A stretch of DNA of 64,000 nucleotides, taken from positions 751,893 through 815,892 of the forward strand of contig OY970126.1 of NCBI GenBank assembly GCA_963705915.1. Reading direction: 5' to 3'. This document shows positions 1 through 64,000 of the stretch, piece after piece. Every line of letters starts with the position of its first letter. Position 1 is the stretch's first letter. The position numbers were made by a program, and so were the translations under genes. This stretch comes from an uncultured bacterium. GTDB lineage: Bacteria > Patescibacteriota > Minisyncoccia > UBA6257 > 2-01-FULL-56-20. The notes beneath the pieces are model-generated. The model worked only from the letters and a program-made list of their open reading frames with translations, ran no database searches and had not been told where the DNA came from.

Positions 1-794
1 CTGATTGGAAACCGGACGCTGTCGTCCACTTTGCGGCCATTTCCGGCGGTATCCAGCTTACGATCGACCATCCCGCAAGCGTGATGCGGGACAATATCAT
101 GATGAATTTTAATATTGTGGAGGCTGCGCGTCTTGCGAATGTGAATAAAGTTGTGATGACGCTCTCTGCGGCTATCTATCCTGCAAAAACACCAGTGCCA
201 ATGAAAGAAGAAGAGATGCACAATGGTTATCCGCACGAGACAAATTACAGCTATGCTTTTGCAAAACGTCTTATTGACCCTATGGCGAAGGCGTATAAAA
301 AAGAATATGGCATGGATGTTGTTGACATCGTTCCAGGCGCGATCATCGGGCCGAAGAGCAATTTTAATCCTGCGAGTTCGACGGCGATACCGGCGCTCAT
401 CCGCCGTTTTTTTGAGAACCGCGAAGGCAATGAACCACTTCTTGTATGGGGTGATGGGTCGCCAGTTCGCCAATTTACCTCGGACGAGGATATGGGAAGA
501 ATTGCCATGTGGTGCGTTGATAATTACGATGATCCACAAATGTTGAACGTGAGTACGTCAGAAGAGACGTCGATCAAAGACGCGGCCTATATGATTGCGG
601 AATTTTTGCATATCGATCCAAGGCGGCTTACATTCGACACGTCCAAACCCGCGGGAACCCATAGCCAAAGTCTCGATAACAGCAAATTCGTTTCGCTGTC
701 ACATTTCAAATACACGCCGGCGCGCGATACGATAAAGAGAACCGTTGATTATTTCGCTGCACATTATCCGGATCAAAATACCTTGCGCTTATGA
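1..794 (+). CDS. GDP-L-fucose synthase family NAD(P)-dependent epimerase/reductase (Fcl-like); 5' end lies outside the window
   Basis: Reading frame is open to position 1; C-terminal 237 aa resemble Fcl (YAFAKR..IPALIRRF..VWGDGSP.RQF..DDM); ATGA overlap with the next gene. Confidence 0.7.
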   Translation, partial: DWKPDAVVHFAAISGGIQLTIDHPASVMRDNIMMNFNIVEAARLANVNKVVMTLSAAIYPAKTPVPMKEEEMHNGYPHETNYSYAFAKRLIDPMAKAYKKEYGMDVVDIVPGAIIGPKSNFNPASSTAIPALIRRFFENREGNEPLLVWGDGSPVRQFTSDEDMGRIAMWCVDNYDDPQMLNVSTSEETSIKDAAYMIAEFLHIDPRRLTFDTSKPAGTHSQSLDNSKFVSLSHFKYTPARDTIKRTVDYFAAHYPDQNTLRL

Positions 795-1762
795 ACTATC
801 GCGAACTCGGCAAGACCGGTATTAAAGTCTCAGAGGTTGGCTTTGGCACGTGGGGAATTGGCGGAGCGACGGCTGACGGGCCTCATTCGTACGGCGACGT
901 TAACGACGCGGAATCAAAAATCGCCCTTGAGCGCGCGTTCGATCTCGGCATTAATTTTTTCGACACATCAAATATTTATGGCTATGGCCATGCCGAAGAA
1001 TTGCTTGGCACGACGTTTAAGGGTCGTCGCGACAAAGTGGTGATCGCGAGTAAAGTTGGATATGTAAAGCACGGCGGCCCGTGGGACCTCTCGCCATCGT
1101 TCATCCGTAAATGTCTTGAAGAGACGCTCAAGCGCCTTCAGTCGGATTACGTCGACCTCTATCAAATCCATAGCCCGCCGATCGAACTTCTTGAACAAAC
1201 GCCGGAGGCCGTCGATGAACTCAAGAAATTAAAACAGGAAGGGAAAATTCGTGCGTTCGGATACTCCGTTAAAAACCCTAAAGAAGGAGAGCTTGTCATC
1301 AACACATACGGATTCCAAACGGTGCAGGTAAATTTTAACATGATTGACCAGCGCGCCTACGACATCGGTCTTTTTGATATTGCCGAGAAGGCCGGCGCGG
1401 GCATCATCGCGCGCACGCCATTTGCATTTGGGTTCCTGACAGGCACCGTCAAAGACATTCATTTCAATCCGAAAGATCACCGCTCGGCATGGCCCGAGCA
1501 TCAGTTGAAAATCTGGATGGAGGCGCCAAGTCTTTTTGCGCCATTGAACGCCGGAACGTCGAGAACGCTTGCAGAACTTGCATTGCAATTTTGTCTTAGC
1601 TTCAAACCGATTTCGTCTGTGATTCCGGGGATCCTCCATCCATCAGAGGCCGACGACAACGCAAAGGCAAGCGGCCTTGTGCCGCTCACGCCAGACGAGC
1701 AAAAAGCGATCATTGATATTTATAAGAGCCACGAATTTTTTGACCGATCCGATAAAAAGTGA
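791..1762 (+). CDS. aldo/keto reductase family oxidoreductase
   Basis: N-terminal GxGTW(G)xGG motif, typical AKR length, conserved Y/K region; co-operonic. Confidence 0.8.
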   Translation: MNYRELGKTGIKVSEVGFGTWGIGGATADGPHSYGDVNDAESKIALERAFDLGINFFDTSNIYGYGHAEELLGTTFKGRRDKVVIASKVGYVKHGGPWDLSPSFIRKCLEETLKRLQSDYVDLYQIHSPPIELLEQTPEAVDELKKLKQEGKIRAFGYSVKNPKEGELVINTYGFQTVQVNFNMIDQRAYDIGLFDIAEKAGAGIIARTPFAFGFLTGTVKDIHFNPKDHRSAWPEHQLKIWMEAPSLFAPLNAGTSRTLAELALQFCLSFKPISSVIPGILHPSEADDNAKASGLVPLTPDEQKAIIDIYKSHEFFDRSDKK

Positions 1763-1777
1763 TACATTTGCTCTCGT

Positions 1778-2599
1778 ATGGCGAAACCCATTGACATCAA
1801 AGAGCTTGCCGAACATGCGCGACTCATTCGGAAAGATTCGGTGACGATGAGTTATGAATCAAAGACTTCCCATGTGGGTTGTGCGCTTTCATTCGCCGAC
1901 ATTTTGTCGGCGTTATATTTTGTGGTTGCGAATGTTGACCCAAAAAATCCAACGGCGAACGATCGCGACCGGATTATTTTGAGCAAAGGGCATGCCGTTG
2001 TCGGTCTCTATGCCGCTCTCGCCGAGCGCGGATTTTTCCCAAAAGAAAAACTAAATGAATATTGCCGCCCCGGAAGTACTCTTGCGAGTCACATCGTCTA
2101 TGGTGCCGTGCCGGGTGCCGAAACAAGCGGCGGTTCGGGCGGTCACGGACTTCCCATCGCTTGTGGCATGGCCGTCGCGCTCCGGAACCAAAATTTCAAA
2201 TCGCGCGTATTCGTCCTTTCGGGTGACGGTGAGTTAGAGGAGGGCTCAGCATGGGAAGCAGCGCTTTTCGCGGGATTCCATAAGCTTTCGAACATAACCC
2301 TCATCGTCGACCAGAATAATCTGCAAGACGGCACAGATGGGCTTCACGTTTCAGAGATTCTGAATCTTGCACCGCTTGATGGAAAATTCCGTTCGTTTGG
2401 CTGGGATGTGGAAGTTGTGGACGGCCACGATTTTAACTCGCTCATTCCGGCGCTCAGCAAAATTTCTGATCGGCCGCGCGCGGTCATCGCGAAAACAGTG
2501 AAAGGTAAGGGCGTTTCCTTTATGGAAGGTCTTGGCGTCTGGCACGGGAAAGTTCCGAGCGACGAACAATACGTGCAAGCGATGAAGGAGCTTTCATAA
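1778..2599 (+). CDS. transketolase, N-terminal (TPP-binding) subunit of a split transketolase
   Basis: GDG..E.G..WEA and LSKGH motifs; 273 aa; followed by the matching C-terminal subunit. Confidence 0.85.
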   Translation: MAKPIDIKELAEHARLIRKDSVTMSYESKTSHVGCALSFADILSALYFVVANVDPKNPTANDRDRIILSKGHAVVGLYAALAERGFFPKEKLNEYCRPGSTLASHIVYGAVPGAETSGGSGGHGLPIACGMAVALRNQNFKSRVFVLSGDGELEEGSAWEAALFAGFHKLSNITLIVDQNNLQDGTDGLHVSEILNLAPLDGKFRSFGWDVEVVDGHDFNSLIPALSKISDRPRAVIAKTVKGKGVSFMEGLGVWHGKVPSDEQYVQAMKELS

Positions 2600-2621
2600 T
2601 AATAAAGTCCTATTTTCAATC

Positions 2622-3536
2622 ATGAGATTCGAAGTTATAAAAACAATTTACAAGGCGGGCGAACACGATCCGAAATTTTATTTCATCACCGGTGATTATG
2701 GCCACGCAAACACGGAAGATTTTAAAACCAATTGGAAAGGGAGATACTTTAACGGCGGCATGTCTGAGCAAAATATTTTGGGCGTTGCGTCCGGTCTCGC
2801 GCTTTCGGGTATGAAAACGTTTGTGTACTCCATTGTCCCTTTTGTCACCCTGCGCTGTTATGAACAAATAAAAATCGACGTTTGTCTCCACAATGCCGAT
2901 GTAACGATTATCGGCGGTGGCGAAGGCTTTGCGTATGGTGACGCCGGGCCAACTCACTATGCAATCGAAGACGTCGGCGCTTTGCGTCTTTTGCCGAACA
3001 TGAAAATCGTGTGTCCGGCGAATCCGATGGAAACGCGACAGCTTACGGAGCAACTTATCAAGCTTGGCGGCCCTGCATACATCCGTATCGGCCGCGGCCG
3101 CGAACCGGATCCCGAAAGAGAATATGCTGTTGAATTCGGCAGGGCTAAAGTGATCCGTCCAGGCAAGGATGTTACGATCGTCACGATGGGGACGATCGTA
3201 AAAGAAGCCATGAGGGCTGCCGACCTCCTCGCCGCGCAAGGCGTTGACGTCGAGATTTTAAACATGCATACTATTAAGCCGCTTGATGTGGCCGCAATCC
3301 GCGAACGCGCGGGTGCGAGAAAAGCTATTGTAACGCTTGAAGAGCACAATATCATTGGGGGGCTTGGCGGCGCTGTTGCTGAAGTGCTTGCGGAAATGCC
3401 GGAGCGCCCGAAGTTCAAACGTTTTGGCGTGCAGGATGCGTGGCCGGACATTGTCGGCTCCCAAGATTTTCTGCGCAGATACATCGGCATCGACGGAGAT
3501 TCAATCGCGCCGCAAATCCGCGCACTCATCAAGTAG
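2622..3536 (+). CDS. transketolase, C-terminal (pyrimidine-binding/C-terminal domain) subunit
   Basis: 304 aa; motifs ..FNGGMSEQN.., IGGGEGFAYGDAGPTHY; adjacent to the N-terminal subunit. Confidence 0.85.
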   Translation: MRFEVIKTIYKAGEHDPKFYFITGDYGHANTEDFKTNWKGRYFNGGMSEQNILGVASGLALSGMKTFVYSIVPFVTLRCYEQIKIDVCLHNADVTIIGGGEGFAYGDAGPTHYAIEDVGALRLLPNMKIVCPANPMETRQLTEQLIKLGGPAYIRIGRGREPDPEREYAVEFGRAKVIRPGKDVTIVTMGTIVKEAMRAADLLAAQGVDVEILNMHTIKPLDVAAIRERAGARKAIVTLEEHNIIGGLGGAVAEVLAEMPERPKFKRFGVQDAWPDIVGSQDFLRRYIGIDGDSIAPQIRALIK

Positions 3537-3575
3537 TGGTATGTGCTCATAACGTAGTACCCCATATTTTTTCTC

Positions 3576-4583
3576 ATGATTATCACGCGAACACCATTTC
3601 GCATATCTTTTTTTGGCGGTGGCACGGATTACCCCGTGTGGTTTGAAAAACACGGAGGCGCCGTGCTCTCGACGACCATCAATCAATATTGCTATATCAC
3701 GTGCCGGAATTTTCCGCCGTTTTTTAATGACGTCAAAACACGTATTGTCTGGTCGAAGATTGAGAATGTGAACAATGTTGACCAAATTGAACATCCTGCA
3801 GTGAAAGGTGTCATGAAGTTTTTGAATGTAAAAGATGGCCTTGAAATACATCACACAGCAGATCTCCCGGCGCGTTCTGGTTTGGGCGCGAGTTCATCTT
3901 TTACCGTCGGTTTATTGAATGCCATCTATGCACTTCGCGGTAAAAAAGTCTCAAAAGAAGATTTGATCCGTGAGGCAGTTTATATTGAACAAAATGTGAT
4001 GCATGAAAATGTCGGATCGCAAGATCAAGCTGCTGCGGCATTCGGCGGGTTCAATAAAATCGTCTTCAAACCCGATCACAGCATCGAGATCAGGCCGCTC
4101 GAACTTTCCCAACAGATGCTTTCAAAGCTGCGGAATCACCTCCTGCTTTTTTTCACCGGCCTCTCACGGAGCGCTTCCGAAGTTGCAGGCGAACAGATCA
4201 AAAACACGCCGCAAAAAGAAAAAGAGCTTGCGACCATGCTTGCGATGGTGGATCAGGGTGCCGCATTTTTACAGCAAGGCAAACTCGACGACTTTGGCGC
4301 ACTCCTTCATGAATCTTGGCAATTGAAGCGGGGGCTCACGTCTCTCATCGCGAATCCTCATATCGATGATATTTATGAGAAGGCGAGGAACGCTGGCGTG
4401 ATCGGCGGCAAACTCCTCGGCGCCGGTGGCGGCGGATTCATGCTTTTTTATGCCCATCCCGAAGACCACAAAAAAATCCGTGAAGCGTTGAAAGATATTC
4501 TCTACGTGCCGTTCCATTTCGAATCTGAAGGAAGTAAGATAATATACGAGAGCAACGCCCTCGACACGATTCAGCTCGTATAA
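3576..4583 (+). CDS. GHMP-family sugar kinase, HddA-like (candidate D-glycero-D-manno-heptose 7-phosphate kinase)
   Basis: GHMP motif LPARSGLGASSS, C-terminal GGKLLGAGGGGF; N-terminus MIITRTPFRISFFGGGTD typical of capsule-locus GHMP kinases. Confidence 0.7.
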   Translation: MIITRTPFRISFFGGGTDYPVWFEKHGGAVLSTTINQYCYITCRNFPPFFNDVKTRIVWSKIENVNNVDQIEHPAVKGVMKFLNVKDGLEIHHTADLPARSGLGASSSFTVGLLNAIYALRGKKVSKEDLIREAVYIEQNVMHENVGSQDQAAAAFGGFNKIVFKPDHSIEIRPLELSQQMLSKLRNHLLLFFTGLSRSASEVAGEQIKNTPQKEKELATMLAMVDQGAAFLQQGKLDDFGALLHESWQLKRGLTSLIANPHIDDIYEKARNAGVIGGKLLGAGGGGFMLFYAHPEDHKKIREALKDILYVPFHFESEGSKIIYESNALDTIQLV

Positions 4584-5521
4584 TGAACGATCCCAAAGTT
4601 TCTATCCTCATGCCGACCTTCAATGGCGGCAAATACATTGCTGAGACCCTCGACACGGTGATGGCCCAGACTTTTACGGACTGGGAAATTATTTTGATGG
4701 ACGGCGGCTCGAAAGATGATACCGTTGCGATTGTAGAGCAGTACGCGGAAAAACATCCTTCGATCCATATTTATTCTGAACCTGACGAAGGTCCGTATCA
4801 TGCGATTCATAAGGCGCTCGACCACGCCCGCGGCGAATTCGTCGCTATCCTTTGCGCTTCGGATGGCTATATGAATGGCGATTGGCTCAAGATGTGCGTC
4901 GAGAAAATGGAAAGCGACCCCGAAATCGCCCTCGTGTGGGGCATTCCCTACAACGCAACGGAAGACGGCACGATCACCGAACCGCATTTTGCCTACGCCC
5001 ATCTTCTTCAAGGTTCAAACGCCCGAGGGCCGTTTTTGAAAGAAATGATGAAGCGGCTTTCGAGCCCCTCATCATTTATGAGGCTTCTCAAAAAGATGAA
5101 CGCGTCAAACATCGCAACGGCAAAACAGGTTTTGAAAGCGGGTGAAGATGTTCCTGAAAAGAAGGCATGGTTCAAATACTGGCTCGAGACAGGGAGTATC
5201 GTTCCTGACGGCAATATGCTCCTCGCGCCGCGTGTTTTGAAGGAGTGCCTTCCGCCGTACCACATGGGCACCCGCGAAGCAGGCGACTGGATGACATTCT
5301 TTTTTGATGTGAACGCAAAAGGATATCTTTCCTATTGCATCCCGGTGGGAGCAAATTATACGAGAAATGCCCAACAGGGATCGGTTACCGAGCGCGCGCT
5401 CAAATATAATGATGCTAATCGAAAAGCGTATTTCGATCGCCTCGCAAAATTCCGCGACGACATCAAAGCTCACCCGGAGCACATGGTATTTCGCGACCGG
5501 GCAGGGAATGTGATACCGTAA
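4583..5521 (+). CDS. family 2 glycosyltransferase
   Basis: VSILMPTFNGGKYI...DWEIILMDGGSKDDT, a GT2 (GT-A) N-terminal signature. Confidence 0.8.
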   Translation: MNDPKVSILMPTFNGGKYIAETLDTVMAQTFTDWEIILMDGGSKDDTVAIVEQYAEKHPSIHIYSEPDEGPYHAIHKALDHARGEFVAILCASDGYMNGDWLKMCVEKMESDPEIALVWGIPYNATEDGTITEPHFAYAHLLQGSNARGPFLKEMMKRLSSPSSFMRLLKKMNASNIATAKQVLKAGEDVPEKKAWFKYWLETGSIVPDGNMLLAPRVLKECLPPYHMGTREAGDWMTFFFDVNAKGYLSYCIPVGANYTRNAQQGSVTERALKYNDANRKAYFDRLAKFRDDIKAHPEHMVFRDRAGNVIP

Positions 5522-5525
5522 GACC

Positions 5526-6290
5526 ATGGCAACTGAACGCTCTATCAAACTGCACCTCGGCTGCGGCGAAAAATATTTAGAGGGATACTGGAATATCGAT
5601 TTTCCAGAAGGCGAACACAGCGTGATGACACCGCGCGTGGATGAGTACGGCGACGTGCGCACGCTTTCGTACCCGGAAAATTCCATCGACGAAATCCGCA
5701 GCCATCATCTTTTCGAGCATTTTTCGCGCGCGGAAGCGTTGAAGCTTTTGACGAAGTGGCGTACGTGGCTGAAGCCCAATGGGCTTCTCGTGATCGAAAC
5801 GCCGGATTTTGAAACGAGCGCGAATTTCTATATCCATAGCCCCTCAATGAAACGCAAATTCCAGCTCACGCGTCACATTTTCGGTTCACAAGAAGCCGGC
5901 TGGGCGCTTCACAAAGATTATTGGGACAAAGAAAAATTCGATTTTGTGTTCTCGAAGATGGGTTTCAAGGATTTCAAATGTAAGCGTTACAACAACGGCC
6001 TTGCTCGCCACGCAAAATCATTGCCTGGTTCGCTCGGCAAAACGATTAGCAAAACGCCCGAGTGGTTCCATCGTCCGGTTCTGAATGCCGTGGGAAACAT
6101 GTTACCCGACAGTTTTTATGAAAAAAACGGCAGCAACAAAATGCCTAATATCCTTGTTTCTGCGCGAAAAGACAGTGCGGTGCCAATCGACATGGCTCAG
6201 CGCGTAAAAGAAATTTTGGAACTCAATCTTGTGGGCAGAGAAGGCGATCGTCTCCTGAATGTCTGGCTCCAGGAATATGAGCGATTTTAA
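5526..6290 (+). CDS. class I SAM-dependent methyltransferase (Methyltransf_11-like)
   Basis: LHLGCGEKYLEGYWNID..ENSIDEI..HHLFEH..LKPNGLLVIETP motif pattern. Confidence 0.6.
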   Translation: MATERSIKLHLGCGEKYLEGYWNIDFPEGEHSVMTPRVDEYGDVRTLSYPENSIDEIRSHHLFEHFSRAEALKLLTKWRTWLKPNGLLVIETPDFETSANFYIHSPSMKRKFQLTRHIFGSQEAGWALHKDYWDKEKFDFVFSKMGFKDFKCKRYNNGLARHAKSLPGSLGKTISKTPEWFHRPVLNAVGNMLPDSFYEKNGSNKMPNILVSARKDSAVPIDMAQRVKEILELNLVGREGDRLLNVWLQEYERF

Positions 6291-7143
6291 AAAAGACTCA
6301 AAAAAACCAGTTGTAAGCATTCTCATGCCGACCTATAACCGGGTCGGTTTACTCGAGCGTTCCATAAAGAGCATTCTCTCGCAATCGCTTAACGACTTTG
6401 AGCTCATCATCATAAACGATGCGTCAACCGACGGCACGAAGGCATTTCTTGATGTGCTTGCCGCACGCGATCATCGTATCCATCCAATCCATAACGTAAA
6501 GAACAATTATCCCGATATTTCAAAAACATTGAATGAAGCGATGGCACAGGCCCGCGGCACCTACATCGCCCGCATCGACGACGACGACTATTGGTGTGAC
6601 GATGACAAGCTCAAGAAACAAGTTGAATTTCTCGACACGCATCCTGATTACGTCGTTGTCGGCGGGGGGACAATCGTGATCGATGAACATGACGAGGAAC
6701 GGTTCCGCTATCTCAAGCTTGAAACCGACGAGGCCATCCGCAGCAAAATATTCTTTGCGAATCCATTCACGCACTCAACGGTGATGTTTCGCCGAAAGAT
6801 CGCAGAGGCCGTCGGCGGCTATGGCAACTTTAAGAATGCCGAGGACTGGGAACTGTGGCTCAACATGGGCCTGCACGGAAAGTTTTATAACTTTCAGGAA
6901 TATTTCGTGCGCTATCTTCTCACATCGCAGAGCAAAACATTTCTTTTCAAGCGATCGCAGTCGCGGGAAATTTTGCGCATCATTGCCGCGCATCGCGGCG
7001 AATACCCCAATTTCATTCCTGGCTATCTTTTGAACGTCGCGCAGTATTGCTACAGCTTGCTTCCGGACGGCATCCGCGGCGCACTCTACAACACGCTTTC
7101 CCGTGCCAAGCGTACGGCGTTTTCGTCTAAATCAACCCAATGA
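6259..7143 (+). CDS. family 2 glycosyltransferase
   Basis: VSILMPTYNRVGLLERSIKSILSQS..ELIIINDASTDGT; start may be the internal Met at 6277. Confidence 0.8.
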   Translation: MSGSRNMSDFKKDSKKPVVSILMPTYNRVGLLERSIKSILSQSLNDFELIIINDASTDGTKAFLDVLAARDHRIHPIHNVKNNYPDISKTLNEAMAQARGTYIARIDDDDYWCDDDKLKKQVEFLDTHPDYVVVGGGTIVIDEHDEERFRYLKLETDEAIRSKIFFANPFTHSTVMFRRKIAEAVGGYGNFKNAEDWELWLNMGLHGKFYNFQEYFVRYLLTSQSKTFLFKRSQSREILRIIAAHRGEYPNFIPGYLLNVAQYCYSLLPDGIRGALYNTLSRAKRTAFSSKSTQ

Positions 7144-7703
7144 AAAAAACTGCAAAGAAAAAATACCCCGCCGTGTTTCTTGATCGTGATGGCGTTGTGA
7201 CCTACGACGTACATCACATGAAACATGTGTGTGAGCTGAGGCTTCTCCCGAATGCTGGAGCGGCAATTAAAAAAATGTGGGAGAAAGGCTATCGCGTGAT
7301 CCTTATCACGAACCAAGGTGCCATCGCGAAAGGGATTACAACGAAGCGGGCCGTTGATGAAATCCACACCGAGCTCGTAAAGCGTCTCAAAAAAACTGGA
7401 GCCGTGCTTGATGGTATCTACTATTGTCCGCATCATCCAGAAGGAAGCATTAAAAGGTTTGCGATAGATTGCGCATGTCGCAAACCAAAGCCCGGCATGA
7501 TTATACGTGCTGCCCGCGAGCTTTCGATCGATTTGAAGCGCAGCGTGATGATTGGTGATAAAACCGGCGACATCCTTGCCGGCAAGCGGGCAGACCTCAA
7601 AACCATTCTCGTCAAAACCGGGTACGGCGGGAGCGACAAAATATACAATGTGAAACCGAATGTGAAGACGAAAAATATTCTTTCCGCCACACGGTTTTTA
7701 TAA
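7140..7703 (+). CDS. HAD-IIIA phosphatase, GmhB-like (D,D-heptose 1,7-bisphosphate phosphatase candidate)
   Basis: AVFLDRDGVV..D, ILITNQGAIAKG, YYCPHHPEG..CACRKPKPGM are hallmark GmhB/HisB-N motifs. Confidence 0.75.
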   Translation: MKKTAKKKYPAVFLDRDGVVTYDVHHMKHVCELRLLPNAGAAIKKMWEKGYRVILITNQGAIAKGITTKRAVDEIHTELVKRLKKTGAVLDGIYYCPHHPEGSIKRFAIDCACRKPKPGMIIRAARELSIDLKRSVMIGDKTGDILAGKRADLKTILVKTGYGGSDKIYNVKPNVKTKNILSATRFL

Positions 7704-7762
7704 TGCGCCGAATTTCCAAGCTCAGATTGACAAACCCTATCAAACTTTTTATTATATAACCC

Positions 7763-8479
7763 ATGAAGGGCATTATCCTCGCGGGCGGCGAAGGAACCCG
7801 GCTCAGGCCAGTCACGTTTGAAGTCCCGAAGCCGCTCATCACGATCAAAAAGAAGCCACTCATTAACTACAACCTCGATCTCCTCGCAAGCACAAAGGTG
7901 AATGACGTGAAGATCATTATCCGCCCGCAGGACGAGAAAGACTATGAACGCTGGCATCGCGAATATGCCAAAGACTTTTCCGGCATGACGATTGATCTCG
8001 TGAGCGAGCATGAACCGATGGGCACGCTCGGTTATATCTTCCACCACCTGAAAGATTGGATGGGGGATGAAGATGTTTTTGTTGTGAATGGTGATGTGAT
8101 TCATAAGAACGTCGACATGAACGGCATGGTTGCCCATCACAAAGCATCCAGCATGGCGGCGACGCTCGTGCTCATGAAAGTTGAAAAACCCGATGACTAC
8201 GGCACGGCAATTGTGGACGGTTCGGCCATCACGGAATTTCTTGAGAAGAAAAAAGGATTACCTGCGGGCCTTGTGAACGCCGGCGTTTATATCATCTCTT
8301 CGAAAGCGCTCGATCAGATCGCCTCAACCGCTGCGGCACAAGGAAAATATTTAATGTTCGAACGGGAAATGTTCCCGGTGTTAGCTGGCGCAAAGCAATT
8401 GTCGGGATTTATTTCCGACGGTTCGTTTTATGATTGCGGGACCTTTGAGCGTTGGGAAAAAGCGATCCGCGAGGTATAG
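7763..8479 (+). CDS. sugar-1-phosphate nucleotidyltransferase (HddC/ManC-like NDP-sugar pyrophosphorylase)
   Basis: MKGIILAGGEGTRLRPVT...PKPL nucleotide-binding signature. Confidence 0.8.
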   Translation: MKGIILAGGEGTRLRPVTFEVPKPLITIKKKPLINYNLDLLASTKVNDVKIIIRPQDEKDYERWHREYAKDFSGMTIDLVSEHEPMGTLGYIFHHLKDWMGDEDVFVVNGDVIHKNVDMNGMVAHHKASSMAATLVLMKVEKPDDYGTAIVDGSAITEFLEKKKGLPAGLVNAGVYIISSKALDQIASTAAAQGKYLMFEREMFPVLAGAKQLSGFISDGSFYDCGTFERWEKAIREV

Positions 8480-8513
8480 AAATTCATAAAAACCCGCACG
8501 CCGAAGTTTAGCG

Positions 8514-10019
8514 CTACGCGGCTGCCGTTGTATCGCCTGCCGGAAAGAGCAGGCGTTTTATTTCGATAAGAAGCGGTTCGCGAAGGACGCGGAGCACAAA
8601 GAAGTAGGCGATGATGGAGATCGCGACATTCACGATCACATTCATGCCCGCGAAGTAAAGGCCGATCGTGACCACGGCCATCACGGCGCTCGCGGCGATA
8701 ATCTTTTTGATATGCGGAAGGATTTCGAAAGTGTTGATTTTTTTCATCATGTGCCAGAGATACCAGTTTGTAACGACTTGCGCGATGAGGGTTCCGACGG
8801 CTGATCCCGCCATGCCGAACGGTGGGATGAGGAGGAGGTCGAGGCATACATTCAAGACGCCGGCAATCGCTGAGGTGATGATCAAACTCCGCTGATGGTT
8901 ATAGGCGAATATAGCATTACTGATGACCGTTGCAGGGAAGTCGACGAGCATCGTTAGCATCAAAATTTTGAAGGGTAATCCGCCCGATGCGTATGCACTG
9001 CCGAATATAAGCGTCATGATTTGGGTGCCAAGGATTGCGCCGCCGAGCGCGAGCGGGATCGAAGCGATGAAGATGATACTCACCGCACGTTCAAGCGCAG
9101 CGCGGAATCGAGGATTGTCTTTGTTGGCGAGTCGGGCAAAAAGGGGAAGCGTGGCGAATTGGATAACGGTTGGAATTAAATAGAGGACTTGCACGATCCT
9201 GATGCCGGCGGAATAGATGCCGACTTCCGATGCGCTCCGGAGCCAGCTGATGATGAGAATGTCGGCGTTCGTGAGGAGTAAGCCAAGCGCGCTTACGATG
9301 GCGAACGGCCACGCCGAACGGAGGATCGGCATGATGAGTGATGCGGAAAAATAATTGAAGACTTGTTTGAAGTAAGCACGGATGATGAAAACGGCGAGTG
9401 CGATACCAAGCACATCGCCTGCCACGTACGCCCATGCGAGCGATGACGGCGCCTTGACTGCAGTGAGGAAAATGAAACCAAAGACAAGAATGCCGAGATT
9501 GGTAAGAAGAAAGATCGCGGCATCGAATTCCATATTTTCCATGCCGCGCGCGACGGACGTGAAGAAGTCACGAAGCGTGTCGAACGCAAGGACGATGGCA
9601 ACAATAGGGAGCAATACTTTTGCACCGGGGAGTGTTGAGAAGAACGGCGCCACGAAGATGATGACGGCGGCACCGATGATGAGCAAAATGATCTTGAGGA
9701 CGAATGTCGTGGAAAATAATGTGCGCCTGTCTTCATCGCTCGATTTTGCGATGTCGCGCATGAGGAGGTTGTTGATGCCCGGATCCATGAACAGCGTGAG
9801 GAATCCGGCGAGCGTGATCGCATAAGAAAAAACGCCCCACCCGGCAGTGCCAAGGACGCGTGCGCCATAGATGACGACGGCAGCCTTTATGAGCCGTCCA
9901 CCAAAATTTGATACTGAAAGCCAAAAACTATTCTTCGCAACCGTCTGCTTTGCATTCTCATTCTTAAAGAGAAAAGAGCGCATACGGGCCGTAAAAGACT
10001 GTTTCGGCTTGGATTCCAT
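8514..10019 (-). CDS. oligosaccharide flippase (Wzx/MOP family polysaccharide biosynthesis protein)
   Basis: 501 aa, about 12-14 predicted TM helices, typical Wzx N-terminus; located in a glycan locus. Confidence 0.8.
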   Translation of the reverse strand: MESKPKQSFTARMRSFLFKNENAKQTVAKNSFWLSVSNFGGRLIKAAVVIYGARVLGTAGWGVFSYAITLAGFLTLFMDPGINNLLMRDIAKSSDEDRRTLFSTTFVLKIILLIIGAAVIIFVAPFFSTLPGAKVLLPIVAIVLAFDTLRDFFTSVARGMENMEFDAAIFLLTNLGILVFGFIFLTAVKAPSSLAWAYVAGDVLGIALAVFIIRAYFKQVFNYFSASLIMPILRSAWPFAIVSALGLLLTNADILIISWLRSASEVGIYSAGIRIVQVLYLIPTVIQFATLPLFARLANKDNPRFRAALERAVSIIFIASIPLALGGAILGTQIMTLIFGSAYASGGLPFKILMLTMLVDFPATVISNAIFAYNHQRSLIITSAIAGVLNVCLDLLLIPPFGMAGSAVGTLIAQVVTNWYLWHMMKKINTFEILPHIKKIIAASAVMAVVTIGLYFAGMNVIVNVAISIIAYFFVLRVLREPLLIEIKRLLFPAGDTTAAA

Positions 10020-10080
10020 GGTTATTAGTGTACCGCAATTTTTAAGATTCTTTTAATGTGCCGTGTGATAAGGTGGTGCC

Positions 10081-12297
10081 ATGCGCATCCCATGGTATCT
10101 CACACTTATCTTCATTATTTTTAGCATTGTCGCCGGATTGGTGCACCCGAACATCACCTCCGCGGCCGGCGGCATTCTTTTTAATCAGCCAGACGACTCG
10201 GCGATTTCGCAGTGGAGTTGGTATAGCGACAATTGGTATCAGCTTGGGCGCGGTTTTGCGGGAACGATCACGTCGCTCACGCTCGAAGGCATGGTAAATG
10301 ACTCGGTGTATGGGGCCTCATCCATTTCACTCAAAGAATTCAGCGATGAGAACTATAGCCAGCTTGTAAATACCTACACGATTTCTGATGATGCGCCTTT
10401 TACCGCTGATGGGCTCACCAAGGCCACGTTTTCGGATTTAGATATTCCACTCGATCCAAACCATTATTACCGGCTTGACACAACACAGGGGCGGCAGAAC
10501 GTGAGCGTCATCCTTGCTGGTACGCCGGGCATTGGCACGGCGATGGCCGATCAGTTTGTGTACGGCGTCGGCCGCGTGGAAGCTGATTATGCGTTTTATC
10601 CCTACATACTCGTTACGGGAAGTTTCAATGAGCCGCTTGTGATCGTGCCGGGGATCATGGGCTCCGAACTCGACGGCGCATCACAGAGCTCTGCGCCGGG
10701 CAAAGAATATTGGCCGGACGTGACCGACATGGCGAATTCGGGGGACGACTCGTATCTCGACGCGTTGAAGCTCGCGCCGGACGGCACGCAAATTTCCGGC
10801 AACGAGATGACGGCAGGCGACATCATCCGTTCGGCAACGGGTACGTATAATCGTTTGATTATTCCGATCCCGATCGATGATCCTGTCTATGGAAATTTGA
10901 TAAAAACATTTACCGATATCGGTTACGTTGAAGGCCAGACTTTGTTCGTTGCGCCCTATGATTGGCGGCTCGATGTGGCAAGTTCTGCCGTTGCGGTTGG
11001 CGCTGTGATACAAAAAGCGCTTACTGCGTCACCAACAGGGAAGATAAACATCATCGCGCACAGCATGGGTGGCTTGGCCGTGAAGGCCTATCTCGCGGGC
11101 CTCTCGGGCACGAGCACGGGGACCAACACCAGCGCTAGCACAAGCGCTTCGTTTATCGATAAGCTTATTTTCTCGGGCGTACCTCAGCTTGGAGCGCCAT
11201 ACGTTTTTAAAGCTTTGCAATACGGCGACAATCTTGGCTTCACCGTCGGCCCGTTTGACCTGCTGAATCCGGACGAGGTGAAATCCATCACGCAGAACAT
11301 GCCTGGTGTTTATGATCTCTTGCCGTCACGCCGGTTTGTGAGCATCGACGGCGGCTACATTTTGCGCGACGTGACGGACGACGCGGGCAATGTTTCGACC
11401 GCTCCGCTCGATTTTGATGAAACAAACGAATTGCTCACCGAAAATCCGGGCGACGCGCGAAATGCTGGTCTGCTTTCGCGCGCCGACGCATTTCACGGCG
11501 GACTCGATGATGTTTCCCTTGGCCCATCACAAATCTTCAATATCGTGGGCTGCCAGGATCCAACGCCCGAGCAATATATTCTTCACGAAGACGGTTCGAT
11601 CGATATCAACCGCGCAAACGGCGACGGCAGCGTGCCTGTCGATTCGGCTATGAATCTTGCGAATGGCTACCAAAATTATTTTGTTTTAAATTCGGAAAAC
11701 GGCGTTGATCACGAAGGCCTCATCCGCGATGCCCAGCCGCTTGCACTCATGCAGGCTATCATCCAAGGGACCACTTCATCGCTCGCACTCGAACCGCTCG
11801 GTATTTCGACCGCAACGGAGGATTGCGTTGAAGGACGCGGCGCGGTGCGTCCGGCGGCGATCGAGGTGAGCGCTTCGGGATCGAGCACGATCGATGTGTA
11901 TGATGCAAACGGCGACCATGTCGGCGTGAACGGCGCGGGCGATGTCGATCTCCAAATCCCCGGGAGCTCATACGATACGATTGGCGGAAATACGTTTGTG
12001 ACGCTGCCCGCGTCGACGAGTGCATATAAGGTAACCGTGAAAGCAGCCAAGAAAAGTACGGTGAAAGTGAAAACCTACGATACGTCGACAAAAGTGACGA
12101 CGACAACGGCCTACACCGACGTGCCGCTCGATTCGGCATCATCGACGGCCACGCTTCTTCTCGCAGAGAATTCTTCCACCGCGTTCACGGCCAGCCTCAC
12201 GGTCGATGAGAGTGGCGCAGGCGCAACAGGCACTCCGATCGAGCCGGATGGGGCGGAGGTTCCGGAACATGTCGCACCTGCGTGTATGCGGATGTAG
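10081..12297 (+). CDS. secreted alpha/beta-hydrolase (lipase/esterase class) with N- and C-terminal beta-rich extensions
   Basis: N-terminal signal/TM segment; GXSXG nucleophile elbow IIAHSMGGLAV; strong RBS AAGGTGGTG; 738 aa. Confidence 0.6.
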   Translation: MRIPWYLTLIFIIFSIVAGLVHPNITSAAGGILFNQPDDSAISQWSWYSDNWYQLGRGFAGTITSLTLEGMVNDSVYGASSISLKEFSDENYSQLVNTYTISDDAPFTADGLTKATFSDLDIPLDPNHYYRLDTTQGRQNVSVILAGTPGIGTAMADQFVYGVGRVEADYAFYPYILVTGSFNEPLVIVPGIMGSELDGASQSSAPGKEYWPDVTDMANSGDDSYLDALKLAPDGTQISGNEMTAGDIIRSATGTYNRLIIPIPIDDPVYGNLIKTFTDIGYVEGQTLFVAPYDWRLDVASSAVAVGAVIQKALTASPTGKINIIAHSMGGLAVKAYLAGLSGTSTGTNTSASTSASFIDKLIFSGVPQLGAPYVFKALQYGDNLGFTVGPFDLLNPDEVKSITQNMPGVYDLLPSRRFVSIDGGYILRDVTDDAGNVSTAPLDFDETNELLTENPGDARNAGLLSRADAFHGGLDDVSLGPSQIFNIVGCQDPTPEQYILHEDGSIDINRANGDGSVPVDSAMNLANGYQNYFVLNSENGVDHEGLIRDAQPLALMQAIIQGTTSSLALEPLGISTATEDCVEGRGAVRPAAIEVSASGSSTIDVYDANGDHVGVNGAGDVDLQIPGSSYDTIGGNTFVTLPASTSAYKVTVKAAKKSTVKVKTYDTSTKVTTTTAYTDVPLDSASSTATLLLAENSSTAFTASLTVDESGAGATGTPIEPDGAEVPEHVAPACMRM

Positions 12298-12482
12298 ACG
12301 CCGTGCTAAAATATCACCATGACAAAAAAGAGCGTTTGGGCTTTTTGGATAGTACTCATCATCATTGTGCTCGCCGTCATCATCTATTACGTCGCCCCGT
12401 CGTTCTTCCGTTTCGGTGGCCTCGCTTTATAGATCGGGCTGTTGTGCCGCGCGGAGACCTCGCCCGATCATGGCTCCCAAGC

Positions 12483-13817
12483 TTAGTCCGGACTCACAAA
12501 AATCGATTTGAGGGTTTTTAAAATGATTGCCCAATCGAGAATGACCGAACGATTTTTGAGATAGTAAACATCGTATTCAAGTTTTTCCATCACGTCTTCG
12601 ATGGTCGTGTCTTTGTGCCAGTGGATTTGCGCCCAGCCGGTCACGCCTGGTTTGATGAGTAAGCGTACTTCATAATAGGGTATTTGTGTCTTGAGCTTCT
12701 CTACGAACTCGGGCCGTTCGGGTCGCGGGCCGACGAATGACAAGTCACCCTTCATGATGTTCCAAAGCTGCGGCAATTCGTCGAGGTGGCTCGCGCGGAG
12801 GAAGTGCCCGATGATTGTCGTCCGCGGGTCGCCGCGGACTGCGCTCCAAACGGCACCATCTTTTTCAGCATCCATGCGCATCGTGCGAAATTTGTAGAGG
12901 GTAAAGTTCTGCTCTTTTTCGCCGACGCGCACTTGTTTATAGATCACAGGCCCGCGCGACGTTAGTTTTATGAGCATGGCGATGATGAGCTCAACCGGCA
13001 AAAGGACGAGACCGATCGCGAGCGCAGCCAAAAACTCCGACGCGCGCTTGAGCTGATCGTAGAAACGGACTTCGGCGGCGATATTTTCGATGAACCATGC
13101 CTCTTCAAGCGATCGCAGGGGAATTTTTCTCAAAATAGCTTCATTGAATGAGACGAGGTCGGTCACCAAAAGTCCTTTGCCAAAAAGTTCGTAGAGCGCT
13201 CGCACCAGGCGGGCGTCTCGTTTTAATTGATGGGGGACGACGAGCAGGTTGATGTCGTTTTCTTCGGCTGCCCTTCGCAACGCGTCCGGTGAGGCGTACG
13301 CCTGTTCCTCGGTAAGCTCGACTTTGAGGTCGTAGCCGAGTTGCGGATTGTCTCTCAAGGTCTTTTTTAATAGTTCCGCCACGGGGCCGTTGCCGACCAT
13401 GAGGACTTTATTCGGCGCTTCGCCGAACGACATGAATCGATTCGCGCCGCGGCGCCAGAAAATTTCGACGATGGCGAAGATGACGATGAAAATGAGGAGG
13501 TTGGTTTTTGGTGCGATGCCGAATGCCGGAATGAGGTAGAAGAGCAATACGGCAATCACTCCGCTCACGACGAGGGTGAGGAATAATGTTTTGATGAAGT
13601 CGAGATTGTTCCGGAGGCGACGCAAGTCGTAGAGGCCGGCGACGTAGAATAGCAGGAGCCACACGATGAAGATGATCGTGAAGGGCAGCGCGTGGACGTC
13701 CTCAAATTGCTCATAAAAATCGCCGCCGTAGCGGATGAGGAGGGTTAGAAAAAGCGACGCATACAGTGCGACCGCGTCTCCGAGCAAAAAGAGGAATATC
13801 TTGAATCGATTGCCCAT
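12483..13817 (-). CDS. polyprenyl-phosphate sugar phosphotransferase (WbaP/bacterial sugar transferase family)
   Basis: N-terminal TM helices; C-terminal DLSFVGPRPERPEF..GVTGWAQI..YYL.NRS signature. Confidence 0.85.
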   Translation of the reverse strand: MGNRFKIFLFLLGDAVALYASLFLTLLIRYGGDFYEQFEDVHALPFTIIFIVWLLLFYVAGLYDLRRLRNNLDFIKTLFLTLVVSGVIAVLLFYLIPAFGIAPKTNLLIFIVIFAIVEIFWRRGANRFMSFGEAPNKVLMVGNGPVAELLKKTLRDNPQLGYDLKVELTEEQAYASPDALRRAAEENDINLLVVPHQLKRDARLVRALYELFGKGLLVTDLVSFNEAILRKIPLRSLEEAWFIENIAAEVRFYDQLKRASEFLAALAIGLVLLPVELIIAMLIKLTSRGPVIYKQVRVGEKEQNFTLYKFRTMRMDAEKDGAVWSAVRGDPRTTIIGHFLRASHLDELPQLWNIMKGDLSFVGPRPERPEFVEKLKTQIPYYEVRLLIKPGVTGWAQIHWHKDTTIEDVMEKLEYDVYYLKNRSVILDWAIILKTLKSIFVSPD

Positions 13818-13832
13818 GGGGGATATACGAGC

Positions 13833-14795
13833 TTACCGCGTTTTGAGGGTTTTCTCAATTCCTTCTGCGAGCGAATAGCGAGGCTTCCAGCCGAGGATTT
13901 TTGACGCGCGGGCATAGCTCATCGAAATGCGTTTCACTTCCCCCGCGCGCACCGGTGTGTACTTTGCTTTGTGAGGGAAGTGGAGTCCCTGTGCGATCGC
14001 CGAATAAATTTGGTCGTCAGACGTCTCGCGGGCTGAGGCGATATTGATGATGGTATTCGTTCCACGGGTGAGACCGAGCACGCTTGCATGGGCAACGTCT
14101 TCAACGTAGACATAGTCGCGCGTCTTCTTTCCATTGCCAAAAATGGTTGGCGTCTTCCCGCGGCGCATGAGGCCTACGAAAATCGGAAAGATGCCGGCAC
14201 CGCCCTGTTCGCGTTGCCGCGGCCCATACACGTTTGCATAACGAAAGATGACATACTCGATGCCGTACGCACCGCAATAATATTCGATCATTTGCTCATC
14301 GACGCGCTTTGAAAGTGCATACGGTGAAAGGGGATTTGGTGGTGTTGATTCTGTGGCAGGTAATTTTTTTGGGTTGCCATAGATTGCGCCGCCAGTCGAC
14401 GAGAAAAGCATTTTCTTTTTTTGCCTGCCCTGCCCGCCACGTCCGCCGCGCGCACTGCGTCCCGCACGGGAGCCGCTCTTTGAAAAGGCGACGATCAAAT
14501 TAAGTGTGCCTGTCACGTTGATCGCAAAGGTCTCTTGGGGTTGCTTCACCGATTCCGTGACGCTGATGAACGCGGCGTGATGGTTTAAGACATCCGGTTT
14601 TTCGGCGGCAAAGATCTTGTCCATCGCGCGGGCGTCCCGGATGTCGGCTTTATAAAATTTTGCGCCAGCGGGAATGTTCGTCCGGCGTCCGGAAGAAAGG
14701 TTGTCGATCACGACCACGCGGTGTCCTTTGCGAACATAGGCTTCCGCCACATGACTTCCGATGAACCCCGCGCCTCCCGTTACGATGATTTTCAT
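13833..14795 (-). CDS. NAD-dependent epimerase/dehydratase (UDP-sugar 4-epimerase-like) with an Arg/Gly-rich insertion
   Basis: MKIIVTGGAGFIGSH Rossmann motif, YxxxK region; start chosen at the Met at 14795 (the ORF-track N-extension overlaps the upstream gene). Confidence 0.75.
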   Translation of the reverse strand: MKIIVTGGAGFIGSHVAEAYVRKGHRVVVIDNLSSGRRTNIPAGAKFYKADIRDARAMDKIFAAEKPDVLNHHAAFISVTESVKQPQETFAINVTGTLNLIVAFSKSGSRAGRSARGGRGGQGRQKKKMLFSSTGGAIYGNPKKLPATESTPPNPLSPYALSKRVDEQMIEYYCGAYGIEYVIFRYANVYGPRQREQGGAGIFPIFVGLMRRGKTPTIFGNGKKTRDYVYVEDVAHASVLGLTRGTNTIINIASARETSDDQIYSAIAQGLHFPHKAKYTPVRAGEVKRISMSYARASKILGWKPRYSLAEGIEKTLKTR

Positions 14796-14802
14796 TTCTT
14801 TA

Positions 14803-15696
14803 TTATAGATGCTTTGCGACGAAATAGATGTAGATGAAATAGATGATGCCCGCGAGGATAGCAACCGTGAAAAGTGCGATGCAAACGCCGATGAGCCACT
14901 CGCGGCCTTCATTCGCCGGCGTGTAAGCGAGTGTGCCGTTCTCCTGCGGTCTCAAGTCGGTATAGGTTTTACTCAAAGGACGTTTCAAAAATGTTATCCA
15001 AAAATAATTGAGGCCGTAGCGGAGTCCGATCGTGAGCGCGCCTTCTTTTGCAAGGCGGCGTCCGGAGGAGAGGATCGGCAGTTTGAAGGTAAATTTCACA
15101 TTGCCTACTTTACTCATACGTCGCGCGATATCCGTGTCTTCCCCGTAGAAAACGATATTCGTATCGTAGCCGCCAATTTTTTCGAGCGCGGTCCGGCGAA
15201 CGATGAAATTCCCGCCTTGCACGACGGAGCCCATGCGAAACACAAAACGCATCATGAGATAGATGATGTAAGAAATGTAATAAAAGAAACGGACAAAGAA
15301 TCGCGCTGTTTTCGGAAGGTCGTAATAAATGAAAGGTCCGGACAGCGTGACAAGCTTCGGATCTTTTGCAAACTCTTTGAAAACCGTGTCGACCCATCCT
15401 GGCGTCAGTTGGTTGTCGGCGTCGACGTTTGCAATCAGTTCCCCATGCGACGCAAGAAATCCCGCGCGCCGCGCCCACACGATGCCTTTGCGGGGCTCGT
15501 CGACGACCGTCACGCCGGGATAGCGTAAGGCAACTTCGCGCGTGTTGTCGGTCGACGCGTTGTTTGCGACGATGATTTCGATATCCTGCTCGTGGCCTTT
15601 CGATTCACGGATGATCGCTTCGAGGCATTTCCCGATGATTGCAGATTCGTTATGCGCCGGGATGACGAAGCTCAGTTTCATGATTTTGGCGGCCAC
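14803..15696 (-). CDS. family 2 glycosyltransferase with C-terminal TM anchor
   Basis: LSFVIPAHNE...IIVANNASTDNT, DxD-like VDAD, hydrophobic C-terminal tail. Confidence 0.8.
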   Translation of the reverse strand: MAAKIMKLSFVIPAHNESAIIGKCLEAIIRESKGHEQDIEIIVANNASTDNTREVALRYPGVTVVDEPRKGIVWARRAGFLASHGELIANVDADNQLTPGWVDTVFKEFAKDPKLVTLSGPFIYYDLPKTARFFVRFFYYISYIIYLMMRFVFRMGSVVQGGNFIVRRTALEKIGGYDTNIVFYGEDTDIARRMSKVGNVKFTFKLPILSSGRRLAKEGALTIGLRYGLNYFWITFLKRPLSKTYTDLRPQENGTLAYTPANEGREWLIGVCIALFTVAILAGIIYFIYIYFVAKHL

Positions 15697-16403
15697 TCTT
15701 TGTTATACGAACGATTGAGAAATTTCATATAAAAATAATTTACAAACCAGAGCCACAGGAGTTTTTCCCAGCCGAGCTGTTTTGAGCGCCGGTTGATCGT
15801 GTAGACCTTGAGCCCCCAATCAACGTATGTGCGGCCGATTTTGGACAGCCGCGCAAAGAGATCGTTATCTTCGGCCACGGGGAGATATTCCTTGAACCCG
15901 TGAAGCTCTTCAAATGCTTTTCGCTTCATGATTTGGAATTCGCCCGATGCGGCGCCGTTGTGCCACCAATTGTTATCCATGAGTCGGAAGAAATTGATGA
16001 CGGTGAGGATCATGCGATCCCAGATAGACGCCTCTTCTGGAAGGATTTCGATCTTTACCGTTGCGCCGACGAGACCCGGGATTGCGGCGAAGTCCGCGAA
16101 CAATTTCTTGAAGAAATTGTTCGGGTCCGGGACGAAGATGTCGGAATCGACGAAGGCAAGATATTCGCCGGTCGCCGACTTGGCACCGAAGTTTCGGTTA
16201 GCGGCTATCGTGCTTTTCCCTTCGGTGATATGCCGCACCACCTTCGCATATTTTGCGGCGATCTCGCGCGTTTTGTCGGTGGACGCGTCGTCCGTCACGA
16301 TAATCTCGTGCTCAACTTCGGTGAGGTTGTCGTGGATTTGTTTGAGCACCCATCCGATCGACTTCTCTTCATTCCGCGCAGGAATGACGATAGAAAGCTT
16401 CAT
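15678..16403 (-). CDS. family 2 glycosyltransferase
   Basis: LSIVIPARNEEKSI..IIVTDDASTDKT..FVDSD motif set. Confidence 0.8.
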   Translation of the reverse strand: MKLSIVIPARNEEKSIGWVLKQIHDNLTEVEHEIIVTDDASTDKTREIAAKYAKVVRHITEGKSTIAANRNFGAKSATGEYLAFVDSDIFVPDPNNFFKKLFADFAAIPGLVGATVKIEILPEEASIWDRMILTVINFFRLMDNNWWHNGAASGEFQIMKRKAFEELHGFKEYLPVAEDNDLFARLSKIGRTYVDWGLKVYTINRRSKQLGWEKLLWLWFVNYFYMKFLNRSYNKEWPPKS

Positions 16404-16447
16404 ATGGCTTCTAGTATAACCGAAATCGAGCTGAATTTCCCGCCTGA

Positions 16448-17059
16448 TTACTGAGCTTTATTCGGGGTCTCCAGGCTCCCAAACCGCCTCTTCATATATC
16501 GGCTAAAGCCATAGCCGACGGCAAAGACGATGACGATCGCGGCGCCAAGGAACATCCAACGGAATCCCTTGTCGATGGACGTGTACACATTGCCGAGAAA
16601 ATAGCCGACGCCCATGAGGAATCCCGTCCAGATGAACTGGCCGAGAATATTGATCGTCATATATTTTTTGAAATTGATTTTGAGCGCGCCGGCAGCGACG
16701 AGTGTCGCGAGCGCAAACCCGAAGCCCATCGTGATCTTCGAAATAAATAAAATTTTTTGCTGGTGCGTTTTGAAAAACTCTTCTGCGCGTTCAACATTCT
16801 CTTCGGTGAGGTTCACGAAGCGTCCGTATTTTTGGATGAGCGGTTGAGCGCCATGTTCGCCGATTTTATACCAAATAACATCACCGGTGAGGTCGCCGGC
16901 GCTTGTGAGGAGGTAAATGGGCCAAAAATAAAAGAAACCGAGATGCACGAGGAATCCCGAAACCATCATAAGCACCGGACCCTCAACAATCGCGAGTGGA
17001 TAGGCGATGGCGTAGCGATAGGCGAGGAGCCACGAGATTATCAAATCCGCCTGCGGCAT
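16448..17059 (-). CDS. DedA/SNARE-associated (TVP38/TMEM64) family membrane protein
   Basis: 203 aa, 4-5 TM helices, conserved G..GDLTGD..WY.IG core. Confidence 0.75.
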   Translation of the reverse strand: MPQADLIISWLLAYRYAIAYPLAIVEGPVLMMVSGFLVHLGFFYFWPIYLLTSAGDLTGDVIWYKIGEHGAQPLIQKYGRFVNLTEENVERAEEFFKTHQQKILFISKITMGFGFALATLVAAGALKINFKKYMTINILGQFIWTGFLMGVGYFLGNVYTSIDKGFRWMFLGAAIVIVFAVGYGFSRYMKRRFGSLETPNKAQ

Positions 17060-17095
17060 AATTGCTAATTATACGCTATATGGGAAAATTGAGGT

Positions 17096-18448
17096 ATGAA
17101 TTTCGAAAAGCCGTCCCAAAGTAGAGAGACCCAAGAATCGCAGGAAAACCGCGAAACGAGAGAGTCGCTCGGTATTGATTTCTTTGTGTCGGACCATAAC
17201 ACCAATCATCAGGGGATTTCTATAGAACAGGAACGGGAGTTGTATGCCGACATGAAGAAGCACGGCATTTCGACGGTGCGCTTTGATCTCGGCTGGAAAG
17301 AACTTCTACCTGAGGCCGGAAAACGCGATGAAAATTTTTTCGAGCGATACGCGAACATCCTGAAGACGATTGAAGAGATTGGCATGAAACCCCCAACTGT
17401 TGTGGTTTCGAATCCACCGGGTTGGGCTGAGGGATTATATAAAAACGATAAAGAAAAATATTTTCAGGCTTACGAAGAATATCTTGACTTGGTATCGCAG
17501 CTCATCAAGGTATCAGGAACAAAAATATATTCGGCTCAATTATTTAACGAAATCAATAATGCGACCCTTTTTAAGTTTATCGACGTCGAGGATCTACCCC
17601 GATGCGCGCAGATTGCCCGAAAAGTATTGAGTGCTGTCCAGCCTGATATAAAAATCGCGACGAGCATCATCGCTGGCAATATCAGCGATAACTGGCCAGC
17701 GCATGCGCCGTTCATAAAGAGAAAAGAAGACCGTCCGCCTGTCGAGGAGTATCTCGATAAGAACGGGCCGATGCTCAAAGAAAATTTCGACCTGGTGCAG
17801 GTCGATTATTATCCGGGTGTTTGGCATCTACCCGTTGGAGCCGAGGAAAGTACGGCGGGAAATCTTCTCGGACGTGAGGAAGCGAACGGAAATCCTTCCG
17901 ATCCTTTCACCCCGCGGAAATTGAATGCCACGTTAAATAATTTTGCATTATTCAAAAATGTGGCTGAAAAATTGTCAGCACTTAGCATTCCTTACGAAAT
18001 AGGCGAAAGCGGGTTCCCGACGAACGCGCCTTATAGCACCGAAGATCGCCAGCGATTTGCCTATGACATATACTTCCGGGCCCTGCGTCAGACACTCATC
18101 GATTTTAAGCATCGCGGAATCGCTTTGCCTGAACGCGTTGGTATTTTCAGTACGCAAGACGCTGAAAACCCAGGCTACGGAGGCATTATCGACAAAATAT
18201 TAAAAATTCCGGGTGCCCAGAAAGTTGCGCGTCTTGTTCCGAATCCCGAAAACGATTGGGGCCTACGGAAAAAGTTTGAAGTAGGAGAGACGTTAGGAGT
18301 CGCGAAAAGCATTTTGCAGGCAAAGAGAAAGCGATTGCCCGTCAAAGCCGAACGCGCAGGCAAGCGAACGTTGGATCGCAAAAATCAACAAGAGACCTCG
18401 CAGCTCAAAAAGATTATCGAGTACGTAAACCGGCCGATTGAAGACTGA
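17096..18448 (+). CDS. putative TIM-barrel glycoside hydrolase (GH5-like)
   Basis: TVRFDLGW, LFNEINN (NEP-like acid/base) and IGESG (nucleophile-like) motifs; by-eye assignment only. Confidence 0.4.
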   Translation: MNFEKPSQSRETQESQENRETRESLGIDFFVSDHNTNHQGISIEQERELYADMKKHGISTVRFDLGWKELLPEAGKRDENFFERYANILKTIEEIGMKPPTVVVSNPPGWAEGLYKNDKEKYFQAYEEYLDLVSQLIKVSGTKIYSAQLFNEINNATLFKFIDVEDLPRCAQIARKVLSAVQPDIKIATSIIAGNISDNWPAHAPFIKRKEDRPPVEEYLDKNGPMLKENFDLVQVDYYPGVWHLPVGAEESTAGNLLGREEANGNPSDPFTPRKLNATLNNFALFKNVAEKLSALSIPYEIGESGFPTNAPYSTEDRQRFAYDIYFRALRQTLIDFKHRGIALPERVGIFSTQDAENPGYGGIIDKILKIPGAQKVARLVPNPENDWGLRKKFEVGETLGVAKSILQAKRKRLPVKAERAGKRTLDRKNQQETSQLKKIIEYVNRPIED

Positions 18449-18466
18449 GCTTGCTATACTATCCCT

Positions 18467-19141
18467 ATGCAGAGTCCATTCAGAAAGCATAAAGGTGGTT
18501 TCTGGACGCCGGCGCGAAAGCGCTCAATGTATTTGGGGATCGTGCTGCTTGTGCTTGCCGTTGTCGTGCAGCTCACGCTTGGTCCGTATTCGTCGCGGGA
18601 GGCGATGGGTGCAGCGCCAGCGAGCGATATTTTTCTCGACAATCTTCCGGTTGTGAACCTAACCTTCGTTATCGTGCTTTGGGCGATCGCCGTATGGGTG
18701 CTTGCGTGGTGGCTGCTTGTGACGAACCCCAAGCGGCTCATATTCGGAACGAAAGCGATTGCGCTCTATATAATCTGTCGTGCATTTTTTGTGAGTCTCA
18801 CCCACATCGGGCCGTATCCGATGCAATATTCACCGGGTCCGGACAATGTCGGCTTTAAGCTCTATCAATTATTCACGTTCCAGGGAAATTATTTTTTCTC
18901 CGGGCACACCGGCTTTCCATTCCTCATCGCCCTCCTGTTTTGGGATGAAAAACTTTGGCGTCGTTTCTTCTTGTTTCTCACTGCCTTCTTTGGGTTAGCC
19001 GTACTCCTCGCCCACGTGCACTATTCGATTGATGTTTTTGCCGCGCCCTTCATTGTGTATGGCACATTCGTTATAACGGCAAGGATTTTCCGGGAAGATT
19101 ATGCGTTATTGCCGGGCGAAAGGCCCGGCCTTCCTGCGTGA
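18467..19141 (+). CDS. PAP2_C / sphingomyelin-synthase-like membrane protein
   Basis: Multiple TM helices; SGHT motif (FFSGHTGF) and HYxxDV motif (HVHYSIDVFAAPFIVY) match the SMS/IPC-synthase D3/D4 motifs. Confidence 0.5.
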   Translation: MQSPFRKHKGGFWTPARKRSMYLGIVLLVLAVVVQLTLGPYSSREAMGAAPASDIFLDNLPVVNLTFVIVLWAIAVWVLAWWLLVTNPKRLIFGTKAIALYIICRAFFVSLTHIGPYPMQYSPGPDNVGFKLYQLFTFQGNYFFSGHTGFPFLIALLFWDEKLWRRFFLFLTAFFGLAVLLAHVHYSIDVFAAPFIVYGTFVITARIFREDYALLPGERPGLPA

Positions 19142-19181
19142 GTGCTTGCCGCAGATCGTCTCGCGCGATATCATTATCCTC

Positions 19182-19949
19182 ATGGAGCACGACGAACATA
19201 CCGAAGAACGGGCAGCCGAGACGAATGCGGAGCCAAAAAAAGATCGATTTTTACCCATCAGCATTTTGATTGCCGCAGTGGTCATTGGCGGCTCGGTTCT
19301 CTTTGCAAGCCTCTACCACCCTGCCGCACAATCAACTGCCGGAACGGGCGGGGATAGCGGTGCGACTTCCACGGCGACGCTCACGCCGGCGCAGATTATG
19401 ACGCTCGGTCCGCGCGATGCAATTCTCGGCAGCCCGAATGCGCCGGTGACCATGATCGAATACGGCGACTACCAGTGTCCGTTCTGCGGCATGTTCTTCT
19501 CGCAAACCGAACCGGAGATTGTCCAAAACTACGTGAACACCGGCAAGGTGAAAATGGTATTCCGCAACTTCCCGTTCCTCGGTCCGGAATCGACGGCAGC
19601 GGCGGAAGCTGCGGAATGTGCCGAAGATCAGAACAAACTTTGGGTTTATCACGACGCTCTCTATCAAGCAAAGGTGAATGACGTCGCCAGGGGTGGGAGC
19701 GAGGACGATGGCTACTTCACGAACGCGCTATTCCTCTCGCTTGCCCAAAAATTGGATTTGGATATGCCGACATTCACCAACTGCGTGGATAACAATCTTG
19801 ACTCAAGCACCGTGGCGACCGACGTCACAAATGCGAGCGCCGCCGGCGTGAATTCAACGCCAACATTCTTCATCAACGGAACCGAAGTTTCCGGTGCAGA
19901 GCCATACGCAACGTTCTCGCAGGTGATCGACGCAGCGCTCAAGAGCTGA
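19182..19949 (+). CDS. DsbA-family thiol:disulfide oxidoreductase with N-terminal membrane anchor
   Basis: CPFC active site (YGDYQCPFCGMF) in a thioredoxin fold; TM segment ISILIAAVVIGGSVLFASL; start chosen at the internal Met. Confidence 0.7.
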   Translation: MEHDEHTEERAAETNAEPKKDRFLPISILIAAVVIGGSVLFASLYHPAAQSTAGTGGDSGATSTATLTPAQIMTLGPRDAILGSPNAPVTMIEYGDYQCPFCGMFFSQTEPEIVQNYVNTGKVKMVFRNFPFLGPESTAAAEAAECAEDQNKLWVYHDALYQAKVNDVARGGSEDDGYFTNALFLSLAQKLDLDMPTFTNCVDNNLDSSTVATDVTNASAAGVNSTPTFFINGTEVSGAEPYATFSQVIDAALKS

Positions 19950-19977
19950 CCGAGGTTCCCGCCGTATTTACGTGGGC

Positions 19978-20017
19978 TTGACATATAAGCATATACGCAT
20001 ATAATGATGATATGCGT
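19978..20017 (+). promoter_or_regulatory. sigma70-like promoter (TTGACA-16-TATAAT) overlapped by an 8-7-8 inverted repeat (ACGCATAT-N7-ATATGCGT); candidate ArsR autoregulatory operator
   Basis: TTGACA 19978-19983, TATAAT 20000-20005, inverted repeat 19995-20017 overlapping the -10 and the start codon of the ArsR gene. Confidence 0.5.
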
Positions 20018-20314
20018 GATAATTGCAAAGAAATTGAACGGTTCGGCAAGGGCATTGGCAACGCTTCGCGGTATCGCATCGTCCAAGCCTTGCTCAAAGG
20101 GGAAAAGACGGTCGGCGAGCTCGTAAAGATCGCCAAACTCAGCCAGCCGGCGGTTTCCCAGCATTTGAAAACCCTCAAGGCGTGTAACTTAGTGGTTGAC
20201 GAACGGCGGGGTCAAGAAGTTTTTTATTCTGTAAACGGAGAATACTTACTTGAACTGCTCGCACGCCTGTCGAGCGATGCGAGGCCGGCAAAGGTAGCCG
20301 GTAAAAATAAATAA
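20012..20314 (+). CDS. ArsR/SmtB-family metalloregulatory transcriptional repressor
   Basis: 100 aa winged-HTH; ..LSQPAVSQHLK.L......V...R.G.EV.Y signature. Confidence 0.8.
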   Translation: MRDNCKEIERFGKGIGNASRYRIVQALLKGEKTVGELVKIAKLSQPAVSQHLKTLKACNLVVDERRGQEVFYSVNGEYLLELLARLSSDARPAKVAGKNK

Positions 20315-20320
20315 CATACC

Positions 20321-20905
20321 ATGATCACTATAAAAGTAATTATCGGGAGCACGCGCCCGGGGCGCTTCAGCGAAAAACCGGCGCAATGGATTTTTGAAGA
20401 AGCCAAAAAACTTTCGGATACGAACGTTGAACTTCTCGACCTTCGTGATTACCCGATGCCATTTTTCGATGAAGCGATATCGCCAAGCGCAAAGAAGGAA
20501 CCGTTTGCAAATCCAGCAGTTGCAGCGTGGACCAAGAAGATCGCGGAAGGGGACGCTTTTATTGTCGTCACGCCTGAATACAACCATGGGCCGTCAGCAG
20601 TGCTCAAAAACGCCATCGATTATGTTGGTCCGGAATGGAACAAGAAGCCGATTGGCTATGTGGGGTATGGCAGCGTGCTTGGCGGCCGCGCCATCGAAAT
20701 GTTGCGCCTTTCGGCCGTCGAATTGCAGATGGCGCCGATCCGGCAGGGGATTTTTATTCCGATCGCCGTCTATCAAGCGGTTTCAAAGGAACCAACGCCC
20801 GTGAAGCCTGAGTTCTTTGAACCGTTGGCAGCAGTAAAAGATATGTTCCTTGCGCAGCTTATGTGGTGGGCGAAGGCGCTCAAAACGGCGCGGGATGCGG
20901 GGTAG
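20321..20905 (+). CDS. NADPH-dependent FMN reductase family flavoprotein (ArsH/FMN_red-like)
   Basis: Flavodoxin-like: KVIIGSTRPGRFSEK...VTPEYNHGPSAVLKNAIDY; 7-nt gap after the ArsR gene. Confidence 0.7.
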   Translation: MITIKVIIGSTRPGRFSEKPAQWIFEEAKKLSDTNVELLDLRDYPMPFFDEAISPSAKKEPFANPAVAAWTKKIAEGDAFIVVTPEYNHGPSAVLKNAIDYVGPEWNKKPIGYVGYGSVLGGRAIEMLRLSAVELQMAPIRQGIFIPIAVYQAVSKEPTPVKPEFFEPLAAVKDMFLAQLMWWAKALKTARDAG

Positions 20906-20940
20906 ATGTCGGATTGATTTGGCCATGGCTCCCGCGTAGA

Positions 20941-21156
20941 ATGACGTATATGGCCAAATCGTGGACGTTATTCGCCGTCGGTGTCTGGGTTCTCATCTCG
21001 CCGTGGCTTCTCGGGTTCGCTGACATTTCAATCATGAAGTGGAGCAATCTGATCTGCGGCACGATGCTCATCGTGATCACGGTCTGGGATCTCTTCGGCG
21101 AAAGGTCGGTTGTCGAAGGTTCTCGCGAGGGCACATCAACCGAAAAAAGCAAATAA
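20941..21156 (+). CDS. SPW-repeat small membrane protein
   Basis: Two hydrophobic helices, each ending in an S-P-W / W-D motif (LISPWLLGF; ITVWDLFG); start uncertain (20941 or 20950). Confidence 0.45.
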   Translation: MTYMAKSWTLFAVGVWVLISPWLLGFADISIMKWSNLICGTMLIVITVWDLFGERSVVEGSREGTSTEKSK

Positions 21157-21181
21157 CATTTAATATATTTTAAACAAAACT

Positions 21182-21433
21182 ATGGCAACAGCACAGCACA
21201 AAGTGACCATCTACAGCACGCCGACATGCGTGTACTGCAAAATGGCAAAAGAATTTTTTGCGAAGAACGGTGTTTCATATGAGGAGTACAATGTGGCTTC
21301 GGATATGAAAGCGCGCGAAGCGATGGTTGAAAAATCGCAGCAGTTGGGCGTTCCGGTTATCGAGGTCGATGACAATATTATTATTGGCTTCGATCAGAAG
21401 ACCTTGGAACACGTTCTTGAGCTCAAGAAATAA
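21182..21433 (+). CDS. glutaredoxin-like protein (NrdH/Grx family)
   Basis: 83 aa, CVYC redox motif near the N-terminus, thioredoxin-fold pattern. Confidence 0.75.
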   Translation: MATAQHKVTIYSTPTCVYCKMAKEFFAKNGVSYEEYNVASDMKAREAMVEKSQQLGVPVIEVDDNIIIGFDQKTLEHVLELKK

Positions 21434-21460
21434 GACATGAGGAAGCATACGCTTTAATTC

Positions 21461-22396
21461 ATGACTTATGACCTTGTCATCATCGGCGGTGGACCCGGCG
21501 GAGTTGCCGCGGGCGTTTACGCTGCGCGCAAAAAAATGAAGACCGTTTTGATCACGGATAGTTTTGGCGGACAGTCGCTTAATTCTGCAGGGATCGAAAA
21601 CTGGATTGGCACCAAAAATATTTCCGGCTTCGATTTGGCGAAAGCGCTCGAAGAACATGTGCGTGCCCAGCCAGAAATAGAAATCATCGCGCCCGATCTC
21701 GCTCAAAAAATAGAAAAGAAAGACCTCGGTATCCCCGACGGTGGGTTTTTGGTTACCACGCAGGGCGGCAAAACATTTGAAACGAAATACGTTTTGATCA
21801 CCGCTGGCAGCCGCCGTAAACGCCTCGGCGTTCCGGGCGAGGACGCCTTCGACGGCAAGGGCGTGGTTTTTTGCACGACATGCGACGCGCCTTTGTTCGG
21901 AGGGAAGACCGTTGCGGTTGTGGGGGGCGGCAATTCGGCGCTCGAGAGCGTTCTCGACCTCATTCCCTACGCCTCAAAAATTTACCTCATCGTCCGCTCC
22001 GATGTTTTAAGGGGCGATCCCGTTTCTCAGGAAAAAGTGAAGAGCCATCCGCAGGTCCAGATTTTATGGAACACCACCATCGAGGAGATCCGCGGCGACA
22101 AATTCGTGACCGGCGTCCGCTACAAGAATGCGCAAACCGGCGAAGTGAAAGAACTCGCGCTCGACGGCGTTTTTGTTGAGGTTGGCCTCACGCCGAACTC
22201 CGATTTTGCAAAAGGTTTGCTCGAGATCGAGCAATATGGCCACATCCATGTTGACCACCAAACCCAGGCAACGTCTTGTCCGGGCATTTGGGCGGCGGGA
22301 GATGTGACCGACGGCCTCTACCAGCAAAACAACATCTCGGTGGGCGATTCCATCAAGGCAGTTTTGAATATCTACGACAAGGTTAAAAAATCATAA
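21461..22396 (+). CDS. trxB: thioredoxin-disulfide reductase
   Basis: GGGPGG FAD motif, CTTCDAPLF redox-active CxxC, second GGGNSA NADPH motif; 311 aa. Confidence 0.85.
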   Translation: MTYDLVIIGGGPGGVAAGVYAARKKMKTVLITDSFGGQSLNSAGIENWIGTKNISGFDLAKALEEHVRAQPEIEIIAPDLAQKIEKKDLGIPDGGFLVTTQGGKTFETKYVLITAGSRRKRLGVPGEDAFDGKGVVFCTTCDAPLFGGKTVAVVGGGNSALESVLDLIPYASKIYLIVRSDVLRGDPVSQEKVKSHPQVQILWNTTIEEIRGDKFVTGVRYKNAQTGEVKELALDGVFVEVGLTPNSDFAKGLLEIEQYGHIHVDHQTQATSCPGIWAAGDVTDGLYQQNNISVGDSIKAVLNIYDKVKKS

Positions 22397-22404
22397 CGTT
22401 GGAC

Positions 22405-22432
22405 TTGACGGGCTCGTATTCGCGAATATAAT
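22405..22432 (+). promoter_or_regulatory. groES promoter (TTGACG-16-TATAAT)
   Basis: -35 at 22405-22410, -10 at 22427-22432, directly upstream of CIRCE. Confidence 0.7.
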
Positions 22433-22438
22433 TCCTAA

Positions 22439-22465
22439 TTGGCACTCTTTAGTCGGGAGTGCTAA
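22439..22465 (+). promoter_or_regulatory. CIRCE (HrcA operator) inverted repeat TTGGCACTC-N9-GAGTGCTAA
   Basis: Matches the CIRCE consensus TTAGCACTC-N9-GAGTGCTAA at 17/18 positions; lies between the promoter and groES. Confidence 0.85.
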
Positions 22466-22481
22466 ACTAGCTAAAGTTTTT

Positions 22482-22772
22482 ATGAACGTAAAACCAATAT
22501 CGAACCACGTGTTTCTCGAACCGCTCGAAGAAGAGAAAACAACCGCGAGCGGCATCGTTCTGCCCGATAGCGCTGAAAAAGAAAAACCAGTGAAGGGCAA
22601 AGTGCTTGCCGTCGGCCCAGGCAAAATCCAGGAGAACGGCAGCATCCGCCCGATGGCAGTGAATGTCGGCGACGTCGTGCTGTTTAAAAAATACGGACCG
22701 GATGAAGTTGAGATCGAAGGGAAAAAATATTTGGTCGGCGACGAAGACGACATTTTGGCAGTATTGCAGTAG
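22482..22772 (+). CDS. groES: co-chaperonin GroES
   Basis: 96 aa, canonical GroES sequence (..LEPLEEE..T.SGIVLPD.A.EKP..G.V.AVG.G). Confidence 0.95.
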   Translation: MNVKPISNHVFLEPLEEEKTTASGIVLPDSAEKEKPVKGKVLAVGPGKIQENGSIRPMAVNVGDVVLFKKYGPDEVEIEGKKYLVGDEDDILAVLQ

Positions 22773-22793
22773 AGCTGATTGCACAAAAATCAA

Positions 22794-22825
22794 TTCGTAT
22801 ATTCGTAAAAATTCGTAATTTCGTA
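22794..22825 (+). repeat. four phased TTCGTA(A/T) direct repeats (8-10 bp period) in the groES-groEL spacer
   Basis: TTCGTA at 22794, 22802, 22812 and 22820. Confidence 0.6.
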
Positions 22826-22832
22826 AACTACC

Positions 22833-24497
22833 ATGGCTAAACAAATAAAATTCAACGAAGACGCTCGCGCGGCGATCAAGAAGGGTATCGACAAACTCGC
22901 GGAAGCAGTAAGGATGACGCTCGGTCCCCGTGGCCGCGCCGTTGTGATCGAAAAAGGCTACGGTGCACCGCAGGTTACTTTCGACGGTGTGACCGTTGCG
23001 AAAGAAATAGAATTTGAGGACAAATGGGAAAATGTCGGCGCGGAATTCATCAAGCAGGCGGCTGATAAAACGAACGATGTTGCGGGCGATGGCACCACGA
23101 CCGCAACGGTTCTCGCACATGCGATGATTGACGAAGGCGAAAAAGTGATCCGCGAAAAAGGATTCAACGTGATCCAGCTCGCCACCGAATTGAAACAGGC
23201 TGGAGATTTGATCGTGAACGGCCTCACGGGACAGCGCGAACTTATCAATGACAACAAGAAGATTAAGGAAGTCGCGACGCTTTCCGCGAAAGATCCGGAA
23301 ATCGGCCAACTGATCGCAACCGTCATGGAAAAGATCGGAAAAGAAGGCGTTGTGACCGTTGAAGATTCGAATACGATCGGCAACTCATTCGAAATCGTAG
23401 AAGGTATGCAGTTCGACAAGGGTTATGTTTCGGCCTATATGGTCTCGAACCAGGAACGGATGGAAGCGGTTCTCGAAGACCCCTATGTTCTCGTGACCGA
23501 CAAGAAAATTTCTTCGATCCAGGAAATTTTGCAGCTTCTCGAAAAAATTGTGACTAGCGGCAAGAAAGAACTTGTGATCATCGCCGATGACGTTGAAGGT
23601 GAAGCCCTTGCAACCCTCATTCTGAACAAACTCCGCGGCGTTTTCAATGTGCTTGCCGTGAAAGCTCCGGGTTTCGGTGATCGGAAGAAAGAAATGCTAC
23701 AAGACATTGCGGTGGTGACCGGAGCGCAATATATCTCGGACGAGCTCGGCAAGAAATTGGAAAACGTGGACATTACGGACCTTGGCCGCGCCCATCGTGT
23801 GGTTTCAACAAAAGACGCGACGACGATTGTTGGTGGCAAAGGAGAGAAGAAAGACATCGACAGCCGCGTTGCCCAGATCAAAGCGCAAATCAAAAAAACC
23901 GAATCGGATTTTGATAAAGAAAAATTGCAAGAGCGCCTTGGTAAACTTTCCGGCGGTGTCGCCGTGATAAAAGTCGGCGCTCCAGCCGAATCTGCGCAGA
24001 AAGAATTGAAGCAGCGCGTGGAAGACGCGGTCTCCGCAACGCGTGCAGCGATGGAAGAAGGCATCGTGCCTGGCGGCGGCATCGCGCTATTCAATCTCAC
24101 GCTCACCGGAAACTCAGACAAAGGCAAGCACAACGAAGTTATCTTTCTTGAAGTTTTGCGGATCATCAATCATGCGCTTCAGGCGCCGTTGCGGGCCATT
24201 GTGATGAATAGCGGCGAATCCGCCGACCGCGTGGTGGAGGAGCTGAAGAGGACCAAGAAAGACAGCAAGGATCATTTTTGGATCGGGTTCAATGCCGTCA
24301 CGAATGAGATCGGCGATTTGAAAGAAGCCGGCATCATCGATCCGCTCAAGGTTACGAAGATGGCATTCACGAACGCCATCTCCGTGGCCGCGAACTATCT
24401 CACGGTTGGAGCAGCGATAACGAATATCCCTGAGAAGAAATCATCGATGGGCGGTGGAATGCCAGGCGGTATGCCCGATATGGGAGGGGATTATTAG
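22833..24497 (+). CDS. groEL: chaperonin GroEL
   Basis: 554 aa, canonical GroEL sequence including the C-terminal GGM repeat tail (MGGGMPGGMPDMGG). Confidence 0.95.
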   Translation: MAKQIKFNEDARAAIKKGIDKLAEAVRMTLGPRGRAVVIEKGYGAPQVTFDGVTVAKEIEFEDKWENVGAEFIKQAADKTNDVAGDGTTTATVLAHAMIDEGEKVIREKGFNVIQLATELKQAGDLIVNGLTGQRELINDNKKIKEVATLSAKDPEIGQLIATVMEKIGKEGVVTVEDSNTIGNSFEIVEGMQFDKGYVSAYMVSNQERMEAVLEDPYVLVTDKKISSIQEILQLLEKIVTSGKKELVIIADDVEGEALATLILNKLRGVFNVLAVKAPGFGDRKKEMLQDIAVVTGAQYISDELGKKLENVDITDLGRAHRVVSTKDATTIVGGKGEKKDIDSRVAQIKAQIKKTESDFDKEKLQERLGKLSGGVAVIKVGAPAESAQKELKQRVEDAVSATRAAMEEGIVPGGGIALFNLTLTGNSDKGKHNEVIFLEVLRIINHALQAPLRAIVMNSGESADRVVEELKRTKKDSKDHFWIGFNAVTNEIGDLKEAGIIDPLKVTKMAFTNAISVAANYLTVGAAITNIPEKKSSMGGGMPGGMPDMGGDY

Positions 24498-24507
24498 GGG
24501 GAGGGGC

Positions 24508-24535
24508 TTGACAAATACGGTGCATATGCTATCAT
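24508..24535 (+). promoter_or_regulatory. sigma70-like promoter (TTGACA-16-TATCAT) downstream of groEL
   Basis: -35 at 24508-24513, -10 at 24530-24535. Confidence 0.5.
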
Positions 24536-24603
24536 TGCACTTAGTTGTCGGCTGCAGGCCTTTAGTAAATCCTACGCCCGCAGTCGCTTTGGAAAGGAAA
24601 ACC

Positions 24604-24720
24604 ATGTACAAAAACATGCATAGCCCCCCGGTGGTTTCGGGTGCGGACATGAACCACTATTATGGCAACGTGATCGACTGCAACACCATCGGCACCGGCA
24701 AGGGCAACACCCTGGGCTGA
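24604..24720 (+). CDS. hypothetical 38-aa peptide (MYKNMHSPPVVSGADMNHYYGNVIDCNTIGTGKGNTLG)
   Basis: ATG preceded by GGAAAGGAAA (Shine-Dalgarno) and an upstream consensus promoter; no recognisable family. Confidence 0.3.
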   Translation: MYKNMHSPPVVSGADMNHYYGNVIDCNTIGTGKGNTLG

Positions 24721-24916
24721 CGCACCGCCGGCGGCCCGCCCTTGAGCGGCAACTCCCTCATAACCCTCCGTAGTTAGGGGAAGGTTGCCGGATGTTGATA
24801 TATTCGGCCGGGCCCGGAGTGGTGCATGAGCACGCGTTGACTCTTTATCTTATTCGGCTGGCGCGCACGCTCACTTACAGAAAGAAGAAGTACATGAATG
24901 TTTCGTGAAAAACAAG

Positions 24917-24943
24917 GGCACGCCTCCAAAACGTGCCTTTTTT
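24917..24943. terminator. bidirectional rho-independent terminator (GGCACG-loop-CGTGCC flanked by A-run and T-run)
   Basis: Perfect 6-bp stem at 24917-24922 / 24932-24937, T-run 24938-24943, A-run upstream; lies after the stop (24972) of the minus-strand gene. Confidence 0.6.
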
Positions 24944-24971
24944 GTTCCTTCGTGGCATACAGAAACCGCCC

Positions 24972-25700
24972 TTATTGAGGGCGGTGGATGAAGCGATACA
25001 TTGCTGATTTCTGCCACACTGCCAAATCTTCCGGGGTGTGGATACAGAACCATGGATAATCTCCAACGGAAGCTAAGATAGTTTCTCCGGCTTTCTGAGC
25101 GTAAGGAAGGAATTCGGAGGTTGGATAGGCGGGGTTTCTATCTACTTGTGATAGGAAAGAAAAAATGGGAGGCCGGAAGTAATAGATCCCCATACCGGTC
25201 GGAGCATTTTCAAGATCGAATTTCAAGCCGTGCACTTCTTTCACGGTGCAGGTTCCCGGGAAAAGCACGATTTGAGGATGGGTCGCAGCGAAATCTCGGA
25301 TGGTGCTGGCGAGCATAACGGAGACGGTTCGCGGATGAGTTGCAGCAGTTTGGATCAGTCCTTCCAGGTATTCTTTGGGGAAAATGCAATCGCCGCCTGC
25401 ATAGATAAAATCTTCGGAGATGACGTGTTGCAGTTTGAGGATCGCTGAGATTTGACCCTCTTCACCGCCGAAATATTCGGCTACATTACATTCTTTAGCC
25501 TTCCGGACAACATATTCCTGAACTTGTTCTCGATGAAATCCGCTTAGGACAATGATTTCCTCAATGCCAATTTGCAGGAATGCATCGATAGTGTATTCTA
25601 AGATGGGTTTTCCTTCGACACGAATCAGACACTTTTGAATCTCAGGATGTTTGAAGCGAATGCCTTTGCCTCCAGCTGCGATTACGCCGATTCTGACCAT
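24972..25700 (-). CDS. sugar-phosphate nucleotidyltransferase-like protein (NTP_transferase fold)
   Basis: MVRIGVIAAGGKGIRFK..KCL N-terminal nucleotide-binding signature; lower-GC segment. Confidence 0.65.
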   Translation of the reverse strand: MVRIGVIAAGGKGIRFKHPEIQKCLIRVEGKPILEYTIDAFLQIGIEEIIVLSGFHREQVQEYVVRKAKECNVAEYFGGEEGQISAILKLQHVISEDFIYAGGDCIFPKEYLEGLIQTAATHPRTVSVMLASTIRDFAATHPQIVLFPGTCTVKEVHGLKFDLENAPTGMGIYYFRPPIFSFLSQVDRNPAYPTSEFLPYAQKAGETILASVGDYPWFCIHTPEDLAVWQKSAMYRFIHRPQ

Positions 25701-25738
25701 AGGTCCCTCCGATAAAAGCTATAAGGATATTAATAATC

Positions 25739-26191
25739 ATGGGCTTGGAAGTCAAACAGATTATCCCTTTTTTCGACAGTCCATACGTGATCTACGAAGG
25801 AGTTTTTTGGAACATAATCTTGCATCGCGATAACCAATCGTACCTTGGAAGATCAATCGTATATTTGAAGAATAGAGTTATCGACGATCCATTATTACTG
25901 ACCCAGCAGGAACGAGAAGAGCTATGGGTTGACCTTCTCCCCAGACTGGCTAGCGCATTAAAGGCTTCCTTTCACCCTGATAGGATCAATTATTCACACC
26001 TAGCAAATATCGAGCATTTTGTGCATTGGCATATCATTCCTAGATATGAAAAGGATCCCAAAAGGGAATTCGACGGGGAGATATTCGAAGACGAACGAGT
26101 AGGTGGACATTGGGCTCCAGCGCCCAAGAAGGAGATTCCTCAAGAAACTATGGGTAAGATTTACCTTACGATCAAAAATAATTTTAAGTAA
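25739..26191 (+). CDS. HIT-family (histidine triad) hydrolase/nucleotidyltransferase
   Basis: Histidine triad HFVHWHIIPRY; 150 aa; divergent from the NTP-transferase gene. Confidence 0.7.
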   Translation: MGLEVKQIIPFFDSPYVIYEGVFWNIILHRDNQSYLGRSIVYLKNRVIDDPLLLTQQEREELWVDLLPRLASALKASFHPDRINYSHLANIEHFVHWHIIPRYEKDPKREFDGEIFEDERVGGHWAPAPKKEIPQETMGKIYLTIKNNFK

Positions 26192-26325
26192 CGATCTCGT
26201 ATTACTTCCGCGACAACAGAGGTTAAGATGGGGGAAGCGAAATTACTCCCTTTTCTTTTGCACCCAAACTGACCGTTCGTTCGTACTCATATTGCATTTT
26301 CCCCTAAATTTTATATAATACTCAC

Positions 26326-26877
26326 ATGCTTGGATGGATCATTTTGGCAATCGTAGTCCTCATTCTCATTATCATCGTGGCCATGTTCAACGGCCTCGTC
26401 CGTTTGCGCACTCGAGCTCAGGAAGGCTGGTCGGACATCGACGTTCAGCTCAAGCGCCGCTACGACCTCATCCCGAACCTTGTTGAATCGGTGAAGGGCT
26501 ACGCTTCGCACGAAAAGACGGTTTTTGAAGATGTCACGAAGGCTCGCTCAATGGCGATGCAGGCAAGCGGCCCCGGAAAGGCTGCCGCCGAAAATCAGCT
26601 TTCGCAAACACTTAAATCTTTGTTCGCTGTCGCTGAAAATTACCCTCAGCTCAAGGCGAACGAGAACTTCTTGAATTTGCAGAACGAACTCACCGATACC
26701 GAAGACAAAATTCAGGCCGCCCGCCGTTTCTACAACGGCATGGTGCGCGACTTGAACACGAAGATCCAAACGTTCCCGTCAAACCTCATCGCGAGCTCAT
26801 TCAACTTCAAGCCGATGCAGTTCTTCGGCGATGACATGACAGCAGAAGAGCGGCAGCCGGTGAAGGTGCAGTTTTAA
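26326..26877 (+). CDS. LemA family protein
   Basis: N-terminal TM helix then conserved LemA core (..R.Q..W...D..L.RR.DLIPNLV..VKGYA.HE); paired with HtpX as is common. Confidence 0.85.
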
Positions 26878-27785
26878 TGGCTACCACTAACCTCTATTCA
26901 CTTCAAAGTTCGAATGTCCGGAAGACGTGGCTCATGTTCATCGTCTTCTTTTTGGTTGTCGGTGCGATCGGGTATGTGATTTCTGCATATTACGGCGATC
27001 CGAGCTTTCTCATTTTTGCCGTCATTTTCAGTGTGGTGTATTCGCTCATCAGTTATTATTCTTCGGCAAAAATTGCATTGAAGATGGCGCGCGCGCAGGA
27101 AATTACAAAGCAGGACAATCCGTTGCTATGGAACATCGTCGAAAATCTTTCGATCGAAGAAGGATTGCCGATGCCCAAGCTTTATATCACGCCCGAAATG
27201 CAGATTAATGCGTTTGCAACGGGGCGCGACCCGAAGCACTCCGCTGTTGCCGTGACGCAGGGCGCGCTCCAGCGTTTGAATAAGACGGAGCTTGAGGGCG
27301 TCCTCGCACACGAGATGTCGCATGTTCGCAATCGTGATATCTTGGTTTCAACGGTCGCCGCCATTCTCGCCGGTATCATTGCATTCATCGCCGATATCTT
27401 CCTCCGATCGTTCATGTTCGGCGGCATTGGCGGTGGGAGGGGACGGAACAGCGAAGCAAGCGGTATCTTTTTGCTTTTCGCTATCGTACTTTCCATTCTC
27501 GCACCGATTGGCACGATGCTCATCCAGCTCGCCATTTCTCGTCGCCGCGAGGCGCTCGCCGATGCGTCCGGCGTGATGCTCACGCGCTATCCGCAAGGGC
27601 TCATTTCCGCTTTGCAAAAAATCCAACAGGACACCACGCCAATGCGCTCCGCAAAAGATTCAACCGCGCATATGTGGATCGATACGCCGTTCAAGGGTCA
27701 GCATGTTTCGTGGTGGCACAAAATTTGGATGACCCATCCGCCGATCGAAGAACGCATTGCCGCGCTCGAGAAACTTGCGATGTAG
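26877..27785 (+). CDS. htpX: M48-family zinc metalloprotease HtpX
   Basis: HEMSHV (HExxH) zinc motif, four TM segments, HtpX-like C-terminus; ATGG overlap with lemA. Confidence 0.85.
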   Translation: MATTNLYSLQSSNVRKTWLMFIVFFLVVGAIGYVISAYYGDPSFLIFAVIFSVVYSLISYYSSAKIALKMARAQEITKQDNPLLWNIVENLSIEEGLPMPKLYITPEMQINAFATGRDPKHSAVAVTQGALQRLNKTELEGVLAHEMSHVRNRDILVSTVAAILAGIIAFIADIFLRSFMFGGIGGGRGRNSEASGIFLLFAIVLSILAPIGTMLIQLAISRRREALADASGVMLTRYPQGLISALQKIQQDTTPMRSAKDSTAHMWIDTPFKGQHVSWWHKIWMTHPPIEERIAALEKLAM

Positions 27786-27818
27786 CCCCTTTCGGGGCAC
27801 AATGATTGGCGAAACCCT

Positions 27819-27905
27819 GGAGAGGTGCGCGAGCGGCTGAAACGGCGATCCTGGAAAGATCGTGTGTCAGAAATGGCACCGAGGGTTCGAATCCCTCCCT
27901 CTCCG
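27819..27905 (+). tRNA. tRNA-Ser (anticodon GGA), class II with long variable arm
   Basis: Acceptor GGAGAGG/CCTCTCC, anticodon stem CGATC/GATCG with loop CTGGAAA, T-arm GAGGG-TTCGAAT-CCCTC; no encoded CCA. Confidence 0.85.
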
Positions 27906-28043
27906 CGTCAAGTATGTTGGGCAAATTCTCGTAAGTCTCATTTTAGCTGATTAATTTCAGGGTCGACTTTCTCGTCAAGGTTGATAAAGTGGCATCGAAT
28001 AAAATATCCCCACGATTTCTCGTGGGGATTCAACTTTTAATTC

Positions 28044-28337
28044 TTAACCGTGAAGGATTGCCTCCTTGTGGGTCACTTCTCCCACGGGTCGAGCCGCCGC
28101 GTCACGATGCATGGCTCGGTAGCGAGTTTCAGCTACGCATTCGGGGCAGGTGACCGTGATGTCGCTCTGGAGGAGGATGTCTCCGGTCGGTTGCCCACAT
28201 GCAGTCACTCGTGCAAAAAGAAAACCAAGATGGATGAAGTCATTGTCTTTCGGAAAGGAAGTGCAGCCAATGACGCCATCGGGCAAGTTGTTAAACGTAA
28301 TCGTTTCTTTTTTCGGGATTCCTACCTGACTAGCCAT
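28044..28337 (-). CDS. small zinc-ribbon-like protein (97 aa; C..C ... CPEC)
   Basis: GGAGGT Shine-Dalgarno 8 nt upstream; own promoter TTGCCT-17-TATAGT abutting repeat copy 1; hairpin terminator at 27998-28020. Confidence 0.5.
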   Translation of the reverse strand: MASQVGIPKKETITFNNLPDGVIGCTSFPKDNDFIHLGFLFARVTACGQPTGDILLQSDITVTCPECVAETRYRAMHRDAAARPVGEVTHKEAILHG

Positions 28338-28407
28338 GTCCGCTTACCTCCGCTTCGATTTTGGAAAACTAAAAATACTATAGGCTAGCCCCATGAGAAA
28401 GGCAACA

Positions 28408-28435
28408 GGTTCGAATATCGTCCACGAGCCCCCGC
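28408..28435 (+). repeat. direct repeat copy 1 (GGTTCGAATATCGTCCACGAGCCCCCGC)
   Basis: Member of a 5-copy family with consensus GGTTCGAACATCGTCCACGAGCCCCGCC. Confidence 0.8.
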
Positions 28436-28619
28436 AAATAAGTTAGTGAAAAATAAAAGCCGCCAGAATATTGTGGAGTCAAATCTGCATATTGCAGCAG
28501 GTATCTTATCCACTCTGGCGGGGCCGCAACGCGTCTGCTCGCGAGACAGACTGCAAAGGATGGGGCCGGTTTCCTCGCCGTCATTGAGAAAATAACAGAG
28601 TTAAATGGCTTTAGCAACC

Positions 28620-28647
28620 GGTTCGAACATCGTCCACGAGCCCCGCC
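28620..28647 (+). repeat. direct repeat copy 2 (GGTTCGAACATCGTCCACGAGCCCCGCC)
   Basis: Followed 5 nt later by TTGACA (28653-28658), 16-nt spacer, TATAAT (28675-28680). Confidence 0.8.
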
Positions 28648-28706
28648 AGAGATTGACATAAGTTATTTTACTGGTATAATTATGCCAGCAAGCGAAGGAG
28701 ATTCTT

Positions 28707-28904
28707 ATGTTGCTTGACGGACTTGCGATCGCTTTGATGCTTTTCGCACTGCAAGAGTTTGTGCATTCAGCAATTGCCGGATGGCATGCTTCTGTCGAAG
28801 CGGATTGCAGAATCCCAAGACAGTTTGTTGTAAAATGTGCCGTTTTCTGCGCCTACGGCATGATGTTCTCGGTTTTTCTCCACCACTTTAACTTTCTGCA
28901 TTGA
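28707..28904 (+). CDS. small hydrophobic protein (65 aa, two predicted TM segments)
   Basis: Consensus promoter, GAAGGAG Shine-Dalgarno 6 nt upstream, GC hairpin plus T-run terminator at 28931-28965. Confidence 0.5.
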   Translation: MLLDGLAIALMLFALQEFVHSAIAGWHASVEADCRIPRQFVVKCAVFCAYGMMFSVFLHHFNFLH

Positions 28905-28998
28905 GAGGAAGTAAAACTCACAGAAATTAGGCCGCCGACTTTACATCGAGCGGCTTTTTCTTTTCAGTGCTTTATGGTCACGTTACCTCGCAATTTTA

Positions 28999-29017
28999 TT
29001 CGAACATCATCCACGAG
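28999..29017 (+). repeat. direct repeat copy 3 (degenerate: TTCGAACATCATCCACGAG)
   Basis: Shares the GTTCGAACATC.TCCACGAG core. Confidence 0.65.
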
Positions 29018-29079
29018 TTCCGATGCTTTAAACGAAAAATCGGTCATCCGAAATGGACGACCGATGGCAGCCCTTCTTT

Positions 29080-29331
29080 TTATATATTGTGTCCAATCTT
29101 GAGAATCGACTCGGGGCGTTCTCGAAAAGCGTGTTTGAGAACACGAATGATCTCGCACTGGGCTTCGAGCGGGTGGGGTTTGCCGTTGACAGCGACAGCA
29201 ATCTCTTCATCCTTATTGTGCGGAATAAGAATGAGTGTAGATTGCCGACCAGTGAAGCGTTCAAATTCGCATAGTTCGTCAATGAGCCTCGAGAAAGCCT
29301 GGTCGCAGTCGGGGTCAATATGACTTGGCAT
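29080..29331 (-). CDS. hypothetical 83-aa protein
   Basis: GGAGGT Shine-Dalgarno 7 nt upstream; promoter TTGACT-16-TATCTT (minus strand) abutting repeat copy 4; minus-strand terminator hairpin at 29039-29065. Confidence 0.5.
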   Translation of the reverse strand: MPSHIDPDCDQAFSRLIDELCEFERFTGRQSTLILIPHNKDEEIAVAVNGKPHPLEAQCEIIRVLKHAFRERPESILKIGHNI

Positions 29332-29380
29332 AAAATACCTCCTGCGCCTAAGATATCAGAACCGTTCGCGAAGTCAATAC

Positions 29381-29408
29381 GGTTCGAACATCATCCACGA
29401 GTCCCCGC
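29381..29408 (+). repeat. direct repeat copy 4 (GGTTCGAACATCATCCACGAGTCCCCGC)
   Basis: Its left edge is 3 nt from the -35 (TTGACT, minus strand) of the 29080..29331 gene. Confidence 0.8.
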
Positions 29409-29539
29409 ATTAAGTAGGATGGAGGATTCTCAACAGGAGCATTGTGATTGACTCCTTTCAATCTTGGCCCGCCATCAAGGTTGATGGAATTTTGAGCAGA
29501 TAAAAAAGTGGGCATCCAATGGATGCCCTGACACTTTGA

Positions 29540-29689
29540 TCAGTGAGTCGATGCAGTACGCAAGAACTCGGCGGTTGTTTTCGTAAGAAGGTCGATCCGG
29601 CCGCTAGAGACGAGAAATAGTTGTTGGTAAAGATCGTCACTCAGCAGTGACGGATCAATGTCGTCGATGGTTTTTTCTGCGCCTTCCAT
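29540..29689 (-). CDS. hypothetical 49-aa protein (MEGAEKTIDDIDPSLLSDDLYQQLFLVSSGRIDLLTKTTAEFLRTASTH)
   Basis: Below the ORF-track length cutoff; GGGGAGG Shine-Dalgarno 5 nt upstream, promoter TTGCAA-17-TATCAT, perfect 8-3-8 hairpin plus T-run terminator at 29501-29528. Confidence 0.35.
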   Translation of the reverse strand: MEGAEKTIDDIDPSLLSDDLYQQLFLVSSGRIDLLTKTTAEFLRTASTH

Positions 29690-29751
29690 AATGCCTCCCC
29701 AAACTACTCAGATGATAGTTCTGTTAGTTACCATTTGCAACTATCGCAAAC

Positions 29752-29780
29752 GGTTCGAACATCGTCCACGAGCGCCCGCC
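29752..29780 (+). repeat. direct repeat copy 5 (GGTTCGAACATCGTCCACGAGCGCCCGCC)
   Basis: Followed 4 nt later by TTGACA (29785-29790), 17-nt spacer, TATTCT. Confidence 0.8.
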
Positions 29781-29892
29781 AATATTGACACAAACCATTT
29801 TTAATGGTATTCTGTACACGTTCTTTGAAAGCTAATTTAAAGCACGACCCCGTTCTTCGCCGAACATTGTCGTGCAGAAAAGGATAACAACC

Positions 29893-30501
29893 ATGAGCGA
29901 ACTCATGCTCGATGTTGGCCAAGCAAATGAATTGAAGCTCGCGTTTCGCAGGGCGGGTTATTCAAATGCTGATATCAAACGTCTCTGCGAAGAAGTGACG
30001 CTCGCGGACTTTCGTAAAGTACTTTACGGACTCGCCGAAATCAACCCCCTGACGCATGTCATTGATTGCGATGCGTTTCCTTGTGAGTATGATTGCTGGG
30101 ATTTGGTGTCCCATCAAAAGGGAGGCTCCCTGACATGGGACTCAAAACGCTTTTCCCTTTTCGTTCACGAACTTCAGCAAAAAGGAAATACTCTCGACGG
30201 CTATGCAATTCGCGGCAGCCTAAAGAATACGGCCGGAAAGATAGTTTTGAATGCCAACGTTCTTGACTATCTTCTCATGCATCCACGTCTCATACCCGAT
30301 GAGTGGAAAGAGAGAGTGAACAACGAGCCTCTACGTGTTTTTTTCTGGGGGACCATTTATTGTCTCAAAGATTCCACCGTAAGCCCACACTATGTGCGTT
30401 GCTTGCTTTGGTCCCAGAGTGATCGTGAATGGGCAGGGGATTATCGCCGACTTGATAAACAATGGAGCGAGCGTGATCCCGCAGCCCTATGGTCGGAGTA
30501 G
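29893..30501 (+). CDS. hypothetical protein (about 203 aa), last cassette of the repeat array
   Basis: AAGGA Shine-Dalgarno before the internal Met at 29893 (the ORF-track GTG start at 29872 is also possible); imperfect hairpin plus T-run at 30513-30545. Confidence 0.5.
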   Translation: MSELMLDVGQANELKLAFRRAGYSNADIKRLCEEVTLADFRKVLYGLAEINPLTHVIDCDAFPCEYDCWDLVSHQKGGSLTWDSKRFSLFVHELQQKGNTLDGYAIRGSLKNTAGKIVLNANVLDYLLMHPRLIPDEWKERVNNEPLRVFFWGTIYCLKDSTVSPHYVRCLLWSQSDREWAGDYRRLDKQWSERDPAALWSE

Positions 30502-30608
30502 ATATATCTCATCCCCGTGTCTGGTTTTGCCAGCGCGGGGATTTTTCACTATCAATTTCGTCGCTGAGGTCGACTTCAGCATGGGATCGTCCTTTAAGCT
30601 TGATAAGC

Positions 30609-30977
30609 CTAATGACGATGGACGAGGCCGCTTACCTTCTCTTGTATGAAAACATAAGAAAATCGAAGGAAGGAAGCTCCCCATCCGATTGTCATCCATT
30701 GGAGGAGGTAGGAGATTGGCAGAAAGAGGTGTTCGAACGGTGGCATGGACGCAAGGGGAAACGACAACGGATTAAAGATAAGAACGAAGACAAGTGCAAG
30801 CCAATACGTGAAGCAAGATCCACAGGTAAGCGCGTGGGACACGCCGTTGAGGTGGCCGCCGAGCCATGCTTTCCATCGCGGGTGATCTTCCAGCCAATTA
30901 CGCCAAAGTACTGCCGCTCCGGCGAGCGCAGCGGTCGATATGAAATATGTTGCGATGAGTTGTTCAAATATAGTCAT
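30609..30977 (-). CDS. hypothetical small membrane protein (122 aa, 3-4 TM)
   Basis: Strongly hydrophobic segments; preferred over the overlapping Arg/Ser-rich plus-strand ORF 30489..30998. Confidence 0.4.
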   Translation of the reverse strand: MTIFEQLIATYFISTAALAGAAVLWRNWLEDHPRWKAWLGGHLNGVSHALTCGSCFTYWLALVFVLIFNPLSFPLASMPPFEHLFLPISYLLQWMTIGWGASFLRFSYVFIQEKVSGLVHRH

Positions 30978-31016
30978 AAAAAGATGGGCGGGAAATGATT
31001 CCCGCCCAATGTGTTG

Positions 31017-31760
31017 TTAAAGGAGCGCTTGGATCTCGCGGGCTTCCGGTGTGATGGAATAGGCGAACGGCAGAAAGCATTGCATGAGTTTCACGGTCTC
31101 CGCGAGGAGGTGAGTGAAGACGGATTGCGTCATCGTCTGAATCCTCTCGGCCTCCGGCGCATACTTGATCATGCCGTCCATGACCTCAAGGTTGATGAGC
31201 GAACAACTGCAGTCGCAGTTGTGATTGAGGATTCGCCCGGTATGTCTGAACATCACGGCGTTCACGTGGATCTGGAACGTGAATACCAGGCCCGTCGCAT
31301 GCAGTGCGGAATCCACGAGCATGTAATGATGCGGCAGAGTTCCCGAGGATTGTTCTTTAATGATGGATTTTTCCTCTTCAGGATTTTCGCGGCATGCAAG
31401 ATGTGCAAGCGAATTCCAGACAACGGCCGAGACGCGGTTGCCGTAGCATGCAGCCAGTTCCTCGATGGCCTCAAGCGCTTTTACTTTGAGCTCGCGCTTC
31501 GGATCGTCGTCTTGTGGATCGAATCGAGAACGGTTGAACGGCGATGCGAATCCCGCGCCCAATGCAGCGAGCACGGCGAGCGCGTTGTCTTCGAAGTCGT
31601 GTTCGCGGGCGTAGGCGAGATGTGCGTAAGCCCGGTCCACGAGGTCCGGATGGAAATTTTGTGATTCGAGCAGGGGCCACGGGTCGGGGAGCCTCACGGT
31701 TGCTTTGGCGCTCGTGAGGTCGATCCACTTCATACATGGATCAATGGAAGGATAATTCAT
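31017..31760 (-). CDS. hypothetical protein (247 aa), divergent from the Fur-family regulator gene
   Basis: No confident family; His/Cys-rich patch (NHNCDCSC); perfect GGGCGGGAA/TTCCCGCCC hairpin plus T-run terminator downstream at 30980-31001. Confidence 0.5.
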   Translation of the reverse strand: MNYPSIDPCMKWIDLTSAKATVRLPDPWPLLESQNFHPDLVDRAYAHLAYAREHDFEDNALAVLAALGAGFASPFNRSRFDPQDDDPKRELKVKALEAIEELAACYGNRVSAVVWNSLAHLACRENPEEEKSIIKEQSSGTLPHHYMLVDSALHATGLVFTFQIHVNAVMFRHTGRILNHNCDCSCSLINLEVMDGMIKYAPEAERIQTMTQSVFTHLLAETVKLMQCFLPFAYSITPEAREIQALL

Positions 31761-31817
31761 GCTTTCCTCCTTTGGAAAGGACTATGGTCATAGTATGAGC
31801 GTCCACGGTATCGGTCA

Positions 31818-31835
31818 AATTATTTGCAAATAATT
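31818..31835. promoter_or_regulatory. perfect 18-bp palindrome AATTATTTGCAAATAATT; Fur-box-like candidate operator
   Basis: Lies 24 nt upstream of the Fur-family gene start, in the divergent intergenic region. Confidence 0.5.
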
Positions 31836-31858
31836 CGCATTTAGAATAAGGTGAGATT

Positions 31859-32296
31859 ATGGCACGTGATGTATTTAAAACAATGCTCAGAAAAAGCGGC
31901 TATAAAGCAACCCCATCGCGGCTCGCGATTTTGGCAGTTTTTAAGGCCTCAAAACGACCGATGAGCGTGCAGGGCATCCTGGGTGAGTTGCCAAAAAATA
32001 TTGACCAAGCTACGGTGTATCGCACAATTAATGCGCTGAAGAAAAAAGGGATCATCAGGCAGATCGACCTGCGTCACAATCATGCCCATTATGAGCTCGC
32101 GAACATCGCCGAGCATCATCACCTCATCTGTCTCCACTGCGGAAAGATCGAGGACGTGCATCATTGCGGCATCGAAGCGATGGAGAGCGCCGTACTTAAG
32201 AGCTCAAAGCATTTTGCGGAAATACGACAACATGCGTTGGAATTTTATGGCATCTGTACGTCGTGCGCCAAAATAGGCAGCATTGGCGCTCGGTAG
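31859..32296 (+). CDS. Fur-family transcriptional regulator (Fur/Zur/PerR)
   Basis: 145 aa; winged-helix N-terminus, HHH/HxH metal sites (HHHLICLHCGKIEDVHHC), C-terminal CxxC. Confidence 0.85.
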   Translation: MARDVFKTMLRKSGYKATPSRLAILAVFKASKRPMSVQGILGELPKNIDQATVYRTINALKKKGIIRQIDLRHNHAHYELANIAEHHHLICLHCGKIEDVHHCGIEAMESAVLKSSKHFAEIRQHALEFYGICTSCAKIGSIGAR

Positions 32297-32330
32297 AAAA
32301 AAGAGAAGCCGATATAACGGCCGCCGTTTT

Positions 32331-32948
32331 TTATTTCCGTTTTCTCCACTCCACGAGTTTTCCTGCTTTCCTTTCGAGGGGATGTGCACGGCGGAGGCTT
32401 CGGCGTGTTCGCCGTGGTGCGATTCGTTCATAGGGACCACGGTCGGCTTTATAGGAAATGGTATCCAGGTTTTTCTTCGTAACGAGCCACGCCGATCCGT
32501 AGTTGCTACTCAGATCTAATGGCTTCACGAAACCGACCATGGTTTTCCGCCCGCTATCCAAGAAGTATTCATTAAAATATGACATGGCGAGTTCGCGCGG
32601 CGTTGTATACACGGGATCGCGGTAGCGCAAGACGGCATGATTTGTTTTGCTCACCGCTCCCCATAGGCCGTTTTCTTTGAACAACGCGACGACGTGGTTT
32701 TGATCGCCATCTGCGGTCTTTAAATAGAGGAGTAAAGGTTTTCTGCCGTGATACCAAAAAGCGGCAGCGGCTAGCGTGGCTCCTTCCATGCAATGGGCGG
32801 TTCTTTTCTGGAGAACGAAGAGCGGCGACCGGCACGTTTCGCCAAAATTTATCGGAAGGCCGTCCAAAAAATCCTGGATCTTCGACGCGTTGTCCAACTT
32901 ATCCAACGCTTTAAACTTTTCCCGGAGATGCGCTGGGAATTTTTTCAT
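32331..32948 (-). CDS. hypothetical protein, possible papain-/transglutaminase-like cysteine peptidase fold
   Basis: Candidate Cys (TAHCMEGATL) and His (NHVVAL) catalytic residues in the expected order; basic C-terminal tail. Confidence 0.35.
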   Translation of the reverse strand: MKKFPAHLREKFKALDKLDNASKIQDFLDGLPINFGETCRSPLFVLQKRTAHCMEGATLAAAAFWYHGRKPLLLYLKTADGDQNHVVALFKENGLWGAVSKTNHAVLRYRDPVYTTPRELAMSYFNEYFLDSGRKTMVGFVKPLDLSSNYGSAWLVTKKNLDTISYKADRGPYERIAPRRTRRSLRRAHPLERKAGKLVEWRKRK

Positions 32949-33015
32949 GGATTCATTATATCAGGGAGTGGTCCTGGCGATGTACAATTGCTTAAAGTGT
33001 TATATAGTATGAGCT

Positions 33016-33678
33016 ATGCAAGATAGGTTCCAAAATATACGGGCTGTCGGGTTCGACCTTGATGGCACGCTTTACGCGCAAACACCGGAGATGGATGAAA
33101 AAATCGTCGAGCTTTTTGCTCAAAAAATCTTAGAGCGACGGCCCGATCTGAAGACGCTTGAATATGCGAGGGAGTTCTCGCAAGAAAAATATAGAGAGCT
33201 CGAAAGCCGAAAAAAAACGTTGGAATTGGTTGGATATGAAAATGCCGGCGAAATCATGGAAGAAATTTTTCGGCAGGCGGACGGCTCGCAATTTTTAGGG
33301 CGAGACGATAAGTTGGTCAAGCTTTTAGAAGACATAAGGAGCGCCAAGGAGTATATGTATATTGTGACGACTGCACCGCAAGAAGAAGCAAAGAAAAAAC
33401 TAGAGAAGCTTGGCGTGGATGAGGCTCTGTTCAACGTCATCATCTGCGGGGATAGTCCGATTATTGCACAAAAACCGAAGAGTGAAGTTGTATTTCATCA
33501 CATGATTGAAATGTCGGGTATTCCAGCAGAAAATCATGTCTACATCGGTGATCGGGAAAAATCAGACGTGCTCGCTCCGAAGGCGGTCAGCATGAAAACT
33601 ATTGCAGTTGCGAATGAGATTTCTAGTGCCGACGCGCAGGTCGCCCAAATTTATGATATAAGAGCGATACTTCTATGA
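33016..33678 (+). CDS. HAD-superfamily hydrolase (subfamily IA-like)
   Basis: Motif I VGFDLDGTLY, motif III/IV ..K..LGVD...GDSP..D. Confidence 0.75.
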   Translation: MQDRFQNIRAVGFDLDGTLYAQTPEMDEKIVELFAQKILERRPDLKTLEYAREFSQEKYRELESRKKTLELVGYENAGEIMEEIFRQADGSQFLGRDDKLVKLLEDIRSAKEYMYIVTTAPQEEAKKKLEKLGVDEALFNVIICGDSPIIAQKPKSEVVFHHMIEMSGIPAENHVYIGDREKSDVLAPKAVSMKTIAVANEISSADAQVAQIYDIRAILL

Positions 33679-34256
33679 GCGATACTATAACCGATAAAAA
33701 ATATCTTATCTTGATGGCTGGATTGCCTGGCACTGGAAAATCAACCACGGCGCGAAGGCTTGCTGATAGCCTCCATTATCAATATATTTCTCAAAACGAT
33801 GTGCGGCGGGAGCATGGCATGAAGGATATGCCGGCGCACCAAGAGGCCGTATTGCGCGACGTCGATCGGCGCGTTTTCCGGGCTCTTTCTGAGGATAAGG
33901 GGGTCGTCCTCGATGCTGCTCATCGTGCAGGCCATCGGAGACACCAACTATATGGGATCGCATCTGGATTTGGCGTTGACGTCGTTGTTCTCGAATGTGT
34001 CGCGTCTGAAAGGGAAGCGAAGCGAAGGATGCAGGTGAGGCCGGAAAGCGACGGACTCGTTGTTGATGCGTGGAATCCTGCGGTGTACGATCGTGTCGCC
34101 GCAGGCTGGGAAAGAGTTGATGCAGATTTCTCCGATATTTCTGATCATGTCGCTCACATCGTTTATAATACGGAAACGAAAAAGGTGACGATGCCGAGGG
34201 CCGGGAAATCGGAGGTGTTTTTTAAAGAGGTAAAAAAGATTCTTTTGGCGGATTGA
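33675..34256 (+). CDS. P-loop NTPase / predicted kinase (AAA_33, zeta-toxin-like fold)
   Basis: Walker A GLPGTGKST at the N-terminus, 193 aa; ATGA overlap with the HAD gene. Confidence 0.6.
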   Translation: MSDTITDKKYLILMAGLPGTGKSTTARRLADSLHYQYISQNDVRREHGMKDMPAHQEAVLRDVDRRVFRALSEDKGVVLDAAHRAGHRRHQLYGIASGFGVDVVVLECVASEREAKRRMQVRPESDGLVVDAWNPAVYDRVAAGWERVDADFSDISDHVAHIVYNTETKKVTMPRAGKSEVFFKEVKKILLAD

Positions 34257-34298
34257 AATTACTATCAATCTCGCGTCGTTTCTACTACTATATAGAAA

Positions 34299-35438
34299 AT
34301 GGGTATTAGCGGAAGAAAGTGGCTTGTTGTAGTTCTCCTGATTGTCTGCGCCGCAGGCGGTGTTTTTGCGTTTATGCATTATCCGCGGACACTTGTTGTT
34401 GGGAGCGATGGCGTTGCGGCGCTCGATGCGAGTGGTACCAGCCAGGATCCGCCAACGTCCGTGGCGACAACGTCGGTTCTCGACGTCGCTGCCTATGAAG
34501 CGAAACTCCAAGAGATTGCGAATGTTCCGCTCGTGCCCGTGTATAGCACAACCACGATAATGCGGGGGACGTCGACAATCGTCGTCCGAACGTCGACCCT
34601 TGAGCGTGCAGAGAGTGTGTGGCCAGTGAAGACTGCGCCGCTTCCGCTCGCAGGAGCCCTGTTGCCCTTCAACCGAATCGTCGCATACTACGGAAATTTT
34701 TATTCCGCACAAATGGGGGTACTCGGCGAATATCCGGAAGGCCAGGTGCTTGCTATGCTCGCATCGACGTCTGCACTGTGGGCCGCAGCCGACCCTTCAA
34801 CGCCCGTGATTCCCGCGATTGACTATATCGCGGTGACGGCGCAGGGGAGTCCTGGTCCCGACGGTAAATATCGTTTGCGGATGCCGCCGGACCAAATCGA
34901 GAAAGCGATCGATATGGCGAACCAGCTTCACGGCATCGTCTTCCTTGATGTCCAAGTCGGCGACAGCAACGTTGAAACAGAAGTGCCGCTCCTCGCGCAG
35001 TACCTCAAGTTGCCGAATGTGGAACTTTCGATCGATCCGGAGTTTGCGATGCATAATGGCGCGCGGCCGGGGACGGTGATCGGTTCGCTCGACGCGTCGG
35101 ACGTCAACTTCGCCGCAAATTTTTTGGCAAACATCGTCACGCAAGATAATGTGCCGCCGAAGATTCTTGTCGTCCATCGTTTTACGCAGGCGATGGTGAC
35201 AAACTATCAAAACATCACGCCGTTGCCGCAGGTACAGGTTGTTATGGATATGGATGGCTTCGGCCCGCCAGCAGAAAAATTTACGACATACCAGGACTTC
35301 ATCGCGCCGGAGCCCGTGCAGTTCACGGGGTTCAAGTTATTTTTCCAGAATGACATTCGCGTGCCGGGCAGCCATCTTCTCACACCTCAGGAAGTGCTCA
35401 AACTGAGCCCGCAACCGAGCTATATCCAATATCAATAG
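34299..35438 (+). CDS. secreted hypothetical protein (possible glycoside-hydrolase-like TIM barrel)
   Basis: N-terminal signal anchor; no confident family. Confidence 0.4.
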   Translation: MGISGRKWLVVVLLIVCAAGGVFAFMHYPRTLVVGSDGVAALDASGTSQDPPTSVATTSVLDVAAYEAKLQEIANVPLVPVYSTTTIMRGTSTIVVRTSTLERAESVWPVKTAPLPLAGALLPFNRIVAYYGNFYSAQMGVLGEYPEGQVLAMLASTSALWAAADPSTPVIPAIDYIAVTAQGSPGPDGKYRLRMPPDQIEKAIDMANQLHGIVFLDVQVGDSNVETEVPLLAQYLKLPNVELSIDPEFAMHNGARPGTVIGSLDASDVNFAANFLANIVTQDNVPPKILVVHRFTQAMVTNYQNITPLPQVQVVMDMDGFGPPAEKFTTYQDFIAPEPVQFTGFKLFFQNDIRVPGSHLLTPQEVLKLSPQPSYIQYQ

Positions 35439-35492
35439 CAAAAACGGCGCATTGGCCATGATTTTTGGTTATGGTATAATGGCCTAGTAGTC

Positions 35493-35972
35493 ATGGAAGC
35501 CGCTATTAAAAACCGAATTCCGGACTCGGTGGTACCGTTTCCGGACGGTCTATGGAATCAAGTTAAATATGTCTTTTGGAAAGCGATAACGCCCGGATAT
35601 CTTTGGGGATTGCATCTTCTTTTACGAATGCGGATTTTGCGTCACGATTTTCGCCAGAATTTTGTTTTGGGTAACCTCGCGCCCGGAAAATCGATGGATG
35701 CGTTCGTGCAATACCTCCACAGCAGAGGCTTTTATAATCATTTCATCGCATGGGAAGACCCGGATCAATTTATCAGCCTTCGCAAACTGGAGGGCTTTGA
35801 ATGGCAGTATCACCTCCGTGTCTTTCGCGACGGCGAAGTGCGGGGCCATTACGAATACACGCCGGAATCGCATCCGCGATTGCACCTCAAAGAAATTGGG
35901 TTTGAACCCCGCCGCGAAGTTTTTCTCAGCCTTCTTGGTGATTGGATTGTGCCGAGTTTGAAGGAAAAATAA
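35493..35972 (+). CDS. hypothetical protein
   Basis: 159 aa ORF with reasonable codon usage; no recognisable motif. Confidence 0.35.
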   Translation: MEAAIKNRIPDSVVPFPDGLWNQVKYVFWKAITPGYLWGLHLLLRMRILRHDFRQNFVLGNLAPGKSMDAFVQYLHSRGFYNHFIAWEDPDQFISLRKLEGFEWQYHLRVFRDGEVRGHYEYTPESHPRLHLKEIGFEPRREVFLSLLGDWIVPSLKEK

Positions 35973-37209
35973 GACCCCAAACCAGCGCGGCCACGTTGCG
36001 TGCCGGGCCTTTGAGCGGATAGTGATGGAGATCGATGAAGGGCAGGCTGTTGCATTCGATGACGCCGCAGCGCTGCTCTCGCCACGAGCGGCCCATGTCG
36101 AGAATCATAAAATCAATGCCGACGAGCGGGTCGTCGAGCGTGCGCGCGATTTTCAAAAATAATTCCTGATTATCGGGATGAATATGTTCCATTTCCGTCG
36201 TCGACGCTCCGAATGAGCGGCTTACTTTTGGATGGAGGATAATCATTGTATGTTTCGGAGGGATGGCATTGAGCGTGATGTGCTCAGCGGCAAGCATTGA
36301 TGGATCGACTTCGAGCTTGTGGAAGATCGGCCCTTCGCGCAACGGATTTTTATTTTCTTCATCGATGAGTTCTTGGAGCGTATGTTTGCCGTCGCCTATC
36401 ACATGCGGCGGCTCGCGGCGCATCACGCCTGCGACTTTGCCGCCGACGAGCGTCACGCGGAACACAAACCCCGGCAATTCTTCCTCGACAACGACGCGCG
36501 GCGAAATTTCTTTTGCTTTCAAAAATGCGGCGCGCAGGTCTTCGATCGTCGTGATATGCATATACGTATGGCGACTGCGCGATCCGAGCGCGGGCTTCAC
36601 GATGACGGCGTCCGGTGTGTCGCTCGCCGCAGTCCCTTGGTGAGTACTTCCCTCGCGGCCACGTTGCTCCATTAAAATTTTATGAAATAGCGTTTCAGCC
36701 TGATCGGTCGTTTTTGCTGAACCGCCACGGGGGACCGGGATGCCAGCTCGAGTAAACTTTTCGAGCATAACGCCTTTGTCGTCCATCCAATCTTGCGCCC
36801 GGTCGTTTGCAAGGCGTGGTCGGGGTAAGCCGTCAAACACGCGGGTGTCGCCGTTATAGCTTGCGAAGAATATGTTTCTTGGAAGTCCGAATGGTCGGAA
36901 TTCCCGCATCACTATGCCGCGTCGTTCGGCTTCTTCCCAAAGGACACGCGTGCGGTCGGTGTTCTTTTCATCAGGCTTTTTCATGACCGTGCCCAGCCTG
37001 AGCGCGGCGCAGAGACCGAATATAAAGGGCGCCATTCGTCCCGGTTTTACGAATGCGACGGCCGGGCGCACGCTGTTCCAGGTTATTTCGAGCGGTGCGA
37101 GAAGATAGCCAAAAAATGTATCCATGCGGACATTCCATCGCTCGACGGCGTGCGAAACCGTTGCCGGTCCGCAATCGGGGCAGGTGATGGCTCGCGAGGC
37201 GGCTTCCAT
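35926..37209 (-). CDS. ATP-grasp domain protein with N-terminal zinc-ribbon (CPDC)
   Basis: ATP-grasp core (VIVKPALGSRSRH..., EEELPG.VFRV..VGGKV); 427 aa. Confidence 0.6.
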   Translation of the reverse strand: MEAASRAITCPDCGPATVSHAVERWNVRMDTFFGYLLAPLEITWNSVRPAVAFVKPGRMAPFIFGLCAALRLGTVMKKPDEKNTDRTRVLWEEAERRGIVMREFRPFGLPRNIFFASYNGDTRVFDGLPRPRLANDRAQDWMDDKGVMLEKFTRAGIPVPRGGSAKTTDQAETLFHKILMEQRGREGSTHQGTAASDTPDAVIVKPALGSRSRHTYMHITTIEDLRAAFLKAKEISPRVVVEEELPGFVFRVTLVGGKVAGVMRREPPHVIGDGKHTLQELIDEENKNPLREGPIFHKLEVDPSMLAAEHITLNAIPPKHTMIILHPKVSRSFGASTTEMEHIHPDNQELFLKIARTLDDPLVGIDFMILDMGRSWREQRCGVIECNSLPFIDLHHYPLKGPARNVAALVWGLIFPSNSAQSNHQEG

Positions 37210-37236
37210 AGCCCCATCATACTCGAAGAAAAAACT

Positions 37237-38805
37237 TTATGCGAATCCCGGGAAGAAATCGGTTTTGATTTGCGTGCGAGGGACGCCGAGGCCGCTCAAA
37301 GTTTTTTTGAATTCGCTCACCATGCCGTGCGTGCCGGAAATATAAAATGTCCGCTCGCGAAAATCCGGAACCGTTTTTTCGATAAGCGAAATATCGATAC
37401 GCCCGCGATGTCCGTTGTGCGGCGGGGCGGACTCTCCTGGGTCGGTTACGGCATACATCGTGCGCAGCCCCCATTTCGACTCCGCCTCGTCAAAAATTTC
37501 TTGGTATGCAACTTCGGCGCTGCTGCGATTCGAATAAAAGAGCACTGCGTCGCGATGTTCGCCGCTATCCGAGATATATTTCACCATGCTGCGGATTGGC
37601 GTGATGCCGATACCGCCGGCGATGAGGACAAGTTTTTTATTCGGATCGCGTGGGAGTGTGAAATCTCCGGCGAGTTGTCCTGCAACGATCGATTCGCCCG
37701 GCTTCAAATGCATGAGGCCGAACTTGAAGCTGCTCGATTTTTCATAAAATTTTACACCGAGATGGATATCGGGTTCCGTTGGCGACGAAGCAATCGTAAA
37801 ATATCGCCGGTTGCCGCGGCCGTCGGTTTTGGGATGGTTGAGCGTCCATTCGAGATACTGGCCCGGGCGGAATTGCATCGGCTTGTCGCTTTTGAAAATA
37901 AAATCATCCATATCTTTGCCTACCTCTTGCTTGCTTTGCATGGTGAGGACATATTTTCGTTTGGGGCTCACGAGGTATGAGAAAACATTCCCCGTCACAA
38001 GCGCGAGTTCCGGAATGGAATAAATCGATCCCACGTGGACATAGGGAGAATAGAGCAAGCCGACGAAAGCTCCGTAGAGCATCCGGAGCGTCCGCGTCGG
38101 CGGCGTGGTCACAGGCTCCGTGAGCATTATGAATCCAAAGAAGAACACGGGGGTGTGGAGTGCAAGGCGCGATAGCGTTCCCCAAGGATCGAGTGTCGGT
38201 GCGAGAAAGATGCAGCCGAGTGCTGCGGCACCAAAGAATGCCAGTACAAGATCGAAACGCTGGATTTTGCGCGTGATGAGGAGGCCTCCTATAAGTACGA
38301 AGGCGAGCATCGGTAGATTGCCACCAATCCACCAGCTTGCATAGTGATTGAGTGCAAGGCCGGTTATGACGACGGCAAAGGCCGCAGGATTGAAGATGTG
38401 CTTTTTGCCAATCGCTAAAATATATTTGGACGCCATGGCGATCACGGACGCCCAAACTAAAAGCAAAACTCCGCCAGCCGACGTCGGCATCACGGGGGTT
38501 ATGATGAGCGCGAGGATAAGCGCCGTGATGTAGGCCGACTCGGCATTGGGTTGTGCTTTGAAAGCTTTTGCAAAAATGCCGTTCACCGCCCAGCAGGCGA
38601 CAATCAGGAAAAGCGTCGAGAATGCGATCGAGATCGGATTATAGGGGAGTATACCGAAGAGTCCGAAGACGCCTGCTATGACAAGTAGAATTTCGAGCGT
38701 GTACAAGAGCAGCTTGTACATCGTTATTCTGTTCAGGAGCCGATCAATCCAGGTAATCATATTTCTCGAGGCCGCTCGTTGTGGTTGCGACTCTATTATT
38801 GTCAA
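37237..38805 (-). CDS. membrane oxidoreductase: NqrB/RnfD-like polytopic domain (HIFNPA motif) fused to an FNR-like FAD/NAD(P)-binding reductase
   Basis: 8-10 TM helices then RYFTIASSP (FAD RxYS motif) and LIAGGIGITPIRSM (NAD(P) motif); true start probably the internal Met near 38721. Confidence 0.6.
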   Translation of the reverse strand: MTIIESQPQRAASRNMITWIDRLLNRITMYKLLLYTLEILLVIAGVFGLFGILPYNPISIAFSTLFLIVACWAVNGIFAKAFKAQPNAESAYITALILALIITPVMPTSAGGVLLLVWASVIAMASKYILAIGKKHIFNPAAFAVVITGLALNHYASWWIGGNLPMLAFVLIGGLLITRKIQRFDLVLAFFGAAALGCIFLAPTLDPWGTLSRLALHTPVFFFGFIMLTEPVTTPPTRTLRMLYGAFVGLLYSPYVHVGSIYSIPELALVTGNVFSYLVSPKRKYVLTMQSKQEVGKDMDDFIFKSDKPMQFRPGQYLEWTLNHPKTDGRGNRRYFTIASSPTEPDIHLGVKFYEKSSSFKFGLMHLKPGESIVAGQLAGDFTLPRDPNKKLVLIAGGIGITPIRSMVKYISDSGEHRDAVLFYSNRSSAEVAYQEIFDEAESKWGLRTMYAVTDPGESAPPHNGHRGRIDISLIEKTVPDFRERTFYISGTHGMVSEFKKTLSGLGVPRTQIKTDFFPGFA

Positions 38806-39508
38806 TCATATATCCTTCGAAGCCCGGGAGGGCTTCTATGAATTGTATGGCGTTTTTCCCCATCGCGAATGCCGCCGTTGCAAAACGGTCGGCTTCGTGA
38901 ATGTTGGGGCCGATCACCGTGAGACTCACGATCTCCTCGATCGGTTTTCCGTTCCGCGGATTATAAATATGGAGCCCGCGGATGTAGGTGCCCGACGTTG
39001 CAACGCCCGGCACGGCGCCCGCAGCATTTGGCGTGAGGCTGAGCACTTTTACATTCTCGGCTGCGTTCCATGGATTTTTTATGCCGACGGTCCATGGCTC
39101 GCCTTCATCATTTTTGCCGTGCGGTTGAACATCGCCACCGGCGTCAACATAAAAATTTTTGAAACCGCGTTTCAATATCAGTTGCGCCGCGTTCCAGATT
39201 GCCCAGCCTTTCACGAGGCCCGAAGGATCGTACCCGCCATTCGGCGTTTTGATATCAAAAAAACCGCCCGTCTCACGCCGGGTTTCGTCTGCCATCGTGA
39301 ATATCAACCTCATCTCTTCGCTCCATGCTGATTCTTTGAGGCGCCCCTCATTGATCGCCGTGATCTCACTCGTCTTTTTATACGTGCTAAATTTTTCGTC
39401 GATATGGTTGAAGTAGTCGTATATTTCGTCGAATATCGCATCGTTCGCATTTGAATCGACAACAGCAACCGTTACCGGCATGCCCATGAGGACGCGAGTT
39501 TGTTTCAT
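38744..39508 (-). CDS. apbE: FAD:protein FMN transferase (ApbE family)
   Basis: 254 aa; ApbE motifs (..FDIKTPNGGYDPSGLVKGWA.., YVDAGGD). Confidence 0.8.
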   Translation of the reverse strand: MKQTRVLMGMPVTVAVVDSNANDAIFDEIYDYFNHIDEKFSTYKKTSEITAINEGRLKESAWSEEMRLIFTMADETRRETGGFFDIKTPNGGYDPSGLVKGWAIWNAAQLILKRGFKNFYVDAGGDVQPHGKNDEGEPWTVGIKNPWNAAENVKVLSLTPNAAGAVPGVATSGTYIRGLHIYNPRNGKPIEEIVSLTVIGPNIHEADRFATAAFAMGKNAIQFIEALPGFEGYMIDNNRVATTTSGLEKYDYLD

Positions 39509-39546
39509 GGATGATAATACGCGCAGGCGCGTGCTTCGCCTCGAGG

Positions 39547-40089
39547 CTAGTTTTTTGCCATGGCGAGCGCCGCGGCGAGTGATTGCTGGAAGGCTTGGCT
39601 GTCTTGCGTTGCTCCTGAGACAATATTTACATTCGCGCTTTGCGCGGCGATCGCTTCCTGCTTGAGTTGTGGGAGAGCCATGTTGCTCACATCGGTGGTG
39701 TGTCCTGGCGCGTCGGGGTATTGCAGGAAGGTTACGTCGGTAAGCGCTCCGCCACTCACGACAGCTTCCACTTGGATGGTGCCATAGAACGCGTCTTCTG
39801 CCGGGCCGGTGTAGCTGCCATCCTTATACATGCCAGTCGTGCCGGTGCCAGTACCACTTGTGCCGCTTCCGCTACCAGTGCCGGAGCTACCGGACGATCC
39901 GCCGGTTGAGCTTGAACTTGGCCCTGTGCCTGGAGGAAGGATCGTGGTGTTTGTCGCGTCGTTCGATCCGGTTGATGTTGTGTTCTGATCCGGGGCGGCC
40001 GTTCCGTTGCCATTGCGACTGAAGATGACGTACCCAACAAAAATAGCCACGACGGCTATTGCAAGGAGATATTTCCAGATGGACTTCAT
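39547..40089 (-). CDS. FMN-binding domain protein (flavinylation target), membrane-anchored with Ser/Gly/Thr-rich linker
   Basis: N-terminal TM anchor, low-complexity linker, FMN_bind domain with YKDGSYTG and the SGAT flavinylation motif (NIVSGATQDS). Confidence 0.75.
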   Translation of the reverse strand: MKSIWKYLLAIAVVAIFVGYVIFSRNGNGTAAPDQNTTSTGSNDATNTTILPPGTGPSSSSTGGSSGSSGTGSGSGTSGTGTGTTGMYKDGSYTGPAEDAFYGTIQVEAVVSGGALTDVTFLQYPDAPGHTTDVSNMALPQLKQEAIAAQSANVNIVSGATQDSQAFQQSLAAALAMAKN

Positions 40090-40183
40090 ATATATGGAGA
40101 GATATACGACGAAATGCGCTTATTGGTTGCGTATGAGAAGTATTATACCATGCTTCGCAGAGGAGAGGTATAATGGAACGACT

Positions 40184-42145
40184 ATGCACATTGATCCAAA
40201 AGAACTCGGTGTCTCGGCAGATGCCGCGAATAATTTTTTCCGCTACGTGAACGGATCGTGGATCGAGAAAAATGAGATACCCGCCAACGAATCGCTATGG
40301 GGATCGTTTTCGATATTGCGCGTTCAGGTGGAGGAACAACTCAAAAAAATTTTTGATGACTTTGATAAGCCGGTCGCGGACTCCGTTCCGCTCGATGCGA
40401 ATACTCAAAAAGTGAAAGATTTTTATGCATCAGGGATGGATGTCGAAAAACTGAATGCATTGCGCGACCGTCCGCTCGCTGAACTCTTCGCTGCTGTCGA
40501 GGGCATTACAACACTCGATGATCTTGCGAACGTTGTTGGCAAGCTTCATCGTTGCGGCGTGAATGTTCTCTGGTCTTCGGCCGCGTGGCCAGACGCCAAG
40601 AAAAGCGACGTCATGGCGCTCTATATCGGACAAGGCGGCCTCGGTCTTCCTGATCGCGACTACTACCTGAAGAGCGACGAAGCGAGCCTTGCGATACAGA
40701 AAAAATATGCTGATTATGCAACCGGCATCATTTCGAAGACTTCGCTCGTGGCAGCGCGTGAGCCGGCAACTGTTGTGCATACCATCATCGAGATAGAAAA
40801 GACGCTCGCCGAAGCGTCGATGACGCGGGTTGAATTGCGCGATGTTGAAAGGCAATACAACAAAATGACGCAAGTCGAACTCGCCAAGCTAGCGCCGCAG
40901 GTCAACTGGGATGCTTACTATACAGCGGCCGGCATAGCCACGCCGGAATATGTGATTGTCTGCCAGCCAAAGTTCTTCGAAGCGGTCGGCAAACAGTTTG
41001 AAACGACGCCGCTCGAATCGCTCAAATCATATATGCGCTGGCACATCGTGAACGACCTCGCAAATTTTTTGAGCGAAGACTTCGCAACGATGTCGTTCGA
41101 TTTTTATGGACGGACATTCGGTGGCGCGACAGAGATGAAGCCGCGCTGGCGCCGCGTGCTCAATGTGGTGAACACCATGCTCGACGAAGCTGTCGGACAA
41201 ATCTATGTGAAAAACCACTTTAGCGAGAGCGCCAAAGAGCGTATCAAAAACCTCGTTGAGCATCTCACTACAGCATACAAGACTCGCATTGAACGTCTCG
41301 CGTGGATGAGCGTCGAGACGAAAGAGAAAGCGCTCGCAAAGCTTGCCGCCGTGAAGCGCAAGCTCGGTTATCCTGACCGCTGGAAAGACATCGATGCCCT
41401 GCTTATCACCCGGGATGCCTATGCTGAAAATTATATGCGTGGGCATGCTTTTGAATTTGATCGGCAGATGAAGAAGATTGGCAAGCCCGTCGATCCTTTT
41501 GAGTGGTATATGTCGCCGCAGACGGTGAATGCATGTTATGAGCCGCTTCGCAATGAAATTCTTTTTCCCGCCGCGATTCTCCAGCCGCCATTCTTTTATC
41601 CGGATGGCGATGACGGCGTTAACTTCGGCGGCATTGGCACGGTGATCGGACATGAACTTACCCATGGGTTTGATGATCAGGGCGCGTTATTCGATCCGCA
41701 CGGAAATCTTCTCAATTGGTGGACGAAAGAAGACAAAGAACGATTCGACCGTGAAGCGGAGCGCCTTGCTGGGCAATTCGATCGCTACGAGCCGCTGCCC
41801 GGACTCCATGTGAATGGTAAGCTCACGCTCGGAGAAAATATTGCTGACCTTGGAGGATTGCTCATCGCATACGACGGCCTCACGCTTGCCATGAAAGAGC
41901 GGCAGACGGGCCCTATTGATGGCCTCACGGCGTATGAGCGATTCTTTATTAATTACGCCATCACCGAACGCTCAAAAAGCCGCGAAGAATATCTGCGCCT
42001 ACAAGTGCACGTGGATCCCCATTCGCCATCTGAATATCGAGTGAACGGTCCGCTTTCAAATATGACTGAATTCTATGAGGCGTTCCATGTGAAGGCCCAC
42101 GATGCGTTGTGGCGTGAGCCTGATGATCGCGTGAAGATTTGGTAA
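40184..42145 (+). CDS. M13-family zinc metallopeptidase (PepO/neprilysin-like endopeptidase)
   Basis: HELTHGFDDQG (HExxH), NAYY and GENIAD motifs; start chosen at the Met at 40184 with AGGAGAGG upstream. Confidence 0.85.
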   Translation: MHIDPKELGVSADAANNFFRYVNGSWIEKNEIPANESLWGSFSILRVQVEEQLKKIFDDFDKPVADSVPLDANTQKVKDFYASGMDVEKLNALRDRPLAELFAAVEGITTLDDLANVVGKLHRCGVNVLWSSAAWPDAKKSDVMALYIGQGGLGLPDRDYYLKSDEASLAIQKKYADYATGIISKTSLVAAREPATVVHTIIEIEKTLAEASMTRVELRDVERQYNKMTQVELAKLAPQVNWDAYYTAAGIATPEYVIVCQPKFFEAVGKQFETTPLESLKSYMRWHIVNDLANFLSEDFATMSFDFYGRTFGGATEMKPRWRRVLNVVNTMLDEAVGQIYVKNHFSESAKERIKNLVEHLTTAYKTRIERLAWMSVETKEKALAKLAAVKRKLGYPDRWKDIDALLITRDAYAENYMRGHAFEFDRQMKKIGKPVDPFEWYMSPQTVNACYEPLRNEILFPAAILQPPFFYPDGDDGVNFGGIGTVIGHELTHGFDDQGALFDPHGNLLNWWTKEDKERFDREAERLAGQFDRYEPLPGLHVNGKLTLGENIADLGGLLIAYDGLTLAMKERQTGPIDGLTAYERFFINYAITERSKSREEYLRLQVHVDPHSPSEYRVNGPLSNMTEFYEAFHVKAHDALWREPDDRVKIW

Positions 42146-42241
42146 GCGCCATCGCTGCGGCAGAATTTTAGATAGTTTTAATGTGCCGTATGGATAATGG
42201 TTAGTGTCGAAATAAAAAATAATCATTAACCATAATTTCAT

Positions 42242-43372
42242 ATGCAAAAGTTTTTGACTGCCGTGGCGGCAGGGGTAGTTTTGGTCGGTTCGGTTTTCGG
42301 AGCTTTCGGGGTTTTGCAAGCGCAGGCGGCGTATCATTTTGCGAGCTATCTCGGCACGCCGCCGATTCACATTTTCCGATCAGCCCAAAAGGCGCCTGCA
42401 GGCGTGACGCCGCTTGAGATCAAGCACATCTACGATCTGCCGCTCACAGGCGGCGCGAGTACCACGATCGCCCTCATCGAAGCCTATGATTCGCCGACCC
42501 TCGAAAGCGACCTTGCTGTTTTTAATGACATGTATGGATTGGCCGCCTGCACCACAAAAAACGGATGTTTTGAAAAACATCCGATGGCCTCAGGTGTGAA
42601 AACAAATAGTGGTTGGGCGCTTGAGACGGCACTCGACGTTGAATGGGCGCACGCGATAGCGCCGCAGGCAAAAATTTTGGTTGTCGAAGCAAAAACACAG
42701 AGCGGCGCGAATCTCTTGAGCGCCGTCGATTACGCCGCCTCACGGAGCGATGTCGTTGCGATTTCGATGAGTTGGGGCGGCCCGGAATTTCCTGAAGAGA
42801 CTTCGCTCGACAGCCATTTCACGAGTTCTCATGGCGCTGCGTTCTTTGCATCGTCCGGAGACCAAGGCACCGGCGCCAATTGGCCGGCGGCATCGCCGAA
42901 CGTGATCGGCGTCGGCGGAACGTCACTCGAATTATTCAAGAACGGTTCGCTCATTTCCGAATCGGCATGGTCGGGGAGCGGCGGCGGGGTGAGTGCCTAT
43001 GAGCCGGAGCCGTCGTATCAGCACGCCTATAGCATTCCAAAAGCCGGCGGCCATCGTGCAATTCCGGATGTCGCGTATAATGCCGATCCGCAATCGGGCT
43101 ACTCGGTATACAAATCGAGCGGTTCGTCGAAGAACGGTTGGTACGTGGTTGGCGGCACGTCTGCCGGTGCGCCACAATGGGCTGCGATCTATGCGCTCGG
43201 GCGCTCGGCCACACTCACCAACATCTACAACGACAAGGCGTCGACAAGCACCCTGCACTATTTCCGCGACATCATGAGCGGCACAAACGGTTCCTGCATC
43301 TATTATTGCGATGCGCGAAAACATTATGACTATGTGACCGGCCTCGGCGCGCCGCTCACGGTGCACTTCTAG
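42242..43372 (+). CDS. secreted S53-family (sedolisin/kumamolisin-like) serine-carboxyl peptidase
   Basis: Signal peptide; pro-domain; catalytic Ser motif VGGTSAGAP; SGDQGT region; 376 aa. Confidence 0.65.
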   Translation: MQKFLTAVAAGVVLVGSVFGAFGVLQAQAAYHFASYLGTPPIHIFRSAQKAPAGVTPLEIKHIYDLPLTGGASTTIALIEAYDSPTLESDLAVFNDMYGLAACTTKNGCFEKHPMASGVKTNSGWALETALDVEWAHAIAPQAKILVVEAKTQSGANLLSAVDYAASRSDVVAISMSWGGPEFPEETSLDSHFTSSHGAAFFASSGDQGTGANWPAASPNVIGVGGTSLELFKNGSLISESAWSGSGGGVSAYEPEPSYQHAYSIPKAGGHRAIPDVAYNADPQSGYSVYKSSGSSKNGWYVVGGTSAGAPQWAAIYALGRSATLTNIYNDKASTSTLHYFRDIMSGTNGSCIYYCDARKHYDYVTGLGAPLTVHF

Positions 43373-43443
43373 GTGCACCGCGCAGCCTCAGCGGCGCTCA
43401 AAAAATTATTAAATTTTCATTAAAAAATATTTGACGTACGATT

Positions 43444-43962
43444 ATGGATGACTACGATGAAATTATGCGGAACGAAATGCTGGATGCCATCGAAAATTTG
43501 GCGCTCATGGTGAATCGCGAATTTATAGCGATCCGCGAAGATATCCATGCTCAAGCGCAGCAATTTAGGGATGATATGCGTGCCCAGGGGGAACAGCTCA
43601 GGTTCGAAATGAAGGAACAGGGCGAGCAATTGAGGCTCGAGATGAAGGAGCAGAGCGAGCAATCGAGGCTGGAAATGAAAGAGCAGGGCGAGCAAATTCG
43701 TATTGAGATGAGAGAAGGCAACGAGCAGCTTAGACTAGAAATGAAAGGGCAATTAGAAAACGTGCAAAACGGAATCCATGCCGAGATACGTGGAATGCGG
43801 GGCGAGCTTCGCGATGAAATCCAGCAAACCCGTGAAGATTTGCACGATGAAGTTGAAGATTTGCGGCAAGAAACGCGCGCCGGTTTCGCCGCGATAACAG
43901 GTATTATTACGAACCACGAATACCGACTCGAGCGAGTCGAGAAAAAGACAGGTATTTCATAG
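43444..43962 (+). CDS. coiled-coil protein with tandem 11-aa repeats (EMKEQGEQLRL)
   Basis: About 6 in-frame 33-bp tandem repeats (43573-43770) encoding E/Q/R-rich heptad-like units. Confidence 0.5.
   Translation: MDDYDEIMRNEMLDAIENLALMVNREFIAIREDIHAQAQQFRDDMRAQGEQLRFEMKEQGEQLRLEMKEQSEQSRLEMKEQGEQIRIEMREGNEQLRLEMKGQLENVQNGIHAEIRGMRGELRDEIQQTREDLHDEVEDLRQETRAGFAAITGIITNHEYRLERVEKKTGIS
43573..43770 (+). repeat. 33-bp tandem repeat, about 6 copies (GAAATGAAGGAACAGGGCGAGCAATTGAGGCTC-like)
   Basis: Direct tandem copies with 70-90% identity inside the coiled-coil protein gene. Confidence 0.7.
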
Positions 43963-44024
43963 CATATAGGGGATGTGGAGGGCTCGCGGTGCGGCAAAAA
44001 ATTTGCTACAATAAGAGGTATCCA

Positions 44025-46076
44025 ATGGCCGAAAAAAAATCCAAAAATCAGGGCAGCGCGTCATACGGTGCCAAGGACATCTATGTGCTTGAAGGCCTCG
44101 AGCCGGTGCGTAAGCGCCCCGGTATGTACATCGGTTCAACCGGTTCGATTGGGTTACACCATCTGATTTGGGAAGTTGTCGACAACTCAATCGACGAAGC
44201 GATGGCGGGTTTTGCAAAGAGCATCACTGTTGAGCTTCTGCCGGGGAATAGAGTCGCCGTCACGGACGACGGCCGCGGTATTCCGGTGGACGTCCACAAG
44301 CAGACAAAAAAATCCGCGCTCGAAACCGTACTCACAACGCTCCATGCCGGCGGAAAATTTGGCGGTGATTCATATAAGGTCTCCGGTGGTTTGCACGGCG
44401 TCGGCGTTTCCGTGGTGAACGCGCTTTCCGAATGGACAAAAGTTGAAGTTGAACGCGACGGCGGTCTTTATGTGCAGGAATATGAGCGCGGCAAACCGAA
44501 ATATAAGGTAAAAAAAGTTGGCGCCTCAAAACGTCATGGCACCAAAGTGACGTTCCAGCCTGATCCTCAGATTTTTTCCGAGCTCGAGTTCAACGACAAG
44601 ACGATCATTGAGCACTTGCGTCAGCAGGCCTATCTCACGAAAGGCGTGCGGATAGACATCATCGACCGCCGGCCAAAGGTGCCTCTTTTTTACGGATTCT
44701 ATTTTGAAGGCGGCGTATTGTCGTTTGTGAAATTCCTCGCGCAGAAAAAGAACGCACTCCATGAAGATATTTTTTATGTCGAAAAAGAGAACCAAAACAT
44801 CGACGTTGAATGTGCGTTTATGTATGTCGATGATACGCGGACACAAGAAATGAGTTTCGCAAACAACATCTATACGCCGGAGGGCGGCATGCACCTCACG
44901 GGCTTCCGCTCGGCGATCACCCGATCGCTCAATAACTACGCACGCGCCGAAGGCTATCTCAAAGAAAAGGAAGAAAACTTTACAAGCGACGACGTCCGTG
45001 AGGGACAGATCGTCGTCCTCTCGGTGAAGCTCCGTGAGCCGCAGTTCGAAGGGCAGACCAAGGCAAAACTCGGTAATCCGGAAGCCCGCACGGCAGTCGA
45101 AGCGGTGATGAACGAAGCGCTCAAGGAATTTTTGGAAAAACATCCTCAAGAAGCGAAGGGCATTATTGCAAAGGTTTTACTTACCGCAAAAGCTCGTCTT
45201 GCCGCAAAAGCCGCCCGCGAAACGGTTTTGCGCAAAGGCGCTTTTGAGGGTTTGACGCTGCCGGGTAAACTTGCTGATTGCACGTCAAAGATTGCTGCCG
45301 AATCGGAGCTTTTCATCGTGGAGGGCGATTCCGCCGGTGGCACGGCAAAGCAGGGGAGGAACCGGCACACGCAAGCGATATTACCTTTGCGCGGTAAGCC
45401 GCTCAACGTCGAACGGGTTCATCTCGATAAGATGTTGGCTAATGCGGAAATCCGATCGCTCGTAATCGCGATCGGTACGGCGATCGGCGAGGAGTTCAGC
45501 ATGGAGAAGCTGCGCTACCATAAAATTGTGATCATGACCGATGCCGACGTTGACGGCGCACACATTCGCACGTTGCTCCTCACACTCTTTTATCGCTACT
45601 TCCGCGCGGTTGTTGATGGCGGCTACATCTATATTGCCCAACCGCCGCTCTATAAAGTTCAACTCGGCAAGGCATTCAAGTATGCGTTTTCTGATAATGA
45701 AAAAGATAAAGCGATCGCAGAACTCCAAAAGAATGCGCCGGTGCGTGCGGTAAAGGGCAAGAAAAAAACCGAAGAGGTTGCAGAAGAATCTGCCGAAGCA
45801 AACGCCGATGGTGAAAATTTGGTGGAAGAAGGAACCGTTTCGAACGACGGCAAACGCATGCCGAATGTGCAGCGCTATAAAGGTCTCGGCGAAATGAACG
45901 CCGAGCAGCTTTGGGCAACAACGATGAATCCGGAAAACCGCATCATGAAGCAGGTAACGATTGAAGACGCCGAAGCGGCCGACAAACTTTTCGACATTTT
46001 GATGGGCGACGCCGTTGAGCCGCGCAAGAACTTCATCCAAGCGCACGCCGCGACGGTGCAGAATCTTGACATCTAA
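44025..46076 (+). CDS. gyrB: DNA gyrase subunit B
   Basis: GHKL ATPase motifs, TOPRIM EGDSAGG, QPPLYK, C-terminal GyrB tail; AAGAGGTA Shine-Dalgarno before the Met at 44025. Confidence 0.95.
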   Translation: MAEKKSKNQGSASYGAKDIYVLEGLEPVRKRPGMYIGSTGSIGLHHLIWEVVDNSIDEAMAGFAKSITVELLPGNRVAVTDDGRGIPVDVHKQTKKSALETVLTTLHAGGKFGGDSYKVSGGLHGVGVSVVNALSEWTKVEVERDGGLYVQEYERGKPKYKVKKVGASKRHGTKVTFQPDPQIFSELEFNDKTIIEHLRQQAYLTKGVRIDIIDRRPKVPLFYGFYFEGGVLSFVKFLAQKKNALHEDIFYVEKENQNIDVECAFMYVDDTRTQEMSFANNIYTPEGGMHLTGFRSAITRSLNNYARAEGYLKEKEENFTSDDVREGQIVVLSVKLREPQFEGQTKAKLGNPEARTAVEAVMNEALKEFLEKHPQEAKGIIAKVLLTAKARLAAKAARETVLRKGAFEGLTLPGKLADCTSKIAAESELFIVEGDSAGGTAKQGRNRHTQAILPLRGKPLNVERVHLDKMLANAEIRSLVIAIGTAIGEEFSMEKLRYHKIVIMTDADVDGAHIRTLLLTLFYRYFRAVVDGGYIYIAQPPLYKVQLGKAFKYAFSDNEKDKAIAELQKNAPVRAVKGKKKTEEVAEESAEANADGENLVEEGTVSNDGKRMPNVQRYKGLGEMNAEQLWATTMNPENRIMKQVTIEDAEAADKLFDILMGDAVEPRKNFIQAHAATVQNLDI

Positions 46077-46109
46077 TGCGGTGCCGCGTATTATTTTACT
46101 ATCTCCAAA

Positions 46110-46135
46110 ACCGCGAGTATAGCGGTCTTTTATTT
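46110..46135 (+). terminator. rho-independent terminator after gyrB (ACCGC-GAGTATA-GCGGT plus T-run)
   Basis: 5-bp GC stem followed by CTTTTATTTATT. Confidence 0.5.
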
Positions 46136-46183
46136 ATTAAAAGACATTGCCCGCGGAGAAAAAGAGGAGTATACTAGAACGCA

Positions 46184-46375
46184 ATGTTCGATCGCATAAA
46201 ACATTTTTTCATTGAATCGCGCAATGAGTTGCGCCACGTGAACTGGCCGACGCGGCAGGAAGCTATCCGCCTCACAGGCATCGTGATCGCGATTTCGCTT
46301 TCGCTCGCGGTATTTTTGGGCGCGTGCGATTATCTTTTCACCTATATCATCAAAACATTCGTCGTCGGCGCGTAA
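46184..46375 (+). CDS. secE: preprotein translocase subunit SecE
   Basis: 63 aa, single C-terminal TM helix, directly upstream of nusG. Confidence 0.7.
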   Translation: MFDRIKHFFIESRNELRHVNWPTRQEAIRLTGIVIAISLSLAVFLGACDYLFTYIIKTFVVGA

Positions 46376-46392
46376 TTAAAATATCTTTTCTC

Positions 46393-46962
46393 ATGGCAAT
46401 CGCTCCTCATCATGGTACACCGAATGACAAGCCGCAGATCCGACAATGGTATGCGGTGCAAACGTATTCGGGTTACGAAGAGGCCGTTGCGCGCTATCTG
46501 AAACAGCGCGTCGAGTCGCTTACCATGGGGGATAAGATCTTCAACGTGCTCGTGCCCAAAGAAAAAACGATCAAAGTGAAAGGCGGCAAGCGACAGACGG
46601 TTGAAGAAAAAATTTATCCTGGGTACGTACTCGTCGAAATGATTCTTACCGAGGATTCGTGGTATGTGGTGCGCAACACGCCCCGCGTGACCGGCTTCGT
46701 TGGTCCCGACAATACAACGCCAACCCCGCTTTCCAAGGACGAGGTCGATCTTCTCCTCGCACGCACCGGCCGCGATGAAAGCAAGATGACGCTTGACCTC
46801 AAGGTGGGCGATCTGGTAAAAATAACCGACGGTCCGTTCAAGGAATATGACGGCAAAGTGGCTGAAGTAAACGAAGAGAAGGGCAGCGTCAAAGTGCTCG
46901 TTCCGATCTTTGGCCGTGATACCGCCGTCGAGCTCGATTCATTGCAAGTACGAAAAGTTTAA
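46393..46962 (+). CDS. nusG: transcription termination/antitermination factor NusG
   Basis: NGN domain (WYAVQTYSGYE) and C-terminal KOW motif (VGD.VKITDGPFKEYDGKV). Confidence 0.9.
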   Translation: MAIAPHHGTPNDKPQIRQWYAVQTYSGYEEAVARYLKQRVESLTMGDKIFNVLVPKEKTIKVKGGKRQTVEEKIYPGYVLVEMILTEDSWYVVRNTPRVTGFVGPDNTTPTPLSKDEVDLLLARTGRDESKMTLDLKVGDLVKITDGPFKEYDGKVAEVNEEKGSVKVLVPIFGRDTAVELDSLQVRKV

Positions 46963-46974
46963 TCTCATTAAAAA

Positions 46975-47178
46975 ATGGCCCAACAGTGCTTTTTCTGCTC
47001 ACAAAACTTAAAGAATATTGATTATAAGGAGATCGAATTGATCCGGCGTTTTGCTTCGAGCCAAGCGAAGATCATCGATCCGCGTCATACAAGCGTCTGC
47101 GCAAAGCATCAGCGCAAATTGGCGCTCGCCATCAAGCGGGCTCGGTTCATGGGGTTGCTTCCATACGTCCGAAAATAG
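46975..47178 (+). CDS. rpsR: 30S ribosomal protein S18
   Basis: 67 aa: CFFC...IDYKEIELIRRF...IIDPRHTSVCAKHQRKLALAIKRARFMGLLPY matches bS18. Confidence 0.85.
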   Translation: MAQQCFFCSQNLKNIDYKEIELIRRFASSQAKIIDPRHTSVCAKHQRKLALAIKRARFMGLLPYVRK

Positions 47179-47298
47179 CCTTTCTGAAACATTTTTGTTT
47201 TTCGGGTACGGCGTCACGCGCTACTGCGCGTGCGCCTCACCTCTCGCCGCCTTCGCGGCTCCGAGAGCCCCTCAAACCTAAAAATGTTTTCAGAAAGG
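47179..47298. repeat. 120-bp element: 18-bp imperfect terminal inverted repeats (CCTTTCTGAAACATTTTT / AAAAATGTTTTCAGAAAGG) around a GC-rich core with nested hairpins
   Basis: Left arm 47179-47196, right arm 47280-47298 (one bulge); core contains the ACGCGC/GCGCGT stem. Confidence 0.55.
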
Positions 47299-47324
47299 CA
47301 CTCTTTGCGGTAGAATGAAAGACA

Positions 47325-47885
47325 ATGTCCTTGAACCAATCTGTTTTTTTGTGGGTCCACCAACTTGCGGGACGGAATGCATGGCTTGATGGGCTCGGTA
47401 TTTTTCTTGCCGACTGGTTTCCCTATTTTCTTGTACTGGGATTTTTAATTTTGGTATTCAAACAGCCGGGGTGGCGGAAGAAACTGTATTGGTTCGCCGA
47501 GGGCGCAATCGCAATCATCATTTCGCGTGGCATCATAACGGAGCTGATTCGTCTTTTCTATCATCATGAACGGCCGTACTCGTTTTATAACTTTGTGCCG
47601 CTCATACAGGCTTCCGGCTGGTCTTTCCCGTCGGGTCACGCCGCATGGTTCTTCGCGATGGCGACTACGATTTTCTATCTCAACAAAAAATGGGGGATTT
47701 GGTTCTACCTGTTCGCATTTATTAACGGCGTTGCGCGTATCTATGTCGGCGTCCATTGGCCGCTTGATATCATAGGCGGCGCTGTTGTTGGTATTGCATC
47801 CGCGATGTTCGTCCATTGGATTTTAAAGAAGAGCAGGGAAGGGATTTACGCAACCGCGAAAAACCCGCAGGGAGATATAATCTGA
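47325..47885 (+). CDS. PAP2-family membrane phosphatase (undecaprenyl-diphosphatase/PgpB-like)
   Basis: All three PAP2 motifs: ERP, PSGH, R(x5)HWPLD. Confidence 0.8.
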   Translation: MSLNQSVFLWVHQLAGRNAWLDGLGIFLADWFPYFLVLGFLILVFKQPGWRKKLYWFAEGAIAIIISRGIITELIRLFYHHERPYSFYNFVPLIQASGWSFPSGHAAWFFAMATTIFYLNKKWGIWFYLFAFINGVARIYVGVHWPLDIIGGAVVGIASAMFVHWILKKSREGIYATAKNPQGDII

Positions 47886-47888
47886 ACT

Positions 47889-48521
47889 ATGCACGCACAA
47901 GAAATTCTCGCGCTGTCGGACAAAGAGATTCTCGAAATCGCCGAACAACTGAGGGTTGCCTACAAGCTTAAAAAGACGATCCGATACGCCGGAGCGAGGG
48001 ACCTCTCCGTGCACGGCGAGTCGGTTGCGGAGCACGTTTTTGCGCTTCTTTTTCTCGCCCAATATTTTTTGCCGCTCGAAGATCCGGAAGGGAAAATGGA
48101 TAAGGCAAGAGTCTACGAGATTTTACTCTTCCATGATTTCGGAGAAATCGTGCATGGCGATGTTCCGTATCATCTGAAGAATCAGTCTGACAAAGCTCAG
48201 GAAATGAAAGATGCGGAAGCCGTTTTCAAGGCGCTTCCCAAGATGGTAGGCGAGATCGGAGAAAAGCGATGGAAGGAATATGAAAATCGCGCCACGCCCG
48301 AAGCAGATTTTGTCTACGCCCTCGATAAGATCGAGCCGGTGTTTGAACTTCTCGATCCCGTGAATGAAAAGAGTTTGAAACGGACAAAGTTCACCTATGA
48401 AGCGCACATGAAAAGAAAACAGCAAGCCACCGAGGCCTTTCCTGTTATGCGTAAATTCGTTGATGTTTTGGGTGCCGATATGAAGAGGCGCGGTATTTTT
48501 TGGGAAGGGGAAAAGTTATAG
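47889..48521 (+). CDS. HD-domain phosphohydrolase (YfbR-like 5'-deoxynucleotidase family)
   Basis: H...HD metal motif (VAEHVF...LLFHDFGE) and second His cluster. Confidence 0.75.
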   Translation: MHAQEILALSDKEILEIAEQLRVAYKLKKTIRYAGARDLSVHGESVAEHVFALLFLAQYFLPLEDPEGKMDKARVYEILLFHDFGEIVHGDVPYHLKNQSDKAQEMKDAEAVFKALPKMVGEIGEKRWKEYENRATPEADFVYALDKIEPVFELLDPVNEKSLKRTKFTYEAHMKRKQQATEAFPVMRKFVDVLGADMKRRGIFWEGEKL

Positions 48522-50402
48522 TTATCCTTTCCTATCCGCAAACTGCGTCTTGTAGAGTTCGGCATAGAGTTTACCGTGTTTGAGTAATTCATCGTGCTTG
48601 CCGCGTTCAACGACGCGGCCTTTTTCGACGACGAGAATCTGGTCGGCGTTACGAATAGTTGAAAGCCGGTGCGCGATCACAAGCGACGTTCGCCCCTTAA
48701 ACGCTTCTTGGAGTGCGCGTTGAATCGCTTGCTCGGATTCCGAATCGAGATGGGCCGTTGCTTCGTCGAGGATCAAAATGTCAGGCGATTTGAGGAGTAA
48801 GCGGGCAATCGCGATGCGTTGCTTTTCGCCGCCCGAAAAACGATAGCCGCGATCGCCGACGAGCGTGTCGAGGCCGTTCGGCAGGGATTCAACGAGCGGT
48901 AAAATCTGCGCGGCGTTCAGAGCTTCCTTCATCTCCGCATCGGTTGCATCGGGTTTTGCATAGAGCAAGTTCGCGCGGATCGTGTCGTGGAACATGTGGG
49001 CGTCTTGGGTCACGACGCCGATCATCGCATGGAGCGAGGCGAGCGTCGCCTCGCGGACGTCGGTGCCGTTCACGCGGACGGTGCCCGACTGGGGATCATA
49101 CAAACGGCCGGCAAGCTGGGAAATCGTTGTTTTCCCGGCGCCCGAAGGTCCGACGAGCGCAGACACGGTTCCCGGTTCGACGTCAAAACTCACGTCGAAC
49201 AATATTTGTTTCTCGGGTGTCCGGGCGAGCGTCGCCACCGATTCCAAAGAAGCAAGCGAAACTTCCTCGGGCCGCGGATAACGGAAATTCACGTGGTCGA
49301 ATTCAATACGTGCCGGCCCGCGCGGCAACGCAATTGCGCCAGGTTTTTCCGCGACCATCGGCGGGAGATCGAGCACTTCGAATACCCGTTCAAAAGAAAC
49401 GAGCGTCGTCATCACGTCAACGTTCACATTTGAAAGCGCCGTGAGCGGTTGGTACAGGCGGGTGAGATAGACGGAAAGTGCAACGAGCGTACCGACGTCA
49501 ATTGCGTTGCGTTCGGCGAGTAGGCCGCCCCAGCCGAAAACCAAAGCCGTTCCAAGCGATGCCGTGATCGTGAGCGCCGTGAAAAAGAATCGCGTGTAGA
49601 TGGATTGGGTGACGCCGATATCCCGCACGCGTCCGGCGCGCGCGTCGAACGACTGCGCATCTTCCTTCGGGCGGCCAAAAAGTTTTGCAAGGAGCGCTCC
49701 CGCGACATTAAATCGTTCAACCATGAGATTATTCATCTCCGCGGCGAGATTGTAACTCTCGCGCGTGATCGCCTGGAGCTTTCTTCCGAACCAACGCGCC
49801 GGAAAAATGAAAATAGGAACGAGCGCCAGCGAAAGGATGGTGAGCTGCCACGAAAGCACGAACATCACGGCGAGGATAGCGACGACGCCCACGATGTTTC
49901 CGATCACTGAGGACAAAATATCGGTGAATGCCTGCTGGGCGCCGGTGACATCGTTATTCAAACGACTCACGAGTGCTCCGGTCTGTGTCCGCGTGAAAAA
50001 TGCGAGCGACATGCTTTGAATATGTTCAAAAACTTGCGTTCGCATATCGAAGACGAGCCCTTGGCCAATCTTCGCAGACATGTACGTTTCGATAAGGCCG
50101 AGACCGGCATCAAAAAGAGAAATGACGACGGCGATGAGCGCGAGCCAGATGATGAGACTTGGCTTATGGTTCAGAATACCCTGATTGATGATTTCGCGGA
50201 AAAGAAGCGGGTTCACAACGCCGATCACCGCATCGATCACAACGAGGATCAAAAATACCGTGAGCAGTTTTCGATATGGTTTTATATAACGAAAAATCCG
50301 CCGCGTCGTTCCCGGCGCGACTTTTTGGTCAGTCACCGATGCGTCGCGGGTGAGCGAGCGCATCGATCCTCGAAATCCTCCTCCTGGTCCTCCTGGGGGC
50401 AT
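48522..50402 (-). CDS. ABC transporter, fused permease/ATP-binding exporter (MsbA-like)
   Basis: 6-TM N-terminal domain; Walker A GPSGAGKTT, LSGGEKQRIAIAR signature, Walker B ILILDEATAHLD. Confidence 0.85.
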   Translation of the reverse strand: MPPGGPGGGFRGSMRSLTRDASVTDQKVAPGTTRRIFRYIKPYRKLLTVFLILVVIDAVIGVVNPLLFREIINQGILNHKPSLIIWLALIAVVISLFDAGLGLIETYMSAKIGQGLVFDMRTQVFEHIQSMSLAFFTRTQTGALVSRLNNDVTGAQQAFTDILSSVIGNIVGVVAILAVMFVLSWQLTILSLALVPIFIFPARWFGRKLQAITRESYNLAAEMNNLMVERFNVAGALLAKLFGRPKEDAQSFDARAGRVRDIGVTQSIYTRFFFTALTITASLGTALVFGWGGLLAERNAIDVGTLVALSVYLTRLYQPLTALSNVNVDVMTTLVSFERVFEVLDLPPMVAEKPGAIALPRGPARIEFDHVNFRYPRPEEVSLASLESVATLARTPEKQILFDVSFDVEPGTVSALVGPSGAGKTTISQLAGRLYDPQSGTVRVNGTDVREATLASLHAMIGVVTQDAHMFHDTIRANLLYAKPDATDAEMKEALNAAQILPLVESLPNGLDTLVGDRGYRFSGGEKQRIAIARLLLKSPDILILDEATAHLDSESEQAIQRALQEAFKGRTSLVIAHRLSTIRNADQILVVEKGRVVERGKHDELLKHGKLYAELYKTQFADRKG

Positions 50403-50420
50403 ATATAAGGTAGTACGAAG

Positions 50421-50612
50421 CTATGAGTCTTTCTGGTTGCGGAGCGCTTCAAGCTCCGCTTTTAGGTTTTGTAATACTTCGACCTGCTCTTCTCGCGCGA
50501 GGTCGTCAAAAATCCCCTCCCAAAATGCAAGTTCTTTTTTATCCTCTCCGTATGGAATCAGTTCTTGAACAACTTCACGAAATTCTTTTTTAATAGGCGT
50601 TGGTTCATCCAT
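50421..50612 (-). CDS. hypothetical small acidic protein
   Basis: 63-aa ORF overlapping the next gene by 8 nt. Confidence 0.3.
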   Translation of the reverse strand: MDEPTPIKKEFREVVQELIPYGEDKKELAFWEGIFDDLAREEQVEVLQNLKAELEALRNQKDS

Positions 50613-51096
50613 TCAGATTGAGAGATAGGGGAGTGTTGTCGAAAAGATTGATGGCGTCCCGGGTCGCTTCTTGGAGTATCACGGTATTCTCGCCAATAAA
50701 ATCCTGACTTGCTTCCAAGAATCGGCGGGTCAACGGCGGAATATTTTTTATGGCAGTCATGGTCAATCGCGTATATTCCGGAGACATGAGTGCGGTTTCC
50801 AAGACTTCGGCCTTGATGGCTTCGTGGTTCATATGGGCCATGGCAAACGTCACCGCAACAATTTTTGCTCCAAATGCTGCCGCGTAACGGATCTTGTCTG
50901 AAGGGCTGGCCTGTTTCAGACTTTCTAGTTTCTGCCTTGTTAATCGTCCAGCCGCTTCGGAGCCGGATAGCTCGATAACTTTCCGCTCCAGATAGCCGAC
51001 CATCACGGCAAACCGTTCTTCGCGAAACGATTCGGCGAGCTCCGGCGATAATTCTCGCGGAGATGAGTTTGGCTCAAATTGTTCCTGGCTCCTCAT
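50605..51096 (-). CDS. hypothetical protein
   Basis: 163-aa ORF, 4-nt overlap with the upstream mscL stop/start. Confidence 0.4.
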   Translation of the reverse strand: MRSQEQFEPNSSPRELSPELAESFREERFAVMVGYLERKVIELSGSEAAGRLTRQKLESLKQASPSDKIRYAAAFGAKIVAVTFAMAHMNHEAIKAEVLETALMSPEYTRLTMTAIKNIPPLTRRFLEASQDFIGENTVILQEATRDAINLFDNTPLSLNLNG

Positions 51097-51512
51097 TTCT
51101 TCATACTATCGCTCGTAAGCTTTGCAGTGCAATAGGCGCAGCGGGTTGCTTTGATCGGAATGCTTGAAAGGCATTGCGGACATTGCTTGGTCGTCGCCTC
51201 CGGCGGCGGGCCCTTTTGCATCCGCGATTGCAATTTATTCATCGGCAAGACAACAAAGAAATAAATAGTGAAGGCGAGGATGACAAACGAAATGAGGTTA
51301 TTCAGGAAGTCGCCGTACGAAAACTGGCTGCCGTGGATCGTAAACGTGAGGTTGCCGAAATTCGGTTGGGTGGCGATGGCCGCGATGAGCGGCGTCATCA
51401 GGTCTTTCACGAGGGCATTCACGACATTGTTGAATGCAGCCCCAACCATAATACCGACCGCAAGATCGATGACGTTGCCGCGCAAGATGAATTGCTTGAA
51501 GCCTTTAAGCAC
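51093..51512 (-). CDS. mscL: large-conductance mechanosensitive channel MscL with C-terminal CxxC...CxxC zinc-ribbon tail
   Basis: N-terminal FKQFILRGNVIDLAVGIMVGAAF and two TM helices as in MscL; C-terminal CPQC...CAYC. Confidence 0.8.
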   Translation of the reverse strand: MLKGFKQFILRGNVIDLAVGIMVGAAFNNVVNALVKDLMTPLIAAIATQPNFGNLTFTIHGSQFSYGDFLNNLISFVILAFTIYFFVVLPMNKLQSRMQKGPPPEATTKQCPQCLSSIPIKATRCAYCTAKLTSDSMKK

Positions 51513-51535
51513 TATTCAATTATAGCCAACAAGGA

Positions 51536-52543
51536 TTAAAGTCGGAAGCCGAACTGCGTCTGGAGGAATTGCAGAAGCTGCTGCGGAGGGAGCGAACCGC
51601 GCCAAATGGTGATCGTCTGGCCTGGACCACCAGGGGTCACGCTCACGCTCGTACTTGTGTTCACGCGCGAACGGCCATAGCCGCCAACACCAACGCCCAC
51701 GCGATGCCATCGCCCGCTGCCGTTGCCCAAGAATCCACGCGTGCCACCTGAGGCCGTTGCAGGGTTCGCCGTGCGCGTGATACTGAAGCTTGCACCATCG
51801 CTCGCAAGCGATGATGGGGAAGCAAGTGCCGCGCCACCCTGCGTGATCATCGTCATCGGTTGGGCGCTTGTCTGGGCAATCGTTTCACTCACGCCGTCAC
51901 GCGTAGCCGATCCGTTCGTGAATGAGATGGTGCCAAAGTTGTCGAGGGGTAGCATGCCAACATTCGCCGTCGGCATTTCTTCGATCCATTCCGCAGATGA
52001 TTCGTCGGAATTATATGAGAGCGACGTCTCATATGTGCCGCCGGTCGTTGTGTCATCAAAAGAAATTTGCCACACGCCTGCCGACGTCTGCGTGAGTGAA
52101 ACGCTTATGGAATCGCCGGCGTGCACCGGGAGCGAAATCGTTTGCATGTCCTGCGGCAAAAGTTCATACCACGCTGCGTAGCTCACGCTGCCGTCGCGAT
52201 TCGTGACCGCTTGCGTGCCTGCCTGGATGAGGCTGTGGCTTGTGACGCCGCCGATGCCGACCCATGTTGCGTCTGCCATCGTGCTGCTTGCACTCGCAAC
52301 GTTAGGAACGGTCCATGTGCCCGAGACGCCAGTGAACGGACCCTGCGTTGAGACATAGCCCGACCAATTGAGCGACGTGTTTGTATTCACTCCGGAATTC
52401 GGTGCGCTTGGCGTGGTCACTACCGGAGTCACCGGTGGCGTCCATTGAAACTGGAAGAACGACGGGAATGGTGCCGCAGATGTTACCAAAGGAATAGCTC
52501 CGGCAATCAATGAGACTACCAGGATTTTTTTGAACGTATTCAT
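51536..52543 (-). CDS. secreted G1-family glutamic peptidase (eqolisin/scytalidoglutamic-peptidase-like)
   Basis: Signal peptide; motifs NWSGYV, TWTVP, ATWVGIGG, IQAGTQ (catalytic Gln region), AAWYELLP, AEWIEE (catalytic Glu region) parallel the SGP/aspergilloglutamic peptidase motifs. Confidence 0.6.
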   Translation of the reverse strand: MNTFKKILVVSLIAGAIPLVTSAAPFPSFFQFQWTPPVTPVVTTPSAPNSGVNTNTSLNWSGYVSTQGPFTGVSGTWTVPNVASASSTMADATWVGIGGVTSHSLIQAGTQAVTNRDGSVSYAAWYELLPQDMQTISLPVHAGDSISVSLTQTSAGVWQISFDDTTTGGTYETSLSYNSDESSAEWIEEMPTANVGMLPLDNFGTISFTNGSATRDGVSETIAQTSAQPMTMITQGGAALASPSSLASDGASFSITRTANPATASGGTRGFLGNGSGRWHRVGVGVGGYGRSRVNTSTSVSVTPGGPGQTITIWRGSLPPQQLLQFLQTQFGFRL

Positions 52544-52619
52544 GATTTGTTATACGCTACAGAGCTGAAATTTGTTTCAAAGTCGGGGTTTTTTTCGTAT
52601 AAAACCACATAGCAAGAAG

Positions 52620-52808
52620 ATGCCAAGAAAATATAGCAAACGATCACAGCAAAAAGTGAAGCGCGCGATGCACGAAATGGAGCGTGGCACGCTGAAGAGT
52701 GGTCATAGCGGGAAAACCGTGCGGAGCCGCAAGCAAGCGATCGCCATCGGCCTTTCCGAAGCGCGCCGTGAAGGCGCGAAGGTGCCGAAAAAAGTTGTGC
52801 ACCATTGA
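52620..52808 (+). CDS. small basic hypothetical protein (62 aa)
   Basis: Start chosen at the internal Met at 52620; Lys/Arg-rich. Confidence 0.35.
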   Translation: MPRKYSKRSQQKVKRAMHEMERGTLKSGHSGKTVRSRKQAIAIGLSEARREGAKVPKKVVHH

Positions 52809-52851
52809 CCGTACGCCGCAACGGGGGAGAATAAATAGAGGAGGAGAGCTA

Positions 52852-53202
52852 ATGGCTGTTAGGCAGAGCAAGCACCATTACATTCCACGATCTCGCGGAG
52901 GTAGCAACGGACCGAACACGACACTGATTCCCCACGGTATCCATACTGCTTGGCACCACCTTTTTTACAATCTGTATCCTTGGGAAATCATGCAAGAAAT
53001 TGCCGCGGACCACTATGATCTCGCGCGTTTGAGTCAGGGCAGACAGGAATCTTGGCGTATGGTTTTTGGCATCAAATCCAAAGAGGCAGCCATCGCATAC
53101 GTTCGCAAGGAGTGGTTCCCACCCGATGACTATCTGCATGAATTCCTAGCAGAGCACCAGCTCACTTTTGAAGATATCTTTTCGACCGCCTGCTCTGTCT
53201 GA
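52852..53202 (+). CDS. HNH-endonuclease-like small protein
   Basis: GGAGGAGAG Shine-Dalgarno; HNH-like motif HHYIPRSRGGSNGPNTTLIPHGIHTAWHH; strong terminator follows. Confidence 0.5.
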   Translation: MAVRQSKHHYIPRSRGGSNGPNTTLIPHGIHTAWHHLFYNLYPWEIMQEIAADHYDLARLSQGRQESWRMVFGIKSKEAAIAYVRKEWFPPDDYLHEFLAEHQLTFEDIFSTACSV

Positions 53203-53211
53203 CCCGTACCT

Positions 53212-53240
53212 GCGCGGACGTCCCAACGTCCGCGCTTTTC
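53212..53240 (+). terminator. rho-independent terminator (GCGCGGACG-TCCCAA-CGTCCGCGC plus TTTTC)
   Basis: Perfect 9-bp GC-rich stem and T-run immediately after the HNH gene. Confidence 0.75.
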
Positions 53241-53303
53241 TAAACATTAAATTTTGATTAAAAGAAGCTTTTATTTTTCTTTGAATATCCTTACGATGAA
53301 AGT

Positions 53304-54287
53304 ATGGATAATGAACGAATTCGTTTTCCCCGCGGTGGACAAAAAAGATTTTTGGATCAGGCAATAGCGCGTGCTTCCGGAGTGGATAAACTCGCGCAAT
53401 TTTTATCGGTTTCATCCCGAACCGTGCGGGATTGGAGACGAGAGAAATTTCTTATGGCTTATGAGGCGGCATCGATAACGGCGTTGATGTACGAACTTGA
53501 GATGCCTGATGGGGTGAGGCGCGAAACGGCTTACTGGAATGTTTCTAACGCTGGCAGAACAGGTGGCCCCGCCTCATATAAGAAGCAAAAAGGAATTATT
53601 GGCGACCCTTTATTGAGAAAGCAGAGATGGCATGAATGGTGGGAGTTAAACAAGCACCGCAGTCATTTTCCATGCCATCAATTGCCTTTCCATGAGCCTG
53701 ACCTATCAGTTCTCTTGGCTGAATTTATAGGTATCATGATGGGGGATGGAGGCATGACTGCCAGACAATTCACAATAAGCCTGCATCATATAGATGATCT
53801 TGCTTACAGTAAATTTGTTACTGCTTTGATTGAGCAGCTTTTTCATATTGCTCCTTCAATTCGCCATATACCAAAAAATTCAGTGAATATAATAGTAGTT
53901 TCTCGAACGAAATTAATGCATTATTTGCATGGACTTGGATTGCCTCTTGGGAATAAAGTAAAACAAAATTTTACTATTCCCCAGTGGATACAAGAGAACG
54001 AAGAATTTATGGCTGGGTGCGTCCGTGGGCTCGTCGATACCGATGGAAGTATTTTCAATCATGAATATGCGTCGAATGGAAAGCAGTATTCATATAAGAA
54101 GCTTTCATTTTCATCCGCATCGCTGCCACTTCGAGAGGTCGTACAACTGTTTCTAGAAAATCATGGTTTTCATGCGCGTTTTACACGAGGTATAGAAATT
54201 CGTCTTGAAAGCAAAAAGGATATGGAACACTATATGAAGTTCATTGGCTCACATAATCCAAAGCACTTGAACAGATATTATAACTAG
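53304..54287 (+). CDS. free-standing double-motif LAGLIDADG homing endonuclease with N-terminal HTH region
   Basis: Two LAGLIDADG motifs (LAEFIGIMMGDGG and MAGCVRGLVDTDGS); 327 aa; lower-GC codon usage. Confidence 0.8.
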   Translation: MDNERIRFPRGGQKRFLDQAIARASGVDKLAQFLSVSSRTVRDWRREKFLMAYEAASITALMYELEMPDGVRRETAYWNVSNAGRTGGPASYKKQKGIIGDPLLRKQRWHEWWELNKHRSHFPCHQLPFHEPDLSVLLAEFIGIMMGDGGMTARQFTISLHHIDDLAYSKFVTALIEQLFHIAPSIRHIPKNSVNIIVVSRTKLMHYLHGLGLPLGNKVKQNFTIPQWIQENEEFMAGCVRGLVDTDGSIFNHEYASNGKQYSYKKLSFSSASLPLREVVQLFLENHGFHARFTRGIEIRLESKKDMEHYMKFIGSHNPKHLNRYYN

Positions 54288-54316
54288 GTTATCTTATGTG
54301 GGATGGTATAAAATTG

Positions 54317-54403
54317 GGAGACGTGGGTGAGTGGCTTAAACCAAATTCCTGCTAAGAATTTAGGGGAGAAATCCCCTCGAAGGTTCGAATCCTTCCGTCT
54401 CCG
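54317..54403 (+). tRNA. tRNA-Ser (anticodon GCU), class II
   Basis: Acceptor GGAGACG/CGTCTCC, anticodon stem AATTC/GAATT with loop CTGCTAA, long variable arm, T-arm GAAGG-TTCGAAT-CCTTC. Confidence 0.85.
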
Positions 54404-54411
54404 CCCGATAT

Positions 54412-54897
54412 TTATGTGCTTGCCAAATACTTCTCAAGCTTATCGAACTGTTGATTGAATCCCATCTCCATGCCCTCTATTGCCATTTTGGCATCGGGTC
54501 CGATTTTATTCACCGTGATTTTTAATGCCATTTTAGTCTTGCCGTTCTCTTCCGTGAAGGCGATGTCTTGCACCTGATCGATCTTGGTAGTTTTCTCCGC
54601 GCCTTCGGTCCAGGCTTTTACGGCATAGGAAAGTTTTGCATGTGGCTCTACCGCGGTGAACGTCCCTTCCATCGGCCACCGTGTACCTTTATATTGGCCC
54701 ATCCCTTCGCCGGCTTCCATGACGATGTAAATTCTTCCGCCCACGCGGAGGTCTACTTCGCACTCCGGGATGCTCACATTGTTCGGTCCCCACCACTTCT
54801 TGAGTTCGGACGGATCTGTCCATGCTTTCCACACGCGCTCCGGCTTGGCGTTTAGGACTCGCGAGAACGTAACTTCTTTTTTGTTTTCTGTAGCCAT
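54412..54897 (-). CDS. SRPBCC-superfamily protein (Aha1/activator-of-Hsp90-ATPase-like)
   Basis: 161 aa; F.RV..A..E.VW.AWTDP..L..WWGP pattern typical of the AHSA1 domain. Confidence 0.7.
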   Translation of the reverse strand: MATENKKEVTFSRVLNAKPERVWKAWTDPSELKKWWGPNNVSIPECEVDLRVGGRIYIVMEAGEGMGQYKGTRWPMEGTFTAVEPHAKLSYAVKAWTEGAEKTTKIDQVQDIAFTEENGKTKMALKITVNKIGPDAKMAIEGMEMGFNQQFDKLEKYLAST

Positions 54898-54907
54898 ATA
54901 TCTTATT

Positions 54908-56200
54908 CTACGCGCTCACGGTGACTTTTGTCACGCTAAAAATGCTTTTCAATGAATAATGGTCCGAGAATGGTATATCATCGCCGTTTTGCACATACGG
55001 GTCGCGCATGATGTAATTGCCCTTGCTTCCCGAAACGAGGACAACATAATGCGTGCCGCCATAAGCGTTCAGACCGACGATTACCGGATTGCCGGTTGCA
55101 AGCGTCGCGTCGATCGCCGAAGTTGTGCGCGTTGCGTTCACGCCGTCAACATTGATCGTCACCAAGAGATACGCAGGGTAGTATGCCGCAAAATTCCCGG
55201 GATTTGAATTGATGGTGACCGGTGTCACATTGCGGTAGCCGTAGTGGGTGAGCACCATCGCCATCGAGGTCACGAGACAGCCGTCGCTTGCGAGCGTATA
55301 TTTTGTGCCGTTCAGCTTGTCGGTGCCCCATGCGGAGTCGCGCTGATTGTAATAACAGCCCCACGCGTCACAGACGGTTTCATTGCCGAGAGCGCCCGAT
55401 CCGCCGGCGTTTTGCGTGAACGCCGAGAAGCTTTGGAGTTGCGCTTCGGCGGCGGCCAATAATTTTTCGTACGTCGATTCTTGGGCGTTCGTCTCGGTGA
55501 GGAGCTGGTTTTTTGATTGTACCGTTGCGGAGAGCGTTTGTTGTTGCGATGTGAGCGACTGTTGTTGGGAGGTTAACGTTGCCTGTTTTTGCTGTGAAGC
55601 AGTTTCGGAACTGCTCAGCGAACTTTCCTGCTCCTTTAATATGTTCATATTGTTCTGTACGGCGTCTTGGATTTGGAGGTTGGCGTTCACATCGCTCCAG
55701 GCGTCCGCAAGGTTATCCGATGAAAGCACTTGCATGAAGAGTGGCTGACCGTCTGATTTCTGGAGGCTCACGAGATACGCGCCAAGCGATGCCTGATCGC
55801 TCGCGATCGTTGCTTGCGTGTTTGTGATTTCGCCGCCGATCTGCTGGATTTGCAATTGCGTCACGTTGATTTGTTTTTCCGTCACGGCGACTTGCGTTTG
55901 GATCTGGCTGCGCTGCAGGTCAAGCGCATTGATGGCGGCTTGTAGCGTCTTTTTATTCGCGCCCACCTGCTGAAGCTCTTGCTGGTACGTTGCGATCTGC
56001 TGATTGAGCGTTGCGATCTGCTGGTTGTTGGCATCAATCTGCGACTGGAGTGAGCTTGAACTGTTCGCGCCTGCGTCAGTTGTGCTGGCGGGAGAGAGTT
56101 GTGCAAATACGTTCGTAACAAAAAGATTCCCCGCAACAATGATCGCGGCGAACGTCAAAATACATAGCGCCACAAAACGAGCCTTTGACATTTTCATCAT
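54908..56200 (-). CDS. secreted coiled-coil protein with C-terminal papain-like (CHAP/C39-like) cysteine peptidase domain, PcsB-like
   Basis: Signal peptide, about 250 aa of Q/L/T-rich coiled coil, C-terminal domain with candidate Cys (DGCLVTSMAM) and His (GGTHYVVLV). Confidence 0.5.
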   Translation of the reverse strand: MMKMSKARFVALCILTFAAIIVAGNLFVTNVFAQLSPASTTDAGANSSSSLQSQIDANNQQIATLNQQIATYQQELQQVGANKKTLQAAINALDLQRSQIQTQVAVTEKQINVTQLQIQQIGGEITNTQATIASDQASLGAYLVSLQKSDGQPLFMQVLSSDNLADAWSDVNANLQIQDAVQNNMNILKEQESSLSSSETASQQKQATLTSQQQSLTSQQQTLSATVQSKNQLLTETNAQESTYEKLLAAAEAQLQSFSAFTQNAGGSGALGNETVCDAWGCYYNQRDSAWGTDKLNGTKYTLASDGCLVTSMAMVLTHYGYRNVTPVTINSNPGNFAAYYPAYLLVTINVDGVNATRTTSAIDATLATGNPVIVGLNAYGGTHYVVLVSGSKGNYIMRDPYVQNGDDIPFSDHYSLKSIFSVTKVTVSA

Positions 56201-56252
56201 TTTATCATAATTTCCGACAAAAATCTTTTTTCAAAAATGGTATAATACTCGG

Positions 56253-57248
56253 ATGACACATAAAGCAACATTTTTTAACTGTGAGCGTTGGGGCGATTCG
56301 GCAAAAGATTATTTGCGGTCGAGCGAGAAATTAAAGGCGGCAGGCGTAGACGTTGGTTTCGAAGATTGCACCGTGACGCCGCAGCAGGTTCCCGCAAATA
56401 AAGACTTCGACATTCTTGGAGTGTTCATGGATTCAACGATCAACGCAGCGACGATCGCATCGCTGCCCGACATAAAGTTTATTACAACACTCTCGACGGG
56501 TTTCGATCATATTGACGTGAAAGCGGCTGCTGCGCGCAGTATTCCGGTTTCGTCCGTTCCGGCGTATGGCGAGAATACCGTTGCAGAATTCGCCTTCGCA
56601 TTACTCCTTTCGCTTTCGAGAAAAATTTGCGAAGCGCGCGACCGCGTGCGTATTGAGAAAAAATTCACAACCGAAGGTCTTACGGGTTTTGATCTCGCCG
56701 GCAAAACGCTTGGCGTCGTGGGCACCGGCCGCATCGGCAAACATGCGGTGCGCATGGGCAAAGGGTTTAATATGAATATCATCGCGTACGATGTGTACCA
56801 CGACGACGCCTTTGCCGCGCAGATGGGATTCCCGTACGTTTCACTCGAAGAGCTGCTCGCCAAGAGCGACGTGATCACGATCCACGCGCCGTATCTTCCA
56901 TCCACCCATCACCTCATCAACGCCTCGAATGTCGGGCTCATCAAAAAAGGCGCGTACCTCATTAACACCGCTCGCGGTGCGATCGTTGAAACACCGGCAT
57001 TGCTCAGCGCTTTGAAGAGCGGACAACTTGGCGGCGCGGGCCTCGACGTGCTCGAAGAAGAAAACGAGATGAAAGGAGGTAATATTGACGTTGAAAAAGA
57101 CCTACTTGCCATGCCGAATGTGATCGTGACGCCGCATAATGCGTTCAACACCAAAGAAGCATTCTTGCGCATCCTCGATACGACGATCGACAACATTGTT
57201 GCCTACGTAAACGGTGCGCCGATCAATGTGGTCAAAGAGGCTGCGTAG
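56253..57248 (+). CDS. D-isomer-specific 2-hydroxyacid dehydrogenase (D-lactate/phosphoglycerate dehydrogenase family)
   Basis: NAD motif GVVGTGRIGKHAV, catalytic R/E/H pattern, 331 aa. Confidence 0.85.
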   Translation: MTHKATFFNCERWGDSAKDYLRSSEKLKAAGVDVGFEDCTVTPQQVPANKDFDILGVFMDSTINAATIASLPDIKFITTLSTGFDHIDVKAAAARSIPVSSVPAYGENTVAEFAFALLLSLSRKICEARDRVRIEKKFTTEGLTGFDLAGKTLGVVGTGRIGKHAVRMGKGFNMNIIAYDVYHDDAFAAQMGFPYVSLEELLAKSDVITIHAPYLPSTHHLINASNVGLIKKGAYLINTARGAIVETPALLSALKSGQLGGAGLDVLEEENEMKGGNIDVEKDLLAMPNVIVTPHNAFNTKEAFLRILDTTIDNIVAYVNGAPINVVKEAA

Positions 57249-57314
57249 GTTTGTTTTAATCGATTTTTAATGATAGAATAGGGGGTATTCGGAATTCATG
57301 AATTTCTCACCCCT

Positions 57315-58832
57315 ATGGCAAACGCGACCACGAAACATTCTTCGGTTCATGCGAGCATAAAACAGCGCCCGCCTATTGTGGTTGTGATGGGGCACGTCGA
57401 CCACGGCAAAACAACGCTCCTCGATTACATCCGCAAAGCGAACATCGCTGCGCGCGAAGCAGGCGGCATCACGCAGGCTGTCGGAGCGTACGAAATTGAA
57501 CATGGCGGTCGCAAGATCACCTTCATCGACACGCCCGGACACGAAGCGTTCACGTCGATGCGTTCGCGCGGCGCGCAGGCTGCCGACCTCGCCATTCTTG
57601 TGGTTGCCGCTGACGAAGGCGTGAAACCGCAAACGCGCGAAGCGATTCGCATCATCGAAGAAACAAAAACGCCCTACATCGTGGCGTTTAATAAGATTGA
57701 TAAGACCAATGGCTCGATTGATAAGGCGCGCAACGATTTGATGACGGCCGGCGTTTTGCTTGAAGGGTTCGGCGGACAGGTGAGCTATCACGGCGTCTCG
57801 GCAAAAACGGGCGACGGGGTGAACGATCTGCTCGATCTCATTTTACTCGCGGCCGACGTGGATGATTTGAAATACGATTCGGCGGCGCCGGCAACGGGTT
57901 ACATTCTCGAAGCACGCCGTGATCCGCGGCGCGGCATTGAGGCGACGGTGATCGTAAAAAACGGGACGTTGCATCGCGGCGATCCGATTGTCACGGCTTC
58001 TGCCCATGGCAAAGTAAAAATTTTGGAAAACTTTTTAGAGAAGCCAGTTTTACAGCTTGAACCGTCGGCACCGGCAGTCATTATTGGTTTTGAATCATTG
58101 CCGAACGTCGGCGAGGAATTCGCGGTGGGCGAATTGGGCGTTGTAGGGAAGGCAGGAGCCACGCCTGCGGCCGGTATTTCCAATGCAAACACATCAAAAA
58201 AAACGAGCGGTCGCCTTGGTGAAGCGAAACCGAACACATTGAATCTGATTTTGAAGTCATCCGACAGCGGTTCGCTCGAAGCGTTGTCTCTTGTTTTGCG
58301 GAGCGTCGATCAGTCCGGCGGCAAGGAAGTGAACCTCGTGGAAGAAGCCGTTGGCGATATCACGGACGGTGACGTGAAGCATGCCCTTGCGACCGGGGCA
58401 ACGATTATCGGTTTTAAGAATAAAGTGGCCGGTGGCGCACGCACGCTTGCTGAAGCGCAGGAGATCACCATCATCACCTCGAACATCGTTTATGATTTGC
58501 AAAAAGCCGTTGAGGAATTTCTTTCGGGAGCCCGAGGGCCCGCGGCCCTCGGAGAATTGGAGGTGCTTGCGGTGTTCAATCAGGAGAAAATGGAAAAACA
58601 ATTGATCGGCGGCCGCGTTGCGGCTGGACTCGTCCGTTCTAAAACATCGTTCGAAGTTCTGCGTCAAGCCGGCCCAGAAGCGCCAAAAGAACCGCTCGGC
58701 AACGGCCGCATCCTCGAACTCCGCGAAAAGAAATCCGAGATCACCCAGGCTGAGAAAGGAAAAGAAATCGGCCTGCTCGTGAACTCGCACGTTTTGATCA
58801 AAGCAGGGGACAAGCTCGTCATCCGAAAATAG
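57315..58832 (+). CDS. infB: translation initiation factor IF-2 (short form, G-domain onward)
   Basis: G1-G4 motifs ([24 protein letters not shown]), IF-2 domains III-IV; only 505 aa. Confidence 0.9.
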
Positions 58833-58848
58833 TGAGCGGAGCTTTATC

Positions 58849-59190
58849 ATGAAATTCTATCGGTCTGACCGCGTGAGCAAATTAATACGGGAAGAGCTCG
58901 GGAAGATCATTGTGCGCGAGTTTGAATTCAACGACGCGCTTGCGACGATCACGACCGTCGATGTCGACAAAAAACTCGAACATGCAACAGTGAACGTGAG
59001 CGTGATCCCGGCGTCGGGCGAAGAGCATGTTTTGGCGGTTCTCCAAAAAAGCGCCGGCCACTTGCAGCATATGCTAAACCAAAAGATGAATATCAAGCCG
59101 ATGCCGCGGATCGTTTTTGCGCCCGACCACGGCAATGAGAACGCCGCGAAAGTTGAAAAAATATTAGATCAGGATACTATTCAGGAGTAA
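58849..59190 (+). CDS. rbfA: ribosome-binding factor A
   Basis: 113 aa, KH-like RbfA sequence (R..RV...I..EL..I), immediately after infB. Confidence 0.85.
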   Translation: MKFYRSDRVSKLIREELGKIIVREFEFNDALATITTVDVDKKLEHATVNVSVIPASGEEHVLAVLQKSAGHLQHMLNQKMNIKPMPRIVFAPDHGNENAAKVEKILDQDTIQE

Positions 59191-59206
59191 GCGCTAGTCG
59201 TGGCAC

Positions 59207-59278
59207 GGCCTGGTTGCTAAGTGGTAAAGCGAGGGACTGCAAATCCCTTATACGCGGGTTCGATTCCCGCCCAGGCCT
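59207..59278 (+). tRNA. tRNA-Cys (anticodon GCA)
   Basis: Acceptor GGCCTGG/CCAGGCC, anticodon stem AGGGA/TCCCT with loop CTGCAAA, T-arm GCGGG-TTCGATT-CCCGC, discriminator U. Confidence 0.85.
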
Positions 59279-59347
59279 CAACAGGCAATACCTTTTCCTT
59301 TTTCTAAAAAAGTTTTAGTATAAAAATAGAGTTTTGTGGGAGGTGCT

Positions 59348-59512
59348 ATGACGCCATCAAGCCCCGAAGCGCAAGCGCTCGTGGAAACTTTCGAATGTGG
59401 GTTTTGCATTAAGGAGACAAATCCCACGAAAAGCACGTGCAGTAAAGCGCGTGACCGAACAAGATATTGCAGTGATCTCTGTAAAGAAGCAGCCGAAGCA
59501 CTCCACGACTGA
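59348..59512 (+). CDS. small Cys-rich zinc-ribbon-like protein (54 aa)
   Basis: GGGAGGTG Shine-Dalgarno; CGFC...C...CSDLC; AGCGGCTC/GAGCCGCT hairpin plus T-run at 59513-59545; below the ORF-track cutoff. Confidence 0.4.
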   Translation: MTPSSPEAQALVETFECGFCIKETNPTKSTCSKARDRTRYCSDLCKEAAEALHD

Positions 59513-59596
59513 AGCGGCTCATAACGAGCCGCTTTTTCATTGGAGGGAAATATTTACAGGATATGAATCGGATGGTAGATTATGAAAACGCAGCAA

Positions 59597-59680
59597 GCCC
59601 GGGTGGTGAAATTGGCAGCCACGACAGACTTAAGATCTGTTGCTCGCAAGAGCGTGCCGGTTCGACTCCGGCCCCGGGCA
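59597..59680 (+). tRNA. tRNA-Leu (anticodon UAA), class II
   Basis: Acceptor GCCCGGG/CCCGGGC, anticodon stem ACAGA/TCTGT with loop CTTAAGA, variable-arm hairpin GCTCG..CGAGC, T-arm GCCGG-TTCGACT-CCGGC. Confidence 0.85.
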
Positions 59681-59740
59681 CTCTTATTTCAACCTACGAT
59701 CGCGTAACCGAGTGTTATAATTCAGGATATCCTCTAGCCG

Positions 59741-62700
59741 ATGCATAAAGTTCTTTCTCCCCTCAGCGGAGATGCTAAGAAAGTGTTTGTTGTATTCTTT
59801 TTCGCAACTTTTGTCTCAGGAGTGTTTTATTTTGGTTTATCTACAAGGCAGGTCTTCGCCTCATCGTATGCCTATTACCGTTCTATCACGGTCACCTCGA
59901 CTTCTTCAATCGCCTCAGGAACGCTGACAAATTTTCCGATACTTGTATCGTCGACCTTGTCCTCATGGGAACCCGTGAGCGATGGGGGCAAGATACAGCA
60001 TCTCACGACAGCTCCGAACGGGGGACAAGAACCTGCTGATCTTGTCTTTGCAACATCTTCTGCGAACTGCGGCACAGCGAATCTCAATTTCGAAACGGAG
60101 TCTTATACTTCGAGCACTGGCGCATTGGTAGATTGGGTTAATGTTCCCACGATGGAGATGGGAACGGTCATTTATGCCTGCTATGGCAATACTTCAGTCG
60201 CAACCGATCAGTCTCATCCAAGTTCGACGTGGAATAGCAATTATGCAGCGGTATATCACCTCGGCGACAATCCTCCGACAACCATACACGATAGCACGAG
60301 CCACGGGGATAATCTCGGGGTTGGTGGAGGTTCTACCGCGCAGTTCGCAGGTGAGATAGATGGTGCCATCAATTTTCCGAACGCGAGCCAATATGGTGGT
60401 ATTTACGCAAGTAGTACTCAGGCATCCGGTGGAGGGACGGGGAATTTTACCATTTCCACATGGGTCAACTTCAATGCTTTCTTCTCAGCATACGACGGAT
60501 TAGGTGGGGCCATCTTTGAAGTAGCGTCAGGCACCTATCCTTATTACGAAAAAGCACTCGTTTTGACCGGCACATCTACGCCTCAAATTAGTTTTTATGT
60601 GGTTCCCTCTAGTGGAAGTGGGTTTACGATGAATAGTCCAGCCGCTGTCGCGACCGGCACGTGGTACTACCTCACAGGAACATTAAATGGCACGACGGCT
60701 TCGTTATACGTGAATGGCGTTTTTGCCACATCCACTACTATATCCGGTTCTTTTATGGATTCGCCTATCTGCATGGTTCCCTACAACGTTTGCGGTAGCG
60801 GCAATTATACTCGTTCTGTTGATGCCGCCGTAGATGAAAGTCGTGTTTCAAATATTGCCCTTTCACCCTCATGGATTCTCACGGAATACAACAACCAATC
60901 AAGCCCCTCAACGTTCTATACCATGGGAAATGAAACGATCAACAACGCCGGACCTCCGTCGGTCTCCTGGATTTCCCCCGCTAACAACGCTTCAGTATCT
61001 TCCACGATCACGCTTACCGCATCGTCGACCGACAACACGCTCGTTTCAAGCACTGCCTTCTACGAGGGGACTTATGGTTCAAGTCTTGCTTCGAGCACTC
61101 TTATCGGAGCTACAAGCACCGCGAGCGGAACGCTCTATTCCGTGCCTTGGAACACAGGCTTGGTCGCGAACGGCTCGACGACTCTCTGGGCTCTTGCAAC
61201 CGATATCGCAAACAACACTTCTAGCGCGTCAACCACGGTGAATGTGACGAACACGCTCGCGATTACGAACACCACGGCGACGACCATCACGTACTCAGGC
61301 GCCACGATCACCTGGATGACGAATCTCGCGGCGTCCTCGACGGTAAACTACGGCCTGACCTCTGCCTACGGCTCTTCGACGGGGAGCTCGACTCTCGTCA
61401 CGAATCACTCTATAGCACTCATTGGTTTGGCGGCGTCGACCACCTATCATTATCAAGCTCTTTCGACCACCGGAGGAGGAAGTATAGCGACCTCTACTGA
61501 TGCAACGTTCACGACGGGCATCTCTCCCGGAACGCCGGGCACTCCATCCTTTTCTTCGGTCGGTTCAAGCACGCTCACTGTTTCGTGGACGTCCGCTTCG
61601 TCAACGAATTTCTATAGTATCGATCGCGCTACTTCCAGCCAGATCTATGCGCAAATAGCGACGACCACATTCCTTTCTTATAATGATTCGGGCCTCACGG
61701 GGAACACCCTCTATTTTTATGAGATCACCGGTGTAAATTCGAGCGGTGATGGCCCCGCGAGTGCGAGCTCTAGCGAGCTTACGCTTCCTGCGGCACCCGG
61801 AGCGCCCACCTATACGGATATCGGATCTTCTACCATTACGGTGAATTGGACTGCTCCCGCGGGAGCCGCTGCTTTTTATGAATTGGAAAGAGCTACCTCG
61901 TCAGCCGTTTTCACCCAAATAGGCACGACAACATCTCTTTTCTATGAGGACGCAGGACTCGCCACAGGCACTACGTATCTCTATCGTCTAAGAGCGGCAA
62001 ATGCGACGGGTAGCGGAGATTACAGCGCTTCATCCTCGGTAACGACGGTTTCCGGCGTGGGTCCCTATATGGCCCGCACTGATACCAACGCGCAACCCTA
62101 TCCATCGTCCATTCCTTGTCCGGCTTCATCCGCGCAATCTCAACCCGATGGTTCGATGGGATGCGCGAACGGAGGGGCGTTGTATGGATCAAATTACTAT
62201 TTCACCCCGTCCGATTTTCCTACGACGCCGATCTTGCGGGTCACGGACGTCAGTACGCCGACTACAAACAGCGGAAAGAGTTTTTTTACCGATTGCGGCG
62301 GTTCGGCAGAGACCAACATCATGGATTCATCCGACAATATTTTCTATATTTGCGATAGCGGTTCCGCGATTCGGATCATGACATTCAATTCGAGCACGCC
62401 AAGCGTTTCGCTCCGTTACAATTCATACATATTGCCCGATTGCGGCAGCGGCACCGGCAACATAGGGAATCTGTTTTTCAGTTTCACGCGTCCTCTCATA
62501 GGATATGCATCCTGTTTCAATAGCAGCGGCGATCCCATAATCGCGCAATTGAATTTTACGAGTACGAGTACCGGCCCAACGGTTGCGAATGGCGGAATCA
62601 CCACGGTCGTCGATTTGTCCAACTGCGTAGGCGCTCTCGCCGGAGTTGGGCCATCTGCATATCTCGACGATGTAAGCGTGAGTGCCGACGATCAAACGTT

Positions 62701-64000
62701 CGCCGTCCTCGGAAGCACAACATCCGGGCAAGGATCGTCCGGCGCGATCTATGCTATTGTTTGGAACCGGACGCTGGGATGCCGGGTATGGGACGTGGGA
62801 ACAAATGTGGTCAGTGGCAGCTACGGAGGCTCTTCCACGGGAGCGGTATCGTTCACCTCTGACGGCGTAACCCCGGTCGCCACTTCGACGTTCACACTGC
62901 ATAATGTCAGATTGGGCAAAGGCGGCACGTGGGTCAAGGTGGGTTGCTCAAGCTGCTCCGCTGCAAATTTCCTTTGGCAGATCAATACCACAAATGTTTA
63001 CGAGCAATGGAATGATGCAACCTATGCATGCGGCCACACTGCGGTCGGTTCATCGCTTACCGTAAACACCTGTGACGCTCTAGGGCATTATCAGAATGAT
63101 TTTTCTCGCCCAAACAACAATCCCGGCGATTACACCAGCCTGCCGTCCTCGTTCCCGCCGCAAGTGAGTGGTCCTTGGGATAGCCATCTATCATGGAACA
63201 ACGATAATGCGAGCGACACCGCTCCGTTTTTGATGACGCCCGACAATGGACAATTTGCTCCCGTTGAAGCGTGGGACAACGAGATACTTGGAATTTCGAC
63301 CGATGGCAGCGGCCAAGTTTACCGCTTTGCGCACACCTATGGCACCAATCTCTCCGAGTTTTTCGACGCCAACAATGAAATTGGGGACGTCTCCGCCGAC
63401 GGCAAATATTATCTTTGGACAACCGATTGGGATGGGATGCTCGGCAATATCAACGGAACCTCGTCGTCGTGCACGATCGGCACGGATTGTCGAGCCGACG
63501 TTTTTCTTGCCGTCCTGCCCCTTGCGAGCGACACGACCCCTCCTTCCGTACCAACCGATCTCGTGGCGACGGCAGTATCGACAAGCGAGATCGATTTATC
63601 GTGGGCTTCAAGCACCGATAACGTTGGCGTCGCAGGCTATGACATTTACCGCGACGGTGTAAATATTGCGACAACAACATCTCTTGCGTATGCCGACACG
63701 GGTCTCTCGGCGGATACCTCCTACAGCTATAACGTAGACGCCTTTGACCAAGCAGGTAATGTGTCGGGAGAGAGTTCTTCAACTTCAGCGACCACGGAGT
63801 CAGTAAGTGGCGGTGGAGGAGGCGGCGGTGGCGGCAGCAGCGGCGGAGGCGGTGGTGGCGGTGGCGGTGGTGGGGGATCGTATTATAGTCCTCCTGCGCC
63901 AACATCGACTGTTGTGGCAAGCTCCTCGACTCCAATCCAAGCGCTCCTCGCTGAACTTGAGGTTCTGATAAAAGAGCTGAACGATCAACTGGTCACAAGC
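59741..64000 (+). CDS. giant secreted/cell-surface protein (>1,419 aa; 3' end lies outside the window) with LamG-like, Ig-like and multiple fibronectin-III-like domains and a poly-Gly linker
   Basis: Hand translation from the ATG at 59741 gives an uninterrupted frame to the window end (the track omits ORFs open at the window edge); N-terminal signal anchor; at least 4 FN3-like units; GGGGGGGGSSGGGGGGGGGGG tract near 63810-63870. Confidence 0.7.
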   Translation, partial: MHKVLSPLSGDAKKVFVVFFFATFVSGVFYFGLSTRQVFASSYAYYRSITVTSTSSIASGTLTNFPILVSSTLSSWEPVSDGGKIQHLTTAPNGGQEPADLVFATSSANCGTANLNFETESYTSSTGALVDWVNVPTMEMGTVIYACYGNTSVATDQSHPSSTWNSNYAAVYHLGDNPPTTIHDSTSHGDNLGVGGGSTAQFAGEIDGAINFPNASQYGGIYASSTQASGGGTGNFTISTWVNFNAFFSAYDGLGGAIFEVASGTYPYYEKALVLTGTSTPQISFYVVPSSGSGFTMNSPAAVATGTWYYLTGTLNGTTASLYVNGVFATSTTISGSFMDSPICMVPYNVCGSGNYTRSVDAAVDESRVSNIALSPSWILTEYNNQSSPSTFYTMGNETINNAGPPSVSWISPANNASVSSTITLTASSTDNTLVSSTAFYEGTYGSSLASSTLIGATSTASGTLYSVPWNTGLVANGSTTLWALATDIANNTSSASTTVNVTNTLAITNTTATTITYSGATITWMTNLAASSTVNYGLTSAYGSSTGSSTLVTNHSIALIGLAASTTYHYQALSTTGGGSIATSTDATFTTGISPGTPGTPSFSSVGSSTLTVSWTSASSTNFYSIDRATSSQIYAQIATTTFLSYNDSGLTGNTLYFYEITGVNSSGDGPASASSSELTLPAAPGAPTYTDIGSSTITVNWTAPAGAAAFYELERATSSAVFTQIGTTTSLFYEDAGLATGTTYLYRLRAANATGSGDYSASSSVTTVSGVGPYMARTDTNAQPYPSSIPCPASSAQSQPDGSMGCANGGALYGSNYYFTPSDFPTTPILRVTDVSTPTTNSGKSFFTDCGGSAETNIMDSSDNIFYICDSGSAIRIMTFNSSTPSVSLRYNSYILPDCGSGTGNIGNLFFSFTRPLIGYASCFNSSGDPIIAQLNFTSTSTGPTVANGGITTVVDLSNCVGALAGVGPSAYLDDVSVSADDQTFAVLGSTTSGQGSSGAIYAIVWNRTLGCRVWDVGTNVVSGSYGGSSTGAVSFTSDGVTPVATSTFTLHNVRLGKGGTWVKVGCSSCSAANFLWQINTTNVYEQWNDATYACGHTAVGSSLTVNTCDALGHYQNDFSRPNNNPGDYTSLPSSFPPQVSGPWDSHLSWNNDNASDTAPFLMTPDNGQFAPVEAWDNEILGISTDGSGQVYRFAHTYGTNLSEFFDANNEIGDVSADGKYYLWTTDWDGMLGNINGTSSSCTIGTDCRADVFLAVLPLASDTTPPSVPTDLVATAVSTSEIDLSWASSTDNVGVAGYDIYRDGVNIATTTSLAYADTGLSADTSYSYNVDAFDQAGNVSGESSSTSATTESVSGGGGGGGGGSSGGGGGGGGGGGGSYYSPPAPTSTVVASSSTPIQALLAELEVLIKELNDQLVTS

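What the first reader, a model, noticed from the sequence alone, without database searches (positions are those of the whole stretch)
27906..30501. tRNA-Ser-adjacent array of five ~28-bp direct repeats bounding autonomous small-gene cassettes
Directly 3' of tRNA-Ser(GGA), five copies of GGTTCGAACATCGTCCACGAGCCCCGCC occur at 28408, 28620, 28999, 29381 and 29752, with a palindromic GTTCGAAC core (GTTCGAAT in copy 1). The spacings are 212, 379, 382 and 371 bp. The segment has lower GC than its neighbours. Each inter-repeat unit is a self-contained cassette with a sigma70-like promoter, a Shine-Dalgarno sequence and an intrinsic terminator. The genes are tiny (49-97 aa), lie on either strand, and match no recognisable family. 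A 203-aa gene closes the array. The repeat edges abut outward-facing -35 hexamers. On the right side, copies 2 and 5 are followed 5 and 4 nt later by TTGACA. On the left side, copies 1 and 4 abut minus-strand TTGCCT and TTGACT 2-3 nt away. Each repeat is therefore positioned like a shared activator/operator site serving promoters in both directions, or like a cassette-boundary recombination site. Spacing and size exclude CRISPR. No integrase was found, so this is not a classical integron. The GGTTCGAA start resembles a tRNA T-arm, as expected for att cores of tRNA-targeting elements, but similarity to the neighbouring tRNA stops after 9 nt. The most economical reading is a tRNA-linked variable islet of repeat-delimited, individually promoted small genes of unknown function.
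Basis: seen in the sequence. Interest (0 to 1): 0.85.

Follow-up and report, generated by a model that had tools for sequence, protein, structure and literature searches.

The report
Serine-recombinase att sites bounding tRNA-linked micro-cassettes
The five 28-bp repeats next to tRNA-Ser are attachment-site halves of a very large family of serine-recombinase mobile elements that insert into tRNA gene ends in Patescibacteria, so the array looks like a stack of tiny recombinase-less gene cassettes captured at that tRNA.

Summary
Five same-strand copies of GGTTCGAAYATCRTCCACGAG plus a 7-nt GC-rich tail lie downstream of tRNA-Ser(GGA) and nowhere else in the window. The repeat is not a local oddity: the same 21-nt block recurs in other Patescibacteria loci, usually in arrays downstream of tRNA genes. 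Its tail copies the acceptor 3' end of the upstream tRNA exactly in L010, L018 and L028. In L018 it closes a 12-kb island whose other end is tRNA-Asp abutted by a large serine recombinase (LSR). In 5 of 5 loci examined, LSRs of this family (>5,500 members) overlap a tRNA 3' end. Un-split homologues encode ...RG-LVDDVRT..., which is what the window repeats encode on the minus strand. The repeat is therefore the P arm plus crossover region of the LSR attP, which lies inside the recombinase gene. It is 5 bp longer than the tRNA arm it replaces, as in known LSR attP/attB pairs. The window holds no recombinase. Its 212-384-bp units are best read as recombinase-less micro-cassettes stacked at the tRNA. 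The 203-aa gene is a resident DGR-target-type gene, not a cassette. Verdict: new variant of a known kind, comparable to SCC composite islands and tycheposon arrays.

The parts
27819..27906 (+). tRNA-Ser(GGA). Proposed integration target, with the B arm in its T-loop-to-acceptor 3' part.
   Evidence: ARAGORN and Rfam tRNA at 44 bits. GGTTCGA to the acceptor end spans 23 nt, against 28 nt in the repeats.
27907..28407 (-). Unit 1: 97-aa ORF (28044-28337), minus-strand promoter-like site (28405-28377) and terminator-like hairpin (28029-28006).
   Evidence: The protein has 3 relatives at 54-74% identity. One of them (L056) keeps the same promoter type but lies between tkt and pfkB, beside a degenerate site.
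28408..28435 (+). Repeat copy 1: GGTTCGAATATCGTCCACGAG + CCCCCGC.
   Evidence: The minus strand reads LRG-LVDDIRT.
28436..28619 (-). Unit 2: no convincing ORF. My reading of the sequence: a weak minus-strand promoter-like sequence next to copy 2 and a long hairpin plus T-run next to copy 1. Possibly a small RNA or a decayed unit.
   Evidence: My reading of the sequence and the ORF list. The consensus scan reported no promoter or terminator here. No Rfam match.
28620..28647 (+). Repeat copy 2: GGTTCGAACATCGTCCACGAG + CCCCGCC.
   Evidence: It is followed after 5 nt by TTGACA-16-TATAAT.
28648..28996 (+). Unit 3: consensus promoter-like site (28653-28680), 65-aa hydrophobic ORF (28707-28904) and terminator-like hairpin (~28931-28964).
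   Evidence: the hairpin is my reading. No family match.
28997..29024 (+). Repeat copy 3, degenerate: TATTCGAACATCATCCACGAG + TTCCGAT.
   Evidence: 3 mismatches in the 21-mer.
29025..29380 (-). Unit 4: 83-aa ORF (29080-29331), promoter-like site (29377-29350) and terminator-like hairpin (29065-29039).
   Evidence: The family has 107 cluster representatives, with invariant C21, E24, R29, P37 and G50. No Pfam or PDB match.
29381..29408 (+). Repeat copy 4: GGTTCGAACATCATCCACGAG + TCCCCGC. The tail matches the tRNA-Ser end TCTCCGC at 6 of 7 positions.
29409..29751 (-). Unit 5: 49-aa ORF (29540-29689), promoter-like site (29740-29712) and terminator-like hairpin (29528-29510).
   Evidence: No family match.
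29752..29779 (+). Repeat copy 5: GGTTCGAACATCGTCCACGAG + CGCCCGC. Distal junction of the array.
   Evidence: Copy 5 followed by TTGACA and the 203-aa gene mirrors tRNA end followed by TTGACA and a homologue in L038 and L041.
29785..30501 (+). Resident neighbour, not a cassette: promoter-like site (29785-29813), 5'-UTR hairpin (29843-29874) and a 203-aa gene (29893-30501) of a DGR-target-type family.

Best explanation
**What it is.** Each 28-bp repeat is the 'P' arm plus crossover region of the attachment site of a large-serine-recombinase (LSR) family. The integrative elements carrying these recombinases insert into the 3' ends of tRNA genes in Patescibacteria.

**How the site is built.** In the free element the attP lies inside the 3' end of the recombinase gene. 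The 21-nt block encodes ...LVDDVRT... on the opposite strand. The 7-nt tail corresponds to the tRNA acceptor 3' strand. Integration splits the gene: its body stays next to the tRNA (attL), where the ORF then ends in tRNA-encoded residues. The last ~25 codons, together with the P arm, are carried to the far end of the element (attR).

**What the window shows.** tRNA-Ser(GGA) is followed by five such P-arm/tail sites in the tRNA's orientation. They are separated by 212-384-bp units carrying their own promoter-like and terminator-like signals, and there is no recombinase.

**How the array formed (inferred).** Recombinase-less micro-cassettes, each with a minimal site, were inserted or accreted at the tRNA end by a recombinase supplied in trans. 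Either each new insertion pushed older ones outward, or they arrived as a composite. They now sit between the tRNA and its original neighbour, the 203-aa gene.

**Shown.**
- The identity of the site.
- Its link to the LSR family and to tRNA ends.
- The 5-bp arm-length offset.
- The existence of site-bounded cassettes on an LSR-bearing element.

**Inferred.**
- The position of the crossover.
- The order of events.
- Whether the window's cassettes can still move.
For: 1. The repeat is real and confined to the array.
2. The same 21-nt block occurs in other Patescibacteria and metagenome loci. It is often in same-orientation arrays and downstream of tRNA-Ser, tRNA-Asp or tRNA-Leu. Conservation is sharply limited to 28 bp.
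3. The tail equals the last 7 nt of the upstream tRNA in L010, L018 and L028.
4. MAFFT aligns the tRNA 3' end and the motif with a single 5-nt gap. The right flanks of the L018 motif, the L028 tRNA-Asp and the L028 motif are homologous, so the DNA beyond the motif is host DNA.
5. L018 reads tRNA-Asp, then a convergent LSR whose stop codon lies in the acceptor stem, then 12 kb, then the motif.
6. In 4 of 4 further LSR homologue loci the gene overlaps a convergent tRNA 3' end.
7. Most homologue C-termini are tRNA-encoded (..RRDLNPQPP). A minority end ..RG-LVDDV(R/G)T.IR...IP.L. Un-split genes in L054 and L055 contain the site plus tail in their 3' coding end.
8. Rejoining the L018 attL and attR gives a 560-aa ORF that aligns to its end with un-split homologues. 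The window repeats align on the RG-LVDDVRT block.
9. Core variants fall at codon positions 1/2/3 as 18/6/24, and a second subtype differs by a one-codon deletion.
10. The shared GGTTCGA block lies 5 bp further from the tail in the repeat than in the tRNA. This matches the 5-bp zinc-ribbon-motif shift between attP and attB half-sites of LI integrase (PMC3783163).
11. L054 carries a 2-kb AbiE/DUF3761 module between two copies of its own site on an LSR-bearing element. A relative of cassette 1 sits in a different genomic context beside a degenerate site.
12. Copy 5 followed by TTGACA and the 203-aa gene mirrors tRNA end followed by TTGACA and a homologue elsewhere.
Against: - No LSR or other recombinase was found in the 64-kb window. 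Activity here would need a recombinase encoded elsewhere or brought in.
- The window tails match the tRNA-Ser end only partly (6/7 at best).
- No significant recombinase-coding (P') remnant flanks the window repeats or the tRNA.
- Canonical LSRs do not recombine attP with attL or attR. Serial stacking therefore needs either relaxed B' recognition or composite transfer, and neither was tested.
- The distal motif was found in only 1 of 5 LSR islands clearly, plus 1 weakly. For the rest the 10-kb flank limit may be the cause.
- Copy 3, in the middle of the array, is the most decayed, so there is no simple age gradient.
- No strain-level presence/absence data could be obtained.
Confidence: 0.75

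Rival explanations
1. Inert fossils. The repeats are leftovers of full-size LSR elements that integrated one after another and were then almost wholly deleted. The small ORFs are surviving scraps, and nothing in the array is mobilisable or selected.
For: - No recombinase in the window.
- Copy 3 is decayed.
- Unit 2 has no ORF.
- L010 and L049 show strongly degenerate copies.
- Degenerated elements and partial tRNAs are reported for tycheposon islands.
Against: - Four of five copies keep 20-21 of 21 core positions, while everything outside the 28 bp is unrelated.
- The rest of the recombinase C-terminal tail, which flanks real attR sites in L018 and L054, is absent from all five. Five independent deletions ending exactly at the edge of the site seem unlikely.
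- Each unit is compact, with promoter-like and terminator-like signals.
- Two ORFs belong to conserved families.
- L054 shows a cassette riding on a live element.
Confidence: 0.17
2. Local amplification. One promoter-plus-site segment was duplicated in place by replication slippage or unequal crossing-over. The units diverged or were replaced afterwards, with no site-specific recombination.
For: Copies 2 and 5 share 61 nt, including the downstream TTGACA promoter region and 11 nt upstream (family D2).
Against: - The unit contents are unrelated and lie on both strands.
- The same 28-bp site bounds unrelated cassettes in many other genomes.
- Outside copies 2 and 5 the flanks are not similar.
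Confidence: 0.04
3. Shared operator or activator site. A DNA-binding regulator recognises the palindromic GTTCGAAC core and controls promoters on both sides.
For: Promoter-like -35 hexamers lie 2-5 nt from copies 1, 2, 4 and 5. L010 copies also precede TTGACA.
Against: - Apart from the 8-bp core the site is not symmetric.
- There is no conserved spacing to promoters across 24 copies, and terminators follow the site in L018, L020, L022, L024 and L028.
- The variation is codon-like.
- The site lies inside a recombinase ORF.
- The tail tracks the neighbouring tRNA.
- No regulator gene sits in the islet.
Confidence: 0.02
4. Integron-like system. The sites are attC-type sites of a tyrosine recombinase.
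For: An array of small cassettes bounded by a repeated site.
Against: - No IntI-like or any tyrosine recombinase in the 40 ORFs scanned.
- The 28-bp site has no attC-type imperfect palindrome.
- The cassettes have their own promoter-like sites and lie on both strands.
- The site is demonstrably part of an LSR gene and att site.
Confidence: 0.02

Closest known systems
Large serine integrase attP/attB architecture (Listeria A118-family LI integrase model; PMC3783163)
   Same: Short att sites. A shared outer recognition block sits 5 bp further from the centre in the element arm than in the host arm: here GGTTCGA lies 28 nt against 23 nt from the acceptor end. Integration yields hybrid attL and attR. 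The recombinase has Resolvase, Recombinase and zinc-ribbon domains.
   Different: The target is the 3' end of tRNA genes. The attP lies inside the recombinase's own coding region, so integration swaps its C-terminus. The crossover position and binding have not been determined here.
SCC/SCCmec composite islands in staphylococci (CcrAB/CcrC large serine recombinases; 10.64898/2026.03.31.715619, 10.1101/336396)
   Same: LSR-driven insertion at the 3' end of a conserved gene. Tandem or nested arrays are delimited by repeated att sequences and include units that lack a recombinase (Psi-SCC).
   Different: The target there is rlmH, not a tRNA. The host phylum and recombinase clade differ. SCC units are tens of kb, whereas the window's units are 0.2-0.4 kb. 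SCC recombinase genes are not reported to span the att site.
Tycheposons and tRNA-proximal islands of Prochlorococcus (10.1101/2020.12.28.424599)
   Same: tRNA-targeting integrative elements in streamlined genomes. Successive integrations push older elements outward. Degenerate remnants and partial-tRNA repeats are scattered through the island. A minority use a large serine recombinase.
   Different: Most tycheposons use tyrosine recombinases, and their repeats are true partial tRNAs. Here the repeat is a chimeric, 5-nt-longer pseudo-3'-end that is also recombinase coding sequence, and the units are far smaller.
Integron gene-cassette arrays
   Same: It works alike at the level of outcome: a stack of small, mostly unknown-function genes, each bounded by one recombination site, next to a fixed primary site.
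   Different: There is no IntI and no attC secondary structure. The cassettes carry their own promoter-like sites and lie on either strand. The recombinase class is serine rather than tyrosine.
Integration-dependent immunity of cluster G/N/P mycobacteriophages (attP inside a gene, so that integration changes the protein's C-terminus; mentioned in PMC9635641 and PMC9262239; mechanism recalled from my own knowledge)
   Same: The att site lies within a coding region, so the integrated and free forms encode proteins with different C-termini.
   Different: There the split gene is the repressor and the integrase is a tyrosine recombinase. Here the split gene is the serine recombinase itself. Any regulatory consequence is untested.

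Membership tests
Large-serine-recombinase att site (attR/attP P arm) | A large serine recombinase gene (Resolvase + Recombinase + Zn-ribbon) is associated with the site. | tested here: met
   Met in related loci. L018 has an LSR at the tRNA-proximal end of an island whose distal end is the motif. L054 and L055 have the site inside the LSR gene. It is not met in the window itself, where no recombinase was found in 64 kb.
Large-serine-recombinase att site (attR/attP P arm) | Hybrid junction: an element-derived arm joined to host DNA that normally follows the target. | tested here: met
   The right flank of the L018 motif is homologous to the DNA following the unoccupied tRNA-Asp in L028. The tail equals the tRNA acceptor end in L010, L018 and L028. 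In the window, copy 5 plus promoter plus 203-aa gene mirrors tRNA plus promoter plus homologue, but the tails match the tRNA-Ser end only partly.
Large-serine-recombinase att site (attR/attP P arm) | The outer recognition motif is displaced by about 5 bp between attP and attB half-sites. | tested here: met
   GGTTCGA to the acceptor end spans 23 nt in tRNA-Ser, tRNA-Asp and the L010 tRNA, and 28 nt in every motif copy. The literature value is 5 bp. That GGTTCGA is the zinc-ribbon-domain motif is inference.
Large-serine-recombinase att site (attR/attP P arm) | Recombination at a central dinucleotide, catalysed by the recombinase. | not testable with these tools
   This needs in vitro or in vivo recombination assays, or junction reads.
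Integron (IntI + attI + attC cassettes) | An IntI-type tyrosine recombinase next to the array. | tested here: not met
   No Phage_integrase family hit in 40 window ORFs.
Integron (IntI + attI + attC cassettes) | attC sites: 57-141-bp imperfect palindromes with R''/L''-L'/R' boxes. | tested here: not met
   The site is 28 bp, and no inverted-repeat arms were found around the copies. Only the 8-bp GTTCGAAC is self-complementary.
Integron (IntI + attI + attC cassettes) | Mostly promoterless cassettes in one orientation, expressed from Pc. | tested here: not met
   The units have their own promoter-like sites and lie on both strands.
Tycheposon-like tRNA island | tRNA-adjacent elements flanked by partial-tRNA repeats, with tandem accretion. 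| tested here: inconclusive
   The array is tRNA-adjacent and stacked. The repeats are chimeric pseudo-3'-ends rather than true partial tRNAs. No integrase is present in the window. The tycheposon gene modules were not looked for.
SCC-type composite island | Ccr recombinases and the rlmH 3'-end target. | tested here: not met
   The target is a tRNA. No recombinase gene of any kind was found in the window. The associated LSRs seen in related loci sit against tRNA 3' ends; their relatedness to Ccr was not tested. It is an analogue, not a member.
CRISPR array | Repeats of 23-50 bp separated by spacers of similar, short length; often cas genes. | tested here: not met
   The spacings of 212-384 nt hold ORFs with promoter-like sites. 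No cas gene was detected in the window ORFs scanned against Pfam.
REP/MITE dispersed repeat | Many dispersed copies in intergenic regions, with hairpin or terminal inverted repeats. | tested here: not met
   All five window copies lie in one array and none elsewhere in 64 kb. There are no inverted arms.

The most novel reading that the evidence does not exclude
Patescibacteria may possess an integron-like gene-capture platform run by serine rather than tyrosine recombinases. In this reading, promoter-bearing micro-cassettes of only 0.2-2 kb each carry a minimal 28-bp P-arm site. They are stacked at tRNA 3' ends and shuttled as composites by LSR elements acting in trans. Because the recombinase gene spans its own attP, integration replaces its last ~25 residues with tRNA-encoded ones, which could act as a built-in switch of recombinase activity or directionality.
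Probability: 0.3. Interest if true: 0.8.

Novelty: new variant of a known kind. Interest (0 to 1): 0.6.

Why it matters
- **Annotation.** It turns an unexplained repeat into a usable marker. A 21-nt block plus an acceptor-like tail flags integration junctions of a very large tRNA-targeting serine-recombinase family (>5,500 members at E<=1e-30). These occur in Patescibacteria, a radiation with tiny genomes in which routes of gene flow are poorly known.
- **Gene flow.** If the micro-cassettes are mobilised in trans, these arrays would be a simple route by which small accessory genes (unknown-function proteins, toxin-antitoxin modules) are collected and exchanged.
- **Tools.** The family offers natural attP/attB pairs with a conserved element arm and tRNA-defined host arms. 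That may interest people who develop serine integrases as tools.
- **Recombinase biology.** A recombinase gene that changes its own C-terminus on integration is a testable candidate for a directionality or regulation mechanism.

Tried and rejected
- **Known RNA families.** Only the tRNA was found in the window. The ~150-nt element after the L028/L018 motif has no Rfam match.
- **A second islet after tRNA-Leu (59.7-64 kb).** This is one giant ORF, not an islet.
- **Strain comparison through identical HtpX.** Only a 1.4-kb contig could be read.
- **The 203-aa protein as candidate recombinase or regulator.** Rejected. Its contexts vary, the motif is absent from its other loci, and the L041 homologue is a DGR target with an adenine-specific VR/TR pair.
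- **P'-arm (recombinase-coding) remnants beside the window repeats and the tRNA.** My by-eye impression (FSLTYLRG, PSYLMRG) did not survive a window-wide six-frame score test; the ranks were 284-1889.
- **A GTCCA/TTGAC pseudo-dyad around the tail.** It is seen in L018 attL/attR and beside copies 2 and 5, but not in L054, L055 or most other copies, so it was not used.
- **Viral collection.** No exact core match and no close LSR relative.
- **Distal motif in the four extra LSR islands.** Only a 4-mismatch candidate in L049. The others may lie beyond the 10-kb flank.
- **Phage and defence libraries for the cassette proteins.** Nothing found.
- **Profile against PDB, and Pfam across the 83-aa family.** Nothing found.
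- **Literature.** No description was found of an LSR gene spanning attP at tRNA genes in CPR bacteria. Only open-access full text was searched.

Full report
Five direct copies of a 28-nt sequence lie on the + strand at 28408, 28620, 28997, 29381 and 29752, downstream of tRNA-Ser(GGA) (27819-27906). The 19-nt core TTCGAAYATCRTCCACGAG matches five times in the 64-kb window against 0.07 expected, and nowhere outside the array.
- Copy 3 is degenerate at both edges.
- Consensus scans place promoter-like sites right of copies 2 and 5 and left of copies 1 and 4. One more lies 12 nt left of copy 5. Terminator-like hairpins accompany the minus-strand units.
- The unit between copies 1 and 2 has no convincing ORF.
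- The GC dip is slight.
- No cassette ORF matches Pfam, PHROGs or PADLOC.
- The flanks are housekeeping genes: LemA-like and HtpX upstream, Fur downstream.

**2. The repeat is not a local oddity.** Exact-core scans gave 14 genome hits and 22 metagenome hits. Many are chance-level single hits. A coherent subset extends the motif in the same way as the window copies, with GG before the core and a GC-rich 7-nt tail after it.
- Several of these are arrays: L003 (Gracilibacteria chromosome, at least 5 copies), L010 (Paceibacteria), L016, L020, L023, L024, L026, L030 and L049.
- In the window, L010, L028, L030 and L031 the copies lie downstream of a tRNA gene (Ser, Asp, Leu) in the tRNA's orientation.
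- Across 24 copies from 15 sources, information content drops to background immediately outside the 28 bp.

**3. Anatomy of the repeat.** The repeat starts like a tRNA T-loop (GGTTCGAA), continues with a conserved 13 nt (CATCGTCCACGAG) and ends in a variable tail.
- The tail equals the last 7 nt (acceptor 3' strand plus discriminator) of the upstream tRNA in L010 (GCGGAGC) and in L018 and L028 (tRNA-Asp, CTCGCGC). It matches partly in L030 and in the window (copy 4 TCCCCGC against TCTCCGC).
- From GGTTCGA to the acceptor end is 23 nt in each tRNA and 28 nt in every repeat. MAFFT aligns the two with a single 5-nt gap.

**4. The link to a recombinase.** L018 is a 12-kb contig. One end is tRNA-Asp, abutted by a convergent 535-aa large serine recombinase (Resolvase, Recombinase and Zn_ribbon_recom domains) whose stop codon lies in the acceptor stem. 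The other end is the motif.
- The DNA beyond that motif is homologous to the DNA that follows the unoccupied tRNA-Asp in the related contig L028. It is therefore host DNA, as expected at attR.
- The recombinase family is very large, with 5,506 proteins at E<=1e-30 among the candidates scored.
- In all four further loci examined the gene overlaps a convergent tRNA 3' end: tRNA-Asp three times and tRNA-Val once.

**5. The repeat is recombinase coding sequence.**
- Most homologues end in ..RGRRDLNPQPPA or ..RDSNP. This is the reverse-strand translation of a tRNA T-arm, so these are integrated copies.
- A minority end ..LRP..RG-LVDDV(R/G)T.IR.....IP.L...
- On the minus strand the window repeats read LRG-LVDDIRT, LAG-LVDDVRT, SE-LVDDVRI, MRG-LVDDVRT and WRA-LVDDVRT.
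- Joining the L018 attL and attR halves yields a 560-aa ORF. Its tail (LRE-LVDDVRTRIRQHSGHIHIPALNRSP) aligns to the end with un-split homologues, and the window repeats align on the same block.
- Un-split genes on two ~25-kb contigs with conjugation-type genes (L054, L055) contain their own versions of the site plus an acceptor-like tail inside the 3' coding region.
- Variation among 18 distinct core variants falls at codon positions 1/2/3 as 18/6/24, and 22 of 42 changed codons are synonymous. A second subtype (GGTTCTAAC.TCGTCCAG) differs by one codon.

**6. Mechanism.** The attP of these elements lies within the recombinase gene. The 21-nt block is the element-side (P) arm. The tail is the short stretch shared with the tRNA end, where the crossover presumably occurs. 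After integration the tRNA is kept intact at attL and the P arm ends up at attR.
- The 5-bp length difference matches the published rule for large serine integrases. In attB half-sites the zinc-ribbon-domain motif is shifted 5 bp toward the centre relative to attP (positions 11-19 against 16-24) (PMC3783163).
- If the crossover is placed in the middle of the tail, GGTTCGAAC occupies positions 16-24 in the repeat and the same block occupies 11-19 in the tRNA. The crossover position is my inference, not a result.

**7. The array.** The window contains no recombinase. Forty ORFs were scanned against Pfam, and tblastn with the LSR found nothing.
- Each of the five sites is a minimal P arm plus tail. 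The remaining recombinase tail codons that flank genuine attR sites in L018 and L054 are absent. No significant P' remnant lies to the right of the sites.
- The outer edge of conservation lies about 24-25 bp from the inferred centre. This coincides with the outer limit of the LI attP half-site described in PMC3783163 (zinc-ribbon motif at positions 16-24). I take that as support for constraint on binding rather than mere decay.
- L054 shows that such units travel with live elements. Its site occurs twice. The left flanks are homologous and both encode the recombinase tail, the right flanks are unrelated, and an AbiE toxin-antitoxin/DUF3761 module lies between them. This is the structure expected if a tandem pair excised through its outermost sites.
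- The 97-aa cassette-1 protein has three relatives. One keeps the same promoter type but lies between tkt and pfkB, beside a degenerate site and a tRNA-3'-end-like fragment.
- The 83-aa cassette-4 protein belongs to a family with 107 cluster representatives.
- I therefore read the window's units as recombinase-less micro-cassettes accreted at tRNA-Ser.
- How accretion gets round the usual ban on attP x attL recombination is unresolved. The options are relaxed recognition of the non-conserved host arm, composite transfer, or later deletion.

**8. The 203-aa gene is a neighbour, not a cassette.**
- It belongs to a 601-member Patescibacteria family found in different neighbourhoods.
- In L038 and L041/L042 its TTGACA promoter starts right after a genuine tRNA end, just as it starts 4-5 nt after copy 5 here. 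The array thus sits between a tRNA and what looks like its original neighbour.
- In L041 the homologue has a template repeat with 13 differences, all at template adenines, next to bAvd and a reverse transcriptase. This is a DGR-target-type family. The window has no template repeat for it.

**9. Rivals.**
- An operator reading is contradicted by the lack of conserved spacing to promoters, by terminators following the site elsewhere, and by the coding-type variation.
- An integron reading fails each defining feature tested.
- Local duplication explains only the 61-nt similarity of copies 2 and 5.
- The serious rival is that the array is an inert fossil. I give it about one chance in six, for the reasons in paragraph 7.

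**10. Comparison and novelty.** In logic this resembles SCC composite islands and tycheposon islands.
- SCC composite islands are LSR-made tandem arrays at a conserved gene's 3' end and include recombinase-less units.
- Tycheposon islands show successive integrations at tRNAs in streamlined genomes, and a minority of the elements carry an LSR.
- This case differs in four ways. The target is a tRNA end used by an LSR. The repeat is chimeric and 5 nt longer, not a true partial tRNA. The attP lies inside the recombinase gene, so integration swaps its C-terminus. The units are very small.
- My searches of open-access text found no prior description of this in CPR bacteria, but that is not proof of absence.
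- I rate it a new variant of a known kind, with interest 0.6.

**11. Limits.**
- Recombination, crossover position and binding are untested.
- The source genome outside the window could not be read.
- No strain-level variation data were obtained.
- Only 5 LSR loci were inspected, and the distal motif was clear in just one of them.

Noticed in passing
[not shown]
   Followed up: partly
window 29843-29874; L038, L039 and L041 upstream of the homologous genes: A conserved 5'-UTR hairpin lies just before the Shine-Dalgarno of this family (CACGAC..GTTC....GAAC..GTCGTG). L038, L039 and L041 have a second long hairpin (ttgccatagcag...ctgctatggcaa) that the window lacks. This may be a cis-regulatory RNA.
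   Followed up: no
L028 3902-4080 and 4862-5040; L018 1-100 (minus strand): A ~150-nt element follows the terminator after tRNA-Asp and again after the motif. It ends in an exact copy of the last 15 nt of tRNA-Asp (CCCGTCACTCGCGCA), preceded by what looks like a tRNA-Asp 3' half that lacks the T-loop. It has no Rfam match.
   Followed up: partly
L028 6046-6295 and 2315-2517: A tRNA gene is interrupted in the anticodon loop by a long insert that looks like a group I intron (my reading of the sequence), with an HNH-type ORF downstream (6370-6850). Rfam reports an Intron_gpI match only for the separate site at 2315-2517.
   Followed up: no
L018 7064-7183: A LOOT RNA (RF03000, 75.9 bits, above the gathering score) lies inside the 12-kb LSR island.
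   Followed up: no
window 28436-28619: The 184-bp unit between copies 1 and 2 has no ORF with a ribosome-binding site. It has a minus-strand promoter-like sequence and a long hairpin followed by a T-run. It may be a small RNA or a decayed cassette.
   Followed up: no
window 53304-54287 and L038 8948-9649: A LAGLIDADG-like ORF sits immediately upstream of a tRNA gene in both the window (tRNA-Ser(gct) at 54317) and L038.
   Followed up: no
window 59743-64000: One very long ORF runs off the window end. It contains repeated ~90-aa modules and a Gly-rich GGCGGTGG-type stretch near 63806-63876, and is presumably a giant surface protein.
   Followed up: no
L056 8452-8680: A long inverted repeat (ccaagagggagatgaggctgcc ... 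ggcatcctcatctccctcttgg) and a tRNA-3'-end-like fragment (GTTCGAATCCTGCTCTGTGCACG) lie in the small islet that holds the cassette-1 homologue. ARAGORN finds no tRNA in this contig.
   Followed up: no
L031 1649-1664 (+ strand): A partial copy of the motif in inverted orientation (GACGATGTTCGAACC as read in the tRNA's orientation) lies about 90 nt downstream of tRNA-Ser(GGA). The full copy sits 1.4 kb further on. Its orientation is unexplained by the simple model.
   Followed up: no

Follow-up and report, generated by a model that had tools for sequence, protein, structure and literature searches.

The closest described relatives of the locus analysed here are the 'NQR/RNF-like systems' of Méheust et al. 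(2021, eLife; PMC8238504), defined by a protein that fuses PF03116 to PF00175 and is encoded within apbE/FMN_bind gene clusters. The fusion was reported from 127 genomes, primarily those of Actinobacteria and the candidate phyla radiation (CPR), and a one-way flow of electrons from NAD(P)H to the outside of the cell was proposed. Modelling by Huang et al. (2024, mSystems; PMC11334425) described an intimate two-subunit complex in which covalent FMN sits at the flavin pocket of the membrane subunit, and noted that the flavinylation threonine of NqrB/RnfD is not conserved. No experimental study of any member of the system was found in the literature searched.

The present locus lies in a 64-kb window, the whole stretch of DNA that was analysed. 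It carries PF03116 and PF00175 in one protein, with FMN_bind and ApbE genes adjacent upstream, which is the arrangement used by Méheust et al. to define the system, and its membrane subunit lacks the flavinylation threonine of NqrB/RnfD, as Huang et al. described, the loop concerned being deleted. We consider it probable that this operon of three genes (FMN_bind > ApbE > RnfD-like::FNR), encoded by a tiny symbiotic-type bacterium whose genome is of the Patescibacteria/CPR kind (Paceibacteria-like), belongs to the NQR/RNF-like flavinylation-associated electron-transfer system and carries electrons in a net one-way direction from NAD(P)H to the outside. A sequence-only reading had arrived at a minimal NAD(P)H-to-flavin-to-outside conduit and had called the free-standing fusion unusual if confirmed. 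Every test run backed the functional part of that reading; the supposed rarity was not borne out, since the same architecture had been published in 2021 (PMC8238504) and 2024 (PMC11334425).

Results

Operon layout

Three ORFs occupy positions 37237-40089 of the minus strand, where the sequence-only reading had placed them (Table 1). The FMN_bind gene is followed on the same strand by the ApbE gene after a gap of 38 nt, and the end of the ApbE gene, stop codon included, overlaps the fusion gene by 17 nt if translation of the latter begins at the ATG at 38760. This ATG, which gives a protein of 507 aa, is most likely the true start rather than the TTG at 38805, because the approximately 120 close homologues of the fusion are ~500-510 aa long (covering 97% of the 522-aa ORF) and all begin with M-x-x-x-IDRLLN.

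In the divergent intergenic region, a consensus scan found no two-hexamer promoter, and scanning for promoters and terminators showed no enrichment over shuffles. Direct reading of the sequence located an extended -10-like element, TGGTATAAT, on the minus strand at 40142..40150, 52 nt 5' of the FMN_bind ATG. Owing to these scan results, the element is put forward only as a candidate for the operon promoter.

Table 1. Positions of the genes, domains and motifs of the operon, numbered along the window
Feature	Position	Strand	Residues or length	Remarks
FMN_bind subunit	39547..40089	-	180 aa	Pfam FMN_bind
Signal-anchor helix, N-terminal	40021..40071	-	aa 7-23	FMN_bind subunit
Gly/Ser/Thr-rich linker	39814..40020	-	aa 24-92	FMN_bind subunit
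Compact FMN_bind domain	39553..39813	-	aa 93-179	motif VNIVSGAT
Flavinylation motif SGAT	39607..39609 (Thr161 codon)	-	residues 158-161	sequence reading
ApbE-family FAD:protein FMN transferase (predicted)	38744..39508	-	254 aa	Pfam ApbE
Fusion ORF, RnfD/NqrB-like::FNR-like	37237..38805	-	522 aa from TTG 38805	stop codon 37237..37239
RnfD/NqrB-like polytopic membrane domain (predicted)	37951..38760	-	aa 1-270 of 507-aa form	fusion
KKHIFNPAA	38380..38400	-		membrane domain
SWW loop	38317..38349	-		membrane domain
MLTEPVTTP	38101..38121	-		membrane domain
FNR-like FAD/NAD(P)H reductase domain (predicted)	37240..37950	-	aa 271-507	fusion
RYFT (FAD motif)	37795..37806	-		reductase domain
GGIGITP	37597..37617	-		reductase domain
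YSNR	37525..37536	-		reductase domain
Divergent intergenic region, FMN_bind gene / M13 peptidase gene	40090..40183	.		M13 probable ATG at 40184

The FMN_bind subunit

The first gene product was matched by Pfam FMN_bind (E 9.1e-8; 33.1 bits against a cutoff of 22), and its best sequence match in the PDB was the compact FMN-binding domain of 8p2a (E 4.7e-11). An N-terminal helix precedes a linker of 69 residues, 47 of which are G, S or T, and the SGAT motif with Thr161 lies behind it. The description of a membrane-anchored FMN_bind protein with SGAT behind a long Ser/Gly/Thr linker thus stands, and the threonine whose absence would have spoken against the reading is present. A motif of the V[DN]xVSGA[TS] type, with occasional variants, recurs in 73 of 73 FMN_bind partners encoded at related loci. 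A clear hydrophobic helix at the N-terminus, typically preceded by MKK, is present in 63 of the 73 partners. In 67 of 73, more K/R residues lie before the anchor helix than after it, which predicts an N-in, C-out topology, with the FMN_bind domain outside the cell.

ApbE without a leader

The assignment of the second gene to the ApbE family was upheld (Pfam ApbE, PF02424; E 5.9e-39; 134.6 bits against a cutoff of 25.6); the NCBIfam ApbE equivalog gave a partial match only (69.6 bits against a cutoff of 498). The motifs DPSG, GGD, TSGTY, HIYNP and EADRF are kept, the last three aligning to TSGSY, HVIDP and EADAW of E. coli ApbE (4xgw), relative to which about 50 residues are missing (query 87-92, chain 105-161). 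On this evidence, the product is predicted to have the activity of an ApbE-family FAD:protein FMN transferase. The protein is compact and leaderless, starting with MKQTRVLMGMP at the very beginning of the ApbE fold. Neither here nor in any of the 68 ApbE proteins of related loci was a signal peptide, lipobox or membrane helix found; the present protein contains no hydrophobic segment, and upstream of it there is no usable start codon and no hydrophobic frame. An N-terminal lipoprotein signal, typical of the ApbE family and not universal in it, is absent here. With regard to the filter by which Méheust et al. (2021) recognised extracytosolic machinery, which looks for a signal peptide, lipidation site or membrane anchor on both proteins, the FMN_bind protein carries an anchor helix and ApbE carries none of the three.

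The linker-tethered FMN_bind domain, predicted to be exported, is the sole candidate substrate of ApbE in the operon. A leaderless ApbE facing a substrate domain predicted to lie outside the cell is a puzzle, and it counts against the conduit explanation. One solution would be that the CPR ApbE is cytoplasmic and flavinylates FMN_bind inside the cell, either ahead of export or while it proceeds, after which the FMN-bearing C-terminal segment would be threaded across the membrane; we regard this as unlikely. If true, no FAD exporter would be required, and these reduced cells would have no membrane redox device other than the two-protein conduit, which might couple to ion movement or pass electrons to a host.

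The RnfD/NqrB-like membrane domain

Pfam NQR2_RnfD_RnfE (PF03116) was matched at residues 164-260 of the 522-aa ORF (E 9.5e-7; 28.9 bits against a cutoff of 27.7). The match is only just over threshold, which we counted against the conduit explanation. A phmmer search of the PDB with the membrane domain alone returned no match, and the family profile matched RnfD (8ahx_D) at E 0.0026. Because the full-length AF2 model gave only FNR-type proteins among the 50 PDB matches listed, the membrane domain was modelled separately with AF2 (pLDDT 78). The 13 best Foldseek matches of this model in the PDB were all RnfD or NqrB (probability 1.00; TM 0.50-0.69, with RnfD at 0.65-0.69), and the next were urea and ammonium channels at E > 0.5. 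The domain is therefore predicted to have the RnfD/NqrB fold, as the HIFNPA motif had led the sequence-only reading to propose, and the possibility that it is unrelated to NqrB/RnfD did not materialise.

A motif census identified ES.YITALILA, K112, KKHIFNPAA, the SWW loop and MLTEPVTTP as conserved. In a MAFFT alignment with RnfD sequences taken from the PDB, FNPA, K112 and TEPVT align, and there is a deletion where RnfD of A. vinelandii and C. tetanomorphum has its flavinylated loop (TGAT/TTAT); [ST]G[AS][TS] occurs within the first 280 residues of only 3 of 216 full-length relatives. By homology, the loop that replaces it, the expected docking place, would lie on the outer face of the membrane. 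In the membrane helices, the charged or polar positions E74, K112, H121, N124, K165 and E215 are at least 95% conserved down to ~40% identity. A correspondence of the family's WW to the PWW of RnfD, suggested by a first local HMM alignment, proved spurious on global alignment.

The FNR-like reductase domain

NAD_binding_1 (PF00175) was matched at residues 394-498 of the 522-aa ORF (E 8.2e-14). Of the Pfam families that the sequence-only reading had named for checking, FMN_bind, ApbE, NQR2_RnfD_RnfE and NAD_binding_1 all exceeded their cutoffs, whereas FAD_binding_6 scored 19.9 bits, just below its cutoff of 21.1. Partial NCBIfam matches of the module were to flavohaemoprotein, GbcB, PaaE and NqrF, and its PDB sequence matches were flavohaemoglobin and NqrF. 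The full-length fusion model (pLDDT 85.6; pTM 0.81) matched flavohaemoglobin, the FAD domain of NqrF, Fre and FNR in Foldseek at E 5e-17 to 1e-12, and also SpNOX. The C-terminus of the fusion is thus predicted to be a two-domain FNR-like FAD/NAD(P)H reductase, in which the YSNR motif suggests NADPH as the donor. Its C-terminus, DFFPGFA, is aromatic. The GGxGxxP NAD(P) motif was correctly recognised by the earlier reading and takes the form GGIGITP; the FAD motif, given there as RxYS, reads RYFT. Likewise, Pfam, profile and model evidence support the proposed NqrB/RnfD-like::FNR fusion, and its length is most likely 507 aa instead of 522. What that reading overlooked was the lack of an export signal on ApbE, the loss of the RnfD-like flavinylation loop and the probable 507-aa length of the ORF.

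Conservation and gene neighbourhood

The fusion family comprises 1,649 clusters at 50% identity (E <= 1e-3), mostly of ~500 aa, and 585 matching stretches were found in species-representative genomes. Neighbouring genes were surveyed at 80 related loci from such genomes; FMN_bind was found in 73 of them and ApbE in 68, and several of the loci without one or the other are truncated by the end of a contig. In ~60 of the 80, mostly labelled Patescibacteria (CPR), the genes keep the order FMN_bind > ApbE > fusion and are separated by small gaps. All-against-all clustering of the 80 loci revealed no other conserved neighbour, the next most frequent being gyrB (20 loci) and an ATP-grasp gene (17), and no conserved terminal acceptor or reductase encoded nearby. 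In agreement with the sequence-only reading, no other Nqr/Rnf subunit was detected by Pfam among the 64 ORFs of the window, and none of the RnfA/B/C/E or NqrA/D/E/F genes recurs as a conserved neighbour within 7 kb at the 80 loci.

The downstream ATP-grasp gene (35926..37209) was rejected as a fourth component: the 17 of 80 loci that bear it are all close relatives, which also share gyrB and M13 synteny. A link to iron through the nearby Fur gene (31859..32296) was likewise dropped, Fur being common only to close syntenic relatives. No VIT1 gene was found in the 64-kb window.

Discussion

Proposed mechanism

The cofactor content, electron donor, direction and acceptor of the conduit are all features that we infer. 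ApbE would move FMN from FAD to Thr161 of the FMN_bind subunit, as its motif and the known chemistry of the family suggest. On the cytoplasmic side, the FNR-like C-terminal domain of the fusion would bind FAD and oxidise NAD(P)H, with NADPH favoured by YSNR. Electrons would then traverse the membrane through the RnfD/NqrB-fold domain, which, having lost the covalent-FMN loop, presumably holds a non-covalent flavin. They would pass to the covalent FMN of the FMN_bind domain, predicted to be tethered outside on its flexible Gly/Ser/Thr linker and to dock at the conserved SWW loop, in line with the complex of Huang et al. (2024; PMC11334425). The reduced FMN would finally deliver electrons to an extracellular acceptor encoded outside the cluster, for which Fe(III), free flavins, quinones, oxygen or a host-surface molecule are candidates. 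In net terms, the operon would encode a one-way NAD(P)H:extracellular-acceptor oxidoreductase, by which a fermentative cell without a respiratory chain could re-oxidise NAD(P)H.

Alternative explanations

The module could also be a two-subunit redox-driven ion pump, a 'mini-Nqr' that would use the oxidation of NAD(P)H to drive Na+ or H+ out of the cell and thereby energise a membrane that has no respiratory chain. In Na+-NQR, a part in Na+ translocation is ascribed to NqrB, the RnfD/NqrB fold is shared by urea and ammonium channels, and the charged and polar residues from E74 to E215 are strongly conserved within the membrane helices. However, flavin binding explains these residues equally well. 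Coupling in Nqr and Rnf involves NqrD/E (RnfA/E) together with large movements of NqrC/RnfG, and NqrD/E are absent from the window and from related loci. We consider a pump very unlikely. The genes might instead be left over from a full Rnf or Nqr operon that was split or has decayed and whose other subunits lie elsewhere in the genome, a reading compatible with a genome that was covered within the 64-kb window only. Nevertheless, many CPR lineages conserve the FNR fusion, the loop deletion and the order of the three genes (585 stretches; 1,649 clusters), and other Rnf or Nqr genes are missing from the window and from the conserved surroundings of the 80 loci. This strong conservation argues for an autonomous, selected module, and a split or decayed operon is extremely improbable.

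The missing export signal, which holds in 68 of 68 loci, speaks for a further explanation, namely that all flavin chemistry faces the cytoplasm or the membrane. The leaderless ApbE would then flavinylate an FMN_bind domain that stays in the cytoplasm, and electrons from the complex would go to an acceptor dissolved in the membrane, for instance a scavenged quinone, and not to anything outside the cell. In favour of this explanation, NqrB carries the quinone site in Na+-NQR; to our knowledge CPR genomes generally lack quinone synthesis, which weakens it. Cytosolic ApbEs acting on cytosolic targets are known, as in the case of Klebsiella fumarate reductase (reviewed in PMC12052999). Against it, the K/R-rich N-side of 67 of 73 FMN_bind partners predicts an outside domain, the homologous NqrC/RnfG domains are extracytoplasmic, and the loop replacing the RnfD flavinylation loop is assigned by homology to the outer face. 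We judge this arrangement decidedly unlikely, and the one-way conduit to the outside remains the preferred explanation.

Implications

The usual picture of CPR/Patescibacteria is one of fermentative cells that have no electron-transport chain. If the proposed function is true, CPR cells would possess a conserved and self-contained flavin conduit from NAD(P)H to the outside, by which they could shed reducing equivalents and perhaps exchange electrons with minerals or hosts, an idea already in print as a bioinformatic prediction. The operon also offers a compact three-gene target for expression, in which Thr161, the SWW loop and YSNR are the residues to mutate, and it frames a concrete question: how does an ApbE with no leader get to a substrate whose predicted location is extracellular?

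Comparison with known systems

Several known systems share parts of this design. The NOX/MsrQ-like and PepSY-like PF00175 fusions (e.g. SpNOX) likewise join a polytopic electron-transfer domain to a C-terminal FNR-type dehydrogenase, and the FNR part of our fusion model matches the SpNOX dehydrogenase domain. However, their membrane domains are di-haem cytochromes, whereas the one described here is predicted to have an RnfD fold that aligns to the flavoproteins RnfD and NqrB, and only its His121 stays at least 95% conserved across the wider family. In the flavin-based extracellular electron transfer (EET) of Listeria (Ndh2, EetA/B, DmkA/B, PplA, FmnB), an ApbE-family enzyme also flavinylates a surface-tethered FMN_bind protein, which passes electrons outside with cytosolic NADH as the donor. 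Pfam scans of the window identified none of the Ndh2, EetA/EetB, DmkA/B or PplA families. Transmembrane transfer here would proceed through an RnfD-like flavoprotein domain instead of a quinone pool, and ApbE is leaderless, unlike FmnB, which is a secreted lipoprotein.

Resemblance is greater to Rnf (RnfABCDGE) and Na+-NQR (NqrABCDEF), with which the locus shares the predicted RnfD/NqrB fold, the FNPA and TDPVT-type motifs and maturation by ApbE; the FMN_bind subunit corresponds to RnfG/NqrC and the FNR module to the FAD/NADH domain of NqrF. Nevertheless, counterparts of only two of the six subunits occur here, the window contains no six-subunit operon, and none of the further subunit genes is conserved within 7 kb at the 80 loci. 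The Fe-S subunits (RnfB/C, the NqrF ferredoxin domain, NqrD/E) are lacking, the D/B-like domain has no covalent FMN site, and membrane domain and reductase form a single fused protein. Electrons are presumed to flow one way, outward, rather than along a semicircular path.

Compared with the published NQR/RNF-like system, the architecture is identical, the proposed electron flow and the occurrence in CPR are the same, and nothing differs in kind. The present analysis adds details of the CPR clade: its ApbE proteins are all trimmed and lack a leader, the flavinylated loop has been lost altogether and not merely substituted, the linker is long and of low complexity, and neither VIT1 nor any other partner gene is conserved. 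Given that the system was published in 2021 and 2024, the locus is therefore not a new architecture or a discovery but one more member of a known system and a documented CPR example of it.

Gene organization of the module

The module consists of three consecutive minus-strand genes, as the sequence-only reading had described. The length of 522 aa read for the large protein holds for its open reading frame; the protein itself is most likely 507 aa, translated from the ATG at 38760, because its 120 best homologues are about 500–510 aa long, span 97% of the 522-aa ORF and share the N-terminus M-x-x-x-IDRLLN. From this ATG, the gene shares 17 nt with the end of ApbE, stop codon included, which suggests translational coupling, and 38 nt separate the FMN_bind stop from the ApbE start. 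On the divergent side, the M13 peptidase ORF begins at 40007 and overlaps the FMN_bind gene. The gene probably starts at 40184, since the ORF, at 712 aa, is longer than its homologues in two related loci (526 aa in L001, 645 aa in L003) and contains an internal MHIDPK. Given that start, the intergenic region measures 94 nt and carries the element TGGTATAAT, which precedes the ATG of the FMN_bind gene by 52 nt; a promoter-consensus scan returned nothing above shuffles.

Coordinates and matches of the module genes and other features of the window
Feature	Coordinates	Strand	Remarks
FMN_bind gene	39547..40089	-	Pfam FMN_bind, E 9.1e-8
ApbE gene	38744..39508	-	Pfam ApbE, E 5.9e-39
RnfD/NqrB-like::FNR fusion ORF, 522 aa	37237..38805	-	Pfam NAD_binding_1, E 8.2e-14; NQR2_RnfD_RnfE, 28.9 bits (cutoff 27.7)
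ATP-grasp protein, 427 aa	35926..37209	-	27 nt downstream of fusion gene, same strand
M13 (neprilysin-type) metallopeptidase	40184..42145 (ORF from 40007)	+	divergent from module
Redox gene cluster	19101..22396	+	
DsbA-like thioredoxin	19101..19949	+	
NADPH-dependent FMN reductase	20321..20905	+	
Thioredoxin-reductase-like flavoprotein	21461..22396	+	
Fur-family regulator	31859..32296	+	about 5 kb from module; also near module in close relative L001
Repeat protein, 172 aa	43444..43962	+	QLR.EMKEQGEQ-type heptad-like units; weak apolipoprotein/YtxH-like match
LAGLIDADG_3 homing-endonuclease-like protein	53304..54287	+	free-standing
Surface-type protein, >1,420 aa	59741..64000	+	runs off window; Laminin_G_3, Big_7, three fn3 domains

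Domain structure of the FMN_bind subunit and the fusion

The anchored FMN_bind protein with a flavinylation motif, as read from the sequence, was borne out. An N-terminal hydrophobic helix is followed by a 69-residue linker with Gly, Ser or Thr at 47 positions and by the motif VNIVSGAT, in which Thr161 is the presumed flavinylated residue. A V[DN]xVSGA[TS]-type motif occurs in all 73 FMN_bind partners from related loci. The N-terminal hydrophobic helix is clear in 63 of them, usually preceded by MKK. Positive charge is greater on the N-side in 67 of the 73, which predicts an N-in, C-out orientation, and linker length ranges from about 30 to 200 residues.

The assignment of the membrane domain to NqrB/RnfD, which had rested on the motif HIFNPA, is sound. 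Sequence alone is marginal: residues 166–252 gave very weak NCBIfam matches to RsxD and NqrB, and phmmer of residues 1–270 matched nothing in the PDB. A profile of 15 family sequences matched Azotobacter vinelandii RnfD (8ahx_D, E 0.0026); the match spans the C-terminal helices and takes in the TDPVT-type motif. When the domain was modeled with AlphaFold2 (pLDDT 78) and the model searched against the PDB with Foldseek, the 13 best matches were all RnfD or NqrB with probability 1.00, at TM scores of 0.65–0.69 for RnfD (7zc6_D, 8ahx_D, 8rbq_D, 9eri_D) and 0.50–0.58 for NqrB; urea and ammonium channels ranked next, with E > 0.5. When RnfD sequences from PDB alignments were aligned with the family, three family motifs found counterparts: ES.YITALILA opposite D.SALLTG, KKHIFNPAA opposite GQNPFNPAM or GQNIVNPAL, and FIMLTEPVTTP opposite FFIATDPVTSP. 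The same alignment revealed that the extracytoplasmic loop bearing the flavinylated TGAT/TTAT of RnfD is absent from the family and replaced by a short loop in which SWW is conserved; [ST]G[AS][TS] occurs within the first 280 residues of only 3 of 216 full-length relatives. The membrane domain has an RnfD fold, but the canonical site is unable to hold covalent FMN.

The C-terminal half is an FNR-like reductase, as had been read. The full-length model (pLDDT 85.6, pTM 0.81) matched flavohaemoglobin reductase modules, the NqrF FAD/NADH domain, Fre, plant-type FNRs and the SpNOX dehydrogenase domain (E 5e-17 to 1e-12). Sequence searches concur. In NCBIfam, the C-terminal half matches FNR-type modules such as flavohaemoprotein, GbcB, PaaE and NqrF only partially, and the Pfam FAD_binding_6 match is sub-threshold. 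The predicted GGxGxxP motif is present as GGIGITP, whereas the FAD motif reads RYFT, not RxYS. YSNR occurs in 104 of 120 close relatives, downstream of the NAD(P) domain's second strand, with S/A-N-R/K variants in more distant ones. A Ser-Arg pair placed here in FNR enzymes suggests NADPH, which may therefore be the donor of the fusion.

Distribution and genomic neighborhood

Scanning one genome per GTDB species by pattern and tblastn uncovered 585 stretches that encode a membrane-domain relative; locus counts rest on the best 80. Nearly all of these carry Patescibacteria/CPR labels (Paceibacterota, Adler-, Kaiser-, Uhr-, Peregrini-, Doudna-, Davies-, Lipton-, Yanofsky- and Nomurabacteria); a few of the labels are probably wrong. 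Of the 80 loci, 73 have an FMN_bind homologue and 68 an ApbE. The order FMN_bind, ApbE, fusion is kept on a single strand, separated by small gaps, in about 60, while in about a dozen FMN_bind immediately precedes the fusion and ApbE lies elsewhere. Several loci missing a partner are truncated by contig ends. Contigs with close relatives of this Paceibacteria-type module (53–66% identity) are also labelled Paraglaciecola arctica, Chloroflexota or Saccharibacteria (L057, QIJM01000443.1; L084, JBDTNB010000029.1; several 'Candidatus Saccharibacteria' binchicken records), probably through mis-binning or loose taxonomy in public records.

When all ORFs within 7 kb in the 80 loci were clustered all-against-all, no further conserved partner emerged. 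The next-commonest neighbors, gyrB (20 loci), the ATP-grasp protein (17) and the M13 peptidase (13), reflect residual synteny of close relatives. The ATP-grasp protein, considered as a module component, is probably there by synteny because it adjoins the module in so few loci; it lacks a Pfam match, and its NCBIfam match to the ATP-grasp region of cyanophycin synthetase is partial (E 3.3e-48, 164 bits, cutoff 850). As had been stated, no other Rnf or Nqr family was found by Pfam in 64 ORFs of the window, which otherwise looks like an ordinary small-genome fragment (gyrB, nusG, secE, IF-2, GroEL and cell-envelope glycosylation genes). The nearby Fur-family gene weakly hints at a connection with iron; the window contains no VIT1 transporter. 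The repeat protein is flanked by gyrB and a 376-aa secreted protein lacking a Pfam match, the surface-type protein resembles typical CPR adhesin-like giants, and in L003, too, a gene resembling the LAGLIDADG_3 one is found close to the module.

An exhaustive HMMER search of 1.84 billion representatives retrieved 1,649 clusters at 50% identity (E ≤ 1e-3), 356 of them at E ≤ 1e-30, mostly of about 500 aa. In many full-length homologues the precomputed PF03116 match is absent, 'weak' or 'faint', so surveys that make a PF03116 match a requirement will under-count the family. Source names range from 'glycine betaine catabolism B' to 'ferredoxin-NADP reductase' and 'RnfABCDGE subunit D', and automatic names are therefore unreliable.

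A leaderless ApbE and a substrate predicted to be external

The ApbE assignment held. The protein is compact (254 aa, without about 50 internal residues in alignment with Escherichia coli ApbE) and keeps TSGTY, HIYNP and EADRF opposite TSGSY, HVIDP and EADAW. Its N-terminus, MKQTRVLMGMP, is already the beginning of the ApbE fold, no hydrophobic segment was detected, and the upstream frame is not hydrophobic and offers no in-frame ATG, GTG or TTG. Signal peptide, lipobox and membrane helix are absent from this protein and from all 68 ApbEs of related CPR loci, nearly all of which start MK[EQ]TR..MGT. Its only evident substrate, the FMN_bind domain, is nevertheless predicted to be extracytoplasmic. 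Cytosolic ApbEs exist, and the known ones target cytosolic proteins (PMC12052999). Possible solutions are that FMN is loaded before or during export, that the topology is inverted, or that export is unconventional. Méheust et al. (2021), who applied a signal-peptide filter, found CPR 'strikingly underrepresented' for extracytosolic flavinylation (PMC8238504); leaderless ApbEs may contribute to this.

Proposed mechanism and comparison with known systems

The predicted topology places the FNR domain, together with both termini of the membrane domain, in the cytoplasm and the FMN_bind domain outside. ApbE would load FMN onto Thr161, NAD(P)H would reduce the FAD, and electrons would cross via one or more putative non-covalent flavins of the RnfD-like domain to the tethered FMN, which would pass them to some external acceptor. 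Taken as a whole, we consider this mechanism somewhat probable.

The sequence-only reading was right in substance about a minimal conduit, but its suggestion that such a system would be unusual is not supported. Exactly the same architecture, PF03116 fused to PF00175 in an apbE/FMN_bind cluster, was published as an 'NQR/RNF-like system' by Méheust et al. (2021; PMC8238504), and the module very probably belongs to this class. Huang et al. (2024) modeled the Ktedonobacter racemifer pair with AlphaFold-multimer, noted a lack of conservation at the NqrB/RnfD flavinylation site, and suggested that the covalent FMN of the small subunit samples a non-covalent flavin pocket of the membrane subunit (PMC11334425). 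Our independent tests reproduce every testable published point, and the finding is thus a correct rediscovery. A literature search returned no further description and no experimental characterization; the class is defined bioinformatically, and this locus adds one member. Rnf and Nqr complexes have a six-subunit operon and covalent FMN on subunit D or B; judged by the sequence of the window, the module has neither and is not an Rnf or Nqr complex.

Follow-up and report, generated by a model that had tools for sequence, protein, structure and literature searches.

The stretch of DNA analysed here, which we refer to as the window, is 64,000 nucleotides long, and contains a tRNA-Ser(GCU) gene that is directly preceded by a gene for a protein of the LAGLIDADG type. 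The features of this locus are as follows.

52852..53202, forward strand: gene of a 116-aa protein with an HNH-like motif, belonging to an uncharacterised small family (ORF and family alignment) and a mere neighbour of the next gene
53212..53241, forward strand: terminator-like hairpin with a T-run between the HNH-like and LAGLIDADG genes (10 pairs, 8 of them GC; tail TTTTCT)
53304..54287, forward strand: free-standing LAGLIDADG gene, 327 aa, with a helix-turn-helix (HTH) region and two motifs (ORF call, Pfam, homologues, model)
53352..53453, forward strand: N-terminal HTH region, about aa 17-50, with conserved RTVRDWRREKF (weak profile matches, model helices)
53709..53750, forward strand: LAGLIDADG motif 1, LAEFIGIMMGDGG, aa 136-149, with predicted catalytic residue D148 (model helix 136-148, conservation)
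54000..54047, forward strand: LAGLIDADG motif 2, MAGCVRGLVDTDGS, aa 233-248, with predicted catalytic residue D247 (model helix 233-247, conservation)
54267..54295, forward strand: putative tRNA-Ser(GCU) promoter over the end of the ORF (sequence reading, layout recurring across loci)
54317..54405, forward strand: tRNA-Ser(GCU), the invariant downstream partner (ARAGORN; Rfam tRNA, 55.7 bits)

An earlier, sequence-only reading of this DNA had described the larger protein as a 327-aa, double-motif LAGLIDADG protein with an HTH-like N-terminus, and the ORF, the profile search, and a structural model all agreed with this description. The motifs held up in Pfam, where the protein matched PF14528 (LAGLIDADG_3) and scored 28.6 bits, above the gathering score of 22.5. 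This match covered domain 2 only, and the sole match of domain 1 was to LAGLIDADG_2 at 14.4 bits, under the Pfam cut-off. The HTH region (aa 17-50) gave weak matches to HTH_17, YdaS, and carph-isopro, and intein-region families of NCBIfam were also matched weakly. The AlphaFold model of the protein (pLDDT 89) had a LAGLIDADG fold with two domains, in which a pseudo-symmetric alpha-beta-beta-alpha-beta-beta-alpha arrangement is predicted, in two copies, by a model and not by a solved structure; the HTH region contained helices at residues 12-24, 27-34, and 38-45, with pLDDT values above 90. When the model was searched against the PDB, 124 matches were obtained at E <= 0.001, the best of which was I-Tsp061I (E 3.8e-11, TM 0.77 on the target). 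Intein endonucleases, I-DmoI, and I-AniI were also near the top, where all of the matches were LAGLIDADG enzymes. In the model, one LAGLIDADG helix ends in D148 and the other in D247; both residues were invariant in 81 of 81 sequences, as were E140, G143, G147, and G149 of motif 1 and R241, G242, D245, T246, and G248 of motif 2. Within the HTH region of these 81 sequences, W44 was invariant and R39 and K48 were nearly so. Judged by its motifs, profile match, and predicted fold, the 327-aa protein is of the LAGLIDADG homing endonuclease type, with a predicted monomeric, two-domain organization.

The LAGLIDADG family occupies a single position in the chromosomes of Parcubacteria/Paceibacteria, immediately 5' of tRNA-Ser(GCU). 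More than 600 homologues of the window protein were found, with identities of 40-61%, and family members are present in at least 537 GTDB species genomes, nearly all of which are labelled Parcubacteria/Paceibacteria. The genome loci examined were the best-scoring 80 of these 537, and the ORF was intact and full length in all 78 that were complete. In the window, a 29-nt spacer separates the stop codon of the LAGLIDADG gene from the start of the tRNA, as expected from the sequence-only reading, which had placed the end of the gene just 5' of tRNA-Ser(GCU). The meaning given there to this position was substantiated, as the same tRNA adjoined the family gene in 74 of 77 informative loci, starting no more than about 40 nt from the LAGLIDADG stop codon. 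At locus L069, the tRNA overlaps the end of the ORF by 15 nt. The genes upstream vary by locus (ComFC, tRNA-Arg/RecG, or IF-2), and the LAGLIDADG gene and tRNA-Ser(GCU) remain linked across rearrangements. Another LAGLIDADG subfamily, whose N-terminus is different, was found at locus L206 in divergent orientation, 74 nt from tRNA-Ser(GCU). The presence of a different, oppositely oriented subfamily at the same tRNA favours targeting of the site over a single ancient fusion. No family member was present in IMG/VR, which held only distant LAGLIDADG domains (24-29% identity), and a phage origin of the family was rejected on this basis. The prevalence of the family in metagenomes could be gauged only roughly, as about a dozen of the 120 loci from a tRNA-only metagenome scan, which used one tRNA D-arm pattern common in many high-GC phyla, were assignable to Parcubacteria via their flanking genes; the scan did supply empty sites.

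The main feature of the locus is a predicted tRNA promoter that is built into the final codons of the LAGLIDADG ORF. When loci were aligned on the tRNA start, a TTGAAA-like -35 box was found in the conserved H-L-K codons (..K-H-L-K-R-Y) and the -10 box was at, or 3' of, the LAGLIDADG stop codon. The Leu codon at the -35 site was TTG in 55 of 65 cases (85%), compared to 17% elsewhere, and promoter scores of at least 9/12 were reached by 55% of loci, compared to 5.5% of shuffles. At locus L075, from which the tRNA has moved away, Leu is encoded by TTA, and the tRNA is equipped with a separate promoter, TTGACT-17-TAGAAT. In the window, the putative -35 box is TTGAAC (54267-54272), in the codons L-N of ...KHLNRY, and the putative -10 box is TATCTT (54290-54295), with the TAG stop codon (54285-54287) held in the 17-nt spacer between them. 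This assignment in the window is tentative, with a match of just 8/12, a distance of 21 nt from the -10 box to the tRNA versus the usual 8-12 nt, and no listing of the element at 54267-54295 in a consensus promoter scan of the window. Since the C-terminal codons of the ORF carry the -35 box and the stop codon lies at the -10 box, the tRNA would keep its own predicted promoter despite the insertion.

A comparison of relatives, which the sequence-only reading had named as a means of identifying a homing site, revealed presence/absence polymorphism at exactly this position. Locus L161 is colinear with L024, with 84% nucleotide identity over the region from RecG to tRNA-Arg and 85% amino acid identity in RecG, and is without the LAGLIDADG gene; the homology in the left spacer extends to a few nucleotides from the -35 box of the tRNA. 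Other empty sites were found at L103, L098, L126, L158, and L093. The empty sites belong to close relatives with identical synteny from which the gene is cleanly absent, and they have a canonical TTGACT-17-TAAAAT promoter immediately 5' of the tRNA. A relaxed tblastn search of the empty sites for LAGLIDADG remnants gave nothing better than E 0.03. At L202, an in-frame TAA within motif 1 is a premature stop, making this copy a pseudogene. The distribution of the gene among relatives with the same synteny is thus patchy, and its presence or absence at one defined site is the kind of mobility by which homing endonucleases are recognised; the empty sites could also result from precise loss instead of never having been invaded. 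The tRNA-Ser(GCU) of the empty locus L098 is 100% identical to that of the gene-bearing locus L037, and therefore a target cannot lie in the tRNA alone. Between the empty L161 and the filled L024, tRNA-Ser(GCU) is 35% different, and tRNA-Arg and tRNA-Ser(UGA) differ by 31-40%. Since the neighbouring tRNAs differ as much, and since the L098 and L037 tRNAs are the same, a foreign or resistant tRNA allele linked to the LAGLIDADG gene, similar to that of the yeast WHO elements, was rejected.

The reading that we prefer, at roughly even odds, is that the LAGLIDADG gene encodes an old, still-active free-standing homing endonuclease, its activity being predicted, and is resident in the tRNA-Ser(GCU) promoter. 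In genomes without the gene, such an enzyme would cut the promoter/leader of tRNA-Ser(GCU), which is uninterrupted there, and repair from a gene-bearing copy, for example after DNA uptake, would insert the gene immediately 5' of the -35 box. Once installed, the gene would split its own recognition site. The overlap with the promoter would render the insertion harmless and partial deletions costly, and this dual coding, with the C-terminus of the protein and the predicted tRNA promoter in the same bases, would explain how a selfish gene can reside harmlessly before a tRNA. Persistence would be through a slow cycle of gain, decay, and loss together with long stretches of vertical inheritance. 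Because conservation upstream of the tRNA is poor across orders, a homing site there would restrict transfer to fairly close relatives. The homing reading makes a concrete target prediction, the uninterrupted tRNA-Ser(GCU) promoter/leader, for which natural filled and empty alleles are available. If it is true, the family would give a first indication that homing at tRNA promoters occurs in cellular genomes and would attest indirectly to frequent exchange of DNA between uncultured ultrasmall bacteria; it would also supply a new meganuclease scaffold, monomeric and extended by an HTH, in hundreds of natural variants. Free-standing LAGLIDADG genes of bacterial chromosomes generally receive an annotation and no further attention, and this family stands out by its single fixed address across at least 537 species. 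The literature, whose coverage was incomplete and is no proof, yielded no account of linkage between a LAGLIDADG gene and tRNA-Ser in CPR bacteria, and as far as this coverage shows, long-lived LAGLIDADG residence directly before one tRNA gene is a previously undescribed arrangement.

The window protein was compared to several known systems. I-Tsp061I, I-DmoI, and the intein enzymes TliVMA, PI-PfuI, and VDE are, like the window protein, two-domain single chains with an acidic residue ending each LAGLIDADG helix. Unlike the intron-encoded archaeal enzymes I-Tsp061I and I-DmoI and the intein endonucleases, however, the window gene is a free-standing one, located in the chromosome of a bacterium, and its product, which is 16-20% identical to these enzymes, has an extra N-terminal domain of ~130 aa with an HTH that they do not possess. 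In phage T4, SegB is the product of a free-standing endonuclease gene that lies in a tRNA gene region and is inherited with the neighbouring tRNA genes; it is a GIY-YIG enzyme of a lytic phage, and it spreads during co-infection. The likeness to our family is the location between functional units, so that a splicing element is unneeded in either system. Compared to SegB, the window gene is of the LAGLIDADG type, lies in a cellular chromosome, is spread over a class-level clade, overlaps the tRNA promoter, and has no phage copies in IMG/VR. SegB is mentioned in PMC13096335.

The WHO elements and HO of yeasts, as described in PMC7282813 (Coughlan et al. 2020), are free-standing genes that combine an intein-type LAGLIDADG nuclease with an extra DNA-binding domain and are always beside one conserved host gene without splicing, and HO is the domesticated case. 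WHO elements swap the 3' end of a protein gene for a resistant copy and form pseudogene clusters. The window family is similar in its free-standing LAGLIDADG gene with an extra domain, its fixed host-gene neighbour, and the lack of splicing. In contrast to the eukaryotic WHO elements, the window family is bacterial, its empty-site tRNA can be 100% identical to the filled-site tRNA, and no tandem relic clusters of the WHO type were seen in the relic search of empty sites. As the tRNAs of empty and filled sites can be identical, protection would stem from site splitting and not from a WHO-like resistant allele. I-ShaI, a LAGLIDADG enzyme from CPR rRNA insertion sequences, cuts its own insertion site, and the CPR rRNA LAGLIDADG enzymes are mostly in group-I-like introns and predominantly single-domain homodimers, as reported in PMC11270868 (Tsurumaki et al. 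2024), which is silent on tRNA. I-ShaI and the window family belong to one enzyme superfamily and occur in one bacterial radiation. Compared to the I-ShaI group, whose enzymes lie inside rRNA genes, the window family is two-domain with an HTH and is located outside genes, at a tRNA promoter.

The divergence data are fitted equally well by long vertical inheritance of a host-useful gene. The dN/dS of the LAGLIDADG gene was 0.09-0.18, in the same range as those of RecG and PilM, its mean pairwise identity of 0.50 equalled the RecG value, and in the L041/L053 pair its dS of 0.87 was close to the 0.93 of RecG. LAGLIDADG divergence largely follows that of host genes. Spearman correlations of identity were 0.50-0.64 between LAGLIDADG and host genes versus 0.69-0.84 among host genes, and were equal on an 11-taxon set. 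The comparisons of identity with host genes gave no clear case of horizontal transfer and no striking outlier, the greatest excess of LAGLIDADG over RecG identity being +0.20. The locally low GC pointed out in the sequence-only reading is real (0.38-0.47 in the LAGLIDADG gene versus 0.50-0.57 in the flanks of the window). It is also a trait of the whole family, with GC below that of the flanks in 73 of 75 loci, and thus is no mark of recent insertion; across loci, the GC of the gene has ameliorated to that of the host (r = 0.88). Purifying selection, co-divergence, and amelioration, along with the conserved N-terminal HTH, the occurrence of WhiA among the structural matches (rank 45), and 5' neighbours that are core genes and not mobile-element genes, all speak for domestication, in which the LAGLIDADG protein would serve its host in a function linked to the tRNA-Ser(GCU) locus and would have been present in an early Parcubacteria ancestor and inherited vertically with some losses. 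The protein could bind DNA and regulate the overlapping tRNA promoter, comparable to the regulator WhiA, or it could work for the cell as a site-specific nuclease, like HO in yeast. We consider such domestication a serious but rather doubtful alternative, because both catalytic Asp residues are invariant, whereas they are lost in known DNA-binding derivatives like WhiA, the distribution is patchy, with several close relatives of the same synteny cleanly lacking the gene and one copy a pseudogene, a different LAGLIDADG subfamily lies in the opposite orientation at the same tRNA, and GC remains under that of host genes in nearly all loci.

WhiA is a bacterial LAGLIDADG-derived transcription factor that has lost the catalytic acidic residues and has a C-terminal HTH. 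It resembles the window protein in being a bacterial chromosomal protein with a two-domain LAGLIDADG scaffold and an HTH (structural match 8dy9_I). Conversely, the window family retains both Asp residues, has its HTH at the N-terminus, and is patchy and not near-universal in its presence, and assignment to the WhiA-type class of domesticated regulators was rejected for these reasons. It seems unlikely to us that Parcubacteria use a domesticated, still-catalytic LAGLIDADG nuclease in cis at tRNA-Ser(GCU), as a bacterial counterpart of HO; such a nuclease might control the overlapping tRNA promoter or provide a programmed break for recombination or for policing of this locus, itself a hot spot at which serine-recombinase elements integrate. 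If domestication were true, a host would have recruited a catalytic homing endonuclease, which is rare among bacteria.

The location of the -35 box within the ORF end, with its strong constraint on synonymous codons, would also be expected if the protein were functionless and the ORF were kept since its 3' end is an undeletable tRNA-Ser(GCU) promoter. This is highly improbable, as such lock-in would shield just the last 40 nt or so, whereas the low dN/dS applies across the whole 327-aa ORF, and the selection data argue strongly against it. The catalytic residues, and many more besides, do not vary among the 81 sequences, the ORF is full length in every complete locus of the best-scoring 80 of 537, and the clean empty sites demonstrate that the gene can be missing while the tRNA retains a promoter.

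The sequence-only reading had suggested a small mobile or selfish-element insertion or a domesticated nuclease pair. A recently inserted mobile island or a cooperating pair of LAGLIDADG and HNH nucleases is largely refuted by our results, and we regard it as very improbable. The 116-aa protein does have an HNH-like motif (HHYIPRSRGG..N..H..WHH), and this motif is real at the family level, nuclease activity being putative. An exhaustive search found 165 relatives, the family alignment conserves HHxIPRSRGG..N..H.AWH, and H8, H9, N22, H31, and H35 were invariant or nearly so among 27 relatives, 10 of which matched Pfam HNH (PF01844) weakly (best E 4.7e-5). The family profile also weakly matched HNH domains in the PDB (McrA, Cas8f-HNH, IscB, and colicins; E 0.004-0.07). 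The window protein itself fails the curated HNH profile threshold and gave no match in Pfam (even at E <= 10), NCBIfam, PHROG, or the PDB. Its gene has its own Shine-Dalgarno sequence (GGAGGAG, 52840-52846) and terminator (hairpin pairs in 53212-53235, followed by the T-run), both of which had been noted earlier, and the evidence favours the start that gives 116 aa over the recorded gene call of 70 aa. In favour of an island or pair, the two nuclease-type genes are adjacent on the same strand, local GC is low, and the HNH-like gene, being peculiar to the locus of this genome, may itself be a recent arrival. However, when the HNH-like profile was searched against six-frame translations of the 80 genome loci, the 120 metagenome loci, and the whole window, the window copy alone was found. 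A strong terminator divides the two genes, the relatives of the HNH-like gene stand alone amid housekeeping genes, and there is no accompanying integrase, repeat, or phage relative. The low GC belongs to the LAGLIDADG family, and the LAGLIDADG-tRNA unit is ancient and clade-wide, being present in hundreds of Parcubacteria species with purifying selection and host co-divergence. By all sequence indications, the HNH-like gene is an unrelated and unlinked neighbour of the LAGLIDADG gene from a small orphan family.

That the enzyme is encoded by an intron or intein inside an interrupted host gene has a negligible probability, for although the enzymes nearest to it in sequence and structure are encoded by introns and inteins, a search of 52400-54600 for a group I intron or any Rfam family found only the tRNA even at E <= 1, the tRNA is continuous and complete, the flanking genes are separate and each complete, and the ORF begins 68 nt past the terminator, after an AT-rich spacer, with an HTH at its N-terminus instead of a Hint domain or extein. 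Rfam at the gathering threshold likewise gave nothing but tRNA in the whole window, and the LAGLIDADG gene had no intein/Hint context and no in-frame host gene. At the sensitivity of the tools used, an intron- or intein-encoded enzyme was ruled out, and the free-standing state of the gene proposed earlier was upheld by the negative intron search, the lack of a Hint domain, and the gene's own upstream terminator and spacer.

ORF calling, Pfam, ARAGORN and Rfam confirmed the arrangement noticed in the sequence-only reading, a LAGLIDADG gene and a small HNH-motif gene immediately before tRNA-Ser(GCU), with the following features:

51536-52543, minus strand, Peptidase_A4 family protein, upstream neighbour
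52572-52808, plus strand, DUF6496 small basic protein, upstream neighbour
52852-53202, plus strand, 116-aa HNH-motif ORF (ORF call)
53212-53241, terminator-like hairpin of 10 pairs (8 GC) with a T-run, 3' of the 116-aa ORF
about 60 nt, AT-rich spacer between the hairpin and T-run and the 327-aa ORF
53304-54287, plus strand, LAGLIDADG ORF of 327 aa (ORF call)
54317-54405, plus strand, tRNA-Ser(GCU) (ARAGORN and Rfam)

The 327-aa ORF was separated from the tRNA by 29 nt, and downstream a minus-strand gene for an AHSA1/SRPBCC-fold protein ends with its stop codon 7 nt beyond the 3' end of the tRNA. Rfam searches of the gene region, in which group I intron RNA had been suggested as a target, recovered only the tRNA, even at E <= 1. 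The LAGLIDADG gene is therefore free-standing, as had been proposed, and an origin as an intron or intein is unlikely.

The assignment of the 327-aa protein to the LAGLIDADG enzymes held up under profile search, with Pfam LAGLIDADG_3 matched above its gathering score, and weak HTH matches were found at aa 17-50. Structure prediction with AlphaFold from 27 relatives (pLDDT 89) gave a helical domain at the N-terminus and, after it, two alpha-beta-beta-alpha-beta-beta-alpha units. Every one of the model's best PDB matches was a LAGLIDADG enzyme, namely I-Tsp061I (E 3.8e-11), intein endonucleases, I-DmoI, bI3 maturase and I-AniI. The two-domain fold thus predicted is common to archaeal-intron and intein enzymes, whereas the N-terminal HTH is an addition. 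WhiA appeared lower in the list and differs from the 327-aa protein, which retains the catalytic residues. In the model each of these catalytic Asp residues, D148 and D247, sits at the end of a LAGLIDADG helix, and both were unchanged in 81 of 81 family sequences, as were E140, G143, G147, G149, K218, R241, G242, D245, T246, G248 and W44.

More than 600 proteins of approximately 330 aa matched the 327-aa protein over their full length at 40-61% identity, with all named sources belonging to Parcubacteria-group lineages, and 537 stretches of GTDB contigs (one genome per species) encoded a relative. The best 80 of these 537 bore titles such as Kaiser-, Yanofsky-, Nealson-, Moran-, Staskawicz-, Sungii-, Lipton-, Harrison-, Yonath- or Nomurabacteria, Paceibacterota or Minisyncoccia, and a few were nominally from other taxa. 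After matches were extended to the stop codon, ARAGORN placed tRNA-Ser(GCU) directly after the gene on the same strand, with a spacer of 0-42 nt (in most loci 7-8 or 16-23 nt) and, in L069, a 15-nt overlap between the ORF end and the tRNA. This tRNA was downstream in 74 informative loci, and tRNA-Ser(UGA), into which the ORF runs, was downstream in two (L056 and L078). In L075 no tRNA followed the gene, and tRNA-Ser(GCU) was about 1 kb away on the opposite strand. The contig stops at the gene in L007 and L072, making them uninformative, and inside a visible tRNA-Ser(GCU) in L014. The 5' neighbours were host core genes that varied by subclade: in 27 loci a ComFC-like gene at a distance of 40 nt, in others tRNA-Arg(GCG) with RecG, or IF-2, both in divergent orientation. 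Where tRNA-Cys and tRNA-Leu(UAA) lie nearby, the direction of the gene-tRNA pair with respect to them also flipped between lineages. Only the LAGLIDADG gene-tRNA pair is constant across these varying surroundings. The ComFC-like competence gene was the commonest 5' neighbour (27 of 80 loci, same strand, e.g., L069:3245-3910 and L080:3156-3944), with PilM/N/O near; that DNA-uptake genes lie beside what may be a homing gene could be coincidental.

We aligned the 75 nt preceding each tRNA on the tRNA start. A recurrent layout consisted of TTGAAA, TTGAGA or TTGAAG, 16-18 nt, and TAnnnT, usually 8-12 nt from the tRNA +1. Within the conserved C-terminus ..S-H-N-P-K-H-L-K-R-Y, the first hexamer supplies the Leu codon and the codon after it, and the stop codon falls inside or just before the second hexamer. 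Leu at this site was encoded by TTG in 55 of 65 cases (85%), compared to 17% of the remaining 2,166 Leu codons of the same ORFs, and a 12-point promoter score of at least 9 was reached by 55% of loci versus 5.5% when the upstream sequences were shuffled. The displaced tRNA of L075 is preceded by a promoter of its own, TTGACT-17-TAGAAT, and the gene there uses TTA for this Leu; in L056 and L078 the position holds Lys or Arg instead. The same bases therefore serve as protein C-terminus and putatively as tRNA promoter. In the window itself the assignment is tentative, as TTGAAC (54267-54272), 17 nt and TATCTT (54290-54295) scored only 8 of 12 and the -10 element was an unusually long 21 nt from the tRNA. 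Because the putative promoter overlaps the ORF end, insertion of the gene would be harmless and gene and tRNA would never come apart. Promoter lock-in alone, which draws on the same codon pattern, is an improbable account of the gene.

The comparison of presence and absence in related genomes that had been proposed for this locus revealed clean empty sites, with the same synteny and no gene. A pattern for the tRNA only (one D-arm type of tRNA-Ser(GCU)), unconditioned on the gene, was scanned over JGI metagenome contigs and yielded 120 loci; most came from other, high-GC phyla, and several loci were assignable to Parcubacteria through flanking-gene similarity. Empty L161 was colinear with filled L024: the two matched at 84% nt identity over 1,656 nt spanning RecG and tRNA-Arg(GCG), and the match resumed across ComFC and PilM (RecG 85% and PilM 87% aa identity), and the interval from tRNA-Arg to tRNA-Ser(GCU) was 79 nt in L161 versus a 1-kb gene in L024. 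The tRNA-Ser(GCU) of L161 has a canonical TTGACT-17-TAAAAT promoter, and homology in the left spacer extended to within a few nt of its -35 box, TTGACT. Synteny also matched at L103 (RecG, 123 nt, tRNA), L098 (PilM, ComFC, 155 nt, tRNA), L126, L158 and L093; neither these empty sites nor L161 contained a recognisable LAGLIDADG relic. The tRNA of empty L098 was 100% identical to that of filled L037, a poor fit for a model of resistant tRNA alleles. Any homing target must therefore include sequence upstream of tRNA-Ser(GCU); it would lie on the uninterrupted sequence and be split once the gene inserted. Among the same scanned loci the LAGLIDADG gene was present at L112 (identical to L069) and L202, the latter copy having an in-frame TAA within motif 1 that would make it either a pseudogene or a sequencing error. 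At L206:624-1364(-), on a low-GC metagenome contig, a gene of a different LAGLIDADG subfamily (33% identical), with a Cys-rich, Zn-ribbon-like N-terminus replacing the HTH, lay 74 nt from a tRNA-Ser(GCU)-tRNA-Ser(UGA) pair and divergent to it.

The GC content of the LAGLIDADG gene was below that of the flanks in the window and in 73 of 75 loci (mean -6.3 points), so its low GC in the window is a family trait; across loci it followed host GC (r = 0.88). A recent island is an unlikely explanation. Pairwise LAGLIDADG identities correlated with those of RecG, PilM and ComFC from the same loci (Spearman 0.64, 0.52 and 0.51), compared to 0.69-0.84 between host genes, and in an 11-taxon common set the LAGLIDADG-host and host-host correlations were equal. 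The relation was monotonic, with largest discrepancies of -0.25 and +0.20, and for L041/L053 the dS of the gene (0.87) matched that of RecG (0.93). Because identities track host genes and these dS values agree, inheritance appears mostly vertical at this resolution. The identity comparisons with host genes gave no clear case of recent transfer, and no family member was found among IMG/VR phage contigs. For the closest pairs dN/dS was 0.09-0.18, with dS near saturation, the same range as for RecG (0.08-0.18) and PilM (0.05-0.15) at the same loci. The ORF was full length in 78 of 78 copies uncut by contig ends among the best 80 of 537, a sample biased toward intact copies.

From these comparisons we give an even chance to the gene encoding a resident, active homing endonuclease with a putative cleavage activity and target site. 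Several features are those expected from the life cycle of such an enzyme: the address is fixed, the catalytic centre is intact and purifying selection is strong; presence is patchy, close relatives having clean empty sites; an occasional copy looks like a pseudogene; and a second LAGLIDADG subfamily occurs at the same tRNA, as in L206. That the gene has instead been domesticated is possible but less likely; mostly vertical inheritance, GC ameliorated to the host, purifying selection as strong as on RecG, and the lack of detected transfer in host-gene comparisons and IMG/VR fit this reading equally well.

T4 SegB is a free-standing phage endonuclease of a tRNA region from another enzyme family, and it and similar phage endonucleases offer an analogy in lifestyle to the LAGLIDADG gene. 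Yeast WHO/HO elements, in which a nuclease of intein type carries an additional DNA-binding domain and lies beside one conserved gene (PMC7282813), are similar in lifestyle, as are the rRNA-intron LAGLIDADG enzymes of CPR bacteria, mostly single-domain and inside rRNA genes (PMC11270868). Full-text literature searches returned no description of the LAGLIDADG gene-tRNA-Ser(GCU) arrangement, and the family is apparently a well-defined, previously undescribed lineage of chromosomal homing-endonuclease-type genes. The case is testable: it has a putatively dual-coding ORF end and tRNA promoter, and natural filled and empty alleles suited to direct experiment.

The 116-aa protein matched nothing in Pfam, NCBIfam, PHROGs or PDB and only itself in a word-indexed protein search. 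An exhaustive HMMER search found 165 relatives (8 at E <= 1e-10), and their alignment upheld the reported HNH-like motif in a conserved core, HHxIPRSRGG..N..H.AWH.LF.N..P.E, followed by a second block, W..LFG...EA...W.P. Pfam HNH was matched weakly by 10 of 27 members, and the family profile matched HNH motifs of McrA, Cas8f-HNH, IscB, group II intron maturase and colicins at E 0.004-0.07. By sequence, then, the protein belongs to a genuine but uncharacterised family whose small members share an HNH motif, and since the N-terminus is conserved in the family, the 116-aa start is favoured over the recorded 70-aa gene call. Both the Shine-Dalgarno sequence (GGAGGAG, 5 nt 5' of the start) and the terminator (the hairpin with T-run) ascribed to this gene were present. 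The proposal that it forms a nuclease pair with the LAGLIDADG gene was not supported and is unlikely: across all comparison loci and the window, the family profile matched only the window copy, and two relatives stand alone among housekeeping genes. MbtH-like proteins, adaptors of nonribosomal peptide synthetases, were matched weakly (E 0.002-0.04) by profiles of the C-terminal half of the family (W..LFG...EA...W.P; window 52852-53202, alignment A2).

Several observations concern the tRNAs. Large serine recombinase genes on the opposite strand abut the tRNA-Ser(GCU) 3' end in at least 9 of 80 loci (L020, L025, L026, L037, L046, L051, L030, L073 and L076) and also in L103 and L110, and 18 of 80 contigs end less than 500 nt past the LAGLIDADG stop; this tRNA end looks like a mobile-element integration hot spot in Parcubacteria, with or without the LAGLIDADG gene. 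L097, a 15-kb groundwater contig without the gene, carries a degenerate tRNA-Ser(GCU)-like sequence at approximately 14,690-14,780, numbered in the direction of the tRNA and so on the reverse of the L097 sequence; it forms a tandem with the intact tRNA-Ser(GCU), which follows directly downstream. A serine tRNA with A34 is unusual in bacteria. Well-formed tRNA-Ser genes with anticodon ACU were found at L012:3832-3921(-), L015:891-977(-) and L068:3816-3906(-), in two Yanofskybacteria genomes and one Kaiserbacteria genome, 67-119 nt upstream of the LAGLIDADG gene and divergent; these loci also have a normal tRNA-Ser(GCU), of which the ACU copies are not recent duplicates. Finally, between L161:1585-1940 and L024:3818-6142, three tRNAs in orthologous positions differ by 31-40% (identities Arg-GCG 69%, Ser-GCU 65% and Ser-UGA 60%) with RecG 85% identical, and their stem changes look compensatory, a sign that tRNA genes may be evolving, or being replaced, at an unusual pace in these lineages.
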